Shown piece after piece: positions 1 through 46,612 of a stretch of 46,612 nucleotides of DNA. Source of the stretch: a virus (lineage: Duplodnaviria > Caudoviricetes). The DNA lies in IMG/VR virus record IMGVR_UViG_3300017700_000619, positions 1 through 46,612 of that record. The stretch is one strand, 5' to 3'. The stretch's first letter is position 1; every line of letters begins with the position of its first letter. The notes beneath the pieces were generated by a model. It did not search any database, was not told the DNA's origin, and was given only the letters and a program-made list of their open reading frames with translations. The position numbers and the translations under genes are program-made.

Positions 1-123
1 ATGCTGGCGAAGCCCGATCCCGTGCGTGAGGCCCAGAACCGGGCAATCCTTTCCGTAATCAAGGAGGTGCAGGATGCGCCGAACACTGATCGTTGCGTCA
101 GCAGCCCTGCTGTCATGCTTGCC
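1..123. repeat. 123-bp exact terminal direct repeat (copy 1); circular assembly overlap
   Basis: Identical to 46490-46612; an ORF reads in frame across the junction. Confidence 0.97.
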
Positions 124-189
124 CTTGACCGCCTGCGGCAGCTTACCCCAGCCACAGCCGGTGGTCAGCAGCACAACCCTGCCCCCTGA
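1..189 (+). CDS. 3' part of the i-spanin gene starting at 46313
   Basis: In frame with 46313 across the terminal overlap. Confidence 0.75.
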   Translation: MLAKPDPVREAQNRAILSVIKEVQDAPNTDRCVSSPAVMLALDRLRQLTPATAGGQQHNPAP

Positions 190-331
190 GGCGTTCATGT
201 GTACCGGCGCACCGACGGTGCCCGAGGGCGTCACGCTGACAGACCAGGGCGTCGCGCTCTACATCATGTCGCTTTACGCGGCGTGGTACGACTGCGCCAC
301 ACAACTTAACCTAGTAGGAAAGGCCAAGTAA
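74..331 (+). CDS. Outer-membrane spanin lipoprotein (Rz1-like)
   Basis: Signal peptide with lipobox LTAC; Pro-rich mature part with Cys; overlaps the i-spanin 3' end in another frame; SD AAGGAGG upstream. Confidence 0.8.
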   Translation: MRRTLIVASAALLSCLPLTACGSLPQPQPVVSSTTLPPEAFMCTGAPTVPEGVTLTDQGVALYIMSLYAAWYDCATQLNLVGKAK

Positions 332-1566
332 TGGCTAACTCGACGGGGGCAAAACGCCCAACAAAATCTCAGCTCCAGCGGTTCGTAGATCTCCTCGCCG
401 AACACGGAACCGCCGTGTCTGCCGCACTCGCCATGGGGCTCTCTGGCGGTACGGGCCAGAACTGGGTCAGGTATGCGCGCGAGGAAGGTGTCACTTCCAA
501 GCTGGAGACGCCACGCGCGCTCAAGCAGCAGATCGCGCAGTTGCGCAAGGAGATGGCGGACAGCCAGCGTGAGGAGGATACCGCAGCTCTGATTCGGGAA
601 CGCATCTACGGGCTGTCGGCTATCACCCCGCAGCCGCCGACCTGGATCACCAAGGAGAGCACAGCGTCGAAAGTGCGCGGTTGCCCCATGACGATCTGGA
701 GCGACTGGCATTACGGCGAGGTGGTGCGCAAGGAAGAAGTCGGCGGGGTCAACGAGTTCAACGCGACGGTCGCCAAACGTCGCATCCAAACTTTGGTGGA
801 CAAGACGATCGAGCTTTGTTTCCACCACATGGGGGCCAGCGAGCAGGAATACCCCGGCATCATCGTGTGTCTCGGAGGCGACATGATCTCGGGCGACATC
901 CACGAGGAACTGGCGGTCACGAACGATCGCACGCCCTACCAGGCGATCAACGACTTGGCGGACCTGCTGGCCGCCGCGCTCACGCAAATCGCCGATGCCT
1001 TTGGTAAGGTGTTCGTACCGTGCGTCGTCGGCAACCATGGGCGCGGAACGCACAAGCCGCGCCACAAGGGGCGCATCTTCACGTCGTTCGAGTGGAACCT
1101 GTACTGCACGCTTGAGCGCCACTTCCGCAACGACAAGCGGGTAACATTCGACATCCCCGAACAAACCGACAGTTACTTCAACGTCTATGGCCATCGCTTT
1201 TTGTTAACGCACGGCGACTCGCTCGGTTCCCGCGGCGGCGACGGAATCATCGGGTCGATCGGCCCCATCATGCGCGGCAAGATCAAGACTGGCGCTAGCG
1301 AAGCCCAGATCGGCCGGGACTTCGACACCATGATTATCGGCCACTACCACCAGTACATCGCCTTGCCTGGCCTTGTGGTGAACAACTGCCTCAAGGGTTA
1401 CGACGAATACGCCCGGTTGTTCCTGCGCGCGCCGTTTAGTCGACCGTCGCAGGCGTTGTGGTTCGTCCACCCTAAACACGGCATCACTGCGCACTGGCAA
1501 GTCTATCTGGAAGACCTGCCGAAGCAACAAACGGATGCGAAAACCTGGCTGAAGGTGTTGGCGTGA
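331..1566 (+). CDS. Calcineurin-like metallophosphoesterase with N-terminal HTH and coiled coil
   Basis: Motifs SDWH, GGDMISGDIH, GNHG, THGD, GHYH. Confidence 0.85.
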   Translation: MANSTGAKRPTKSQLQRFVDLLAEHGTAVSAALAMGLSGGTGQNWVRYAREEGVTSKLETPRALKQQIAQLRKEMADSQREEDTAALIRERIYGLSAITPQPPTWITKESTASKVRGCPMTIWSDWHYGEVVRKEEVGGVNEFNATVAKRRIQTLVDKTIELCFHHMGASEQEYPGIIVCLGGDMISGDIHEELAVTNDRTPYQAINDLADLLAAALTQIADAFGKVFVPCVVGNHGRGTHKPRHKGRIFTSFEWNLYCTLERHFRNDKRVTFDIPEQTDSYFNVYGHRFLLTHGDSLGSRGGDGIIGSIGPIMRGKIKTGASEAQIGRDFDTMIIGHYHQYIALPGLVVNNCLKGYDEYARLFLRAPFSRPSQALWFVHPKHGITAHWQVYLEDLPKQQTDAKTWLKVLA

Positions 1567-2009
1567 AACCAAGCATACCAGACAGTTTTTGGCTCAAGCT
1601 GGTCGACGAGCAGCGATCCTTAAGCGAGGACCGCTCCACGAAAACTGGAGCCATCATAGCCGCGGCCGACGGCTTCGTGCTGTCGGCTGGCTGCAACAGT
1701 CTACCTCTAGGCGTGCAAGACAGCGATGCGCGGCGGATTCGCCCAGCGAAGTATGACTGGACTGAACACGCCGAACGCAACGCTATCTACCACGCGGCCA
1801 AGCATGGCATCCCTCTGCGAGGCAGCACAATGTACATGCGCTGGTTCCCTTGCGTCGATTGCGCCCGTGCCGTCATCCAGAGCGGGATCATAAAACTGGT
1901 GTGCGAAAAATACGAAGGCAAAGACGATCCTCGCTGGGCTTTCGCGGCAGCAAAAACCATGCTGGAGGAGGCGGGCGTTTCGATTAGGTTCTTCGCTTCA
2001 GATGCCTGA
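1563..2009 (+). CDS. dCMP deaminase family protein
   Basis: Zinc deaminase motifs HAERNAI and PCVDC. Confidence 0.9.
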   Translation: MKPSIPDSFWLKLVDEQRSLSEDRSTKTGAIIAAADGFVLSAGCNSLPLGVQDSDARRIRPAKYDWTEHAERNAIYHAAKHGIPLRGSTMYMRWFPCVDCARAVIQSGIIKLVCEKYEGKDDPRWAFAAAKTMLEEAGVSIRFFASDA

Positions 2010-2244
2010 TTACCCCTACACCGTCCGCAACACCCAGCCCCTGCCGCACCAGAAGGCCCAGGGGCCGCACATCTGCGGCGTGTCCCGCACGTTGGAGGAG
2101 TCAATCGCGTTCGTGCGCGAGCGCACCGTAGAGGACGGCACACCTTGGGGCTGGTGGGAGATCCTGCACAGGGACGGGCGCCGCTGGTTCTGGGTCCAGA
2201 ACGGCACTCACGTAAAGATGGTGGACGACAACCGCAGGTTGTGA
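2002..2244 (+). CDS. Hypothetical protein
   Basis: Overlaps the deaminase stop; ends just before the convergent hairpin. Confidence 0.6.
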   Translation: MPDYPYTVRNTQPLPHQKAQGPHICGVSRTLEESIAFVRERTVEDGTPWGWWEILHRDGRRWFWVQNGTHVKMVDDNRRL

Positions 2245-2289
2245 AACTATACGCGGGCGGCTCCTTCACCGCCGATGCTCAAGCATCCG

Positions 2290-2325
2290 ACCCCCTGACC
2301 TGTCCTCCGTCCCCGGTCAGGGGGT
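2290..2325. terminator. Hairpin between convergent operons
   Basis: ACCCCCTGACC (2290-2300) pairs with GGTCAGGGGGT (2315-2325). Confidence 0.6.
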
Positions 2326-2331
2326 TGTCGC

Positions 2332-2757
2332 TTACTCGTAATCTCTGCCAGTTCGCATCATTTCGGCCAAGCGCTTCGCGCGCTTCCCCACTTGTCTGGC
2401 CCATTTCGACTTGAGCATGCGCGCCGCTGCCGCCGCGTACTCACCCCTGGCGACCTCGCCCAGCGTCTGGGTGAACGTGCCGAAGGTGCCGGGGCCAAGA
2501 TTGAACATCATGTCTACGAGAACTTTCTGGCGCACATCGTCGAGCCCGCGCCACCAGGCGTGTTTGCGGTCCAGTGCGTCCTTGGCCCGCGCAATATCGT
2601 TGCGCAGCATGAGGTCGATTTCATCGTCTGACAGGCCCACATCGTCGAGGTTCCGCCCGACACCGCCCGACATCTTGCCGACGCTGTCCCGGTAGATCCT
2701 CTTGCGACGGCCCTCATGCAGCGTGAGCTGTTCTTCTAGTGTGTACCGAAGGGCCAT
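2332..2757 (-). CDS. Endolysin, T4-lysozyme-like (GH24) family
   Basis: HEG..K.IYRDSVGKMSGGVGRNL, RQKVLVDMMFNLG and SKWARQVGKRA are typical of this family; start placed at ATG 2757. Confidence 0.9.
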   Translation of the reverse strand: MALRYTLEEQLTLHEGRRKRIYRDSVGKMSGGVGRNLDDVGLSDDEIDLMLRNDIARAKDALDRKHAWWRGLDDVRQKVLVDMMFNLGPGTFGTFTQTLGEVARGEYAAAAARMLKSKWARQVGKRAKRLAEMMRTGRDYE

Positions 2758-2933
2758 TTCAATCCTGCCCCTGCGCCCCAAGCAGCCACGGCGATCAGCA
2801 CGGCCATGGTCGCCTTCCACAACACCGACCACAGGCCCTTGCCGAGGTTGCCGTAGAACTTGGCTTCCCAAGTCTCCAGCACCTTCTCGGCAATGGCCTC
2901 CACGTCCGCGTCCGAGAGGGTGCGCTCGCTCAA
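2736..2933 (-). CDS. Putative holin / small membrane protein
   Basis: 65 aa with one C-terminal hydrophobic segment; directly upstream of and overlapping the endolysin. Confidence 0.6.
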   Translation of the reverse strand: MSERTLSDADVEAIAEKVLETWEAKFYGNLGKGLWSVLWKATMAVLIAVAAWGAGAGLKWPFGTH

Positions 2934-5008
2934 ATCGGCCTCCAGGTGGCGTAGGTGTTGGCGGCGTTGCCGTTGAGCGTGCGGTCGCCCCCGGCGCCTG
3001 CTATGACAACCGAGATATCCCAGTAATCCGTAGCGACAGTCTGGCGGAACTCGATGTCACCGTTGGCGCCAAGAGCGCCCGCCTTGGCCGCTATGAAGGT
3101 CAGGCGGCGGAAGGGGGTCGACCCGTTCTTGCGCAGGATAAACACCACCTCGTCGCCGGCCGCTATGTTCGTCGTAAATACAGCCCCGAGGGACACCTTG
3201 TGCGCCCCGATGGGCGGCAGGTATCGCCGGGTGGCTGTGTCGTAGAACCCGCCGACGTTGGCCGTGGCGCGGGAGAAAGCGACCTGCGTTTCGGCCGGCG
3301 AGACCGGAAAGTCCTGCGTCGCGCCGTTGGTGTCGACTTCGGCGTAGCCCAGCGGGTTCGGATCGAATGAGAGGGCCGAGGCCACAACGCTGTAGGAGAC
3401 CGGCGTACCGACGAATACGTTGTCCTTGCCGATCGTGATGCCGGTCGAGTTGGCATCGGCGAACACGCCGATGTCCATCGTGTAGAACATATTGCCCTGC
3501 ACCAGCACGGCGTTCTGCTTGGTGAAGTGGATCGCGGTTTCCGTGCCGCCCCCGCTGCCGCCGGCCCACACGTTGTTGGCGATGACACTAGCGTTGGTCG
3601 GCGAGCCGGACGTGTTGTTGAGTTCGAGCGAACGCCAGTCGCCAGTGCCGAATCCGGTCGAGGAGAACGCGCAACCGATGATCGCATAGAACGCGATCTG
3701 GCTAAGTTCGATCGAGCTGTTGCGGTCGTTGAAATAGCAGTCGATGGCGCGGAAGACGGGCTCGGTGGCCGTAGTCTTGTGCGCGATCGAGCGGCCCACG
3801 GTAACGGTCGTGACGCCGCGGCAATATACACCCTCGTAGGCGCCTTCGACCAGGATGCCGCGCTCCATGGACACGAAGGAAACATCGTCGAACCAGACCT
3901 CCACAGGGTCGCCCGTACCGTCGATGTGGATGCCGTGCGTCATCTTGCCGGAGATGCCGACGCCGGCGAACGCGCAGCCGGTGAACCGGACGTTGCGCAG
4001 GTTGGTGCCGCGGATGCCCACGGTCCACCACTGGGTGGTGTCCTGAGAGACGATCTCGATGCGCTCGATGCGCGGGCCGTTGCCCTGGTAGCCGCTGCCG
4101 CCCGTGTAGTTGTAGGTGACGGCCGTGCCGTTGGCCCCGGTCGCGCCGGCTTCCATGGTGAAGTCGGTCAGGGCAAGGCGGCCCATGTCGAAGTTCTTAT
4201 CCGCCGAGCCGGTGAACACGAGTCCACCACTGGTTGTCTGGCGCAGGACGGAGACGCCCATCCCCTGGCCGGAAAGGTGGACGACCTTGTCCCCACAGGT
4301 GACGTTGCCGGCAATCTGGACAATGCCGATGGGTAGCACAATCTGCGCGCGATCGGTTACGGCGTCGAAGCACGCTTGCAGGGCGAGCGTGTTGGCCGCT
4401 GCGGAATTGGACGGGCTGACCCCGTAGAGCGCCGCGTAGACGGCGCCGATAGAGGCGAAAGGCACGGCGAGCGCACCCGCCCAGCCCGCAGCCAGTGCCG
4501 CCACGCCGATGTCAGTTTGTTCGACGCCGACCAGATCCCCGTTCGGGTTGATAGCCAGAGCCAGCACCTTGTCGGCGTCTGGCTCGGGCAGCACAGGCTG
4601 GCTGTAGATCGAGGTCGAGCGGCGCAGCGCGGCGCGGCCGACCTTGTCCCGCAATTGCTGGACGAGGATGGTCAGCTTGTCGAACGTCTCCGTCACGACA
4701 ACAGGGTTGAAGCCCCCCTGGTTCTGGATATCGGTATCCTGCGTCGCGTCCGCTTCGGTCGTGATGATGTAGGACTGGTCGGCCGTCGGGGCTGTGTCCC
4801 ACTGGATCGTGCCGCCAGGGTTGGTGTTCTGGTTCGGGTTGAGCGCAACCGTGTAAGTGCCTGGACTTACAAGCGATTCGGTGTCGTCCTCGACACGATA
4901 GATTGCAACGTCGTCGGTGTCCTGCACCTTGAAGGTGAAGGGGTCCGACGTGCGAACGCCGTTGCCAACCAGAAGCGAGGTCTTCCGCGAGGTCGAGGAG
5001 ATTGTCAT
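2930..5008 (-). CDS. Tailspike / receptor-binding protein: T7-tail-fibre-like N-terminal anchor, beta-helix, C1q-like C-terminus
   Basis: N-terminal GNG...F.F...Q.T...NQGGF.P...E.FDKLT...QQL anchor; Gly/Asn/Thr-rich beta-helix repeats; start at ATG 5008 inferred from the promoter motif. Confidence 0.85.
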   Translation of the reverse strand: MTISSTSRKTSLLVGNGVRTSDPFTFKVQDTDDVAIYRVEDDTESLVSPGTYTVALNPNQNTNPGGTIQWDTAPTADQSYIITTEADATQDTDIQNQGGFNPVVVTETFDKLTILVQQLRDKVGRAALRRSTSIYSQPVLPEPDADKVLALAINPNGDLVGVEQTDIGVAALAAGWAGALAVPFASIGAVYAALYGVSPSNSAAANTLALQACFDAVTDRAQIVLPIGIVQIAGNVTCGDKVVHLSGQGMGVSVLRQTTSGGLVFTGSADKNFDMGRLALTDFTMEAGATGANGTAVTYNYTGGSGYQGNGPRIERIEIVSQDTTQWWTVGIRGTNLRNVRFTGCAFAGVGISGKMTHGIHIDGTGDPVEVWFDDVSFVSMERGILVEGAYEGVYCRGVTTVTVGRSIAHKTTATEPVFRAIDCYFNDRNSSIELSQIAFYAIIGCAFSSTGFGTGDWRSLELNNTSGSPTNASVIANNVWAGGSGGGTETAIHFTKQNAVLVQGNMFYTMDIGVFADANSTGITIGKDNVFVGTPVSYSVVASALSFDPNPLGYAEVDTNGATQDFPVSPAETQVAFSRATANVGGFYDTATRRYLPPIGAHKVSLGAVFTTNIAAGDEVVFILRKNGSTPFRRLTFIAAKAGALGANGDIEFRQTVATDYWDISVVIAGAGGDRTLNGNAANTYATWRPI

Positions 5009-5015
5009 GGCGCGG

Positions 5016-5048
5016 AGCATACAACGCTAGGTTGTTTGCATCCACCAC
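5016..5048 (-). promoter_or_regulatory. Putative late promoter GTGGTGGA-N19-TATGCT, leaderless (ATG 7 nt downstream)
   Basis: Same motif and spacing at four intergenic sites. Confidence 0.75.
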
Positions 5049-5055
5049 AGCATAA

Positions 5056-5080
5056 GGGCCGCCCTGATTAGAGGCGGCCC
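5056..5080 (-). terminator. GC-rich hairpin terminator
   Basis: GGGCCGCC...GGCGGCCC inverted repeat. Confidence 0.65.
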
Positions 5081-5190
5081 CGTAGTCCACAATACCAATA
5101 GCGCTAGCTAATTAAAGGCGGGGTTACGACTTCATGTCCGAACTCCTTCTGCCGGAGGCACCGGGTAATCACTCCCGGTGCTCTTGAAGC
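5056..5190 (-). ncRNA. Candidate small RNA / minigene (ATG AAG TCG TAA) transcription unit
   Basis: TTGACA-N17-CAGTCT promoter, 8-bp hairpin, SD AAGGAG, 3-codon ORF, terminator. Confidence 0.4.
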
Positions 5191-5191
5191 A

Positions 5192-5220
5192 AGACTGCAC
5201 AACAACCGAAGCCTTGTCAA
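5192..5220 (-). promoter_or_regulatory. sigma70-like promoter TTGACA-N17-CAGTCT
   Basis: 5198-5220 matches 34388-34410 (plus strand) at 19 of 23 nt. Confidence 0.55.
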
Positions 5221-8200
5221 CTACCTCCCCGCCACAAGCCCACGCGCATAGTCCACGCCGTCTTTCGGTTCCACATCGCCTTCCGCCACATCCGCTGCGT
5301 AGCCCAGCGGGCGGGCCAGAGCCTGGAACGGAACGCCGGTAAGCAGGGTTGCCAGGGTTAGCGTGTCCTTGATCGTGCGCGAGGCGTCGCCCTGGCCCAT
5401 GAAGTAGTCGTAGATATCGACCGGCACGCGGATGCTCGTCTCCAGTACGGAGATCGCTGGGGACGACAGGACGCGATCGTCATAGGGCTTGTCGTTGAAG
5501 GCGTTGACCCCGGCGATAGCTGCCGAGCCAGCGAACGGGACCATGGCGGCGGCCGTCTTGGCCTGCGTTCCGAAGAACCAGGAGAGCCAATACTCCAGTG
5601 GCTCGTCGTCATCGTCGGGCACGTCGCCGCGGATCATGTCGACGACAAGCTGGGCGAGCAGGGCCGGCGCGGCAAAGCCGACGATGTAGATGTAGGCCAG
5701 GCGACCCTTGCCCGACTTGAGGCCGAGATCGCGCATGGCCGAGCGGAACTCGGTGCTCAACTGGTTGGCCCACATATTGAAATAGCCGTACATGCCGAGC
5801 AGCAGTTTCTGCCAGCCCGTGCCCGTCTCGATGCGTGAGATGGACTCCGGGGTCTGGTCGCCCTGCGTCTGGCGCACCACGGCGTCGCCGAACTTCGCAG
5901 CGTCGTCCTCGCTCAGTCCGCGCGCCTTGGCTGACTCGTAACCGCCCAGCCAGACGATCACGTCCTGGATATTCTGCAGGGCGGTCTGGGCGAAATAGGT
6001 GTGGCGTTCGAACCAGTTTACAGCCTTGGCATACTTGCCCTTGGCTTCCACAATGCTGTCAATGGCGTCGCGCATGGCGATGGCCTGCGCGGTGGAGCGG
6101 TTCTCGATCGTCTTGGACGCCGCCACCACAGCCTCGTGTACGCCCTTGGGGTCGCGCAGGTAGCGCGCCAGCCCTTGGGCGATGTAGCGCTTGCGCACGC
6201 CCTTGTAGGCAGCGGCGTTGAACAGGCCCGTGGGCTGCTGCACCACGTTGGCGATGTTGGCGAACATCAGCCCCATGGAGGAGCGACGGCGCAGGCCGTT
6301 GGCGAAGGCGCTGACGCCGCGCCCCGCCTTGCCGCCCAGCGGCATCTCGTTGGTCTGGCGGGCCGAACGCACCAGCCACGGGCCGAGCAGATCCTCGCGG
6401 GCCGTCGGGTGGAAGTCGTCGAGGAGACGCTTGACCTTCTCGGTGGAGATGATGCGCAGCACGTCGCGGACGGGCGCCGCCATGTGGGCGAACTTGAGAA
6501 CCTTGTCGATGTGGCTACCAAGCAGTCGCAGGTCGAGGTGCAACACCTTGTTGTACTCGACGCGCGCTTGCGTGAAGCCCGAAGCCGGCGCCGGGAACAT
6601 GGTGCTGTCGTGGCTTTCCAGCGCGTTCTGGGCCGCGCGCATGGAGGCGTCGGCCACGTAGAAGTCGTCATAGACGGCCGGGATGTAGCCGCCGCGGAAC
6701 TCGCCGAACGGCGTCTGCACAGGATCGGCCGTGACCTCGGCGAAGTAGCGGCCGAACACATGGCGGTGGGCCTGTTGCGCCAGGGGCTTGATCTGCTCCA
6801 GCAGGTCCCACACGCCTTGCGCGAACTGGTAGTCCTCGACCGTGAGCACGCCCTCGCGCGCCATGCGGGTGACGAACTGGTCCCAACGGCCGGTATCCAG
6901 CGAGCCGTCCTGCCGCTCTGCACCCCAGCGACGACCGAGGAGCAGCTTGCGCTTGTTCGACTGGTTGCCGGTGTGCAGCAGGGCGTGCAGCAGTTCGGCC
7001 CGGTTGCGGAAGGTGTAGCCCAGTTCGGGCGCGGCAATCTGCTTGCCGTCCAGCTTCGCTTCCATCGGCGCGAACAGCTCGCGGAACCGGGTGATGTATT
7101 TGCCGAGGTCGAGCCTGTACTCTGTCGCGGCCTGGTTCACCGGCCGCCACAGGAACTTGGTCATGGGGCCGGGCGTGTCGCCGTCGACCGTGCGCGCCCA
7201 CGCCTCGACACGACGCAGGGCCGCCAGCCATGCCTCGCCGATGCGCAGGGTGCGCTGCCATGCCGTCGGCGCCTTGGTGATACCCTTCGCCCCGTCAGCG
7301 CCGCGGCTCTCCAGCAGCGTCGCGATCTGGGTAGCCACGTCGTCGAGATCGAGCTTCTGGCCGTTGATCTGGACGAGCATGCTCTCGCGCGACAGGTCCC
7401 AGAGCTGCACGACAACGTCGCGCATGCCGAGGAACTGCTCGACGGTCAGGTCCGTAAGCTTGCGGTTGTTGGTGAAGGCGGCCAGCAGGGTAGGCTCAAG
7501 GCTGGCGTAGAGTTGCGGGTCGTAACGCTTGACCGCGTCGAGATAGGTGACGGGCTGGTTCTTCATGCGCGCGAGGCCGTAGGCCGAGAGCACGGCGCGG
7601 GACGCCTGCACCAGGTCGAAGTTGCGGGACTTCGCCACGGTGTCGCGCTTGGCCGTGAGGATCTGCCGGAACTTGTTGAGCGCGGCGTCGCGCTCCTTCT
7701 GCTTGGCGTAGACTTCGCGGGCGATATGGAAGTTGAGAAGCTGGTCGCGCTTGGCGGCAGCAGCCCCCGCCAGATCGTTCTTCCTGACGGCTTCCTCGGC
7801 GGCGCGGCCGGCGCGGCGCTCCTGGGCTACGAATTTCGCCGGATTGAGCTTGCTCGCATTGAGGCGCGCAACGATACGGATAGCGGCCTCGCGAGCCGCT
7901 TCGTTGAGCAGCTTCCGCTCCCCGAGGGCTGCAGTAAGTGCAGCGTATTCGCCGGCAAGCACACGGGCGCGGAGTCCTGAGTGGACAGCCTCGTCCGCCG
8001 CGCGGGCGATAGAAGCGTCATCCACCAAATCGCCATAGCGCTCAAGCATGCGCTGATCCGTGATCCCACTTATTTTCTCCTTCGCGGGTTCCGCAGTTAA
8101 CAGGTCTTTCACCAGAGCGTCGCCGCTCTCGTAGCCCAGGATCGGGGCGAGAACGTCGGGGTGCAGGCCATCCTTGGCGAGCATACCATACTTGCCATAG

Positions 8201-11200
8201 CCCAGCGATTTGAAATCGACCGTGCCGTCTGGGTACATCTCGGTCAGGGCCGCAATCGACAGCTTCGGCGAGCCGGACACCAGCTTGCCGTCAGGACCAA
8301 ACACGGCGCTGAACGGTTCGACCTTCTGGCCCTTGCTGTCGATGCCGCGCGCCAGATAGTTGCGCGCCACGTTGACCTTCTCGGCCATGACCTCGGCGGC
8401 GACTTCTGCGCCCATCGCCTTGCGCTGCTCGCGCGCCTCGGCCTGCAGCCGGCGGATGGCCTTGGAGCGGGCATTGCCCAACCATTTGACATCGCGCAGG
8501 GAGCGCTGGGTCAATGTCGTCTCGGCCTCGGCCGTGGCGTTGGCGTTGGTGGACTGATAGTCGCGCCATTCCGTGTCGGTCATCGCCTCGGGCTTGACTG
8601 TGAACAGCGGGGCGAGAGCGTGGATGTCCTGCGCTTCGGCGATGTCCTGGGCCGAGGCGTACATGCGATCGAGGATCGAGGAGACTTCGGGCGTCAGCTC
8701 GACGGCCAGATCCTTGATTGTCTCGTACACGTTGAGAAGCCACTGGCGGAACTTGTCGAACATGCCGCGCAGCTTCGGGGTAGGGGCCTTGCCCTCCATG
8801 AAGTAGGCTTCGGTCAGCCGCGCGAACTCCTCGTGGAACGGGGTCTTTTCGGCGAACGACAGGGAGTTCCACACGTCCAGCGGGGTCGCGCCGGGCGGGA
8901 GGACTTTCTCGGGGTTGCGCATGGCCTCGTTGAAGAACTTGCGCTCCTCGGGGGAGAGCGGGTTCTCGGGCTGGAAAAGAGGCATGCCCTCCAGGGCTGC
9001 GGCCTTGAGTTCGGGGGTGATGGGGAGGGCGTGGAAGAACTGATGCTCGGCGCGGTATCCTTGCGCGGCCAGCTTAAGGCGTGCGGCGTCCGTGCGCAGC
9101 ATGATCTCCGTGGAGCCGACAACTGCGCCGTATTTTTTGCCCAGCTTGTTGGCTTCGTTCACCAGGATCTTGTCGTAGAATGCGCCACGATTGTCGCCGG
9201 TATCTTCCAGCTCCTGCCCGTTCTGGATGTTGCCCGGTATCCAAGCCACGGAATCATAGCCGTGTTCCGCAGCCCAGCGCACCATACGTTTCAGTACGAG
9301 AGCGGCCCAGCCGTTGTTTTTGAACGGGGCGTTGGGAACACCCTGTGCTACGCGCAGTTCAGCTTCCTGCGCCGCCAAAGATTCGCGGCGCAGCTCGTTT
9401 ATCTGGCTCAGAGCCTGCCCGATGGGCTCAAACTCGGCGTCCGAAATTCCGCCCATAAGCTCTGGGCGCATCGTCGATGTAAACAAAGGCGCCCAGGAGG
9501 CCGCTTTCGCGTCGTCTGTCTTGAGGTCTTCTCGGGCCTCGGCCAGTCGGTCACTGATGTGCGGAGGTACTAACGTTAGCGCGGTAGCGAACGCCTCGTC
9601 GGATCGGGCGACAAGCTTAACCAATTCTATGCCGGCGTCGGCGAACCTAGTTTCCGCGCGTATAACATCGTCTGACAACTTGGCGCGATCCGGCGCAGCA
9701 TCGCCCGCGTACCCCTGTTCCCGCCCCTTCTGATGCCAGTCGCTCTGCACTTCCTCGATAGCCAACACTCGCGAACCGTCCGCACCCTGGCGCGTTTTGA
9801 ACCGCACATGGGCCACCACGTTCGGCTCGTCCCAATGGGTGGACGGGCCTTTGACATCGGGCAGGGTGAGCAGGAGTTCGGTGTAGTCGGTGCCTCCGGG
9901 GAGGGTGAACGAGGGGAACTTTGTGCCGCCCTCCTCCAGCCCTTCGATCTGGCGCGAAATGTTGTCGGCGTTATTTTCGAGCATGCTGATGCGCGCGCGG
10001 ACTCCGGCGTCCCATTCGCTCTCGTCGCTGCCGTGCTCGGCGTATAGGTTTTCCAGGTCGCTGTTCGTGTCGTCGAGATCCTGCTGCAAATCGTCGGTGT
10101 TGCCGACCCGTACCTCCTCAACTTTCACACCATTGCTGGTGAGATAGTTCAGAACATCGGCTTTAGGGACACTGTCGGTATCCAGACTGTCGAGCCAGTC
10201 GAACAGCCCCGTCCACTCGATCTCCTCCTGCTTCACGCCGGCCGTGTTGCGCAACGTGGCTTTCCACTGTGCGGCCGGGGCCGACTTCTGCGTGGACTTC
10301 TCGACGGCGCGTTGCAGCGCCGAGTAGAAGATAGGGCCTTGCGCGTACTTGCCCTCGCGGTGCAGCTTGTACTGCTCGATCAGGTTCTTGTGGCGGTTGC
10401 GCAGCACGCGCACTTGGAGCGCTGCCTTGTCCGACGAGCGGTCAGGATAGACCGCCTCGGCGATGTCCTTGGGGCGTGCGCCCTGGGCCGACATAGCGAT
10501 AACGCGCAGGGTGTCAGGTGACAGGCCGCTGGGTGTCGGGGCTTTCTCGACAATGAAGCCTTTCGCGCGGATGCGCGAGAGCCACACCTTGACCATTTCG
10601 GGCGAGACAGTTGCGTCCTCGCCGCCGAGTTCCTGCGCGATTTCCTCGTTGCTGGCGCCATTGCGCGCCATAACGAAGGCGTTGAACTGGTCTTCCGAAA
10701 GTTGGTCGCGCGCCCGTTCGAGCGTGCCGTCCTCTATGAAGCGTTCTTCGCGGGGGAAGCTTTGGGCATAAACGCCAGCGTTAGCTGAACTGCTTCCTGC
10801 TCCAGCGGTGTCAGCTCCTCGTCCATCTCCGACATTAGCCGGGTTTCCAGGTCGGACGATTGCGGTGACGCGGCGTCGTTTGTGGGTTGCGGGAGATCCG
10901 GCGAAATCGACATTGTCGATTGTGGCATTGCTCAACTCCAGGGCGAAGCCCGGCGCCTTCTCCGGGTTGATAAGCGTGAACACTTGAATGGCAGTCGTTT
11001 CTGAAACGTTAGCGCCTTGCAGCGAATCATAGAACGTCTCAATCCTCGCCTCGTATCCGAGGTCGAAGTTCTTCAACATGAACTCGTAGAACTTGGCTTG
11101 GCTGTCGCCCGATCCTGTGAACACCAGATAGTCGGGCTTGTAGCGCTCGACGTAAGCCTGCAGCGCCACGATTGTCTTGGTAAACACGATGCGGCCCTGA

Positions 11201-14200
11201 CGGGCCTGTTCCGGCGTGACTTTGCCCGTGGGTCGCATCAGCGAGCCCTTGAACATCATGTCCACGGACACGCCTTTGAACTCGCCTTTTTCCTTGGAGC
11301 CCGGCGAAATATTTATCTTGATGTCGGCCGACTTCTGGTCTGGCGTCGACTTGATCTGGAGTTGGCGGGCGCCGCCCAGCAGGGCGACCTCCTCGACTTG
11401 CGTGTCGTACCACTCGCCGCGATCCTGCGGCGTCGCGCCGCGCGCCGCGCGGAAGCTGGAGCTATCGAGCTGCGCGTAGGACTGCTGGTCAGTCAGGGCG
11501 CCCGACCTGTCGTACCAGTGTGCATCCTCGATCGTCTGCCCGTAGCGGATCTGTGCGTGGTCCATGCGCAGGTCGGCATCCGGCAGGTTCTGGTCGCCCA
11601 ACAGCATCCGCGCCTCGGCGTGGGTGTACTCGGCGGGGAAGGCGATGACCCGGCCCTTGTCGGTCTTGAACAGGCGGATAACCGGCAGCTTGCGGTTGTC
11701 GAGCTGCTTCTGCATCAGCGCCTTGACCTGCTCGTCCGTCGCGTTCGGCAGGTAGTTCTCGTAGAAGGTCAGCGCCCAGAGCGTATCTGCCTGCGCGTAG
11801 GACTGGCCCGGCCCCGGCTCGCCCGGTGCAACCTTGAGTTGCGTCAGCAGTTCCTGCGTGTCGTCGAGCAGGCCCTGCTCGTCCGGCGTCAGCGTCTCGC
11901 TGTTGCGGGTGCGCTCCAGCAGTTTGGACGCGGCCGTGACATGGACCTCCAGGAAGTGGTGGCCGATCTCGTGCAGGAAGGTCGAGAGGTCGGCTGTGCG
12001 CAGCAGGCCCAGCGTTGCGGTGCTGGGGGCGTATTCGCCTTTATTGCGTTGATCGAGCTTGGTGGTCGTGCGCCCTTCGGCGCTCTTGTTGTTCGGGACG
12101 CCGCGCGTTTCCTTCCACGCCTTGCGCAGGCGCGAGGCTTGCGGCGCGCTCAGGTTCAACTGCTCAGCGATATCGCCCGTGCGCGCGTCGGGGTTGGCGT
12201 CGAGGTAGGCGAAACCTGCCTCCTGCGCCATACCTTCGGCGGTCTGCCCGGCCGGGGCTTGCTCGTTGCCGGTGCCGTTGTTGGCGGTCTGCTCGCGCAC
12301 AGCCTCGCCCGCCAGCATCTCGCCGACGATCTTGAGCGGGTATTGCTCGAACGCTTCCTCCGGCGTGATGCCAAGGCGCGCGGCCAGCGTGCCGTAGCCG
12401 TTGGCGGTGAGCTGCGAATAGAGCCGGTTCGGCTCGCCGACAAAGCGGCCCGCCGCCTTGAGTTGCTGCTCAACCGTGGCGCGCACAGTCTCGACGCCGG
12501 CGGCGAAGCCCTCTTTCTCCTGCGCAACCTGCGTCAGTTTCTCGGCCTGGTGCAGCAGCCGCTGGCGCTGCTCCTCCGGCATGGCCTGCTGTTCCGTCTC
12601 GGTCGCAGCGAACGGCGACGTGGTGACGTTCTGGAGGAACACGTCGGAGTTGTCGCGGCCCGCCACCTTCTCGGTGAACGTGCCGACCGGGATCTGCAGC
12701 GGGGCGCCGGAAGCCAGCGAAGTCTCGATCTGGGCTTCTACGCCCATCTCGGTCGCCAGGGCTTCGGGCGTCTTGCCCTCGCTCTGGGCGATCTGGGCGA
12801 AGGCTTCGGGCTGGATATAGACCGAGGTTAGCGGCGTGTCCTGCGCCATCTCGTCGATCGTCTTGGTGAACTCGGCCGGGTTGCGCTCGCGCAGTTTGCT
12901 CTCGCTCGCCGCGGTCACGAGTTCCTTGAGGGCGTCGATGCCGCCCTCGGCCATGGTCTTCTCGCGCGCCTCGCGCTCCTTGCCCTTCTGGACCTGATCG
13001 CCGACCATGTCGGCGGTCTTGATGACCGAGGTCTGCAGGACAGTCCCAACGGCCGTGGCGATCAGCGTCTGGAACGCAGCCTCAGGCCGTTCCGCCAGGA
13101 ACTCGCCGACCGTCTTTTCGGGGTTGAGATAGGCCCACTCGGTCGCGTCCTGCAACAGGGTCGCGGCCTGTTCGGTCGGAACTTCGGCGGCAAGCTGGCG
13201 CAGGACGACCTGGCCGAACGGGGTTTTCTCGGCGATGTCCTTGACCAGCAGGTGGAAGGGCAGACGCTCGGTCAGGCTCTCGATCATGCCCTGCTGCCCG
13301 CCGAACATGGCGGCGTCGAACGGCGCCAGTCCCTCATCGCGCGCCTGGCCGTAGGAGATGCCGCCCGTGGTCGCGCTCATGCCGAGCAACGCCAGTTCCG
13401 GGTTGCCGGTACCGATGGCCGCCGCCATCCATGCGAGCGAGGAGCCGGCCGAACGCACGCCCGACAGTACGCTGTCGGCCGTCAGGTTGCCGGTCTGGGG
13501 TTGGAGCTTGTCGCCCAGCTCCTTGCCGAACTTGCGACCGCCTTCGGCCCACGCAGCGACGCGGGGCAGGAGGGCGCTGGGGTCCTGCGCGGGGTTGCCC
13601 TCGCGGGCGATCCGGTTGGCTTCCTCAGGGTTGCCGGCGATGGCAGCAAGCGCAGGGGACGGCGAGCGTAGGAACTCGTCCAGGAGTTCGGCGGCGCCCT
13701 GGAGGATGCCTGACGGGGCCTGGATAGCGGCGTCGACAACGCCCGCAGCCGCAGCTTGCGGCGCGCCAAGGATGACCTTGGGGCCGGAGTCAGCAACAGC
13801 CTCGCTGGTGTTTTTGTAGAACCCGCGCATCCCGGCGCGGAATGTCTCTTCCGGCGTCAGCGTGCGCAGGGTCTTTTCGATGCCTGTAAGCGCCTTGACA
13901 TCGTCGGCGGCAAGACGGGCGAAGTCCTGGTCGGTGTATTTCTTGCGCAGGATTGGCGTGTCTTTGGTCTGGGTCAGGACGCCGAGTTCGCGCGCCATGC
14001 GCGAGACTTCCTCGGAACCGAGCGCGCGGAGCGCGGCGGCGGGCTTGCCCGTCAGGGTCGCCAGCCGGTTGATCGTGGCCTCCTGGTCGGCGTTGTCGTC
14101 CAGGGTGGCGTCGAGCGCGGCGCGCACCTTGCCGTCTTGTTCGGGACCGCCGCGGCCGTAGACTGGCGTAGCGGGCGGGCCTGTCTCAGGGACAAGAGGC

Positions 14201-14466
14201 TTGCTCAGATCCTCGCCGGGGCGCTGCTCGGAGATGCCGAGCGGGGTGTAGTCGCGCGCCGGGTCGCTGACCGACGGCACAATGGTAGGATCAGCCGTGG
14301 ACGTGAAGTCGGGGCGCTGGGTCGGCGCCGGGCGCGGAGAGGAGCCCTGCACGAGCGCGGAGGCTTTCTCGCGCAGCACGTTAAGCCGCGTCTGACGCTG
14401 CTCGTACTGGCGTTGTTCGTACTTCCGCTGGTCCTGCAGACCTTTGGTGAAATCGTCTTCCGGCAT
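5221..14466 (-). CDS. Giant ejection / internal virion protein (large polyvalent protein) with a split zincin-like peptidase domain and inserted cargo modules
   Basis: 3081 aa; lies after two other internal proteins and before the tailspike; HEIGH at aa 832 and HEEFAR...EGKAP at aa 1878; HTH modules. Confidence 0.85.
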   Translation of the reverse strand: MPEDDFTKGLQDQRKYEQRQYEQRQTRLNVLREKASALVQGSSPRPAPTQRPDFTSTADPTIVPSVSDPARDYTPLGISEQRPGEDLSKPLVPETGPPATPVYGRGGPEQDGKVRAALDATLDDNADQEATINRLATLTGKPAAALRALGSEEVSRMARELGVLTQTKDTPILRKKYTDQDFARLAADDVKALTGIEKTLRTLTPEETFRAGMRGFYKNTSEAVADSGPKVILGAPQAAAAGVVDAAIQAPSGILQGAAELLDEFLRSPSPALAAIAGNPEEANRIAREGNPAQDPSALLPRVAAWAEGGRKFGKELGDKLQPQTGNLTADSVLSGVRSAGSSLAWMAAAIGTGNPELALLGMSATTGGISYGQARDEGLAPFDAAMFGGQQGMIESLTERLPFHLLVKDIAEKTPFGQVVLRQLAAEVPTEQAATLLQDATEWAYLNPEKTVGEFLAERPEAAFQTLIATAVGTVLQTSVIKTADMVGDQVQKGKEREAREKTMAEGGIDALKELVTAASESKLRERNPAEFTKTIDEMAQDTPLTSVYIQPEAFAQIAQSEGKTPEALATEMGVEAQIETSLASGAPLQIPVGTFTEKVAGRDNSDVFLQNVTTSPFAATETEQQAMPEEQRQRLLHQAEKLTQVAQEKEGFAAGVETVRATVEQQLKAAGRFVGEPNRLYSQLTANGYGTLAARLGITPEEAFEQYPLKIVGEMLAGEAVREQTANNGTGNEQAPAGQTAEGMAQEAGFAYLDANPDARTGDIAEQLNLSAPQASRLRKAWKETRGVPNNKSAEGRTTTKLDQRNKGEYAPSTATLGLLRTADLSTFLHEIGHHFLEVHVTAASKLLERTRNSETLTPDEQGLLDDTQELLTQLKVAPGEPGPGQSYAQADTLWALTFYENYLPNATDEQVKALMQKQLDNRKLPVIRLFKTDKGRVIAFPAEYTHAEARMLLGDQNLPDADLRMDHAQIRYGQTIEDAHWYDRSGALTDQQSYAQLDSSSFRAARGATPQDRGEWYDTQVEEVALLGGARQLQIKSTPDQKSADIKINISPGSKEKGEFKGVSVDMMFKGSLMRPTGKVTPEQARQGRIVFTKTIVALQAYVERYKPDYLVFTGSGDSQAKFYEFMLKNFDLGYEARIETFYDSLQGANVSETTAIQVFTLINPEKAPGFALELSNATIDNVDFAGSPATHKRRRVTAIVRPGNPANVGDGRGADTAGAGSSSANAGVYAQSFPREERFIEDGTLERARDQLSEDQFNAFVMARNGASNEEIAQELGGEDATVSPEMVKVWLSRIRAKGFIVEKAPTPSGLSPDTLRVIAMSAQGARPKDIAEAVYPDRSSDKAALQVRVLRNRHKNLIEQYKLHREGKYAQGPIFYSALQRAVEKSTQKSAPAAQWKATLRNTAGVKQEEIEWTGLFDWLDSLDTDSVPKADVLNYLTSNGVKVEEVRVGNTDDLQQDLDDTNSDLENLYAEHGSDESEWDAGVRARISMLENNADNISRQIEGLEEGGTKFPSFTLPGGTDYTELLLTLPDVKGPSTHWDEPNVVAHVRFKTRQGADGSRVLAIEEVQSDWHQKGREQGYAGDAAPDRAKLSDDVIRAETRFADAGIELVKLVARSDEAFATALTLVPPHISDRLAEAREDLKTDDAKAASWAPLFTSTMRPELMGGISDAEFEPIGQALSQINELRRESLAAQEAELRVAQGVPNAPFKNNGWAALVLKRMVRWAAEHGYDSVAWIPGNIQNGQELEDTGDNRGAFYDKILVNEANKLGKKYGAVVGSTEIMLRTDAARLKLAAQGYRAEHQFFHALPITPELKAAALEGMPLFQPENPLSPEERKFFNEAMRNPEKVLPPGATPLDVWNSLSFAEKTPFHEEFARLTEAYFMEGKAPTPKLRGMFDKFRQWLLNVYETIKDLAVELTPEVSSILDRMYASAQDIAEAQDIHALAPLFTVKPEAMTDTEWRDYQSTNANATAEAETTLTQRSLRDVKWLGNARSKAIRRLQAEAREQRKAMGAEVAAEVMAEKVNVARNYLARGIDSKGQKVEPFSAVFGPDGKLVSGSPKLSIAALTEMYPDGTVDFKSLGYGKYGMLAKDGLHPDVLAPILGYESGDALVKDLLTAEPAKEKISGITDQRMLERYGDLVDDASIARAADEAVHSGLRARVLAGEYAALTAALGERKLLNEAAREAAIRIVARLNASKLNPAKFVAQERRAGRAAEEAVRKNDLAGAAAAKRDQLLNFHIAREVYAKQKERDAALNKFRQILTAKRDTVAKSRNFDLVQASRAVLSAYGLARMKNQPVTYLDAVKRYDPQLYASLEPTLLAAFTNNRKLTDLTVEQFLGMRDVVVQLWDLSRESMLVQINGQKLDLDDVATQIATLLESRGADGAKGITKAPTAWQRTLRIGEAWLAALRRVEAWARTVDGDTPGPMTKFLWRPVNQAATEYRLDLGKYITRFRELFAPMEAKLDGKQIAAPELGYTFRNRAELLHALLHTGNQSNKRKLLLGRRWGAERQDGSLDTGRWDQFVTRMAREGVLTVEDYQFAQGVWDLLEQIKPLAQQAHRHVFGRYFAEVTADPVQTPFGEFRGGYIPAVYDDFYVADASMRAAQNALESHDSTMFPAPASGFTQARVEYNKVLHLDLRLLGSHIDKVLKFAHMAAPVRDVLRIISTEKVKRLLDDFHPTAREDLLGPWLVRSARQTNEMPLGGKAGRGVSAFANGLRRRSSMGLMFANIANVVQQPTGLFNAAAYKGVRKRYIAQGLARYLRDPKGVHEAVVAASKTIENRSTAQAIAMRDAIDSIVEAKGKYAKAVNWFERHTYFAQTALQNIQDVIVWLGGYESAKARGLSEDDAAKFGDAVVRQTQGDQTPESISRIETGTGWQKLLLGMYGYFNMWANQLSTEFRSAMRDLGLKSGKGRLAYIYIVGFAAPALLAQLVVDMIRGDVPDDDDEPLEYWLSWFFGTQAKTAAAMVPFAGSAAIAGVNAFNDKPYDDRVLSSPAISVLETSIRVPVDIYDYFMGQGDASRTIKDTLTLATLLTGVPFQALARPLGYAADVAEGDVEPKDGVDYARGLVAGR

Positions 14467-16197
14467 TTACTCGTCCACCAAATAGTCGCCCGCCTCGAAT
14501 ACGTCCACCAGAGCGCGCCGGTAGTTCTCCGGCGTCGCTTCCCAGCCTTGTTCCTGCATGTACGTGAGTGCGCGTTGCCCGTCCGGCGACGTGGTCGGCA
14601 CGCTCGGCGCGATGCCGCGCCCCCGCATGAAGTCGGCCGTTTGCTTGCGGTCGTAGCCGCTCACGAACTGCGCAGCGTTGCGGCGCACGAAAGCGTCCAT
14701 CTCGGCCGGCGGGATGATCTTGCCCGTGGCGGCCTGCTGCTTCGCCACACCTGTCTCAAGCGCCGAGCGTAGGCGAGCGAGCTTGACCCGGTCGGCATTG
14801 TCGAGATCGTCGCTGTAGACCTTGAGGCCGAAGTCGGCGGCGATCGACTGGAACAGATCGTTATCGATCTTGCCGGCGGCGAGCCCGGCTTTCTCCTGCT
14901 CCTCGGTGAGCTGCCGCTTGCGGGTCAACACCTGGTTGGTGAGGGCTCGCCCGTAAAACGGCTCCAGCGCCGTGATCTGCGTCGGAGTCATCTTACGGAC
15001 TTGCTCGTCGTCATTCATCAGTGCGCCCCACGCGGCCCAGGCTGCGTCGGACACGGTCGCGCCGCTTTCGGCACGGGACAGGAAAGTCGATTTCAGGCTG
15101 GCCTGCGTATCGCCGGGGAGAGACAGCCAAGCGCTCGTACCTTCCACCGAGGCCAGAGATTGGCCGCCGAGTAGCTGTTTCCAAACCGCGTTGACATTGC
15201 CTGCATTCTGCTCGGTCTCCTGGAACTCGTGGTCCTGGATACGCTGCGAGAGTTCCGCACGCGCAGCTTTCAGTTGCTCCGGTTGGTCGGCGTATTTCGC
15301 CCGAAGCTCTGAATCAATCTTGGCCTTGTTAACGGGCGCATTCGTGCGAAGCGGGTTCTTCGCCAGAACCTCGTCGACGGCGCCGATGGCCTCGGCCGCG
15401 CTGAACGCGGTGTCCAGCTTGGCCTTGATGGCCTTGGCGTCGATCGCGTTGTAATCGGTTTCATGGGCGGCGAAGTACGCCTTGGCGCCGGCAATGTTCT
15501 TGCCGTCCATCATCGTCTCGATAACGCCCGTGTGCATCTTGCCCATGGTCGCCTTGACCGCCACGTCCAGGCTCTCGCCGTCGAGACCAGCGGCCTGGGC
15601 CGTTGCGGTAGCGGCGTCGCGCGCCCGGCTGGTGTAGAAGGGCGCGGCCTTGCCAAGGGGGTCGGAAGCGATATCGCTCTGGGACTGGACGATCGTGGCC
15701 TCGCGCACGCTTTGCGCATAGACGACCGATTGCTCGGCCTCGTAAGCCATTGTTTCGTTGCCGAACTTGGCGCGCAGGTCCGCGGCCAGCATGCCGAACT
15801 GTTCGCGCACGGCCTGGTTGCCGAGCTTGTTGGTGATCTCCGACAAGTCCTTGTCGAACTGCTCGCCATAGTAGGCGCCGAGGGGCTTGTCGTTAACGCC
15901 CTTGACCGCAGCACCACCCTTGAGCCGCGTGTAGCCGAGGTCCTTGTCGTATTTCAGACGCTGGGCTGCAGCGCTCGCCTGGTTGAAAGCGTCGTTCAGG
16001 ATGACCTTGTTGGCCTTCTCCTGCTCCTTGGCGAAGAAATCGGCAGCGACGCTGGCACCCTTCTGGATGCCTTGGCCGAGCTGCTGGATCTGCTCGCCGG
16101 GCGCGCGGGCCTGCGCTACCGACAGGGGGCTGTCGGCGCGACCGCGGCGTACATCGGGCGCGACCTGGAACTGATCGTAGACGGGAACCTGTACCAT
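14467..16197 (-). CDS. Internal virion (ejection) protein
   Basis: 576 aa, helical, Ala/Gln-rich; MVQVPVYD start; podovirus synteny. Confidence 0.75.
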   Translation of the reverse strand: MVQVPVYDQFQVAPDVRRGRADSPLSVAQARAPGEQIQQLGQGIQKGASVAADFFAKEQEKANKVILNDAFNQASAAAQRLKYDKDLGYTRLKGGAAVKGVNDKPLGAYYGEQFDKDLSEITNKLGNQAVREQFGMLAADLRAKFGNETMAYEAEQSVVYAQSVREATIVQSQSDIASDPLGKAAPFYTSRARDAATATAQAAGLDGESLDVAVKATMGKMHTGVIETMMDGKNIAGAKAYFAAHETDYNAIDAKAIKAKLDTAFSAAEAIGAVDEVLAKNPLRTNAPVNKAKIDSELRAKYADQPEQLKAARAELSQRIQDHEFQETEQNAGNVNAVWKQLLGGQSLASVEGTSAWLSLPGDTQASLKSTFLSRAESGATVSDAAWAAWGALMNDDEQVRKMTPTQITALEPFYGRALTNQVLTRKRQLTEEQEKAGLAAGKIDNDLFQSIAADFGLKVYSDDLDNADRVKLARLRSALETGVAKQQAATGKIIPPAEMDAFVRRNAAQFVSGYDRKQTADFMRGRGIAPSVPTTSPDGQRALTYMQEQGWEATPENYRRALVDVFEAGDYLVDE

Positions 16198-16763
16198 CAG
16201 TAAGGACCCATGCGGCCAGTGTTGGCGGCCGGCGTCGGAATGGCGTTCTTGCCCATGGCGCCCACGCTGTTGAGCCCGTACCAGGTGCCTGCGACGCTGC
16301 CCGCTTCCGTGAGGAAGGAGGAGAACGCATTCATGCCGGGGTTGATCGAGCCTGCCGTCGCCTTGTTAACGCGCGACGAGCCGCGCAGGTTCGAGGCGTC
16401 CATCTTGTGGCCCCAGGCTTCGCGCACGGCGTTGGCCTTGATCGTGTCGGCGTCCGCGTCGCCGAGCAGGTCGGTTGACGTAATGACAGAAACCGGCGAG
16501 CCGAACGACAGGTCTACGTTGTTGGCGGCATAGCCTGCGATCTGGCGGCCCTTGAGGGCGGCCGTCTGCAAGCGGGAGTTCTGGTATTGCTTTTCGCCTT
16601 TGGCGAGACTGTCGCGCGCCCGGCCCTCGGCCAGCCCCGCGTTGATCTCGTCCATTTCGGCCTGCATCTTCAAGGCCATCTTTTCGCCGGTCGAGGCGTA
16701 ATACGTGCCGACCGTCTTGGCCGCGCCGCCGGCGGCCATAGCGATTACGGATGACATTGCCAC
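16197..16763 (-). CDS. Small internal virion (ejection) protein
   Basis: 188 aa, Ala/Gly-rich, with the Q.A.YAANNVDLSFGSP motif typical of T7 gp14-like proteins; synteny. Confidence 0.75.
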   Translation of the reverse strand: MAMSSVIAMAAGGAAKTVGTYYASTGEKMALKMQAEMDEINAGLAEGRARDSLAKGEKQYQNSRLQTAALKGRQIAGYAANNVDLSFGSPVSVITSTDLLGDADADTIKANAVREAWGHKMDASNLRGSSRVNKATAGSINPGMNAFSSFLTEAGSVAGTWYGLNSVGAMGKNAIPTPAANTGRMGPY

Positions 16764-16788
16764 GTTGTTAAATCCTCAGTGTTGCTGG

Positions 16789-16822
16789 AGCATAGCACCA
16801 GTTACCCGCCGAACTCCACCTC
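16789..16822 (-). promoter_or_regulatory. Variant late promoter GAGGTGGA-N20-TATGCT
   Basis: One mismatch and a spacer one base longer than the four exact copies; directly upstream of the ejection genes. Confidence 0.45.
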
Positions 16823-19237
16823 CTTGGTGATGCTCGCCACCGTTAACGGCGTGGGGTCGGTTACGACGATGTAAACTGTGCCTTCCGAGTTCCAGTTGCC
16901 CTGCAAATTGATCTCGACTTCGCGGCTTCGCAGGTCGGCGGGGGTTCCCCAGTCCTCGGCTTCGCGGGCGGGGGTCTCGAACAGGCTGGTGAGATCCGGC
17001 CCTGCCTTGAACGCACCGGAGGCCAGGATGCGGACCCAGACCTTGTTGACGTTCTTGACCTGTCCCTGCCCAAAAGCCTCGGCATTCTCGACACTTACGG
17101 GCAGCGTCTCGATCTCGCGGCGCAGCGGCAGACCGATCTGGATGACGCTGGCTTCCGTCTCCAGGGAGATGGCGCCGGCGGTCACGACCTGCGCCGGCGA
17201 CACGTACCCGTCCGCGAGGATGTTAACGGTAGCACCCTCCAGGTGGCCGAGGCCGGTAACGCTGTCGGTTGCCGCGCCGTCATAGGTGACGCCGCAGTCC
17301 ACGAAGAACCCATCGACCTGACGGGTGTAGAAGCGCGGCGCCATGCACTCGATGTAGCGCACCGTGGCGTCATTGATCGTGCGCTTGACGACACAGTAGA
17401 GAATGTCCTCGTCGCCCTCGCTGACAGCGCACACGCTCTCGAACATGCCGTCCGTCTCGTGGGTGTGGAAAGCGCGCACCTCCTCGGCCGGAACGTAAGT
17501 CAGCCCAACCAACTCGCCAGTGGACGACACGCTCCAGACAGTGGGTGTGGGCGCGCGGGTGAACGTCATGTCCAGAATCGTCTTGTAGTCGAACAGGTGG
17601 GCGGCGCGGACGGAGAGGTCGGCCGACACATAGGACTGGCGGTCAAAGGAGTACCCCAGCCCGCGGATGTGACCGCCGCGCGCCGCCGCGAAAATCAGGT
17701 CGTTGTCTACAACCACAGGTTGCACATTGCTGGCGCCCGCGTAACCCGTCGCCGGCACACTCACGTTAACCGAGGTGAGGACGCCGCCAGAGCCCGAGAG
17801 GGAGAACTCGCCCGAACTGGTCAGGATGATAAGGTCGCCCAGCGGCACAAGGTGCCGGATCGTGGACGCCTCACGCGCCGCGATCTTGACAATGACGGCG
17901 TCGTTATCCCGCGGCGGGATCGAATAGTCGAGGTTGATATCGGTGCCCGACTTGGTGAGCCAGATGGCCTGGGGGAGCAGCGTCGTACCAGCGAAGGCGC
18001 GGCGCTGCTGGTAGTAGGTCACGGCGGCAGGCCAATCCGTCACGAACGGGTTCTGTAGCAGGGGCGGGGTGCGGGAGATGTCGGGCGCGATATTGTCGTC
18101 AATCAGCTCCGTGGTCGTGGTCTGGCCGATGAAGCCATAGAGCCCGCCCGAGAGCCGGTAGACGTTGCGACGGGCCGCGACGCCGAACGTGATGGTGTTG
18201 ACCGCGCCCGTATCCAGGAGCTGGTTCACCGCCGTGACGGCCGCGGACTGGCGGCCCTCGTCGGTCTGGTCCTCGGTTATCTCGGTCGCGACATAGCTAT
18301 AGGTCTGGGTCGTGCTCGGGCTCCCCGCGGGGGTGGGCGTCACGGCGGAAATCGTTGGGGTAGCCAAGCGCGTGCCGAACGTGACCACAGGCAGAACCCA
18401 GTTGGTCGCGGCATTGCGGCGCAGCTCGCGCACGTTGTATTTAGGATGCGTAAGGGTGAGCACATCGCCGCTCTGAACGTAGTGCAGGTCGGCCAGATCC
18501 AGCTCGGCGTATGGGCTCGGGATCTCGTAGACCACGCCCATCTTGTACCAGTAGCCGCCGCCTGGCCCGCTCGCGGCCGTCGCCGTGTAACCGACGTAGA
18601 ACGTGTAGGGCCGCGATACGAAGATGGGCAGGCCGAAGTCGTCGAAGCCCGTCTGCACCAGCGTGTAGCCCGTGCCTGTGATGTAGACCAGCGCGCCCGG
18701 CGTCACGACGGCAGGGATCTCCGTACCGACGTATGTGTACCCCGGAGGTGCGGTCGTATCCGAATAGTAGGTCTGCTGCCAGGTGTAGTCGACGACCGGG
18801 GCGCCCGAGCCATACTCGTGCGTCGAGGGCTGCTGGTTCACAGGCACGGCCGTTACGGCATACCAGGTGAACCCGCCCTCCGTGACAAGGTCGCCGGCGG
18901 CGTAGGTCGGCACGGCGCTCCAGGCTGACACGCCCGTGGTCGGGGTGAGCAGGGTCTGGCCGAACGAGTGGAAGCGGATGTACGCCTCCCCGAACTCCAT
19001 CGCCAGTGTCTGGGTCGAGGAGTAGCGGAAAGTGATGACGCGGGCGCGCTTGTCGGCGTTCTTGGCGGCGCGCACGAACTTGGTGCCGGGGCGACTGGCC
19101 GCGATGCCCTCGGGCAGGACGATCATGTTCTTAGCCGCGGCGAGGCCCGCGTCGCGTTTCGAGTCGTCGATGCGCCCGACCATGGCGGGCGAGACAACGC
19201 CGCCGCCAAGGGAGCGGGTGTAAAGCTTAGTCTTCAT
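16802..19237 (-). CDS. Tail tubular protein B / nozzle
   Basis: 811 aa; GG.VSP...GR.D, RPGT.FV and VTYYQQRRAFAG motifs of podovirus nozzle proteins. Confidence 0.85.
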   Translation of the reverse strand: MKTKLYTRSLGGGVVSPAMVGRIDDSKRDAGLAAAKNMIVLPEGIAASRPGTKFVRAAKNADKRARVITFRYSSTQTLAMEFGEAYIRFHSFGQTLLTPTTGVSAWSAVPTYAAGDLVTEGGFTWYAVTAVPVNQQPSTHEYGSGAPVVDYTWQQTYYSDTTAPPGYTYVGTEIPAVVTPGALVYITGTGYTLVQTGFDDFGLPIFVSRPYTFYVGYTATAASGPGGGYWYKMGVVYEIPSPYAELDLADLHYVQSGDVLTLTHPKYNVRELRRNAATNWVLPVVTFGTRLATPTISAVTPTPAGSPSTTQTYSYVATEITEDQTDEGRQSAAVTAVNQLLDTGAVNTITFGVAARRNVYRLSGGLYGFIGQTTTTELIDDNIAPDISRTPPLLQNPFVTDWPAAVTYYQQRRAFAGTTLLPQAIWLTKSGTDINLDYSIPPRDNDAVIVKIAAREASTIRHLVPLGDLIILTSSGEFSLSGSGGVLTSVNVSVPATGYAGASNVQPVVVDNDLIFAAARGGHIRGLGYSFDRQSYVSADLSVRAAHLFDYKTILDMTFTRAPTPTVWSVSSTGELVGLTYVPAEEVRAFHTHETDGMFESVCAVSEGDEDILYCVVKRTINDATVRYIECMAPRFYTRQVDGFFVDCGVTYDGAATDSVTGLGHLEGATVNILADGYVSPAQVVTAGAISLETEASVIQIGLPLRREIETLPVSVENAEAFGQGQVKNVNKVWVRILASGAFKAGPDLTSLFETPAREAEDWGTPADLRSREVEINLQGNWNSEGTVYIVVTDPTPLTVASITKEVEFGG

Positions 19238-19901
19238 CGCGGATTATCCGGGCGTCGCCGTTGTCGGGCCGGAAGTCCCGCGCGGCGATCCACGGAGGGC
19301 GCATCTGGTTGTCGGAGTAGGCGCCGCGCAGTTCACTCTGGTTGGCGTCGTCGGCCGCGTCCGAGGCGTGGAACGCCATGGCCGTCTTCATCAGGTCGGA
19401 GGCGAGCGCGCGGCCGTCCTTGCCCTTGATAAGCGGGCCGGCGACAAGCGCTGCCAGGAAGTAGCTGACGCCAAGGGCGAACATGGGCGAGAAGCGGCCC
19501 GAAGTCTCAGTGTCCTCGACGTAGCGGACGATCGCGTTCTCGACGTTGGTATAGATGACAGCGTCGTTGCCCGACATCTCGCGCGCTTCGCCAGTGTCGT
19601 CCTGGTCGTAAGTGCGATTCGGGTCGTAGACGCCGAGGATGTGAATGGATGTCGAGGGCGTGGTGTAGGCGAACAGCCACTGGTCGGGCTGCGCTGCGCC
19701 GAGGTCGAGTTCGGACAGCGCGGCGCGCTGGGTCGCAAAGGAGGGCTTGAATTTCTGCAGCGCCGAACGACGCGCGGTCGGCCAGTACATGGCGCATAGC
19801 TGCGCCTCGCGACTGGTGTAGGGCGCGGTGACAGAAGAAAGCCCCGCCTTGTCCCCAAGATGGGACAGGGCGAGGTTCCAGACTTCTAGCGTGGAGGTCA
19901 T
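19227..19901 (-). CDS. Tail tubular protein A / adaptor
   Basis: N-terminal NLALSHLG, W.FAY..P and FSPMF motifs; synteny. Confidence 0.8.
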   Translation of the reverse strand: MTSTLEVWNLALSHLGDKAGLSSVTAPYTSREAQLCAMYWPTARRSALQKFKPSFATQRAALSELDLGAAQPDQWLFAYTTPSTSIHILGVYDPNRTYDQDDTGEAREMSGNDAVIYTNVENAIVRYVEDTETSGRFSPMFALGVSYFLAALVAGPLIKGKDGRALASDLMKTAMAFHASDAADDANQSELRGAYSDNQMRPPWIAARDFRPDNGDARIIRDED

Positions 19902-19919
19902 TGCCTTAGCCTTCTAGGC

Positions 19920-20159
19920 TCAGGCGAGAGGAGCCGGAGCTGCTTTTGCGGGTGCAGGTTTGGCGGGCGCCGGAGCTGCAGCTTTCGCCGCGACCGGAGC
20001 AGGTTCAGCGATCCGCTCGAACAACGGCTTGCGCAGCGGATTTCTCGCCGTGCGCTCCTCGTCGTAGGCCAGCTTTGCTTCCGGGACGGAGATCACGGCA
20101 CCTTTGGGGTGCCGCTCTCTGCCGTCGAAGAAATCCTTAAGGAGACGTGCCTTAGGCAT
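19920..20159 (-). CDS. Small hypothetical protein with Ala/Pro/Lys-rich tail
   Basis: SD AAGGAG; lies between the cement and adaptor genes. Confidence 0.65.
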   Translation of the reverse strand: MPKARLLKDFFDGRERHPKGAVISVPEAKLAYDEERTARNPLRKPLFERIAEPAPVAAKAAAPAPAKPAPAKAAPAPLA

Positions 20160-20169
20160 CTATTGCTCC

Positions 20170-20646
20170 TTACAGTTGGATGTTGGCGTTAGGCGCATCC
20201 GGGAACGCTTTGTAGGTCGGCGGATGGCGGGTAAGGAAGGCGTTGATCTTGCCGGCGTTGAACGCGGCCGTGCCGGTGATCTGGAGGACGCCCAGATACC
20301 GCTCGTAAGTACCGATCGGCAGTTGCACGCGGCAAGCGTAAGTGCCGGCCGTCAGCGAAGCGAACGGGATCGCGGCCGTGGAGAAGTGGACGGTAGCCGA
20401 GCCATCGGTGGCGATGGCCGCTTGCGCGTCCGACACCAGTTGGAACTGGCCGGTGGCCGAACCACCGGAGCCCGCCGACGTGTCGACCTGGACCACGAAG
20501 TATAGGCCCTCCAGGTCGTTGATACCATCACCGCCGACGGGCAAGCCGCCGCCAGTGTCGATCTGGGAGCCGATCAGGTAGGTGCCGGCGGCGCCCGTAT
20601 TAAGGGCGACCGCATCGGCGAACTCAGTGCGAGAGTCGAGGATCAT
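20170..20646 (-). CDS. Capsid cement / decoration protein (Bbp16-like)
   Basis: MILD...EF start and ERYLGV...AGKINAFL motif; follows the major capsid gene. Confidence 0.8.
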   Translation of the reverse strand: MILDSRTEFADAVALNTGAAGTYLIGSQIDTGGGLPVGGDGINDLEGLYFVVQVDTSAGSGGSATGQFQLVSDAQAAIATDGSATVHFSTAAIPFASLTAGTYACRVQLPIGTYERYLGVLQITGTAAFNAGKINAFLTRHPPTYKAFPDAPNANIQL

Positions 20647-20673
20647 GGGGTTTTATCCTTGTTCTGGCGACGC

Positions 20674-21684
20674 TTACGAAGCGACGATGCCGGCTTCGTT
20701 GTTGAGGATCGCGTCGCAACGACGAACCGGGATGCCGTCGAAGGACATGACCGGCTTGCCGGCAACGCTGTCCATCGTGAGCGTGGAGTTGACCGTCTTG
20801 TTCATGATCTGGCGGCGAAGGAAGGACTTCACCCGCTTGTTCATGTAGAAGGCGAACTTGGCGTTCTTGGTCGGGACCGTCTCGGACGCTTGCGTCATGA
20901 GGTCGATCAGGTCGGCGCCCGAGGCTGCGGCCTTGGTCAGGTCTTCCGAGTTGATCTGGATACGCACAACGTAGCGCCAGTCGCGGACGGTGAGGCCGAC
21001 GTTCCACTTGTAGTGGGTGCGGTAGGCTTCCATGCGGCCGCCCGAACCGTCCACGTTCTCGATCGTGACCTGGCCCTTGTCGGTAATCTGCAGGCCCGCT
21101 TCCGTGCCCTTGGCGTAGATGCCATGGCAGGTGTTCGCGCCCCAGCCGACGAGCCAGATGGACGTGTTGTCGGTGTTATCCGGGGCGGTGCCGCCTTCCA
21201 GGATGATGTTCTCGGCATATTCCGTGCCCGAGCGCGTCGAGTAGCGCGGAGCAAAGCCGGTGATTTCTTCCGGGGCCGTGGCTTCGTTCGCGTAGAACAG
21301 CGACGCCGCCAGCTCGTGGTTCATGCCTTGGATGTGGCCCATGTCTTCCGAAGCGCGGAAGGCAGCGGTATTGCCATTCATCTCGACGAGGGCCTTGTCG
21401 ACCTCGGCGTAGGCTTCAAGCGAGCCGACCGTGTCGGCGATGCGCGCTTTGCGCGACTTCGCCGGCTGGACGCCGCCGTAGAGCTTGCGCCACGTCGGCT
21501 CGGGCAGGCCCGTGCGGATCGTGGTGACGTGCTTGTCGACGCCGTTGGCTTCAAGCCAGACCATGTCGTCGAGGACTTCGTTGTCCTGACGCAGGATCTC
21601 GATTACGGAAGCGACCTTGCCGTCAGGGTCGAGGCCCTTCTGGAGGTCGAGCAGAGTCGGATGGATGATAGACAGAGCTGCCAT
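20674..21684 (-). CDS. Major capsid protein (BPP-1/epsilon15-type HK97 fold)
   Basis: PTLLD, RTGLP.PTWR.LY.GV, DWRYVVRI and GIPVRRCDAI motifs. Confidence 0.93.
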   Translation of the reverse strand: MAALSIIHPTLLDLQKGLDPDGKVASVIEILRQDNEVLDDMVWLEANGVDKHVTTIRTGLPEPTWRKLYGGVQPAKSRKARIADTVGSLEAYAEVDKALVEMNGNTAAFRASEDMGHIQGMNHELAASLFYANEATAPEEITGFAPRYSTRSGTEYAENIILEGGTAPDNTDNTSIWLVGWGANTCHGIYAKGTEAGLQITDKGQVTIENVDGSGGRMEAYRTHYKWNVGLTVRDWRYVVRIQINSEDLTKAAASGADLIDLMTQASETVPTKNAKFAFYMNKRVKSFLRRQIMNKTVNSTLTMDSVAGKPVMSFDGIPVRRCDAILNNEAGIVAS

Positions 21685-21699
21685 GGGGAGTTGGCCCTT

Positions 21700-22377
21700 T
21701 TATTTCAGCGTTGGGGATGCGTCGTAGAAGCCTTTCGCGGACGGCTTGGCGCCGCCCGTGACGATCTTCCCGTCGTTGCTCATTGCCTTGCCGACCTTGA
21801 CGGCCCAGCGCAGGAGTTCGGGGTGGTAGCCAAGGCCGCTCTGATCGAGCAGGCTCTTGAGTTCGGGCGTCCCGAACGCCTCGAATGTCTTGTAAGCGAG
21901 CGCGCGGTTCTCCTCGAACTTCTCGCCGCCAAATTCGGTGTCCGCCATCGACTGGCTTTTCCAGCCCTCGATCGCGGAATCATTCGCCTCCTTGAGGCGG
22001 GTGTTGAAGCTCTCGGACTGCTTGAGGCCGAGGTCGACGAGGGCCTGGGCCGCCTCTTGCGGCAGCTTGTTGGCCTTCGCGTATTCCTTGACTTCCGCCA
22101 GCAGCGGGTTGTCCTTGGCGACGCCCTCGGGGAGTTTGAACTCCTCGTAAGTGATAGCTTCGGCGGCAGGGTCTACCTTGGCCGGGTCCGCGGCGGGGTC
22201 GACTACCGCGGCTGCGGGATCGACTACCGCGGCTGCGGGATCGACTACCGCGGCTGCGGGATCGACAACGGCCGCAGCCGGGTCAACAACAGCAGCGGGA
22301 TCGACGACTACAGCGGCGGCCGGGTCAGCAACGGCGGCTACAGGTTCAACCGGTGCGGTAATTGCGCTGTCCGTCAC
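21700..22377 (-). CDS. Capsid scaffolding protein with N-terminal AAAVVDP repeats
   Basis: Acidic helical protein with D.EFGG.K and GLG.HPE motifs, directly upstream of the capsid gene. Confidence 0.8.
   Translation of the reverse strand: MTDSAITAPVEPVAAVADPAAAVVVDPAAVVDPAAAVVDPAAAVVDPAAAVVDPAAAVVDPAADPAKVDPAAEAITYEEFKLPEGVAKDNPLLAEVKEYAKANKLPQEAAQALVDLGLKQSESFNTRLKEANDSAIEGWKSQSMADTEFGGEKFEENRALAYKTFEAFGTPELKSLLDQSGLGYHPELLRWAVKVGKAMSNDGKIVTGGAKPSAKGFYDASPTLK
22199..22330. repeat. 21-nt tandem repeat (three perfect copies at 22199-22261 plus degenerate copies) encoding AAAVVDP
   Basis: TCGACTACCGCGGCTGCGGGA x3. Confidence 0.9.
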
Positions 22378-22688
22378 AGTGCTTTTGCCTCCTGGCTCAT
22401 GATGAAGAACTGATGGGGGGCGTGCTCCATCGCGGCTGCGAGGGACTGCAGGCCAAGGCTGCGCTTACCTTCCTGGAAGGCGGTCAGCGTCGGCTCAACT
22501 GCAAAGGTCGTGCGATACACGCCTGCTTGCTCCAAAATGCGCCACAGGATGCGGCGCCCGCGAGCGTCGGACATAAGCCAGGTCCAGTCCTCGAACTCGT
22601 CCCGCTTGCGTTTGACCTCCACAAGGTGGTCTTGTTCTTCGCGGGACTGGTTGGCGTCGAGGTCAACCGGGTTGCGTTCTTCACTCAT
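22374..22688 (-). CDS. Bbp19-like head protein
   Basis: WLMS...GRR.LWR.LEQAG...AFQEG.RSLGL motif; between portal region and scaffold. Confidence 0.8.
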   Translation of the reverse strand: MSEERNPVDLDANQSREEQDHLVEVKRKRDEFEDWTWLMSDARGRRILWRILEQAGVYRTTFAVEPTLTAFQEGKRSLGLQSLAAAMEHAPHQFFIMSQEAKAL

Positions 22689-22696
22689 TGCGGCAG

Positions 22697-22729
22697 ATAC
22701 TAGCGCAACTTGTGGTTGCGCTCCACCAC
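22697..22729 (-). promoter_or_regulatory. Putative late promoter GTGGTGGA-N19-TAGTAT with palindromic spacer GCGCAAC-N5-GTTGCGC
   Basis: Repeated motif; ATG 8 nt downstream. Confidence 0.75.
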
Positions 22730-22742
22730 GGGGTTGCCGGAC

Positions 22743-23648
22743 CTATTGGCCACGCGTGTCGATCCAGCCGTCCATTAGAATGTCGATTCTGTGGTCGGGC
22801 GTGGATTGGCTGAATCGGTAGTAAAACTGGCCCGCAACATCGAGGACGATATCGTACTGCCCGCTCACGCGCGTGGGCGCGGTCGCGCCGGTAGCTTGCG
22901 TGTACAGGCTGAAGTTCCCGCCGCCTGGCGCGGTGTCGGGTTGGTCGCTCGCTGTGATGAGGACGGCTGTAGCGGCGTCTGGGGTGGCGTCGCTGAGCGC
23001 CGCGGACGCGCGGCAAGGCAACACAAGCCCGGTCGGCCCGTTCGCCGGGGCCTGCACGCGTGACGTGCCGGGGTTGGTGGCCGCTACCAGGGTTTTTTGA
23101 ACGGACAGTTCGAAGTAATCGCCGCGCTGTTTGAAGGCCAGCAGCGTGCCGCCTACGCGCCACGCAATACCAATCCTGCGGAAATAGGTGTAACCGGACG
23201 GCATGGTCGGTGCGGTCGGACTGACGTCGAACCCGTAGTCCACCGAACCGTCGCTGTCCTTGAGGATGGCGAACACGAAATAGGTCGTGTTGGCGATCGC
23301 CGCCGCGGACAACCGGCCGCCTGCGTTGGTGCCGGCCGCCCAGGCTGCGTCGAGCTGCTTGGTCATGGCGCCGCCGACCAGGAGGCGGACGCCCGTGGAA
23401 TCGGAGCACACGCCGGCCGCGACATCGAAATCGTTGGTGGCGTCAGTGCCGTTGGCCAGCGTCATGCCAAACAACTGACCCTTGTTGGCCGTCAGCGCGG
23501 ACGCGGGGTAGTTGCTCTGGGGCTGGGTCGTGGAGAACGAGTAGTAATGTTCGGTGCCATCAGCCTGGCGGATGCCGACCACGCGCGGCGGCGTGAATGA
23601 GTCGTCCAGAAGGTAGGCGGTGCCCTCGGCGGATGCGCGGATGGTCAT
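22743..23648 (-). CDS. Putative virion fibre / decoration protein
   Basis: 301 aa, beta-rich; LDAAWAAGTNAGG and PSGYTYFRRIG segments resemble tail-fibre modules. Confidence 0.6.
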   Translation of the reverse strand: MTIRASAEGTAYLLDDSFTPPRVVGIRQADGTEHYYSFSTTQPQSNYPASALTANKGQLFGMTLANGTDATNDFDVAAGVCSDSTGVRLLVGGAMTKQLDAAWAAGTNAGGRLSAAAIANTTYFVFAILKDSDGSVDYGFDVSPTAPTMPSGYTYFRRIGIAWRVGGTLLAFKQRGDYFELSVQKTLVAATNPGTSRVQAPANGPTGLVLPCRASAALSDATPDAATAVLITASDQPDTAPGGGNFSLYTQATGATAPTRVSGQYDIVLDVAGQFYYRFSQSTPDHRIDILMDGWIDTRGQ

Positions 23649-23660
23649 GACGTGGTGTCC

Positions 23661-23951
23661 TTATTTCGCCGGGATTACGCAGAGATTGCCGCCCGCGGCA
23701 GACTGAATGGCCGATATCGTCTGCCCCGGTACGATCTGCACAGCGAGCGGAACGCCAGGGTTGAGAACGAAGGAGCCAGCGCCTACTGTCGCGGTAGCGC
23801 CAACGCACACATACGCCAGCGTCGAGACAGAGATCAGCACCTCGTCCACATCGTTTCCGAATGCGGTAACGGCGCCGGCGGTGCCGGTGTACGCCGCCAG
23901 TTTGCCGGCGGCGAAATCGTAGCGGCGCGTGTTGTTGACGGCTTGCGCCAT
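23661..23951 (-). CDS. Small beta-rich virion-associated protein
   Basis: 96 aa; SD GGAG; directly downstream of the portal. Confidence 0.65.
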   Translation of the reverse strand: MAQAVNNTRRYDFAAGKLAAYTGTAGAVTAFGNDVDEVLISVSTLAYVCVGATATVGAGSFVLNPGVPLAVQIVPGQTISAIQSAAGGNLCVIPAK

Positions 23952-23954
23952 GGT

Positions 23955-25655
23955 TTAGACTCCTGCAGCGGGGGCGCTGTAGCCCGAGAATTGGTTGAGC
24001 ATGTCGGACGCCATATTCGGCTCGCCAGTCTTGACCGTGCCGAGCGATTGCGCGGCCTTGGCTTCGACAGCGGCCTGTTCGGCGGCGGCGGCTTTCGCCA
24101 TGGCCTGGGCGCGTTGTCCGCGGACCATGGCGACCTTGTCGTCTGAGACGATCAATTCAGGGTCCACGCCCATGATATCGGCGTAGTGGTCGACCCACTT
24201 GTCCGCGTCGAACTTGTCGGTAACGTCGGGCTTGAAACCGGCGACAATGCCAATGTTGGCGACGAGGCGGTCAATGCTGTTAACGCCGATCGCACGCTGG
24301 GCCTGGGCCAGCGTCGAGACGAACTCGACATTGAGGTCCTGACCCTGCATCTCCTTGGGAGGCGGGGGCAACATGCCCGTGCTCACCATGCGTTGGAACG
24401 TGTTTTCAACCAACGGGGTGAGCAGCTCGTTGTGCAAGCGCTCCAGCACCGGGCCGAGCTGAACCAGCTTCTCCTCGTGGCGCTCGGCCACTTCGGTTGC
24501 GGTCATCTGCGACTTGTCGGCGTTCGCCAGCATCAGGAACAGGTTGGAATACATGCCGTCGCCGATGCGCTCGCGGACATCGCGGATGTCCTCGCCCAGG
24601 TGCGACAGGTTGAGGTTGACATCGAACATGGTGCGGGCGGCGTTGCCCGTGCCGGTCTGGTCGAAATATGTAATGCCGCCCGGCAGGTAGGCCCGGTCCT
24701 GACCCTTGGCGGCGATGGGGAGTTGCAGCGGGGGCTTGGTCTGGTAGTCGATCGCGTTGCCCTTGCGCAGTTGCTGGTGCTGCAACTGGCGTGCGTCGCC
24801 GAGGCAGTCCATGGCAGGGCTTGAGCCGTAGATGTCGCCGCCCGTGCGCGACCAGCGGGGGCACAGGCCGGTGAAGGTGTCGCTGCCCGAGTTGCGCAGA
24901 TAGTTCTCGTCGCCGTTCTCGCGGCCGATCTCCAGATAGCACGACTTGTAAGCCTTCTGGCTCTGGTGCTTGCTGGATCGATCGCGCTCAAGGCGCGGCT
25001 CGATGATGTGCAGGACAGGCACCCAGGCGTCGTAGGTGCCGGCGTCGTAGAGGCGCTTGACCGTTTGCGAGCAGTTCTCATAGCCGAACTCGCCGACCAT
25101 CTCGGCGACCGTCTTCTCGAACTCGCGGTAGATCGTATTGACATTGCCGCGGTAGTCGGAAGCCAGCGCATACTCGCCCGTGGGCGAGTTGTAGTGGTGA
25201 ATCACCTTGTCGAAGTCGTCCATGGTGATGGCGGCATGCGAGCCGAACACGCCCAGCTCCTCGTAGAGCTGGTGCAGCATGGGGTAGGTGTTGGAGCGCG
25301 CGAAGACGTGGAGCTGGATGCGTTGCGCATCAGCCAGCCATTCCTTGACCGGCGCGTATTCCATCAGGTCTTCATCGGGCGTGGCGAGGCGGAACCACGG
25401 TCGGGCCGGGCTTGTGGCGCCTGACATCATGCCGGCGCCGAGGATGCGGACGGAGCGAATAGGCGTGTTGTCAAGGATGTTGTTGTGGCGCTTGTCGCCA
25501 CGGTTGCGATCCGACGGCGAGAAGCGGCCAGCGCGCGGCAGGAAGTGGTCGCCCAGATCCCGCCAGTGAGTGGTCCAGGACGAGCGTTCGGTCTGCATCG
25601 CTGACCAGCGTTGCAGTTCCTTCATGCGCCCGGTGAGGTTGGAGGTTTGCGCCAT
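23955..25655 (-). CDS. Portal (head-tail connector), Bbp21-like
   Basis: SPARPWFRL, YG.SPAM, MTATEVAERHEEKL.LGPVLERL motifs. Confidence 0.93.
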   Translation of the reverse strand: MAQTSNLTGRMKELQRWSAMQTERSSWTTHWRDLGDHFLPRAGRFSPSDRNRGDKRHNNILDNTPIRSVRILGAGMMSGATSPARPWFRLATPDEDLMEYAPVKEWLADAQRIQLHVFARSNTYPMLHQLYEELGVFGSHAAITMDDFDKVIHHYNSPTGEYALASDYRGNVNTIYREFEKTVAEMVGEFGYENCSQTVKRLYDAGTYDAWVPVLHIIEPRLERDRSSKHQSQKAYKSCYLEIGRENGDENYLRNSGSDTFTGLCPRWSRTGGDIYGSSPAMDCLGDARQLQHQQLRKGNAIDYQTKPPLQLPIAAKGQDRAYLPGGITYFDQTGTGNAARTMFDVNLNLSHLGEDIRDVRERIGDGMYSNLFLMLANADKSQMTATEVAERHEEKLVQLGPVLERLHNELLTPLVENTFQRMVSTGMLPPPPKEMQGQDLNVEFVSTLAQAQRAIGVNSIDRLVANIGIVAGFKPDVTDKFDADKWVDHYADIMGVDPELIVSDDKVAMVRGQRAQAMAKAAAAEQAAVEAKAAQSLGTVKTGEPNMASDMLNQFSGYSAPAAGV

Positions 25656-25960
25656 CACGTGCCCAGCTTTGTCGAACGGCCCAGCATGCCGGCGCTGACC
25701 GGCGCCCCGCCTGCACCCGTCAGGAAGGTTGAGCCCGCCCCCTGGCCGCCTTGCGCCGCGTTGCGCGTCATCAGCGCGGCGACGTTGGGGGCCTTGGGGT
25801 TGGCCTTGTTGAATGCTTGGTCTTGTTGTTGGGCCGCGAGCTTGGCGTCAGCCACGGCCTGGTTGCCGGCTTTCTTCTGGGCCGAACGCGCTTTCTCGCC
25901 CGCATAGATCGAGTAGCCCGTACTGGCGACGGCTGCGGTGGCGAGTGCAGTAATCGCCAT
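25655..25960 (-). CDS. Small virion protein upstream of the portal
   Basis: Start at ATG 25960; C-terminal STFLTG...LG pattern typical at this position. Confidence 0.7.
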   Translation of the reverse strand: MAITALATAAVASTGYSIYAGEKARSAQKKAGNQAVADAKLAAQQQDQAFNKANPKAPNVAALMTRNAAQGGQGAGSTFLTGAGGAPVSAGMLGRSTKLGT

Positions 25961-26418
25961 TACCGGATGACCTTGCTGTAGATTATGTCCTGCACCTCGA
26001 ACTCGGGCGCCGCCTTGAGCATGCGGTCGAGGGCTGTGCCCTGCTTGGCGTGCAACAGGAACATCTTGCACCCGTCGTTGCGCGCGTTGATCTCGGTGGC
26101 GTTGAGGAGATGCCGGCCGCCGCCTTCCTGGCGGTAGCTGGACGAGACGAAAATAACGTCGTTCTGGCAGATTTTGAGCGGCCCGTAGTGCAGGCTCTGG
26201 GAAATCAGGTTGATGCTGTAGCCGACGATCCCCGCGTCAGGGTGTTCGAGGATGATCGAGAGCAGACGGCCCTCGTCCTCCAAGCGCTTGTAAGTCTCGA
26301 TCTGAGGCTCCAGCGGCATGATGTCGGGATGCGTCGCGAGCTCGCGCCTGTGCGCCTCCAGCAACGGCCAGATCGCCTGGACATACTCGGTGATGTTGAC
26401 AACGCGCGTGGTGAGCAT
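25960..26418 (-). CDS. GNAT-family acetyltransferase-like protein
   Basis: IVGY and NDVIFV...YRQEGGGRHL acetyl-CoA binding motif; leaderless start at 26418. Confidence 0.75.
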   Translation of the reverse strand: MLTTRVVNITEYVQAIWPLLEAHRRELATHPDIMPLEPQIETYKRLEDEGRLLSIILEHPDAGIVGYSINLISQSLHYGPLKICQNDVIFVSSSYRQEGGGRHLLNATEINARNDGCKMFLLHAKQGTALDRMLKAAPEFEVQDIIYSKVIR

Positions 26419-26425
26419 GGCGCGC

Positions 26426-26458
26426 AGCATAGCGCAACGTAGAGTTGCGCTCCACCAC
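26426..26458 (-). promoter_or_regulatory. Putative late promoter GTGGTGGA-N19-TATGCT with palindromic spacer GCGCAAC-N5-GTTGCGC, leaderless
   Basis: Repeated motif; ATG 7 nt downstream. Confidence 0.78.
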
Positions 26459-26477
26459 GCTAGGTTGTTAGGCAGGC

Positions 26478-26504
26478 CGGGCGGCTTTCGGGGCCGCCCG
26501 TTTT
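26478..26504. terminator. Hairpin terminator
   Basis: CGGGCGGC...GCCGCCCG followed by TTTT on the plus strand. Confidence 0.65.
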
Positions 26505-26632
26505 GTCTTACCTAAGCGCCGCCACGGGTGTGGATTAGCCCGCCGCTACTCTCCGGCTTTAACGGCAACGAACCGGGGCCAACGATGCACCACTTAAAGC
26601 AGTGGCTTTCGCCCCAGTTGAGGGGGCTTATA

Positions 26633-26779
26633 TCAGACCTCGTCCTCGTCGGGTATGTCTTCCTCGTAAAAGTCTTCCGGCTCGGCCTCGACGGTTGGGA
26701 AATACTTCTCCAGCAGGTCGGGGAACGGGAAGCCGCCCACATCGGCGCGGGGTGCAAATGCTTCAAGCATAGGGGTCAT
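26633..26779 (-). CDS. 48-aa highly acidic protein
   Basis: SD-like CAGGAG immediately upstream of ATG 26779 (unusually short spacing); overlaps the end of terL; 15 Asp/Glu versus 2 Lys/Arg. Confidence 0.5.
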   Translation of the reverse strand: MTPMLEAFAPRADVGGFPFPDLLEKYFPTVEAEPEDFYEEDIPDEDEV

Positions 26780-28121
26780 ACTCCTGTTGCCGGGTGTAGG
26801 GGTCGTATTCTGCGGCGGCCTGTTGGGCCAGGCGCTCCATGTTCTCAAACCACTGTTCGCGTGGGGTTTTCTTCTCGACAGGCGCCGCGAAGGTCAAGGC
26901 CAGGGCGTCGCCAAAATCAGGTGACGGGATACCCCGGTCGCGCAGATCGTCCTTGCTTTCAATCTGTTTCTTGTGCTGCGGGTCGTAGTGGTAGGTCGGC
27001 GCCGCCAGATCCTTGCGCAGCTCGGCGTGCTCGGGCAGGGCCATCATCGGCACAAGGTCGGCCATTTCGCACCACATCTCGGCGCGCTTGTTCTTGTAGA
27101 TATCGCTGATCGGCTTGCCCCCGAAATGCACGCCGATGATGGGGTAGTTAAGCTTTTCAAGCTCGTAGATCACAGCCTCGCCATAGGCGCGGTCGCAGAA
27201 GATGGCGTCCACGCTGTACTTCTGAATCAGCTCGATTGCCTTGGCGATCAGCGTGGCGCTGTCGATCCCCGGAATGCCGAAGATGTGGCGGACGATCAGG
27301 CCCTGCCGGATGACAATGGCGCTGCGGTCGCCGCCGAACTGCGCCGGGTCGATGCCCATGACAACAGGGGCGTAGTTGTACTGGTCGGGGCGCAGGTGGC
27401 GGCGCATGGCCTCCAGCACATCGCCCTGGGAAATGAGCTGGTTCTCGCCGGCGGCGTTGAAGTCGCACAGCATCTCGCGGGCGAATGACAGCTCTGTCAT
27501 GCTCAAGCGGAGGCGTTCGACCTCCTCAGGGTCCAGGGCGTTGGTGTCGTAGACCGTGTAGATGGCGCGATGCCAGTTCTTCGGGTCCTTGGCTGCGTTC
27601 TCGTACAGTTCCGAGAACAGGTTGACGCCGTTGGGCGTGCCGATGAACCAGGCCCAGCCTTTGCGGTCGGCGAGCGCCGGCTGCACGATGTCGTCCCAGA
27701 CTTCCGGGTCCATCTGCGCGACCTCGTCGAGCACGATGCCGTCGATGCGCAGGCCGCGCAGGGCGTTGGCATTGTCGGCGCCGAACAGGCGAATGGTCGC
27801 GCCGTTGTGCTTGAACACAACCGAGAGTTCGCTCTCGTTAACAGTGACAAGCTCACGGCGAATGAGTTCGGCGAGCCGCTGCTTGAGACGGACCCAGGCA
27901 ATGGCCTTGGCCTGCTTGAGGAACGGCGCGATGTAAACGAAGAACCCGAGGTCCAGCTTGAAGGACAGGGCGTCGTCGACGAGTTGCGCAATGGCGGCCT
28001 CGGTCTTGCCGGCGCGGCGGTGCAGGGCGAACACGTTGAAGCGCTTGCGCTCCTCGTGAACCTGGCGTTGCCAGTCCCGCGGGTAATAGCCGAGGTTTAC
28101 GACGGGCGAATTATCTTGCAC
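26763..28121 (-). CDS. terL: Terminase large subunit
   Basis: HRRAGKT Walker A, IVLDE Walker B, IGTPNG coupling motif, GIDPA nuclease motif, SPD.GDALALT. Confidence 0.95.
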   Translation of the reverse strand: MQDNSPVVNLGYYPRDWQRQVHEERKRFNVFALHRRAGKTEAAIAQLVDDALSFKLDLGFFVYIAPFLKQAKAIAWVRLKQRLAELIRRELVTVNESELSVVFKHNGATIRLFGADNANALRGLRIDGIVLDEVAQMDPEVWDDIVQPALADRKGWAWFIGTPNGVNLFSELYENAAKDPKNWHRAIYTVYDTNALDPEEVERLRLSMTELSFAREMLCDFNAAGENQLISQGDVLEAMRRHLRPDQYNYAPVVMGIDPAQFGGDRSAIVIRQGLIVRHIFGIPGIDSATLIAKAIELIQKYSVDAIFCDRAYGEAVIYELEKLNYPIIGVHFGGKPISDIYKNKRAEMWCEMADLVPMMALPEHAELRKDLAAPTYHYDPQHKKQIESKDDLRDRGIPSPDFGDALALTFAAPVEKKTPREQWFENMERLAQQAAAEYDPYTRQQEYDPYA

Positions 28122-28317
28122 GGGCCGCCCACTTCCTCGGCTGTTTCACGAGAATAAGGCTGTCGCGATGGTAGATACGGGCCTGGCAGTCGGAGCGCTC
28201 GCACACAACGGCCGAGTGCCCAGCGTCGAGGAAGCCGACGACGAGGAAGTGCGCGCCGCTGTTCTTGTGCTTCACGACAGCGCCGAAAGGCACAGGGTTA
28301 TGGGTTAGGAAGCTCAC
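28111..28317 (-). CDS. Hypothetical protein
   Basis: 68 aa, overlapping both neighbours. Confidence 0.55.
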   Translation of the reverse strand: MSFLTHNPVPFGAVVKHKNSGAHFLVVGFLDAGHSAVVCERSDCQARIYHRDSLILVKQPRKWAARAR

Positions 28318-28619
28318 GCAAATTCGCTGAAATCATCAGCAGGCTTGGGCTTGCTGGGTACGCCCGTAACCACGGTCAGCGCGACAGCAGCGTCCAGGTT
28401 GCCCTCCAGTTTCGTGGGTATGAGCTTGGTCGCCATCCTGTAGAACTCGGTTGGGTTCTTCATCGCCCAATCCTCCAGGCTGATGCCGGGGATGTTGTAT
28501 TTGTTCTCCTGCAGCGCATGGAATGCATGCTCAAACGCTTCCTTGACGGTGCGGTTCAGCCTGTTCATTCCGCCAGGTTTGCGCCCCGGCTTGCCCTTCT
28601 CTGCTGCCTGTTCAGTCAT
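28314..28619 (-). CDS. terS: Terminase small subunit (putative)
   Basis: GRKPG..N.....KEA and WA..NP.EFY....KLIP motifs; upstream of terL; start at ATG 28619. Confidence 0.7.
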   Translation of the reverse strand: MTEQAAEKGKPGRKPGGMNRLNRTVKEAFEHAFHALQENKYNIPGISLEDWAMKNPTEFYRMATKLIPTKLEGNLDAAVALTVVTGVPSKPKPADDFSEFA

Positions 28620-28654
28620 GGGGTTGAGGGCGGCCGAAGCCGCCCCGTTTCCTC

Positions 28655-28915
28655 TTACTTGCCGATCACAACGCTGGTCTTGCGACGCAGGGTAGCCCAC
28701 GCTGCATAGAGGCCGATCGCCTGCATGACGACGCCGACGAGGTCGTCCTTGTTCGCGTTCACGAAGGTTGCGACCGTGTTCACAAGCTCGCCGTCCGAGA
28801 CGGACTGAGCCATGCCCAGGGCGAACGACAGGATAGCGGCCCACATGGAGTTGGACTGCCACCACTGTTTTTCTTCAACGGGCGTTTCGAGGTTGGTTTC
28901 TTCCAGGGCGGGCAT
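28655..28915 (-). CDS. Holin-like two-TM membrane protein
   Basis: KQWWQSNSMW motif, two hydrophobic segments and a basic C-terminus; SD AAGGA. Confidence 0.6.
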   Translation of the reverse strand: MPALEETNLETPVEEKQWWQSNSMWAAILSFALGMAQSVSDGELVNTVATFVNANKDDLVGVVMQAIGLYAAWATLRRKTSVVIGK

Positions 28916-28928
28916 AGCGACGGGTTCC

Positions 28929-29681
28929 TTAGTTGATGACAGGGGCGCCGGTTTCAGGGTCGGTTCCGACACTGACAGGGGCTGCGGGTTGCTCGACGAC
29001 GGGCTCGGCAGGGGCTGCGGGCTCGCTGACGACTGGTTGTTCAACAACGGGTTCGGCGGGCTGCTCGACAGCGGGTTCAGCGGCGGGTTCAGCAACCGGA
29101 GCTGCAGGCTCGGGGGCAGGCTCGACAGGAAGCGGTTCTGCAACGGGCTGCTCCGGGGCTACAGGCGGCTCGACAGGAGCCGGGACGGGTTCGACCGGGA
29201 CAGGAGCCGGTTCAACAGGAACGGGCTCAGGGGCCGGTGCAGGCTCGACTGGCGCCGGTTCTACAGGCTCGGGGAGCACAGGCTCGACGGGCACGAGGAC
29301 AGGCGGCGGTTCGACCGGGGCAGGGACAGGCTCAACGACCGAGGGTGCCGGTTCGGGCTGGGGCGCCGGTTCGATGGGGGCAGGAGCTGGCTCTACGGGA
29401 GCAGGCTCAACCGGAAAAGGGACGGACGGGGCTGCCGGCGCCTCCTGCGAGCCGAGCGTCACGGACGCGGCGCGCACGGTCGCCAGGTAGCCGTCGATCA
29501 CGGCGACCGCAGCAGCGGCCTCTGCCTGGATCTGGGCCTTGGCGTCGACGAGGGCGACGCGCTGTGCTTCGGCCTCGACGAGGGCTTGCTTGACGGCTGC
29601 GTCACGGGCGAGCGCTTCGGACACGATCGCGGAGGCGTCGGCCTTGACCTCGGAGAGGTTGGTGTTGAGTTCTTCGGACAT
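28929..29681 (-). CDS. Coiled-coil plus Pro/Glu/Val/Ala-rich repetitive protein
   Basis: 250 aa; SD GAGGAG; first gene after a late promoter; VEPAP-like repeats. Confidence 0.75.
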   Translation of the reverse strand: MSEELNTNLSEVKADASAIVSEALARDAAVKQALVEAEAQRVALVDAKAQIQAEAAAAVAVIDGYLATVRAASVTLGSQEAPAAPSVPFPVEPAPVEPAPAPIEPAPQPEPAPSVVEPVPAPVEPPPVLVPVEPVLPEPVEPAPVEPAPAPEPVPVEPAPVPVEPVPAPVEPPVAPEQPVAEPLPVEPAPEPAAPVAEPAAEPAVEQPAEPVVEQPVVSEPAAPAEPVVEQPAAPVSVGTDPETGAPVIN

Positions 29682-29711
29682 GGCGGGCGGCTCCTCGATG
29701 TGGAAGTGCGA

Positions 29712-29744
29712 AGCCTACACCAGTCTGGCTTGTGTCTCCACCAC
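29712..29744 (-). promoter_or_regulatory. Putative late promoter GTGGTGGA-N19-TAGGCT at the head of the late operon
   Basis: Repeated motif directly after a strong terminator. Confidence 0.75.
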
Positions 29745-29758
29745 GCGAGCTTGAATCG

Positions 29759-29797
29759 AAAACGCCTCGCCCTGTACTGGGGCGAGGCGTTTCTTTT
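29759..29797. terminator. Bidirectional intrinsic terminator
   Basis: AAACGCCTCGCCC / GGGCGAGGCGTTT stem with A/T runs on both sides. Confidence 0.85.
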
Positions 29798-29995
29798 CCG
29801 GGACCGAGCCAGTCTTAGCTAGTGACCAACAAATCCCAAACCTGCGGCGCTCTAACCTGCCTGAGCTACATTCCGGGTTCGACCCAGACGACCGGATTTG
29901 AACCGGGGACCTCCGCCATGTGGCGCTCTGCCAATTGAGCTACAGTCAAAAGCTAATTCAACCGGAAGGGATCGAACCTTCAACCTCCACTGTCC
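29760..29995 (-). ncRNA. ncRNA with two tandem circularly permuted tRNA-like modules (YrlA/Y-RNA-like): module 1 at 29920-29990, module 2 at 29844-29916
   Basis: Each module reads closing stem, AGGTY, T arm (GGTTCRAnnCC), hairpin-closed acceptor stem, TA, D arm (GCTC...GAGC), G, closing stem; no anticodon loop and no CCA. Confidence 0.75.
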
Positions 29996-30022
29996 GAACC
30001 TTTGCACAACCCCACCATGTCG

Positions 30023-30274
30023 TCAACGGTGGATTTTGAAATGGGCGATGCCCTTGGCGACGGCCGGCGTGACCTCGAACTTTTCCGCCAGGGTTTCGTA
30101 GGACCACAAGCCGGTTTCCCACAGCGATCGGAGCAGTTCGACCTCGCTGGGGCGTAACAGGTCATCGCTTGTTGAATGAGGCAGACTTGAGGCAGGTGCT
30201 CGGCGGCGCCGCCGACCAGCCATTCCGCCAGTGCTTCGGGAGGCTCTTGTCGATTTCTGCAAGTTGTCCCTCAT
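30023..30274 (-). CDS. Small HTH DNA-binding protein
   Basis: C-terminal SYETLAEKFEVTPAVAKGI helix-turn-helix pattern. Confidence 0.55.
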   Translation of the reverse strand: MRDNLQKSTRASRSTGGMAGRRRRRAPASSLPHSTSDDLLRPSEVELLRSLWETGLWSYETLAEKFEVTPAVAKGIAHFKIHR

Positions 30275-30282
30275 TTGGCCGG

Positions 30283-30405
30283 ACCCACAAAACCCACACT
30301 ACGGGCCCCCCTAAAGGGGGGTCCCTCGCGTGTGGGTGTGTTTGTGGGTTTGGGTCGTACCCACAAAACCCACATTGTGGGTCTGTTGTGGGTTTTGTGG
30401 GTACG
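30283..30405. repeat. Iteron / inverted-repeat cluster, putative replication origin
   Basis: ACCCACAAAACCCACA at 30283 and 30359; perfect 19-bp inverted repeat 30356-30374 / 30387-30405; directly downstream of the primase-helicase. Confidence 0.65.
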
Positions 30406-30432
30406 TTTCAGCGACGCGAAAACAGCCATTAC

Positions 30433-32346
30433 TCACCCCTCCTTGTTGGGTTTTACGGACACAGTTTTGCCTTGAACGACCAGCCAACCGTCCATGACCA
30501 GGTTCTCGAAAGCCCTCCGGGCCATCTCCCGGCGCCGGTCAACGCCGTTCGGATCGGCCGGAACAACCTGCATCGCCCGGTCCAGAACGAGGGCAATCGG
30601 CACCGCTCCGTCACACAAATCGAGGTTGTCCTGGACTGTATCCCAGACCACCAACTGCCATCTGCCCTTAGGGATACCGCGCGGTTTTGTCGCAGCCATT
30701 TCGACCCATTGCACCACGCAAGACGTGATCGGGTCGCCGTCGCTATCCTGCCCAAGCTCGACCGTGTTCAGGCGGAAAGCGAACTGCCCGCCATCCTCGC
30801 CATCCTTCTGCTTGGACACACGGAGCACCCGGTCATCGCCCTCGCGGGTGATCTCCAGTTCACAATCCATGGCGGCCTTGATCCCCGACCAGCCCCGCGC
30901 GCCGCGGGTTGCGTCCTTGCCCGAGTGGTGGACGAGGACGACCATGGCGCCGGTCATCGCGTGCAGCTCCTGGCAGCGGACCAGGACCTTGCCCATGTCC
31001 TCGCCGCTGTTCTCGTCGCCGCCGGCCGTGACCTGCGCCAGCGTGTCCAGGACGACAACGTCGGCCCCGCCCGAGGCGTTGATCTGGTTGGCGAGGAGCT
31101 TGTGGTCCTCCTTAAGAAAGTTCGGCCGGTCGGCGACAACCCCGAATGGTAGAGCGGCCAGGTCCACGCCGAAGTGCTGGCCGTAGGCTCTGGCCCGGTT
31201 GCGCATGCCGCCGGCGCCCTCGGCCGCCACATACACAACCCGGCCCTGCCGGACGCGCTTGCCGTTCCACGGCTCACCCCTGGCGATAGCGGCGCACATA
31301 TCGAACACCTCGAACGACTTGCCCGAGCCCGACTCGCCATAGACACAGCCGAGGCCGGCGGCGGGCAGCACGCCCTTGATGATCCACTGGGGGGAGGGGC
31401 CTTCGGAGAACGAGCCGACCGGAACCACCTCGAACTTCGGGCGTTTGATCGGTTCTGGTAGCTGGGTCAGGTCGTCGAAGTCGTCGGCGCTGACACCTCC
31501 CGACATGGAGATCAGGCTTTGGACAGTGACGGGTCGGCCCTTGTAGTTCCCAAAGCTGTTCCAGTGGCCGGCGAGATCCGCGCGACTCTTGTACTTGCTG
31601 CCGCCAGCGCTCCACTCGTCCCAGAGATCCAGGCCCCATTCGGCGCCCTCCGTCTCATGGTGGAGAGCTGCACACACCTTGGTCCACTCGTGGTAGTCAC
31701 AGTCAGGATCAAGCCGCGAGAGCATCCCGCGAAGGCGGTCAGCAGCCAACCCCTTGGGCGCCGCATTCGTCGACGGAAGGGGAGTGGCGGCAAGGCTGCG
31801 CCACAAAGCGAGAAGCCCCTCGGGTAGGGGCGGGAGGACAGACCAATGGCCTGCAAGGTCGTCGCCATACTCCCAGGTGTAGGGCTTCTGGGTCACAGGA
31901 TGGATGGAGGGGGGCAGCACGTCCTGCACCGTGTAGCCTGTCCTGGCGGCGCAGCGGAGTTCAAGGCCCGACTCGCGCGGGCGTTGCGAGATCAGCGAGA
32001 GAGGGTCGACGCCATCAGGAATGCGGTAGAGAAGCTTCGCGCGATTGGGGCGGCCGGAAGAGATCCTGACAGCGTCCGAGGCGTCCAGCAGGGCCTGGCC
32101 GTCGAGGCCGGCGGCGGTCAGGTAGGGCAGGGCGAGCTGCAGGTCGTCGAGATCAAGCGCGCAAGTGCCTGAGAGGGCGTGGCATAGCCCCATGTTCTGC
32201 GTGAAGTGCTCGGCCTCCTCGGGGTCACGGGTGACGTTCTGGGGGTGGTTCCAGTCTGGATGCTGCGGCCCCTTGCGATCTGCAGGGAACTCGACAAGCG
32301 ACCAGCCCTGCGCCGCGTAGGCGCGAGCTGCTTCTGAGATTTTCAT
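30433..32346 (-). CDS. Primase-polymerase (bifunctional Prim-Pol) + PriCT-2 + RepA/AAA_25-type helicase
   Basis: ALDLD, VLPPSIHP, WDEWS.GGSKY, GESGSGKS, VVLDT, HHSGK...RG.S motifs. Confidence 0.9.
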   Translation of the reverse strand: MKISEAARAYAAQGWSLVEFPADRKGPQHPDWNHPQNVTRDPEEAEHFTQNMGLCHALSGTCALDLDDLQLALPYLTAAGLDGQALLDASDAVRISSGRPNRAKLLYRIPDGVDPLSLISQRPRESGLELRCAARTGYTVQDVLPPSIHPVTQKPYTWEYGDDLAGHWSVLPPLPEGLLALWRSLAATPLPSTNAAPKGLAADRLRGMLSRLDPDCDYHEWTKVCAALHHETEGAEWGLDLWDEWSAGGSKYKSRADLAGHWNSFGNYKGRPVTVQSLISMSGGVSADDFDDLTQLPEPIKRPKFEVVPVGSFSEGPSPQWIIKGVLPAAGLGCVYGESGSGKSFEVFDMCAAIARGEPWNGKRVRQGRVVYVAAEGAGGMRNRARAYGQHFGVDLAALPFGVVADRPNFLKEDHKLLANQINASGGADVVVLDTLAQVTAGGDENSGEDMGKVLVRCQELHAMTGAMVVLVHHSGKDATRGARGWSGIKAAMDCELEITREGDDRVLRVSKQKDGEDGGQFAFRLNTVELGQDSDGDPITSCVVQWVEMAATKPRGIPKGRWQLVVWDTVQDNLDLCDGAVPIALVLDRAMQVVPADPNGVDRRREMARRAFENLVMDGWLVVQGKTVSVKPNKEG

Positions 32347-32426
32347 AGGGCCTCTACTGTAGGGCGATCAGAGCGAACGCCAAAACGGCGCAGATTACTG
32401 CGCCGTAAAAGAAAGCTGCCTCGGGG

Positions 32427-32696
32427 TTATTTTGAATCCAGCGCATCGCCATCCCCCACCAGTTCCGTAATCCGCGCTCTCAGTTCCACGAAACCGTGTT
32501 CCCCGAACGCATTCAAAGCCGTGCGCGATTCACACAGCAGCTCCAGGCATTGTTCCAACACGGCGTGCTGGGCCTCGACCCGTGCGCGAAAAGCGTCGCG
32601 CTCCGTGATGGCGCGGGCTGCGATCTCTCGCAGCCCCTTGTTATCGGCGCGGGCCTTGAGGTCGACGAATTTACCGTTGAGATTGAGGCTGGGCAT
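32427..32696 (-). CDS. Hypothetical protein
   Basis: 89 aa in a tightly coupled leftward operon. Confidence 0.6.
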   Translation of the reverse strand: MPSLNLNGKFVDLKARADNKGLREIAARAITERDAFRARVEAQHAVLEQCLELLCESRTALNAFGEHGFVELRARITELVGDGDALDSK

Positions 32697-32950
32697 CAGC
32701 GGTCCTCCACGATCAGGGGCTGCGGCGCGTTTTGCAGCGCAGCTTGGTCCACCAAGTATTTGGTAACGTCGTCGAGACGTCGCTCTGCGACCAAGGTTCG
32801 GCGCGCGAGCATATACTTCTCGAACCAGTCTTGGCTTTCCCTTCGCAGGCGGGACACCTCCCGGTCTGCAGCCTCCGCGTAAGCCAACCCAGCCTGTTTG
32901 AGTTTTACGATCTCGGCCTCAAGGGCCGCTACTTTCCGCCTGTTGAACAT
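32696..32950 (-). CDS. Hypothetical coiled-coil protein
   Basis: ATG 32950 overlaps the upstream stop. Confidence 0.6.
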   Translation of the reverse strand: MFNRRKVAALEAEIVKLKQAGLAYAEAADREVSRLRRESQDWFEKYMLARRTLVAERRLDDVTKYLVDQAALQNAPQPLIVEDR

Positions 32951-33336
32951 CAGATGAACTCCCCATTGCGCCACTCGCGGTAGACCGTGCGGCCTCGGTA
33001 GGGTTCGACGCACTCCAAACACACCACAAGCAGGTGTTCCTCGGTGCTTATAGGCGCCGAGAACTCAGCCTTATCCGATACTGAGGATAGTTTAGGCACC
33101 TCGCGGCGCCGCTCGCGCTCCTCGTAAACCGGCAGGCCGTAAAGCTCATACTTCGCACCGTTGCGATGCGCTGGTGTGAAGTACATCTGCATATCCATGT
33201 CGTGCGAAAACGCACGAATGGCGGCCGGGGAGAGGCGCCACATACAGGGGTCAAGTCGGTCCTGTTTGGCGCGGTAGAACACTTCGGAAGTAATCTCGAC
33301 GTAGACCGGGTCGGCAGGTTTCGCTGGCTTTCCCAT
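32950..33336 (-). CDS. Hypothetical protein
   Basis: 128 aa with coupled start and stop. Confidence 0.6.
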   Translation of the reverse strand: MGKPAKPADPVYVEITSEVFYRAKQDRLDPCMWRLSPAAIRAFSHDMDMQMYFTPAHRNGAKYELYGLPVYEERERRREVPKLSSVSDKAEFSAPISTEEHLLVVCLECVEPYRGRTVYREWRNGEFI

Positions 33337-33737
33337 TAGTCACCCAACAGGTCAGTGATTTCAGCGAGCAAAACGGAGACCCGAGCCGTCGCCGGATGCG
33401 TCGACAGCGCCTCGCGCGACCGTTTCAACAGCCCCCGCGACTTCTCCAGGGCCACGTCAGCCTGCTGGAGCAGTTCGCGAATCTCGGGGGCTACAACCTG
33501 CTGTTTATTCAAGGCTTGCTGCTCTTGGCTGCAGGTGCGGCACAAGCCGGGACCTCCACAGCGGGCCTTCACCCCGTCAGAACGGGGCACAACCCAACCG
33601 TGGCCGAAGTACCCGCTGCGCAGGTTCATTTGCACGGCCCCTTGGTACTGAACTGGACCTTCCAAAAGCTCCTTAGCCCTTCGGGTTGCCTCCGCAGTCT
33701 CCGCGATACCGTCCGCCAATCCGTTAAGCACGTCCAT
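33336..33737 (-). CDS. Hypothetical protein with GHGWV.PR.DG.KARCGGPGLC..C putative metal-binding motif
   Basis: SD AAGGAGG; His/Cys cluster. Confidence 0.7.
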   Translation of the reverse strand: MDVLNGLADGIAETAEATRRAKELLEGPVQYQGAVQMNLRSGYFGHGWVVPRSDGVKARCGGPGLCRTCSQEQQALNKQQVVAPEIRELLQQADVALEKSRGLLKRSREALSTHPATARVSVLLAEITDLLGD

Positions 33738-33748
33738 TCAGTCCTCCT

Positions 33749-34018
33749 TCATTCCCGTATCAACAAATCCCGCAGTCGCGGGTCGATCAGTTCTGCACGC
33801 TCGACGCCGAACTCGGCTTCGATCTCCACGATGCGTTCAACCGGGACGTAGCCCCGTTTCTCCCACTCGCTGACGGCCTGCTGGGACACGCCCAGATGGT
33901 CGCCGAGCGCCTTCTGCGAGCCCGCGATCGTGATAGCCTTTTGTATTCCGGTCATTTCTGCCCACGGTATGTAATTTTGCGCCTCGAATTTCATTGTACG
34001 TCCGTCCTTGGTAGCCAT
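33749..34018 (-). CDS. Cro/YdaS-like HTH regulator
   Basis: AGSQKALGDHLGVSQQAVSEWEKRG HTH. Confidence 0.85.
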   Translation of the reverse strand: MATKDGRTMKFEAQNYIPWAEMTGIQKAITIAGSQKALGDHLGVSQQAVSEWEKRGYVPVERIVEIEAEFGVERAELIDPRLRDLLIRE

Positions 34019-34121
34019 CTGTCGCCTCTCCAGCTTTTCTGGTTAATACGACAAACAACGACTTGTGGGCGGCGTAGGTTCCTTAGCGTAAGCTATACGC
34101 GTTGCATTTTTGCCGCTTGCG

Positions 34122-34307
34122 CTAGCCAATGCCGAGAGCGTAAAGCCCGAAGCCGCCGGCCAGGACCGCGAAGAACGAGACGCCCATAACAAAGGACAGG
34201 GGATCTTCGCGCAGCCATTTGCGCCGCGAATACCGGACCACGAGGCCCAGGCCGAGCACCAGGTAGAGAGCTGCAGCAATCGCAGCCAGTGTTTGCGGGG
34301 TCGTCAT
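34122..34307 (-). CDS. 61-aa two-TM membrane protein
   Basis: SD GAAGGAGG; two hydrophobic helices; first gene of the leftward early unit. Confidence 0.6.
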   Translation of the reverse strand: MTTPQTLAAIAAALYLVLGLGLVVRYSRRKWLREDPLSFVMGVSFFAVLAGGFGLYALGIG

Positions 34308-34338
34308 CCAACCGTCCTCCTTCAGGAGTGTTAAGCGT

Positions 34339-34410
34339 CCCACAAGTTCGGCTTGTGGGTCAATAGCATTTATTTTCGGGAACCGGATTGACTTGGTTTC
34401 GGTTGTCGTG
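34339..34410. promoter_or_regulatory. Divergent early promoter region with operator-like palindrome CCCACAAG-N5-CTTGTGGG
   Basis: TTGACC (minus strand, 34363) overlaps the palindrome at 34339-34359; TTGACT (plus strand, 34388). Confidence 0.6.
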
Positions 34411-34446
34411 TTTGGGTACAAGTCGAAGGTTGTTGGAGGACAGCAA

Positions 34447-35025
34447 GTGACGGTTGAAATCAAATCGCTCTTTACCGGAGCAGTTCTTAAGACAGTTGAC
34501 GGCGCCAACCTGCGCGGCGCCGACCTGCACGGCGCCGACCTGCACGGCGCCGACCTGCACGGCGCCGACCTGTACGACGCCGACCTGCGCAGCGCCAACC
34601 TGCGCGGCGCCAACCTGCGCGGCGCCAACCTGTACGACGCCGACCTGCGCAGCGCCAACCTGCGCGGCGCCAACCTGCGCAGCGCCGACCTGTACGGCGC
34701 CAACCTGCGCGGCGCCGACCTGCGCGGCGCCGACCTGCACGGCGCCGACCTGCAAGGCGCCGACCTGCACGGCGCCGACCTGTACGGCGCCGACGACGCG
34801 AAACAAATCGCGGAGAAGTTGGTCGCTTCGGTTACGCGCAGCGACGGCTACGAGTTCTTCACATTCACTCTGCAGAATGGCGAACCCCACATACTGGCGG
34901 GCTGCCGCTGGTTCACGATCGCCGAGTTCCGCGCGCATGCCGAGGAGACATACCCCGGCACCGCCAAGCAAGTCGAGACTAACCAGATCCTCGACTTCCT
35001 TACTCTGCGGCTCGCTGCACAGTGA
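34447..35025 (+). CDS. Pentapeptide repeat protein
   Basis: 19 complete xA(D/N)Lx repeats plus a C-terminal AGCRWFT domain; SD GGAGGA before GTG 34447. Confidence 0.9.
   Translation: MTVEIKSLFTGAVLKTVDGANLRGADLHGADLHGADLHGADLYDADLRSANLRGANLRGANLYDADLRSANLRGANLRSADLYGANLRGADLRGADLHGADLQGADLHGADLYGADDAKQIAEKLVASVTRSDGYEFFTFTLQNGEPHILAGCRWFTIAEFRAHAEETYPGTAKQVETNQILDFLTLRLAAQ
34501..34794 (+). repeat. 15-nt tandem repeats encoding the pentapeptides
   Basis: GGCGCC(G/A)ACCTG(C/T)nn units. Confidence 0.95.
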
Positions 35026-35120
35026 ACATCCGCGTTCGCCACATCGCCGCAATCACATTCTTCGGGCTGCTCGCCGGCCTGTTTCTTTCGCTGCTCGTTT
35101 CGACGCGCAGCCTGTTTTAA
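35022..35120 (+). CDS. 32-aa hydrophobic peptide (not in the ORF track)
   Basis: GTGA overlap with the upstream stop; MNIRVRHIAAITFFGLLAGLFLSLLVSTRSLF. Confidence 0.4.
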   Translation: MNIRVRHIAAITFFGLLAGLFLSLLVSTRSLF

Positions 35121-35140
35121 CCTGATGGAGGACTAAGCCT

Positions 35141-35587
35141 ATGAACACTGCTGGAGAAACGATCGGCCAATACGTGCCGAGCGACTACTACAAGCGCCAG
35201 ACAGCGCTGCACCACTCGAACGGCGACCTGACCAAGGCCCGCGAAATCTACGCCTTCCTGATCGAAGGCGCCGACACCTCGTCCGGCCCGGTCGCCGAGG
35301 CCGTGAAGGCCCCCAAGAAAGAGACGAAAGGCAAGACGACTGCCGACACCAAGCTCGAAACGGCCGGTGTGCGCGAGCAGGTCGAGGAAGCCAAGACCGA
35401 GGCCGTTCTTGATTACGCCAAGGACGTGCAACCCGTCGTCCTCAAGGCCGGCGCCCACAACCGCGCAGCGACACTCAAGCTGATTAGCGACCTCGGCGCG
35501 GGCCACGCCAAGGACGTGGCCGTCGAGAAGCGCGCCGAGCTGGTCGCGGGCTGCGAGAAGATCCTGGAGGCAGCGGCCAATGCTTAA
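35141..35587 (+). CDS. Hypothetical protein typical of the position upstream of DUF2800 in APSE-like replication modules
   Basis: SD GGAGG; helical C-terminal domain. Confidence 0.7.
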   Translation: MNTAGETIGQYVPSDYYKRQTALHHSNGDLTKAREIYAFLIEGADTSSGPVAEAVKAPKKETKGKTTADTKLETAGVREQVEEAKTEAVLDYAKDVQPVVLKAGAHNRAATLKLISDLGAGHAKDVAVEKRAELVAGCEKILEAAANA

Positions 35588-35918
35588 GATCGAGGATCTG
35601 AAAGCAGGAATGGTTCTCCGGGACCGTGCCGGCGACACCTACGACGTGCAGGCTGTTCTTGAACGGCACTACATGGTGGCGGGCCAGTGGACCATAAAAG
35701 GCAAGCTCCAACCACCCTGCCTTTGCGAGATGGAAGATCTCGCTGCTCTGGGCGCCGAGATCCAGAAACCGAAGCTGGTTCGCTACGTCAACGTCTATTC
35801 GGACATCGCTAATTACGCGCCTCCGAAAACGGTGGACGAGGCCGACGCCGAAAACGACGGCGGCAACCGGGTCGCCCGCGTCCGTATCGAGTTCGAGGAA
35901 GGCCAGTTCGATGACTGA
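35580..35918 (+). CDS. Hypothetical protein
   Basis: 112 aa, coupled to both neighbours. Confidence 0.65.
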   Translation: MLKIEDLKAGMVLRDRAGDTYDVQAVLERHYMVAGQWTIKGKLQPPCLCEMEDLAALGAEIQKPKLVRYVNVYSDIANYAPPKTVDEADAENDGGNRVARVRIEFEEGQFDD

Positions 35919-37194
35919 GGAAGCGGCACACGCCAAGCTCAGTCCCTCCGGGGCCGAGAAGATCATCGCCTGCCCCGGCTCGCTGGCTATGGAGGAGGAC
36001 TACCCAGATACCTCCTCCAAGTTCGCGGACGAGGGCACGGCTGCCCACACACTGGCGTCCTGGGTCCTGGAGGGCAATCACCCGTCAACCGAGGCGTTCC
36101 TCGGTCGGCGGATCGAGGTTAGCCCGTCCTACACCCACGAAGTCGACAAGGAGATGTGCGAGGAAGTCCAGAAATACGTGGACTTCGTGCGAGGCTGCGC
36201 GACCAACGGCATGACGCTGCTGGTTGAGCAGAAGGTCAACTTCTCGCGGAGCATCGGCGTTGACGACGCTCTGGCGTGGGGCACTTCCGACGCCATTCTC
36301 GTTGGCGAGGGCCGGGTCATCATCGGCGACTTGAAGTACGGCCGCGGCGTTCGTGTCATGGCCGCCGACAACAAGCAGATGAAGACCTACGCCCTCGGCG
36401 TCCTCGACACCTTCGACATGGTGTTCGACTTCAAGGACACCGACCAGGTCACGCTGTTCATCCACCAGCCCCGCCTCAACCATGTCGACGTGTGGCCTGC
36501 CGCCGGCGACCCGCCCGTTACCGTCGCCGACATCCGCGCCTTCGCCAAGGAGTGGGCCACGGCCGCGATCGACGTGGCCGCGGCGTTCCGCGCCAAGGCC
36601 GGTGGTTACAAGACGGTCAAGATGGAAGCCTACCTGCACCCCACAACCAAAGGTTGCATGTGGTGCAAGGCGAAGGCGAACTGCCCGGCGCTGCAGGACT
36701 TCGTGCAGGAAACGGTCGGCATGCAGTTCGAGGATCTGACGGCCGGTAACACCGCGGACCCTCGGTTCGTTGTCGCCGAGATGGGCGACAACTCCCTGCC
36801 CGCCGCCATGGCCGCCATCGACCTTATCGAGGACTTCTGCACGGCAGTCCGCGCCGAGGTCGAACGCCGTCTGCTCGGGGGCCGCAAGGTCAACGGGTAC
36901 AAGCTGGTGGAAGGCAAGCGCGGCAACCGGGCCTGGACTGACGAGAAGGCGGCCGAGAAGCTGCTCAAGGAGTCCTTCCGGTTGCCGCAGGACGACATCT
37001 ACACCAAGAAACTGATAACGGCGCCGGCCGCTGTCAAACTGCTCAAGGGCAGCGAGAAGCGACTGGAGAAAGTACAGGCCCTGATCGGCCAGGCAGACGG
37101 CAAGCCGTCGGTCGCGCCGGTCGACGACCCCCGCAAAGAGTGGACGCCTATGGCGTTCGAGGACGTGAGCACAACGGAGGCTAGTTTCGCATGA
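35911..37194 (+). CDS. DUF2800 Cas4-like PD-(D/E)XK exonuclease
   Basis: HAKLSPS...CPGS, EGTAAH, GTSD...DLKYG, C.WC.AK..CP, GYKLVEG. Confidence 0.9.
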   Translation: MTEEAAHAKLSPSGAEKIIACPGSLAMEEDYPDTSSKFADEGTAAHTLASWVLEGNHPSTEAFLGRRIEVSPSYTHEVDKEMCEEVQKYVDFVRGCATNGMTLLVEQKVNFSRSIGVDDALAWGTSDAILVGEGRVIIGDLKYGRGVRVMAADNKQMKTYALGVLDTFDMVFDFKDTDQVTLFIHQPRLNHVDVWPAAGDPPVTVADIRAFAKEWATAAIDVAAAFRAKAGGYKTVKMEAYLHPTTKGCMWCKAKANCPALQDFVQETVGMQFEDLTAGNTADPRFVVAEMGDNSLPAAMAAIDLIEDFCTAVRAEVERRLLGGRKVNGYKLVEGKRGNRAWTDEKAAEKLLKESFRLPQDDIYTKKLITAPAAVKLLKGSEKRLEKVQALIGQADGKPSVAPVDDPRKEWTPMAFEDVSTTEASFA

Positions 37195-37325
37195 ACTGGA
37201 GCTTTGGCGTATGGGTGATCCCCTTTCGTTGGCGGCTTGAGGCGCACCGCTACCTCACGCTGGACTGCGCGCACGTTCAAGTTGGCCCGTTCTGTTTCGC
37301 CATAGATTGGGGCGGCAACAAATGA
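37191..37325 (+). CDS. 44-aa hypothetical protein (not in the ORF track)
   Basis: ATGA overlaps at both ends. Confidence 0.45.
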   Translation: MNWSFGVWVIPFRWRLEAHRYLTLDCAHVQVGPFCFAIDWGGNK

Positions 37326-38041
37326 CCAAAACCCCCGGCCTACTCCCCCAGAGCTGCCGGGATGAACTCGCCCGCGCCATGCTAATCCCCGATCGTAACC
37401 AGCGGCTCGACGCGATCGACAAGGCAAGAGAACGAGCCGCTTACAACAACCCATCCCTGTTCAAGGAAACCAGTTCAATGCAAGTCAAACTCAAAAATGT
37501 CCGCCTCGCCTTCGGCGATGGCCTGTGGGAAGCCAAGACGGTGCAGGGCGAGGGCAAACCCGCCTTCTCGTGCTCCTTCCTGTTGACGCCGGATCACCCG
37601 CAGCTTGAGGAGATCCGCGACGCCATGAAGGCGGTTGCCAAAGAGAAGTGGGGCGCCAAGGCCCAGGAAGTCTACGGCCTGCTGTCGAAACAGGACCGCC
37701 TGGCGCTGCACGACGGCGACAACAAGGCCAACTACGACGGCTACCCCGGCAACTTCTTTATCTCGGCCCGCAATGCCGCGCGCCCCACGGTCGTCAACAA
37801 GGACCGCTCCGCGCTCACGCAGTCGGACGGCGTCGTCTACTCGGGCTGCTACGTCAACGCCATCGTCGACTTCTGGGCGATGGACAACAAGTACGGCAAA
37901 CGCCTGTGCTGCTCGCTCAGCGGCGTGCAGTTCTATGCCGACGGCGATTCGTTCTCTGGCGCCACCATGGCGACGGCGGATGATTTCGACGACCTGGGCG
38001 CCGATGCCGGCGCTTCGGGTGCAAAAGCTGACGCTTGGTAG
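37322..38041 (+). CDS. DUF2815 single-stranded DNA-binding protein; probable main start at 37478, in-frame upstream start at 37322
   Basis: NVRLAF, YSGCYVNA, L.GVQF..DGD.F.G, acidic tail ending in Trp. Confidence 0.88.
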   Translation: MTKTPGLLPQSCRDELARAMLIPDRNQRLDAIDKARERAAYNNPSLFKETSSMQVKLKNVRLAFGDGLWEAKTVQGEGKPAFSCSFLLTPDHPQLEEIRDAMKAVAKEKWGAKAQEVYGLLSKQDRLALHDGDNKANYDGYPGNFFISARNAARPTVVNKDRSALTQSDGVVYSGCYVNAIVDFWAMDNKYGKRLCCSLSGVQFYADGDSFSGATMATADDFDDLGADAGASGAKADAW

Positions 38042-38052
38042 GAGGCAGACAC

Positions 38053-38349
38053 ATGGATTTCGGAGACGCAATTCGCTGCCTAAAGCAGGGCGAGAAGCTG
38101 GCGCGTGAGGGCTGGAACGGCAAGAGCATGTTCATTGTGCTCATGCCGGCGCTGTACCTGCCGCCGTACAACACCCAAGAGCCTGGCGCCAAGGTCAACG
38201 ACCGCACCGCCAAACATATCGGCTACGACACGCCGCTCGACTCGCAACCCTACTTTGCGATGAAGACGGCAACCGGGCAATGGCAACCCGGTTGGCTCGC
38301 GTCGCAAGCCGACATGCTCGCTGATGATTGGAGGATTGTCGGCAAATGA
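38053..38349 (+). CDS. tad2: DUF2829 / Tad2-family immune-signal sponge
   Basis: M.FG.A...LK.G....R.GWNGK.MF ... W.ASQ.DMLA.DW signature; SD GGAGG. Confidence 0.85.
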   Translation: MDFGDAIRCLKQGEKLAREGWNGKSMFIVLMPALYLPPYNTQEPGAKVNDRTAKHIGYDTPLDSQPYFAMKTATGQWQPGWLASQADMLADDWRIVGK

Positions 38350-38573
38350 TCCACAAGCCTCGCAACAAGGCCCACGTTCAACGCATGGCGCGGAAACGCG
38401 CCATGCAACTAGCCCGCACCGCGAACTGCTCACCGTTCGGCCGCAAGCTGGTCTGGACACCCATGCGGATGCCAGATGGCACGACCAAGCGCGTGCAGGT
38501 TGGCGTCGAACGCACCGACGAGCAGGGCGATTACCGCGCGAAACACTGGAACAAGGAACAAGCCCATGGGTGA
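38346..38573 (+). CDS. Hypothetical basic protein
   Basis: ATGA-coupled; 75 aa. Confidence 0.55.
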
Positions 38574-38853
38574 ACCGGGGGTCGGCCACAACTCCGGCGA
38601 TGAACTCGCCGCACAACTGACCCAGGCTGCGCGCGAGAAGCTGCGCCAGACCGTGTCGAAAATCGAGAAGCTGGAGGAGGAGAAAGCCGAAGTCTCCGGC
38701 CAGATCAAGGACACCTACCAGGAAGCCAAGTCGATGGGGTACGATGTGAAAGCGTTGCGCAACGTCGTCAGGCTTCGCAAGAAAGACCGCCAGACGCGCG
38801 AAGAGGAAGAGGCAATCCTCGACACCTACATGCTCGCGCTCGGCGAAATTTAG
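38566..38853 (+). CDS. gapR: GapR (DUF2312) nucleoid-associated protein homolog
   Basis: [11 protein letters not shown]...IKD.Y.EAKS.GYD.K.LR.V..LRK......EEE..LD.Y..ALG. Confidence 0.9.
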
Positions 38854-38995
38854 AGGGAGATCGTGCCTCTCAACCGCCCGGCAGGCTTGGGCGGCCACAC
38901 AAGACCGGGCTTCGGGGCGTGTGCCCTAGACATGGCGGGATCTCCCTTCGGTGCGAGCCGGGTCATAACCACCGCCAAAGTCCGGTAAGCCTGCC
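38854..38995 (+). ncRNA. Candidate structured RNA with a possible pseudoknot
   Basis: Three complementary pairings within a 170-nt intergenic region. Confidence 0.45.
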
Positions 38996-39022
38996 TTAGC
39001 TTTTGAACAGGAGAACAGGGAC

Positions 39023-39199
39023 GTGAAGTACGAGGTTTACCAGGACAGCACGGACGAGTGGCGCTGGCGCGCACGCGCCAGGAATGGGCGCATCGTAGCC
39101 GACTCGGGCGAGAGCTATCAGCGCCGCGCCGGCGCGTACAAGGCGGCCAAGCGTTGCTGGGAAATGAACCAGTCAATGCACTTTGTGGTGGAGGTGTAG
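39023..39199 (+). CDS. DUF1508 / YegP-family protein (58 aa, not in the ORF track)
   Basis: MKYEVYQDSTDEWRWRARARNGRIVADSGESY matches the WRWR..A.NG.I.A.SGE.Y signature; SD AGGAG. Confidence 0.8.
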   Translation: MKYEVYQDSTDEWRWRARARNGRIVADSGESYQRRAGAYKAAKRCWEMNQSMHFVVEV

Positions 39200-39400
39200 A
39201 TGTCCCCGGAATTGGTACTTGGCGTCTATATCGTCGGTGTCATGCTGTGGTCGTTTGTCGCCGGATTGCTCGGCGGCGAGGGGGAAGGTTTAACACCGTT
39301 CGGCGTGCTGTGGCCGATGTTCGCGATAGCGGCAGTCTGCGCCCTGCCCCTCCTCGGCCCGTACTACTTGGCCCGCTGGATCAAGAGGAAACCAACATGA
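39200..39400 (+). CDS. Small membrane protein
   Basis: 66 aa with two hydrophobic segments; SD GGAGG. Confidence 0.6.
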   Translation: MSPELVLGVYIVGVMLWSFVAGLLGGEGEGLTPFGVLWPMFAIAAVCALPLLGPYYLARWIKRKPT

Positions 39401-39732
39401 CCGAGCAGGATCTCAAACCCTGGGACGCCGCGTACACTGACGCCTACGGCCCGACCTACAGCACCAAGAAAGCCCCGGCGTTAAGCCGGGTGCCGCGGGG
39501 GCATTGGCGCAACACGTTTCGTATTACCGGGCTAACCGACGCTAGCCAGGGCGAGTGGGCGGATGGTGTTTGGGAACATCTGGGCGGAGAATATTGGCGC
39601 GATCCTGACAAGTTCGTAAGTCGCGAAATGGCGGAACAAGGGATGCTAGAAACTCTAGCGGCCTACAAAAACGCACCTAACCATTTCTACGAGCCCACCT
39701 GGATAGACTCCGAGTTCTTCCCGATCACATGA
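39397..39732 (+). CDS. Hypothetical protein
   Basis: ATGA-coupled at both ends; SD GAGGA. Confidence 0.65.
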   Translation: MTEQDLKPWDAAYTDAYGPTYSTKKAPALSRVPRGHWRNTFRITGLTDASQGEWADGVWEHLGGEYWRDPDKFVSREMAEQGMLETLAAYKNAPNHFYEPTWIDSEFFPIT

Positions 39733-41816
39733 CCGTCCTTTTTTTAGACACAGAAACCTGGAGCGAGACGCCGATCACCCACGGCACGGCAAAATACGCC
39801 GAATCCGCCGAGGTCATGATCGCCACCTATGCGTTCGACGACGGCCCGGTGGAAACACTGGAATTTCCGGCGCGCGGCGATATCGAGGAGCTTGTTATGT
39901 TTGCCGACGAGGTCGTCATTCATAACAGCTTCTTCGATCGCACCGTCATCCGCCACGCGCTCGGCATCGACATTCCCACGTCCAAGATATTCGACACCAT
40001 GGCGTGCGCCCTGTCGCACTCCCTGCCCGGCGCCCTCGGCACGCTGTGCGCCGTTATGGGCGTCAGCGCGGACGAGGCCAAGGACAAGTCCGGCCGCGAA
40101 CTGATTCATTTATTTTGTAAGCCCCGGCCTAAAACATCCAAGCTGCGCCGCGCCACCAAGGCGACACACCCGACCGAATGGGCGCAGTTCCTGAAATATG
40201 CCGGCTCCGACATTCTGGCGATGCGAGCGCTCTACAAGAAACTGCCCCGCTGGAACTACGATATGGGCAAGCCCGAACACGCCCTATGGCAGCTTGACCA
40301 GGCGATAAACGATCGGGGGATTGCCGTCGACATCGACCTCGCCCACGCCGCCATCCTCGCCGTGAAGTCCGAGAAGGACGAGCTGGCCTATCGCGTGCAA
40401 GAGATGACCCGCGGCGACGTGCAGGCCGCAACGCAGCGCGCCGCCATGCTGGAGCACATTCTCAAGGAGTACGGGATCACCCTGCCCGACCTGCAGAAGG
40501 GCACGCTGGAGCGCCGCATCGCTGACGAGAGCCTGCCCGAGCCGGTGCGCGAGCTGCTGCGCATCCGTCTGCAAGCCTCCACCACGTCCACCAGCAAGTA
40601 CACGGCGCTGGTCAAGGGCGCCAGCAGCGACGGCAGACTGCGCGGCACGCTCCAGTATTGCGGGGCTGCGCGCACGGGCCGCTGGGCTGGTCGCCTGTTC
40701 CAACCCCAGAACCTGCCGCGCACGCCCGACAGCTACGACGAGGTCCAGCAGGAGGCCGAGATCGCGGCCTTCAAGCAGGGCGTTGCCGAGTTCGCCATCG
40801 CCAACGTGATCGAGGCGGCGACGTTCGCGATCCGGGGCTCCATGGTGGCGTCAGAGGGCAAGCGCCTCGCCGTCGCCGACTTGTCGAACATCGAGGGCCG
40901 GGTGTTGGCCTGGCTCGCAGGCGAGACGTGGAAGCTGCAGGCGTTCCGGGATTACGACGAGGGCCGCGGGCCGGATCTCTACAAGGTCACGGCAGGACGC
41001 ATCCTGAACAAGCCTTCAAGCGAGGTCACGAAGGACGAGCGCCAGACAAGTGGTAAGGTTCCAGAACTCGCGTGCGGCTATCAAGGCGCCGCCGGCGCCT
41101 TCGCCTCCATGGCCCAACTCTACGGCCTTAGTCTGTCCAAGGACGAGGTCGTCAAGATCGTCAAGCAATGGCGCAAGGCCCACCCGGCAACCGTGAAATT
41201 CTGGTACGGGCTGGAGGACGCCGCGCGCAACGCGGTCAACAACCAGGGGCAGGTCTTCTCGTTCGGGCGTATCGACTTCCGCCGCGAGGGAGCGTGGTTA
41301 CGCATGCGTCTGCCGTCTGGGCGGGTGCTGTGCTACCCCTCGCCCCGGATCGAGGACTGCAAGTCGCCCTGCCCCAAGTGCAACGGCGACGGAGTCGTGT
41401 TTCCCGACGGAGTCAGCCCCGCAACATTCTTGCCGAGCGACGATCAGCACGCGATCAAGTGCTCCAAGTGCAACGGATCGGGCCACGTCTGGCGGTCCCA
41501 GCTCACCTACATGGGTATCAACCAGTACACCCGGAAATGGGATCGCATCAAAACCTATGGCGGCAAGCTGGCCGAGAACGCCACGCAGGCGACAGCGCGG
41601 GACGTGATCGCCTGCGGCATGCGCGCCGCTACGGAAGTCGGGTTCGAGATGCTGCTCTCGGTCCACGACGAGAACATTACCGAGGTTCCCAAGACCAGCA
41701 ACTTGAACTCGGGCGTGTTGTGCGAGTGCCTGACAGGCGCGCACGGCCATCTGGAATGGACGAAAGGCTTGCCACTGGCGGCGGCCGGATTTGATTCGGA
41801 GAGGTATAGGAAATGA
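39729..41816 (+). CDS. polA: Family A DNA polymerase with 3'-5' exonuclease and an inserted CxxCxGxG zinc finger
   Basis: DTET exonuclease I, TGRW, DLSNIEGR (motif A), K..EL..GY (motif B), VHDE (motif C). Confidence 0.93.
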   Translation: MTVLFLDTETWSETPITHGTAKYAESAEVMIATYAFDDGPVETLEFPARGDIEELVMFADEVVIHNSFFDRTVIRHALGIDIPTSKIFDTMACALSHSLPGALGTLCAVMGVSADEAKDKSGRELIHLFCKPRPKTSKLRRATKATHPTEWAQFLKYAGSDILAMRALYKKLPRWNYDMGKPEHALWQLDQAINDRGIAVDIDLAHAAILAVKSEKDELAYRVQEMTRGDVQAATQRAAMLEHILKEYGITLPDLQKGTLERRIADESLPEPVRELLRIRLQASTTSTSKYTALVKGASSDGRLRGTLQYCGAARTGRWAGRLFQPQNLPRTPDSYDEVQQEAEIAAFKQGVAEFAIANVIEAATFAIRGSMVASEGKRLAVADLSNIEGRVLAWLAGETWKLQAFRDYDEGRGPDLYKVTAGRILNKPSSEVTKDERQTSGKVPELACGYQGAAGAFASMAQLYGLSLSKDEVVKIVKQWRKAHPATVKFWYGLEDAARNAVNNQGQVFSFGRIDFRREGAWLRMRLPSGRVLCYPSPRIEDCKSPCPKCNGDGVVFPDGVSPATFLPSDDQHAIKCSKCNGSGHVWRSQLTYMGINQYTRKWDRIKTYGGKLAENATQATARDVIACGMRAATEVGFEMLLSVHDENITEVPKTSNLNSGVLCECLTGAHGHLEWTKGLPLAAAGFDSERYRK

Positions 41817-41998
41817 TAGAGCGGAACGCCATAAAGTGCCGGAGCTGCGGAGACGAAATAGAAAGCACGCACCGCCACGATTTTAAAACGTGCAGTTGCG
41901 GCAAGGTGGCCGTGGACGGCGGCAAGGAATACCTGCGGCGTCTGTTTCCCAGCGGAGCGCCGCTTGACCATTTCGAGGAGTTGTCAGTTGAAACCTGA
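41813..41998 (+). CDS. Small zinc-binding phage protein
   Basis: C..C.D.IES..RHD...C.CG..AVDGG. Confidence 0.8.
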   Translation: MIERNAIKCRSCGDEIESTHRHDFKTCSCGKVAVDGGKEYLRRLFPSGAPLDHFEELSVET

Positions 41999-42254
41999 CC
42001 AGCCCCTGTTCCTCGCCCGCAAGCTCGAATCACTGGCGAAGTGGTTCGAACCCAACGACTACCAGAAACAAGCCGGGCGCATGCGCTTCCTGATCGCGAC
42101 GACAGACGCCGAGCAAGCCGTCGCCCTGCTCAAGGAAGCGTGCGAGCAGATGGAGCGCTACCAGCGTCTGCTCGCGTCAACTGCGAAAGCGGCCCCCGTG
42201 GGTAAACCCAGAGGGCCGCGTCCTAAGGTAACTGCGGAGGAGATGGCCGAGTGA
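41964..42254 (+). CDS. Hypothetical protein (start uncertain)
   Basis: Fills the operon; coupled to the downstream ORF. Confidence 0.55.
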   Translation: MTISRSCQLKPDQPLFLARKLESLAKWFEPNDYQKQAGRMRFLIATTDAEQAVALLKEACEQMERYQRLLASTAKAAPVGKPRGPRPKVTAEEMAE

Positions 42255-42580
42255 GCGACCCGACAGGGGACTATTACAAGTACGCGTACAATCACCGGGC
42301 CGCCTACACCCCAAAGCGTCTCGTCGCCACATCCTCCGACGAGGTGTGGGACGAGACGCGCGGGGAGTTTGTCTTACCGGACTACGCGAAGGTGCGCGCC
42401 CCGCAACCGCAGCAGCTCAAGTTCTTCCGCCGCTGTTACCGTGCCATCGGGTATGGTCTTAACTGGCTTGGCGCGCTTTACGTGGCGGGCTGCTGCCTTT
42501 TTGGAACGGGCTTTCTCTGCTTCCAGCTTGCGCGCCTCGTGGCGAGCGCTGTGTTCCAGGCCGAAGATACCGGCCGCTAG
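42251..42580 (+). CDS. Hypothetical protein with C-terminal hydrophobic segment
   Basis: GTGA-coupled start; 3' part is antisense to 42374-43186. Confidence 0.4.
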   Translation: MSDPTGDYYKYAYNHRAAYTPKRLVATSSDEVWDETRGEFVLPDYAKVRAPQPQQLKFFRRCYRAIGYGLNWLGALYVAGCCLFGTGFLCFQLARLVASAVFQAEDTGR

Positions 42581-43186
42581 GACCAGGTCGAGCAGGGCGC
42601 CGAACACCAGGACATAGACGCTCTCGACGACACTGTGGTAGGGCGCAACCATAAGTTGTTTCTTATCGACGACGCCCTCTGCAATACGAATTTCCCTATC
42701 AGCGCGGTCGAGCTTGTCGGTGTAGCGCTTGTCGGCCTGCGCGCGGGTGTTGAGGCAGGGCTGGCAGGTGATGACCTCGGGCTCGATCGCGTCGCGCTTG
42801 GCCTGCAGCGCCACCACACGGGCCTTGGCGGCAGCGACTTCTGCCAGGGGGGCGGCTTGCGCCTTCTCGTGGGCGGCCTTGCGGGGGGCCTCGATAAGCG
42901 TCTCGTTGGCGTGCTCGGTCGAGTAGGCGGTCCAACCCATGAACAGAGCGGCGGGGAGGATGAACACGACCGAGAGCTTGTGGCGGCCGAGCTGACCGGC
43001 GCAGATCGGCACGACAAAGGCGGCGGCGCCGGCCAGTGTAGCCAGCGGGAGACGCTGCCACAGGTCGCCGGGTCCGAGCATCCAGCCAAGTACACCGAAC
43101 GCGCCGACTGCTATGGATACTGCGATGAAGACTAGACGACCGACAAGGAACGTCTTGGGCTTTGCTTTTTTGTGCTTCCGTCTCAT
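42374..43186 (-). CDS. Multi-TM coiled-coil membrane protein on the opposite strand
   Basis: SD AAGGAG; three TM segments, coiled coil with CQPC, fourth TM, basic tail. Confidence 0.75.
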   Translation of the reverse strand: MRRKHKKAKPKTFLVGRLVFIAVSIAVGAFGVLGWMLGPGDLWQRLPLATLAGAAAFVVPICAGQLGRHKLSVVFILPAALFMGWTAYSTEHANETLIEAPRKAAHEKAQAAPLAEVAAAKARVVALQAKRDAIEPEVITCQPCLNTRAQADKRYTDKLDRADREIRIAEGVVDKKQLMVAPYHSVVESVYVLVFGALLDLVLAAGIFGLEHSARHEARKLEAEKARSKKAAARHVKRAKPVKTIPDGTVTAAEELELLRLRGAHLRVVR

Positions 43187-43309
43187 GATGAATACTCCTT
43201 CAATGCTTGAAGTACTTCACAAGTACTCGCTTGTAAAGGGCAGTTGAAAATAAATCTTGACAGGGTGCGCGTTACAAGGCGTTGTTGTGAGGAAGGTTCG
43301 GAGGGCGCG

Positions 43310-44017
43310 TTGCAGTATTTCGGCGGCAAACACAGAGTGGCGGAAAAACTGGTTGCTTTTATGCAGCCGTTTATCGACCGCGCAGACGCCTACGTGGAGC
43401 CGTTCGTAGGGGGCGCCAACATCCTCCGGCGCGTAAAGCACCCCAACCGCTACGCCTCTGACGCTAACGCGCACCTGATCTGCCTGTACCAAGCCTTGCA
43501 GCAAGGCTGGGAGCCGCCGGCAAACCTATCCGCGGACGAGTACAAAGCCTTGCGAAACGAACCTGTAGGCAACCCGCTCGTTGCTTTCGCCGGCTTCGGC
43601 TGTTCGTTCGCGGGGAAGTGGTTCGGCGGCTACGCGAAAGACGACGGGCAGCGGCGCTATGCTAGCGCCGCCCGAAATGTCTTGCTCAAGAAAGCGGAAG
43701 ACACGCAAGGCGCTAAGTTTTCAGCGGCCGGCTACGCCGACGTAGTCGTGCCGAGCCGTGCGGTAGTGTACTGCGACCCTCCATACGCCGGGACAACTGG
43801 CTATTGCGGGGTGCCGGGCTCGTTTGACTCCGCAAAGTTCTGGGAGTGGGTGCGCGAGATAACCCGCCTAGGCGCTACCGTATTCGTCAGCGAGTACACC
43901 GCGCCGGGTGATTTCATAGAAGTTCTCAGCATCGCCACCAAGACGGAGATCCGCACGTCCGCTAACGGGCGCGAGGACCGCGTCGAACGGCTGTTCACCT
44001 ACAGCGAGTTCGCCTAA
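43310..44017 (+). CDS. DNA adenine methyltransferase (Dam/D12 class)
   Basis: Y.GGK, EPF.GG.N and DPPY motifs; probable TTG start at 43310 after SD GGAGG. Confidence 0.9.
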   Translation: MQYFGGKHRVAEKLVAFMQPFIDRADAYVEPFVGGANILRRVKHPNRYASDANAHLICLYQALQQGWEPPANLSADEYKALRNEPVGNPLVAFAGFGCSFAGKWFGGYAKDDGQRRYASAARNVLLKKAEDTQGAKFSAAGYADVVVPSRAVVYCDPPYAGTTGYCGVPGSFDSAKFWEWVREITRLGATVFVSEYTAPGDFIEVLSIATKTEIRTSANGREDRVERLFTYSEFA

Positions 44018-44334
44018 TGCTTGAACGTAAAGTCTCTGCCTACCTCAACAAGCGCGTCAAGGAACTCGGCGGCGAGATCCGCCGAGTTCAGTGGATCGGG
44101 CGCCGCAACGCGCCCGACAAGCTGGTCATGTTGCCCGGCGCGCACGCCTATGTGGAGGAGAAGCGGACGGGGGCTGACGCCGAGGCCGCGCAGAAGCGGG
44201 AGCACCAGAGAATGGCGAAGGCGGGGATGTGGGTGCGGGTTGTTGACAGCGTCGAGGATGTGGACCGGCTGCTGTCTCGGCTCGCTGCGGAGACTGAGTT
44301 GGCCGCTCGTCCGTCGCGGGTAGGCTCGTGGTAA
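44017..44334 (+). CDS. VRR-NUC nuclease
   Basis: E......L...VK..GG, PD, YVEEK, Q..EH..M motifs. Confidence 0.88.
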   Translation: MLERKVSAYLNKRVKELGGEIRRVQWIGRRNAPDKLVMLPGAHAYVEEKRTGADAEAAQKREHQRMAKAGMWVRVVDSVEDVDRLLSRLAAETELAARPSRVGSW

Positions 44335-44492
44335 AGCTCCGCGATCCCCTCTCCCAAATCCTGGAGGACGCCGAGGACAACGACGCGGACACCTTCGCGC
44401 CGCTGGATCTGGACGGCCTGCACCTGTTCGTGCCGGTGAAAGTGCAGGCGGCGCGGGTACGGCGCAAGGTGACGCGGAGGCGGAAGAAATGA
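44328..44492 (+). CDS. 54-aa hypothetical protein with acidic centre and basic tail (not in the ORF track)
   Basis: Fills the gap and is ATGA-coupled to the next ORF. Confidence 0.4.
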   Translation: MVKLRDPLSQILEDAEDNDADTFAPLDLDGLHLFVPVKVQAARVRRKVTRRRKK

Positions 44493-44710
44493 CCGAGTTA
44501 ATAGCTGTTTGCACGGCCAAAAAACACACAGCGAGCGGCCCTAAAAAGAACGGCGGCCGTTGGTGGAACCCTGACGTGTACCATCTGCGCCGTTCCGGTA
44601 TGACCACGTATTGCGGCCGGGATCTTACGGAGTGGCTGACAATCGGGCCAATCGAAAAGATAGACCACAACTGCTGCGCCCGGTGCGCTAAAGCCGTCGG
44701 CCTCGCTTGA
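44489..44710 (+). CDS. Small His/Cys-containing protein
   Basis: H...T.CG...C..C pattern. Confidence 0.6.
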   Translation: MTELIAVCTAKKHTASGPKKNGGRWWNPDVYHLRRSGMTTYCGRDLTEWLTIGPIEKIDHNCCARCAKAVGLA

Positions 44711-46071
44711 GCAAGCCCCTTCTCCTGCACCCCTACCAGCGTGAGATCGTCGCCCACCAATGCGACGTGGCCCGCGGCGCCACGTTCGCAGGCATGGGCA
44801 CGGGCAAGACGAGCTCGACGCTCACCACGATCGACACGCTGCAATGGGAGGGCTTCGGCCCCGCCCTCGTGTTGGCCCCGCTGCGCGTGGCCCAGAGCAC
44901 CTGGCCCGACGAGGCGGCGAAGTGGGACCAGCTTTCGCACATGGAAATACAACCTATAGTTGGGGATGTGCGGGCGCGCGAACGCGCCCTGCGCAACTCC
45001 AACGCCTCCGTGTTCACGATGAACTACGAGAACCTACCATGGTTGAAGGAGCACGTTGGCGATGACTGGAAGTTCCCTATTGTGGTTCCAGACGAGGCCA
45101 CCAGGCTCAAAGGATTCCGAACTCGCCAAGGCGCTTCACGTCCCCGAGCCTTGGCGAAGATCGCGCACACCAAGGTCCAGCGCTGGATCAATCTCACTGG
45201 AACGCCTGCCCCCAACGGTATCGCTGACCTGTGGGGACCTACATGGTTTCTCGACGCCGGCGAACGACTCGGCCGATCCTTCTCTGCCTTTACAGAGCGC
45301 TGGTTTCGGCCGGATTACTCTGGCTTCGGCGTAATCCCCCTGCCCCACGCGCGGGCCGAGATCGAGGCGCTGCTCGCCGACATCTGCCTGACAGTACAAG
45401 GTTTGCCTGTGGACAAGCCGATCGAGAACGTCATACACGTCGACCTACCGGGCCGGGCGCGGGCGCTCTACCAGGATATGGAGAATACATATTTCGCCCT
45501 GCTCAGGGCGGACACCGAGGTTGAGGCGTTCAACGCCGCGGCCCGATCGCAGAAGCTGCTGCAGTTCGCAAGCGGCGCGGTCTACACAGACGACAAAGGG
45601 GCCTGGAGTGAAGTCCACGACGCGAAAATCAAGGCGCTCGAAAGCGTGGTGGAGGAAGCTGCCGGGATGCCCGTCCTCGTGGCCTATCACTTCCGAAGTG
45701 ATCTTGCCCGACTGCAGGACGCGTTTCCGAAGGCACGGACGCTGGACGCTGATCCACGTACAATACGCGAATGGAACGCGGGTAAGATCCCTATATTACT
45801 CGCACACCCTGCGTCTGCGGGCCACGGGCTCAACCTCCAGGACGGGGGCAACATCTTAGCGTTCTTCTCGGTCGACTGGAACCTGGAGCACCACGACCAG
45901 ATCATCGAGCGCATAGGCCCGATGCGGCAGAAGCAGGCTGGGCACAACCGGCCCGTGTTCATCCATTACATTCTGGCAAAGGACACCATTGACGAGATGG
46001 TGGTGGACCGGCTGCGCACAAAGCGCGATATACAAGCAGTTCTTTTAGAGGCAATGCGAAGGAGAAGCTGA
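44707..46071 (+). CDS. SNF2-family helicase
   Basis: MGTGKT, DEAT, LTGTP, HPASAGHGLNLQ. Confidence 0.93.
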   Translation: MSKPLLLHPYQREIVAHQCDVARGATFAGMGTGKTSSTLTTIDTLQWEGFGPALVLAPLRVAQSTWPDEAAKWDQLSHMEIQPIVGDVRARERALRNSNASVFTMNYENLPWLKEHVGDDWKFPIVVPDEATRLKGFRTRQGASRPRALAKIAHTKVQRWINLTGTPAPNGIADLWGPTWFLDAGERLGRSFSAFTERWFRPDYSGFGVIPLPHARAEIEALLADICLTVQGLPVDKPIENVIHVDLPGRARALYQDMENTYFALLRADTEVEAFNAAARSQKLLQFASGAVYTDDKGAWSEVHDAKIKALESVVEEAAGMPVLVAYHFRSDLARLQDAFPKARTLDADPRTIREWNAGKIPILLAHPASAGHGLNLQDGGNILAFFSVDWNLEHHDQIIERIGPMRQKQAGHNRPVFIHYILAKDTIDEMVVDRLRTKRDIQAVLLEAMRRRS

Positions 46072-46316
46072 TGCACGAACAGTTCGCCGAAAGCACAGAC
46101 GCGCCGCAAGCACTGGCCCGCCTTGTGGAGGAGCTAGGGGAATCGGTCGCCGCGGCCGGAAAGCTGCAGCGCTTCGGACCGCACTCCGTAAACCCTCTGC
46201 TTCCGGTCAAGGACCAAGTTACCAATATCCGCTGGCTCCTCGCCGAACTCGATGACGTGCGAGCCGCAGGCGAGAAGTTTGTTTATCACGCAAAACGCGC
46301 CGGGTGGATCGAATGA
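46071..46316 (+). CDS. MazG-like nucleotide pyrophosphohydrolase
   Basis: LVEELGE...ELDDV acidic metal-binding pattern. Confidence 0.65.
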   Translation: MHEQFAESTDAPQALARLVEELGESVAAAGKLQRFGPHSVNPLLPVKDQVTNIRWLLAELDDVRAAGEKFVYHAKRAGWIE

Positions 46317-46612
46317 ACTGGCGCCTCGCCTTCCTCCTTCTGTTCGCCTTCGTTGCAGGGATCACAACCCATAGTTGTGCGACCCACAAGCGAGCTGTCG
46401 AAAGCCAGGTCGCCCTGCAGAACTCGATCCTCCAGTACACGGCGTCGACTGTCGCCGCCCAGAAGGCCGAAGCCCAGCGCGTTATCGACATGCTGGCGAA
46501 GCCCGATCCCGTGCGTGAGGCCCAGAACCGGGCAATCCTTTCCGTAATCAAGGAGGTGCAGGATGCGCCGAACACTGATCGTTGCGTCAGCAGCCCTGCT
46601 GTCATGCTTGCC
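46313..46612 (+). CDS. Inner-membrane spanin (Rz-like), 5' part; continues through the junction to 189 (about 121 aa total)
   Basis: ATG at 46313 overlaps the stop of the upstream gene; MNWRLAFLLLFAFVAGI is an N-terminal TM segment followed by a helical region; in frame with ORF 1..189; overlaps a lipoprotein gene. Confidence 0.75.
   Translation, partial: MNWRLAFLLLFAFVAGITTHSCATHKRAVESQVALQNSILQYTASTVAAQKAEAQRVIDMLAKPDPVREAQNRAILSVIKEVQDAPNTDRCVSSPAVMLA
46490..46612. repeat. 123-bp exact terminal direct repeat (copy 2)
   Basis: Identical to 1-123. Confidence 0.97.

Follow-up and report, generated by a model that had tools for sequence, protein, structure and literature searches.

Autoproteolytic processing by the MPTase domains of phage polyvalent proteins was predicted in 2017; the portion of that study available to us gives no sites, remarks that what is inserted between the two conserved MPTase helices varies, and draws an analogy with RNA-virus polyproteins (PMC5512222). 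N4 vRNAP is packaged unprocessed according to the same portion (PMC5512222), and for the recombinant protein "no evidence of degradation" was reported (PMC13434306). Bbp10 of phage BPP-1 is listed as an IVP-D (PMC4819975), and its residues 700-1000 served as one seed of CLCA_X, a family related by profile to CLCA domains, which cleave themselves at a conserved site (PMC3650047). In the literature that we searched, we found no report of cleavage of any family member, no proteomic study of virions that covers a Bbp10-type protein (PMC8951688 and 10.1101/2021.05.28.446129 are silent on processing), and no earlier description of a hydrophobic-x-Gln junction motif.

The window analyzed here, 46,612 nt of Caudoviricetes DNA, encodes on its minus strand (5221..14466) a 3,081-aa Bbp10/IVP-D-like polyvalent virion protein, as indicated by LPD22, phrog_9880, and BPP-1 Bbp10. 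Its gene lies among virion genes, after those for the portal, capsid, nozzle, and IVPs; the internal virion protein genes (576 and 188 aa; phrog_10475 and phrog_418; 14467..16763, minus strand) are upstream of it and follow the nozzle gene. All other features of the protein given below are also on the minus strand. The conserved N-terminal scaffold contains the LPD22 domain (aa 116-204, 13855..14121; E 1.3e-8, above the cut-off), and the conserved, IVP-D-like C-terminal scaffold (5224..8586) has a single hydrophobic segment at aa 2923-2941. Sequence comparison with Bbp10 gave 34% identity over aa 1860-2655, corresponding to the C-scaffold. Scaffold similarity and synteny thus place the protein in the Bbp10/IVP-D group (PMC4819975, Table 2, for the Bbp10 listing), and by this homology it is likely packed in the virion and injected by a short-tailed phage. 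It is also large and multidomain, as are phage polyvalent proteins, with LPD22 and a sigma70 region 4 HTH both scoring above the cut-off; its homologs carry ART-PolyVal, PBECR3, GNAT, LPD3, and LPD23 as extra cargo domains.

Scaffold, cargo modules, and the tag at their junctions

In the protein, a scaffold carries exchangeable cargo modules, and an [L/F/Y/M]-x-Gln (hydrophobic-x-Gln) tag joins them. The first-pass annotation had noted a recurring motif at module boundaries, and its residues are where it placed them: VREQ726, GMAQ748, LDQ806, YAQ892, YAQ999, YAQ1235, YAQ1376, and LFQ1832, with HEIGH at 832-836 (E833). Gln892, Gln999, Gln1376, and Gln1832 have positional counterparts in 5/5 collinear relatives and Gln1235 in 4/5, its module being replaced in P0007. 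The two sites described as weak fared differently. VREQ726 (12289..12300) is a degenerate N-edge junction site, aligned with FVEQ/YDQ/LPQ/YKQ of relatives and lying at the edge of a swapped segment, whereas GMAQ748 lacks conservation among relatives and was rejected as a site.

The first module is HTH-like (aa ~725-809, 12040..12293; HTH_23, below the cut-off) and leads into the prepeptidase site LDQ806 (12049..12057). The cargo within the peptidase opens with QSYAQ892 (11791..11805) and continues with a 107-aa module (aa 893-999, 11470..11790) ending in QSYAQ999 (11470-11484); a 236-aa module (aa 1000-1235, 10762..11469) for which DUF6934 is a weak lead and which ends in VYAQ1235; a sigma70 region 4-like HTH (aa 1236-1376, 10339..10761; PF08281, E 2.3e-7, above the cut-off) ending in KYAQ1376; and a mobile module (aa 1377-1832, 8971..10338; FYSxL...EEVQSDWHQ...GxPLF) that also occurs as stand-alone genes and ends in PLFQ1832. 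Modules 893-999, 1000-1235, and 1377-1832 had no NCBIfam or Pfam match above the cut-off, and Atlas scores for module identity were all under 0.9. The modules are candidate early-infection or counter-defence effectors.

Within this one protein, the recurrence of YAQ (four copies; P=0.002 in shuffles) is merely suggestive, since six rare tripeptides reach four copies, versus ~2 in shuffles. Five other [LFYM]xQ occurrences lie within modules (aa 876, 919, 977, 1462, and 1688), so junctions are not the only places where the tag occurs, and the tag is no denser in cargo (1.30x expected) than in the N-scaffold (1.52x). That the pattern is real rests instead on the homologs.

The enrichment at junctions proposed by the first-pass annotation is borne out across homologs. 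A tag lies ≤14 aa before every FYSxL module (33/33; null, 0.09) and in 14/14 upstream tail clusters (null, 0.091). An N-edge tag is found in 108/116 homologs (null, 0.28), and a tag precedes the peptidase in 22/28 last-module tail clusters (null, 0.078), a count that wrong anchor picks would lower; an alternative count of 104/116 was discarded as inflated by DITQ inside the peptidase strand region. Cargo-free proteins retain one tag immediately before the peptidase, and in the predicted model of a cargo-free homolog it lies on a linker of low confidence that connects folded units. The exceptions before the peptidase are one clade with LFA/YAA/FAA and the tagless P0111/P0113 and L017. With these and other exceptions, the junctions carry the motif that a self-processing polyprotein would be expected to have.

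Analyses blind to the motif led to the same positions. N-side swap points fell exactly at the Gln in 18/69 cases and ≤6 aa away in 58/69; on the C side, where mapping is blurred by indels, 26/90 were within 3 aa. Alignment starts clustered near the tag (35/89, versus 13.6 +/- 3.3), and alignment ends were weakly enriched (25/108, versus 16.5 +/- 3.6, under the null maximum of 28). The whole-length alignment A1 was left out, as it misplaced the N-half of the peptidase.

The mobile module offers a comparison at one homologous position. Gln follows GxPLF in 33/34 polyprotein copies versus 6/87 stand-alone copies (23/24 versus 5/73 after dereplication), and a tag lies upstream of the module in 32/32 polyprotein copies versus 12/67 stand-alone ones. 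A quick tree with long branches implies at least three changes between the fused and free states. The mobile module thus acquires this Gln on becoming part of a polyprotein.

The 15-nt string shared by the two QSYAQ sites (11470-11484 and 11791-11805, spaced by 321 nt) is located as first described. It had been likened to a target-site duplication, a comparison that does not hold: the 893-999 module is in the same place in 5/5 collinear relatives, with diverged flanks and no empty site among the five, and the module is old. The identity is not beyond chance, given P=0.031 once the double occurrence of QSYAQ is allowed for, some exact 15-mer repeat in 154/500 codon-permuted genes, and a longer repeat at aa 408/1332, away from junctions. 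Tag codons vary between sites.

The further proposal that the tag serves as a recombination joint stands in part: the tag is where swaps break, but insertion of modules also occurs in its absence. In one relative (two runs, one study), a DNA swap covers 12040-12293, between Gln726 and Gln806, and the 248 other nt found there may be another module altogether or a copy that has diverged strongly; runs X3-X5 were left out of the habitat reading because of their small shares. Small modules in the peptidase loops of P0031, P0032, P0081, L002, L017, and L021 have no flanking tags. A 14-aa scaffold tail recurs later in P0030, P0032, and P0051 (12-13/14 identical); at 7 or more identities, such recurrence is seen in 4/94 proteins. 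Homogenization of tags within proteins was considered and rejected, as sites are no more alike within proteins than across them (42/1466 versus 45).

A zinc-peptidase-like domain split by cargo

The first-pass annotation missed that the peptidase is split, with the cargo nested inside it. The N-half of the zincin-like peptidase (11815..12048) comprises a beta-hairpin, the HEIGH helix (11959-11973), and a second helix; the C-half (8587..8901) holds the third-ligand helix, HEEFA 1878-1882 (8821-8835). Five tags and ~950 residues of cargo, in four modules, separate HExxH from the third zinc ligand, so that HEIGH and HEEFA are 1,047 residues apart, versus a median of 55. The catalytic Glu, both His residues, and the third-ligand HE (here, 1878-1879) are intact in 116/116 homologs, and the HExxH helix and the Glu of a following helix are as expected of a zincin-like MPTase. 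A single origin of the split form was considered: six proteins plus a fragment group in one clade (98), and P0009 and P0049 fall outside it. An alignment search for a duplicated helix flanking the nested cargo on both sides gave none.

Modeling predicts that the halves reassemble around the cargo. Folded as two chains with Zn, they scored 0.73 (best control, 0.02), with 57% contact agreement, a partner pLDDT of at least 62, and the third-ligand helix packing on H832/H836. The mark for paired halves is reached by 116/157 solved pairs and 2/215 mismatched pairs, although split-domain halves tend to pass by likeness. The model of the cargo-free homolog has two strands before the HExxH helix, compared with the three-stranded sheet and N-terminal helix of zincins. 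Searches by sequence and by fold turned up no solved relative: no zincin matched significantly in sequence, the best being the SprT-like Spartan at E 0.06, and none reached E≤0.001 or Z≥8 in fold; zincin-type fold rows at Z ~4 were set aside as too weak to be evidence.

A Pfam scan of the 62 ORFs found no other peptidase family. ORF 21700-22377, in scaffold position before the capsid gene and without a Pfam match, carries the phrog_458 label "protease."

Self-cleavage and other readings of the tag

The leading reading, to which we give an even chance, is that the protein is cut into separate pieces at the tag by its own zinc-peptidase-like domain. It leads because the tag marks junctions, is enriched there across homologs, and goes with the polyprotein context. 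An ancestral single tag would have separated the N-scaffold from the peptidase and C-scaffold, and new modules would have been retained when their edges kept tags. Such cutting, which might take place in the head or once the protein has been ejected, would occur after the Gln or before the hydrophobic residue and would leave a two-chain peptidase; the predicted pieces would be ~86, 9, 12, 26, 16, 50, and 138 kDa (Gln726 not counted). More tentatively, and with some doubt on our part, Bbp10-family ejection proteins would be self-cutting polyproteins with a Gln code, and in the present clade ~1,000-2,100 residues of effectors would loop out between the zinc ligands and be excised at two-sided tags, leaving the two-chain enzyme on the scaffold.

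Several observations run against self-cleavage. Cuts at 892 and 1832 would break the peptidase's own chain; the tag is short, has intramodule copies and an unremarkable density, and is directly followed by Pro in 12/127 curated sites, LFQ1832-P among them; the "protease" label sits on a different ORF; and N4 vRNAP, which is related to IVP-D and has an HExxH domain, is reported intact.

It is conceivable, if rather unlikely, that the tag serves for docking or threading and is bound but left uncut, for example by a packaging partner, the ejection channel, or the HExxH domain, the beads being handled module by module. All of the positional evidence fits binding equally well, N4 vRNAP stays whole and has been modeled as beads on a string (PMC13434306), and a peptidase threaded by 950 residues would be easier to keep if uncut. 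However, no partner was identified, and the zinc site is kept in all 116 homologs scored, as would be expected of an active enzyme. The cargo-free L023, with a decayed HExxH, and L041, with an altered third-ligand helix, both lack the tag, though these are two cases only.

We consider it improbable that another protease, from the host or a separate phage protein, cuts the tag, with the HExxH domain acting elsewhere, e.g., on a host target. Head-maturation sites of the hydrophobic-x-Glu type, as for T4 gp21, have a similar pattern. The phrog_458 label could point to such an enzyme, a phi24B preprint proposes peptidoglycan attack, and the available portion of PMC5512222 allows an effector role for MPTases. 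The labeled ORF, however, occupies a scaffold position and lacks a Pfam match, the capsid and scaffold proteins lack a series of such tags at either end, and the same tag occurs in phages of very different hosts.

There is only a slim likelihood that the tag is a recombination relic, a peptide with no role of its own left when out-of-register crossovers copied scaffold-edge sequence. Breakage of swaps at the tag and the recurring scaffold tail would fit, and the Gln after GxPLF could derive from the recipient's edge; yet tags persist at old junctions despite diverged flanks and codons, resemble one another no more within proteins than across them, and are missing around the small peptidase-loop modules, and the 15-nt repeat is within chance. 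A chance or compositional side effect in flexible linkers, to which a common three-residue pattern and the unremarkable cargo density would lend themselves, is largely refuted and very improbable given the 33/33 and 33/34-versus-6/87 counts.

Comparison with known systems

If the domain cuts at its tags, the 2017 prediction gains exact candidate positions, including tags in cultured Caulobacter phage Jess A (LTQ587 and LAQ791, with catalytic E821), Cobetia phage Carin1 (gp32; LNQ903, LFQ1492, and YNQ1605), and BPP-1 (Bbp10, with E798). The tag also offers a rule for dividing giant unannotated proteins into working modules, and the nested architecture indicates that cargo on the kilo-residue scale can be accommodated between the metal ligands of a peptidase domain. 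Our protein and its homologs share with described polyvalent proteins a large virion-module protein, LPD22, HExxH with a Glu helix, and variable ART/GNAT/PBECR/LPD cargo; the portion of PMC5512222 available to us contains no cleavage motif or sites and no multidomain cargo of 1,000-2,100 residues inside a peptidase. N4 gp50, an ejection protein related to IVP-D, likewise carries its cargo after an N-domain and ahead of an HExxH domain, with a large helical C-domain behind the latter, but it has one fixed cargo and is reported intact (PMC13434306). For CLCA, activity was shown for the animal protein only (PMC3650047).

Within the BPP-1 Bbp10/T7 IVP-D (gp16) family, Bbp10 is 34% identical to our protein over the C-scaffold, and its gene likewise comes after the nozzle and two IVP genes. 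Bbp10, annotated as a "crystallin beta/gamma motif" protein or a lysin, also has tags, FDQ608 and FYQ768, around a single cargo module; this 160-aa module, however, precedes a peptidase that is almost unsplit (gap, 65), whereas four modules are nested here. RNA-virus polyproteins are cut after Gln by 3C/3CL proteases, and they share with the present protein an embedded protease and a short Gln-containing signal where domains meet; the protease class and the proteins are unrelated, and cutting here is predicted.

The 3,081-residue protein and its genome

The window holds the genome of a podophage like BPP-1. Its terminase gene is followed by those for the portal, the GP7-type capsid and the nozzle, then by two genes for internal virion proteins, a 3,081-residue open reading frame (ORF; 5221-14466, minus strand) and a tail fibre gene. 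This ORF encodes an LPD22 domain and matches Bbp10 of BPP-1, with 34% identity across the C-terminal scaffold. Since Bbp10 is listed as an IVP-D (T7 gp16-type) protein (accessible text of PMC4819975), its relative in the window is presumably packaged and injected.

The plus strand also encodes a dCMP deaminase (1563-2009), a pentapeptide-repeat ORF (34393-35025), a Tad2-like (Thoeris anti-defence 2) domain (38035-38349; PF11195, E 2.6e-26), a GapR-like DNA-binding protein (38476-38853) and a D12-class adenine methyltransferase (43244-44017). A tRNA-Pro called by ARAGORN antisense within the pentapeptide-repeat ORF (34541-34630, minus strand) is doubtful. The ORF at 21700-22377 (minus strand) bears the phrog_458 label "protease", yet it occupies the scaffold position, has an Ala/Val/Asp/Pro repeat tract and probably encodes a scaffolding protein.

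Hydrophobic-x-Gln tags at module junctions

The motifs in the 3,081-residue protein ([L/F/Y/M]-x-Gln, here called tags) and the 15-nt repeat at both QSYAQ motifs (Gln892 and Gln999) were found exactly as the first-pass annotation had placed them. Its comparison of the repeat to a target-site duplication did not hold: once both QSYAQ are given, the repeat is compatible with chance (P = 0.031), an exact 15-mer repeat is present in 154/500 codon-permuted genes, and such a duplication is ruled out because five relatives have the flanked module in the same position, between flanks that have diverged.

The four YAQ in the window protein alone are suggestive, and non-decisive once other tripeptides are allowed for. 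The enrichment at module boundaries anticipated by the annotation was confirmed across homologs. Among those drawn from the best 120 of 808 matches, [LFYMVI]xQ stands at the N edge in 108/116 (null, 0.28); a tag precedes the peptidase in 22/28 last-module clusters (null, 0.078) and is found within 14 residues upstream of the mobile FYSxL module (residues 1377-1832) in 33/33 copies, which represent 14 upstream clusters (null, 0.091). Swap points located without reference to the motif fall exactly at the Gln in 18/69 cases on the N side and no more than 6 residues away in 58/69; those on the C side are blurred (26/90 within three residues). Alignment starts within cargo, the modules carried between scaffold parts, are likewise enriched near tags (35/89 versus 13.6 expected), and alignment ends weakly so (25/108 versus 16.5 expected; null maximum, 28). 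Five collinear relatives keep sites 892, 999, 1376 and 1832 in 5/5 and site 1235 in 4/5. Both a module gain (homolog P0004) and a module exchange (P0007) occurred at tags, and a relative found in two runs of one study has 85 differences across 10141-12039 and 248 other bases in place of 12040-12293, from Gln726 to three codons beyond Gln806. By these sequence comparisons, the tag is a real, family-wide junction code in a known protein class. Read by eye, loose ends of another relative (sequencing runs X2 and X4) depart from the scaffold at codon 717 (12319) and read into an FDQ tag at the Gln726 position.

The pre-peptidase site is LFA, YAA or FAA in one clade and absent from a few proteins. 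Two cargo-free proteins without it are L023 (near 10001), with a decayed HExxH, and L041 (near 3051), with an altered third-ligand helix.

The FYSxL module is also encoded on its own, as short proteins. Among the best 120 of 199 module matches, stand-alone copies keep GxPLF, which Gln follows in 6/87 of them versus 33/34 copies inside polyproteins (5/73 and 23/24 after dereplication at 70%; 1/27 for stand-alone copies on contigs of at least 20 kb); an upstream tag is present in 12/67 and 32/32, respectively. A quick tree requires at least three fused/free changes. The Gln therefore tracks polyprotein context rather than the module fold. The FYSxL...EEVQSDWHQ family (8971-10338, minus strand; homologs P0121-P0240) is widespread, stand-alone and fused, has no Pfam or NCBIfam model, and is present as three tandem modules in P0009. 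Its acidic/Gln motif looks invariant, which suggests an enzyme.

A peptidase split by cargo

All three anchors were found in 116 of the best 120 of 808 matches, and HExxH and the later HE helix are retained in 116/116, with a median gap of 55 residues. The gap is 1,047 residues in the window protein (832-836 to 1878-1882) and 1,249-2,120 in six others of this set, which places the modules at 893-1832 within the peptidase. Most of these homologs carry cargo upstream of an unbroken peptidase, and seven are almost cargo-free yet retain one tag upstream of it. Structure prediction for a cargo-free homolog places the tag in a linker of low confidence and the point of insertion in the loop preceding the third-ligand helix. 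Fold searches gave no significant zincin match for the peptidase.

Two-chain prediction of the window peptidase halves with Zn scored 0.73 (best control, 0.02), with contact agreement of at least 57% and partner pLDDT of at least 62; the score mark was reached by 116/157 solved and 2/215 mismatched pairs. Because likeness tends to carry the two parts of one split domain past the mark, the prediction supports, and falls short of proving, reassembly around the cargo. Similar ~100-residue modules occupy the peptidase loop, without flanking tags, in separate lineages (P0032, P0081 and L017), and the cargo of P0007 (~1326-1600) and P0009 (~690-980) includes an LPD23 module containing a second HExxH.

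Proposed processing at the tags and its alternatives

Self-cleavage at the tags by the embedded peptidase is the best reading, although we infer the cutting itself and hold it to be an even call. Cutting at the ancestral site would release the N-scaffold from the rest of the protein, the peptidase plus C-scaffold, and modules gained later would be retained when flanked by tags. Pro directly follows the Gln in 12/127 sites, 1832 among them. Since few proteases readily cut a bond preceding Pro, and zincins tend to favour a hydrophobic residue after the cut, cleavage may precede the tag's hydrophobic residue.

The main evidence to the contrary is N4 vRNAP, which, in the accessible texts, is packaged unprocessed (PMC5512222) and as a recombinant protein shows no degradation (PMC13434306). 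P1 DdrB is the processed precedent cited in the accessible text of PMC5512222. Next in probability, at roughly one chance in four, the tag would be a docking or threading mark that stays uncut. Cutting by another protease is unlikely. Slightly less likely still, the tag would be a relic of recombination. In three proteins the scaffold tail recurs almost exactly at a later position (4/94 at a looser threshold), which shows one route of tag spread. Small peptidase-loop inserts have no tags on their flanks, so the tag is dispensable for insertion. Chance is highly improbable beside the boundary enrichment, even with tags also found within modules and an unremarkable overall tag density in cargo.

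The accessible text of PMC5512222 predicts processing by the metallopeptidase-type (MPTase) domain, mentions variable inserts between the two conserved helices and, supplements apart, gives no cleavage motif; the junction tag makes this standing prediction directly testable. In accessible portions, PMC3650047 relates residues 700-1000 of Bbp10 to self-cleaving CLCA proteases, the phi24B preprint (10.64898/2026.04.10.717836) places a polyvalent protein in virions with cuts unmapped, and PMC9503650, PMC8951688 and 10.1101/2021.05.28.446129 hold no processing information. No description of the tag or nested peptidase was found in the literature searched, which takes in a minority of subscription papers. 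The polyvalent-protein class is known; what is unusual within it is the nested peptidase of the window protein's clade.
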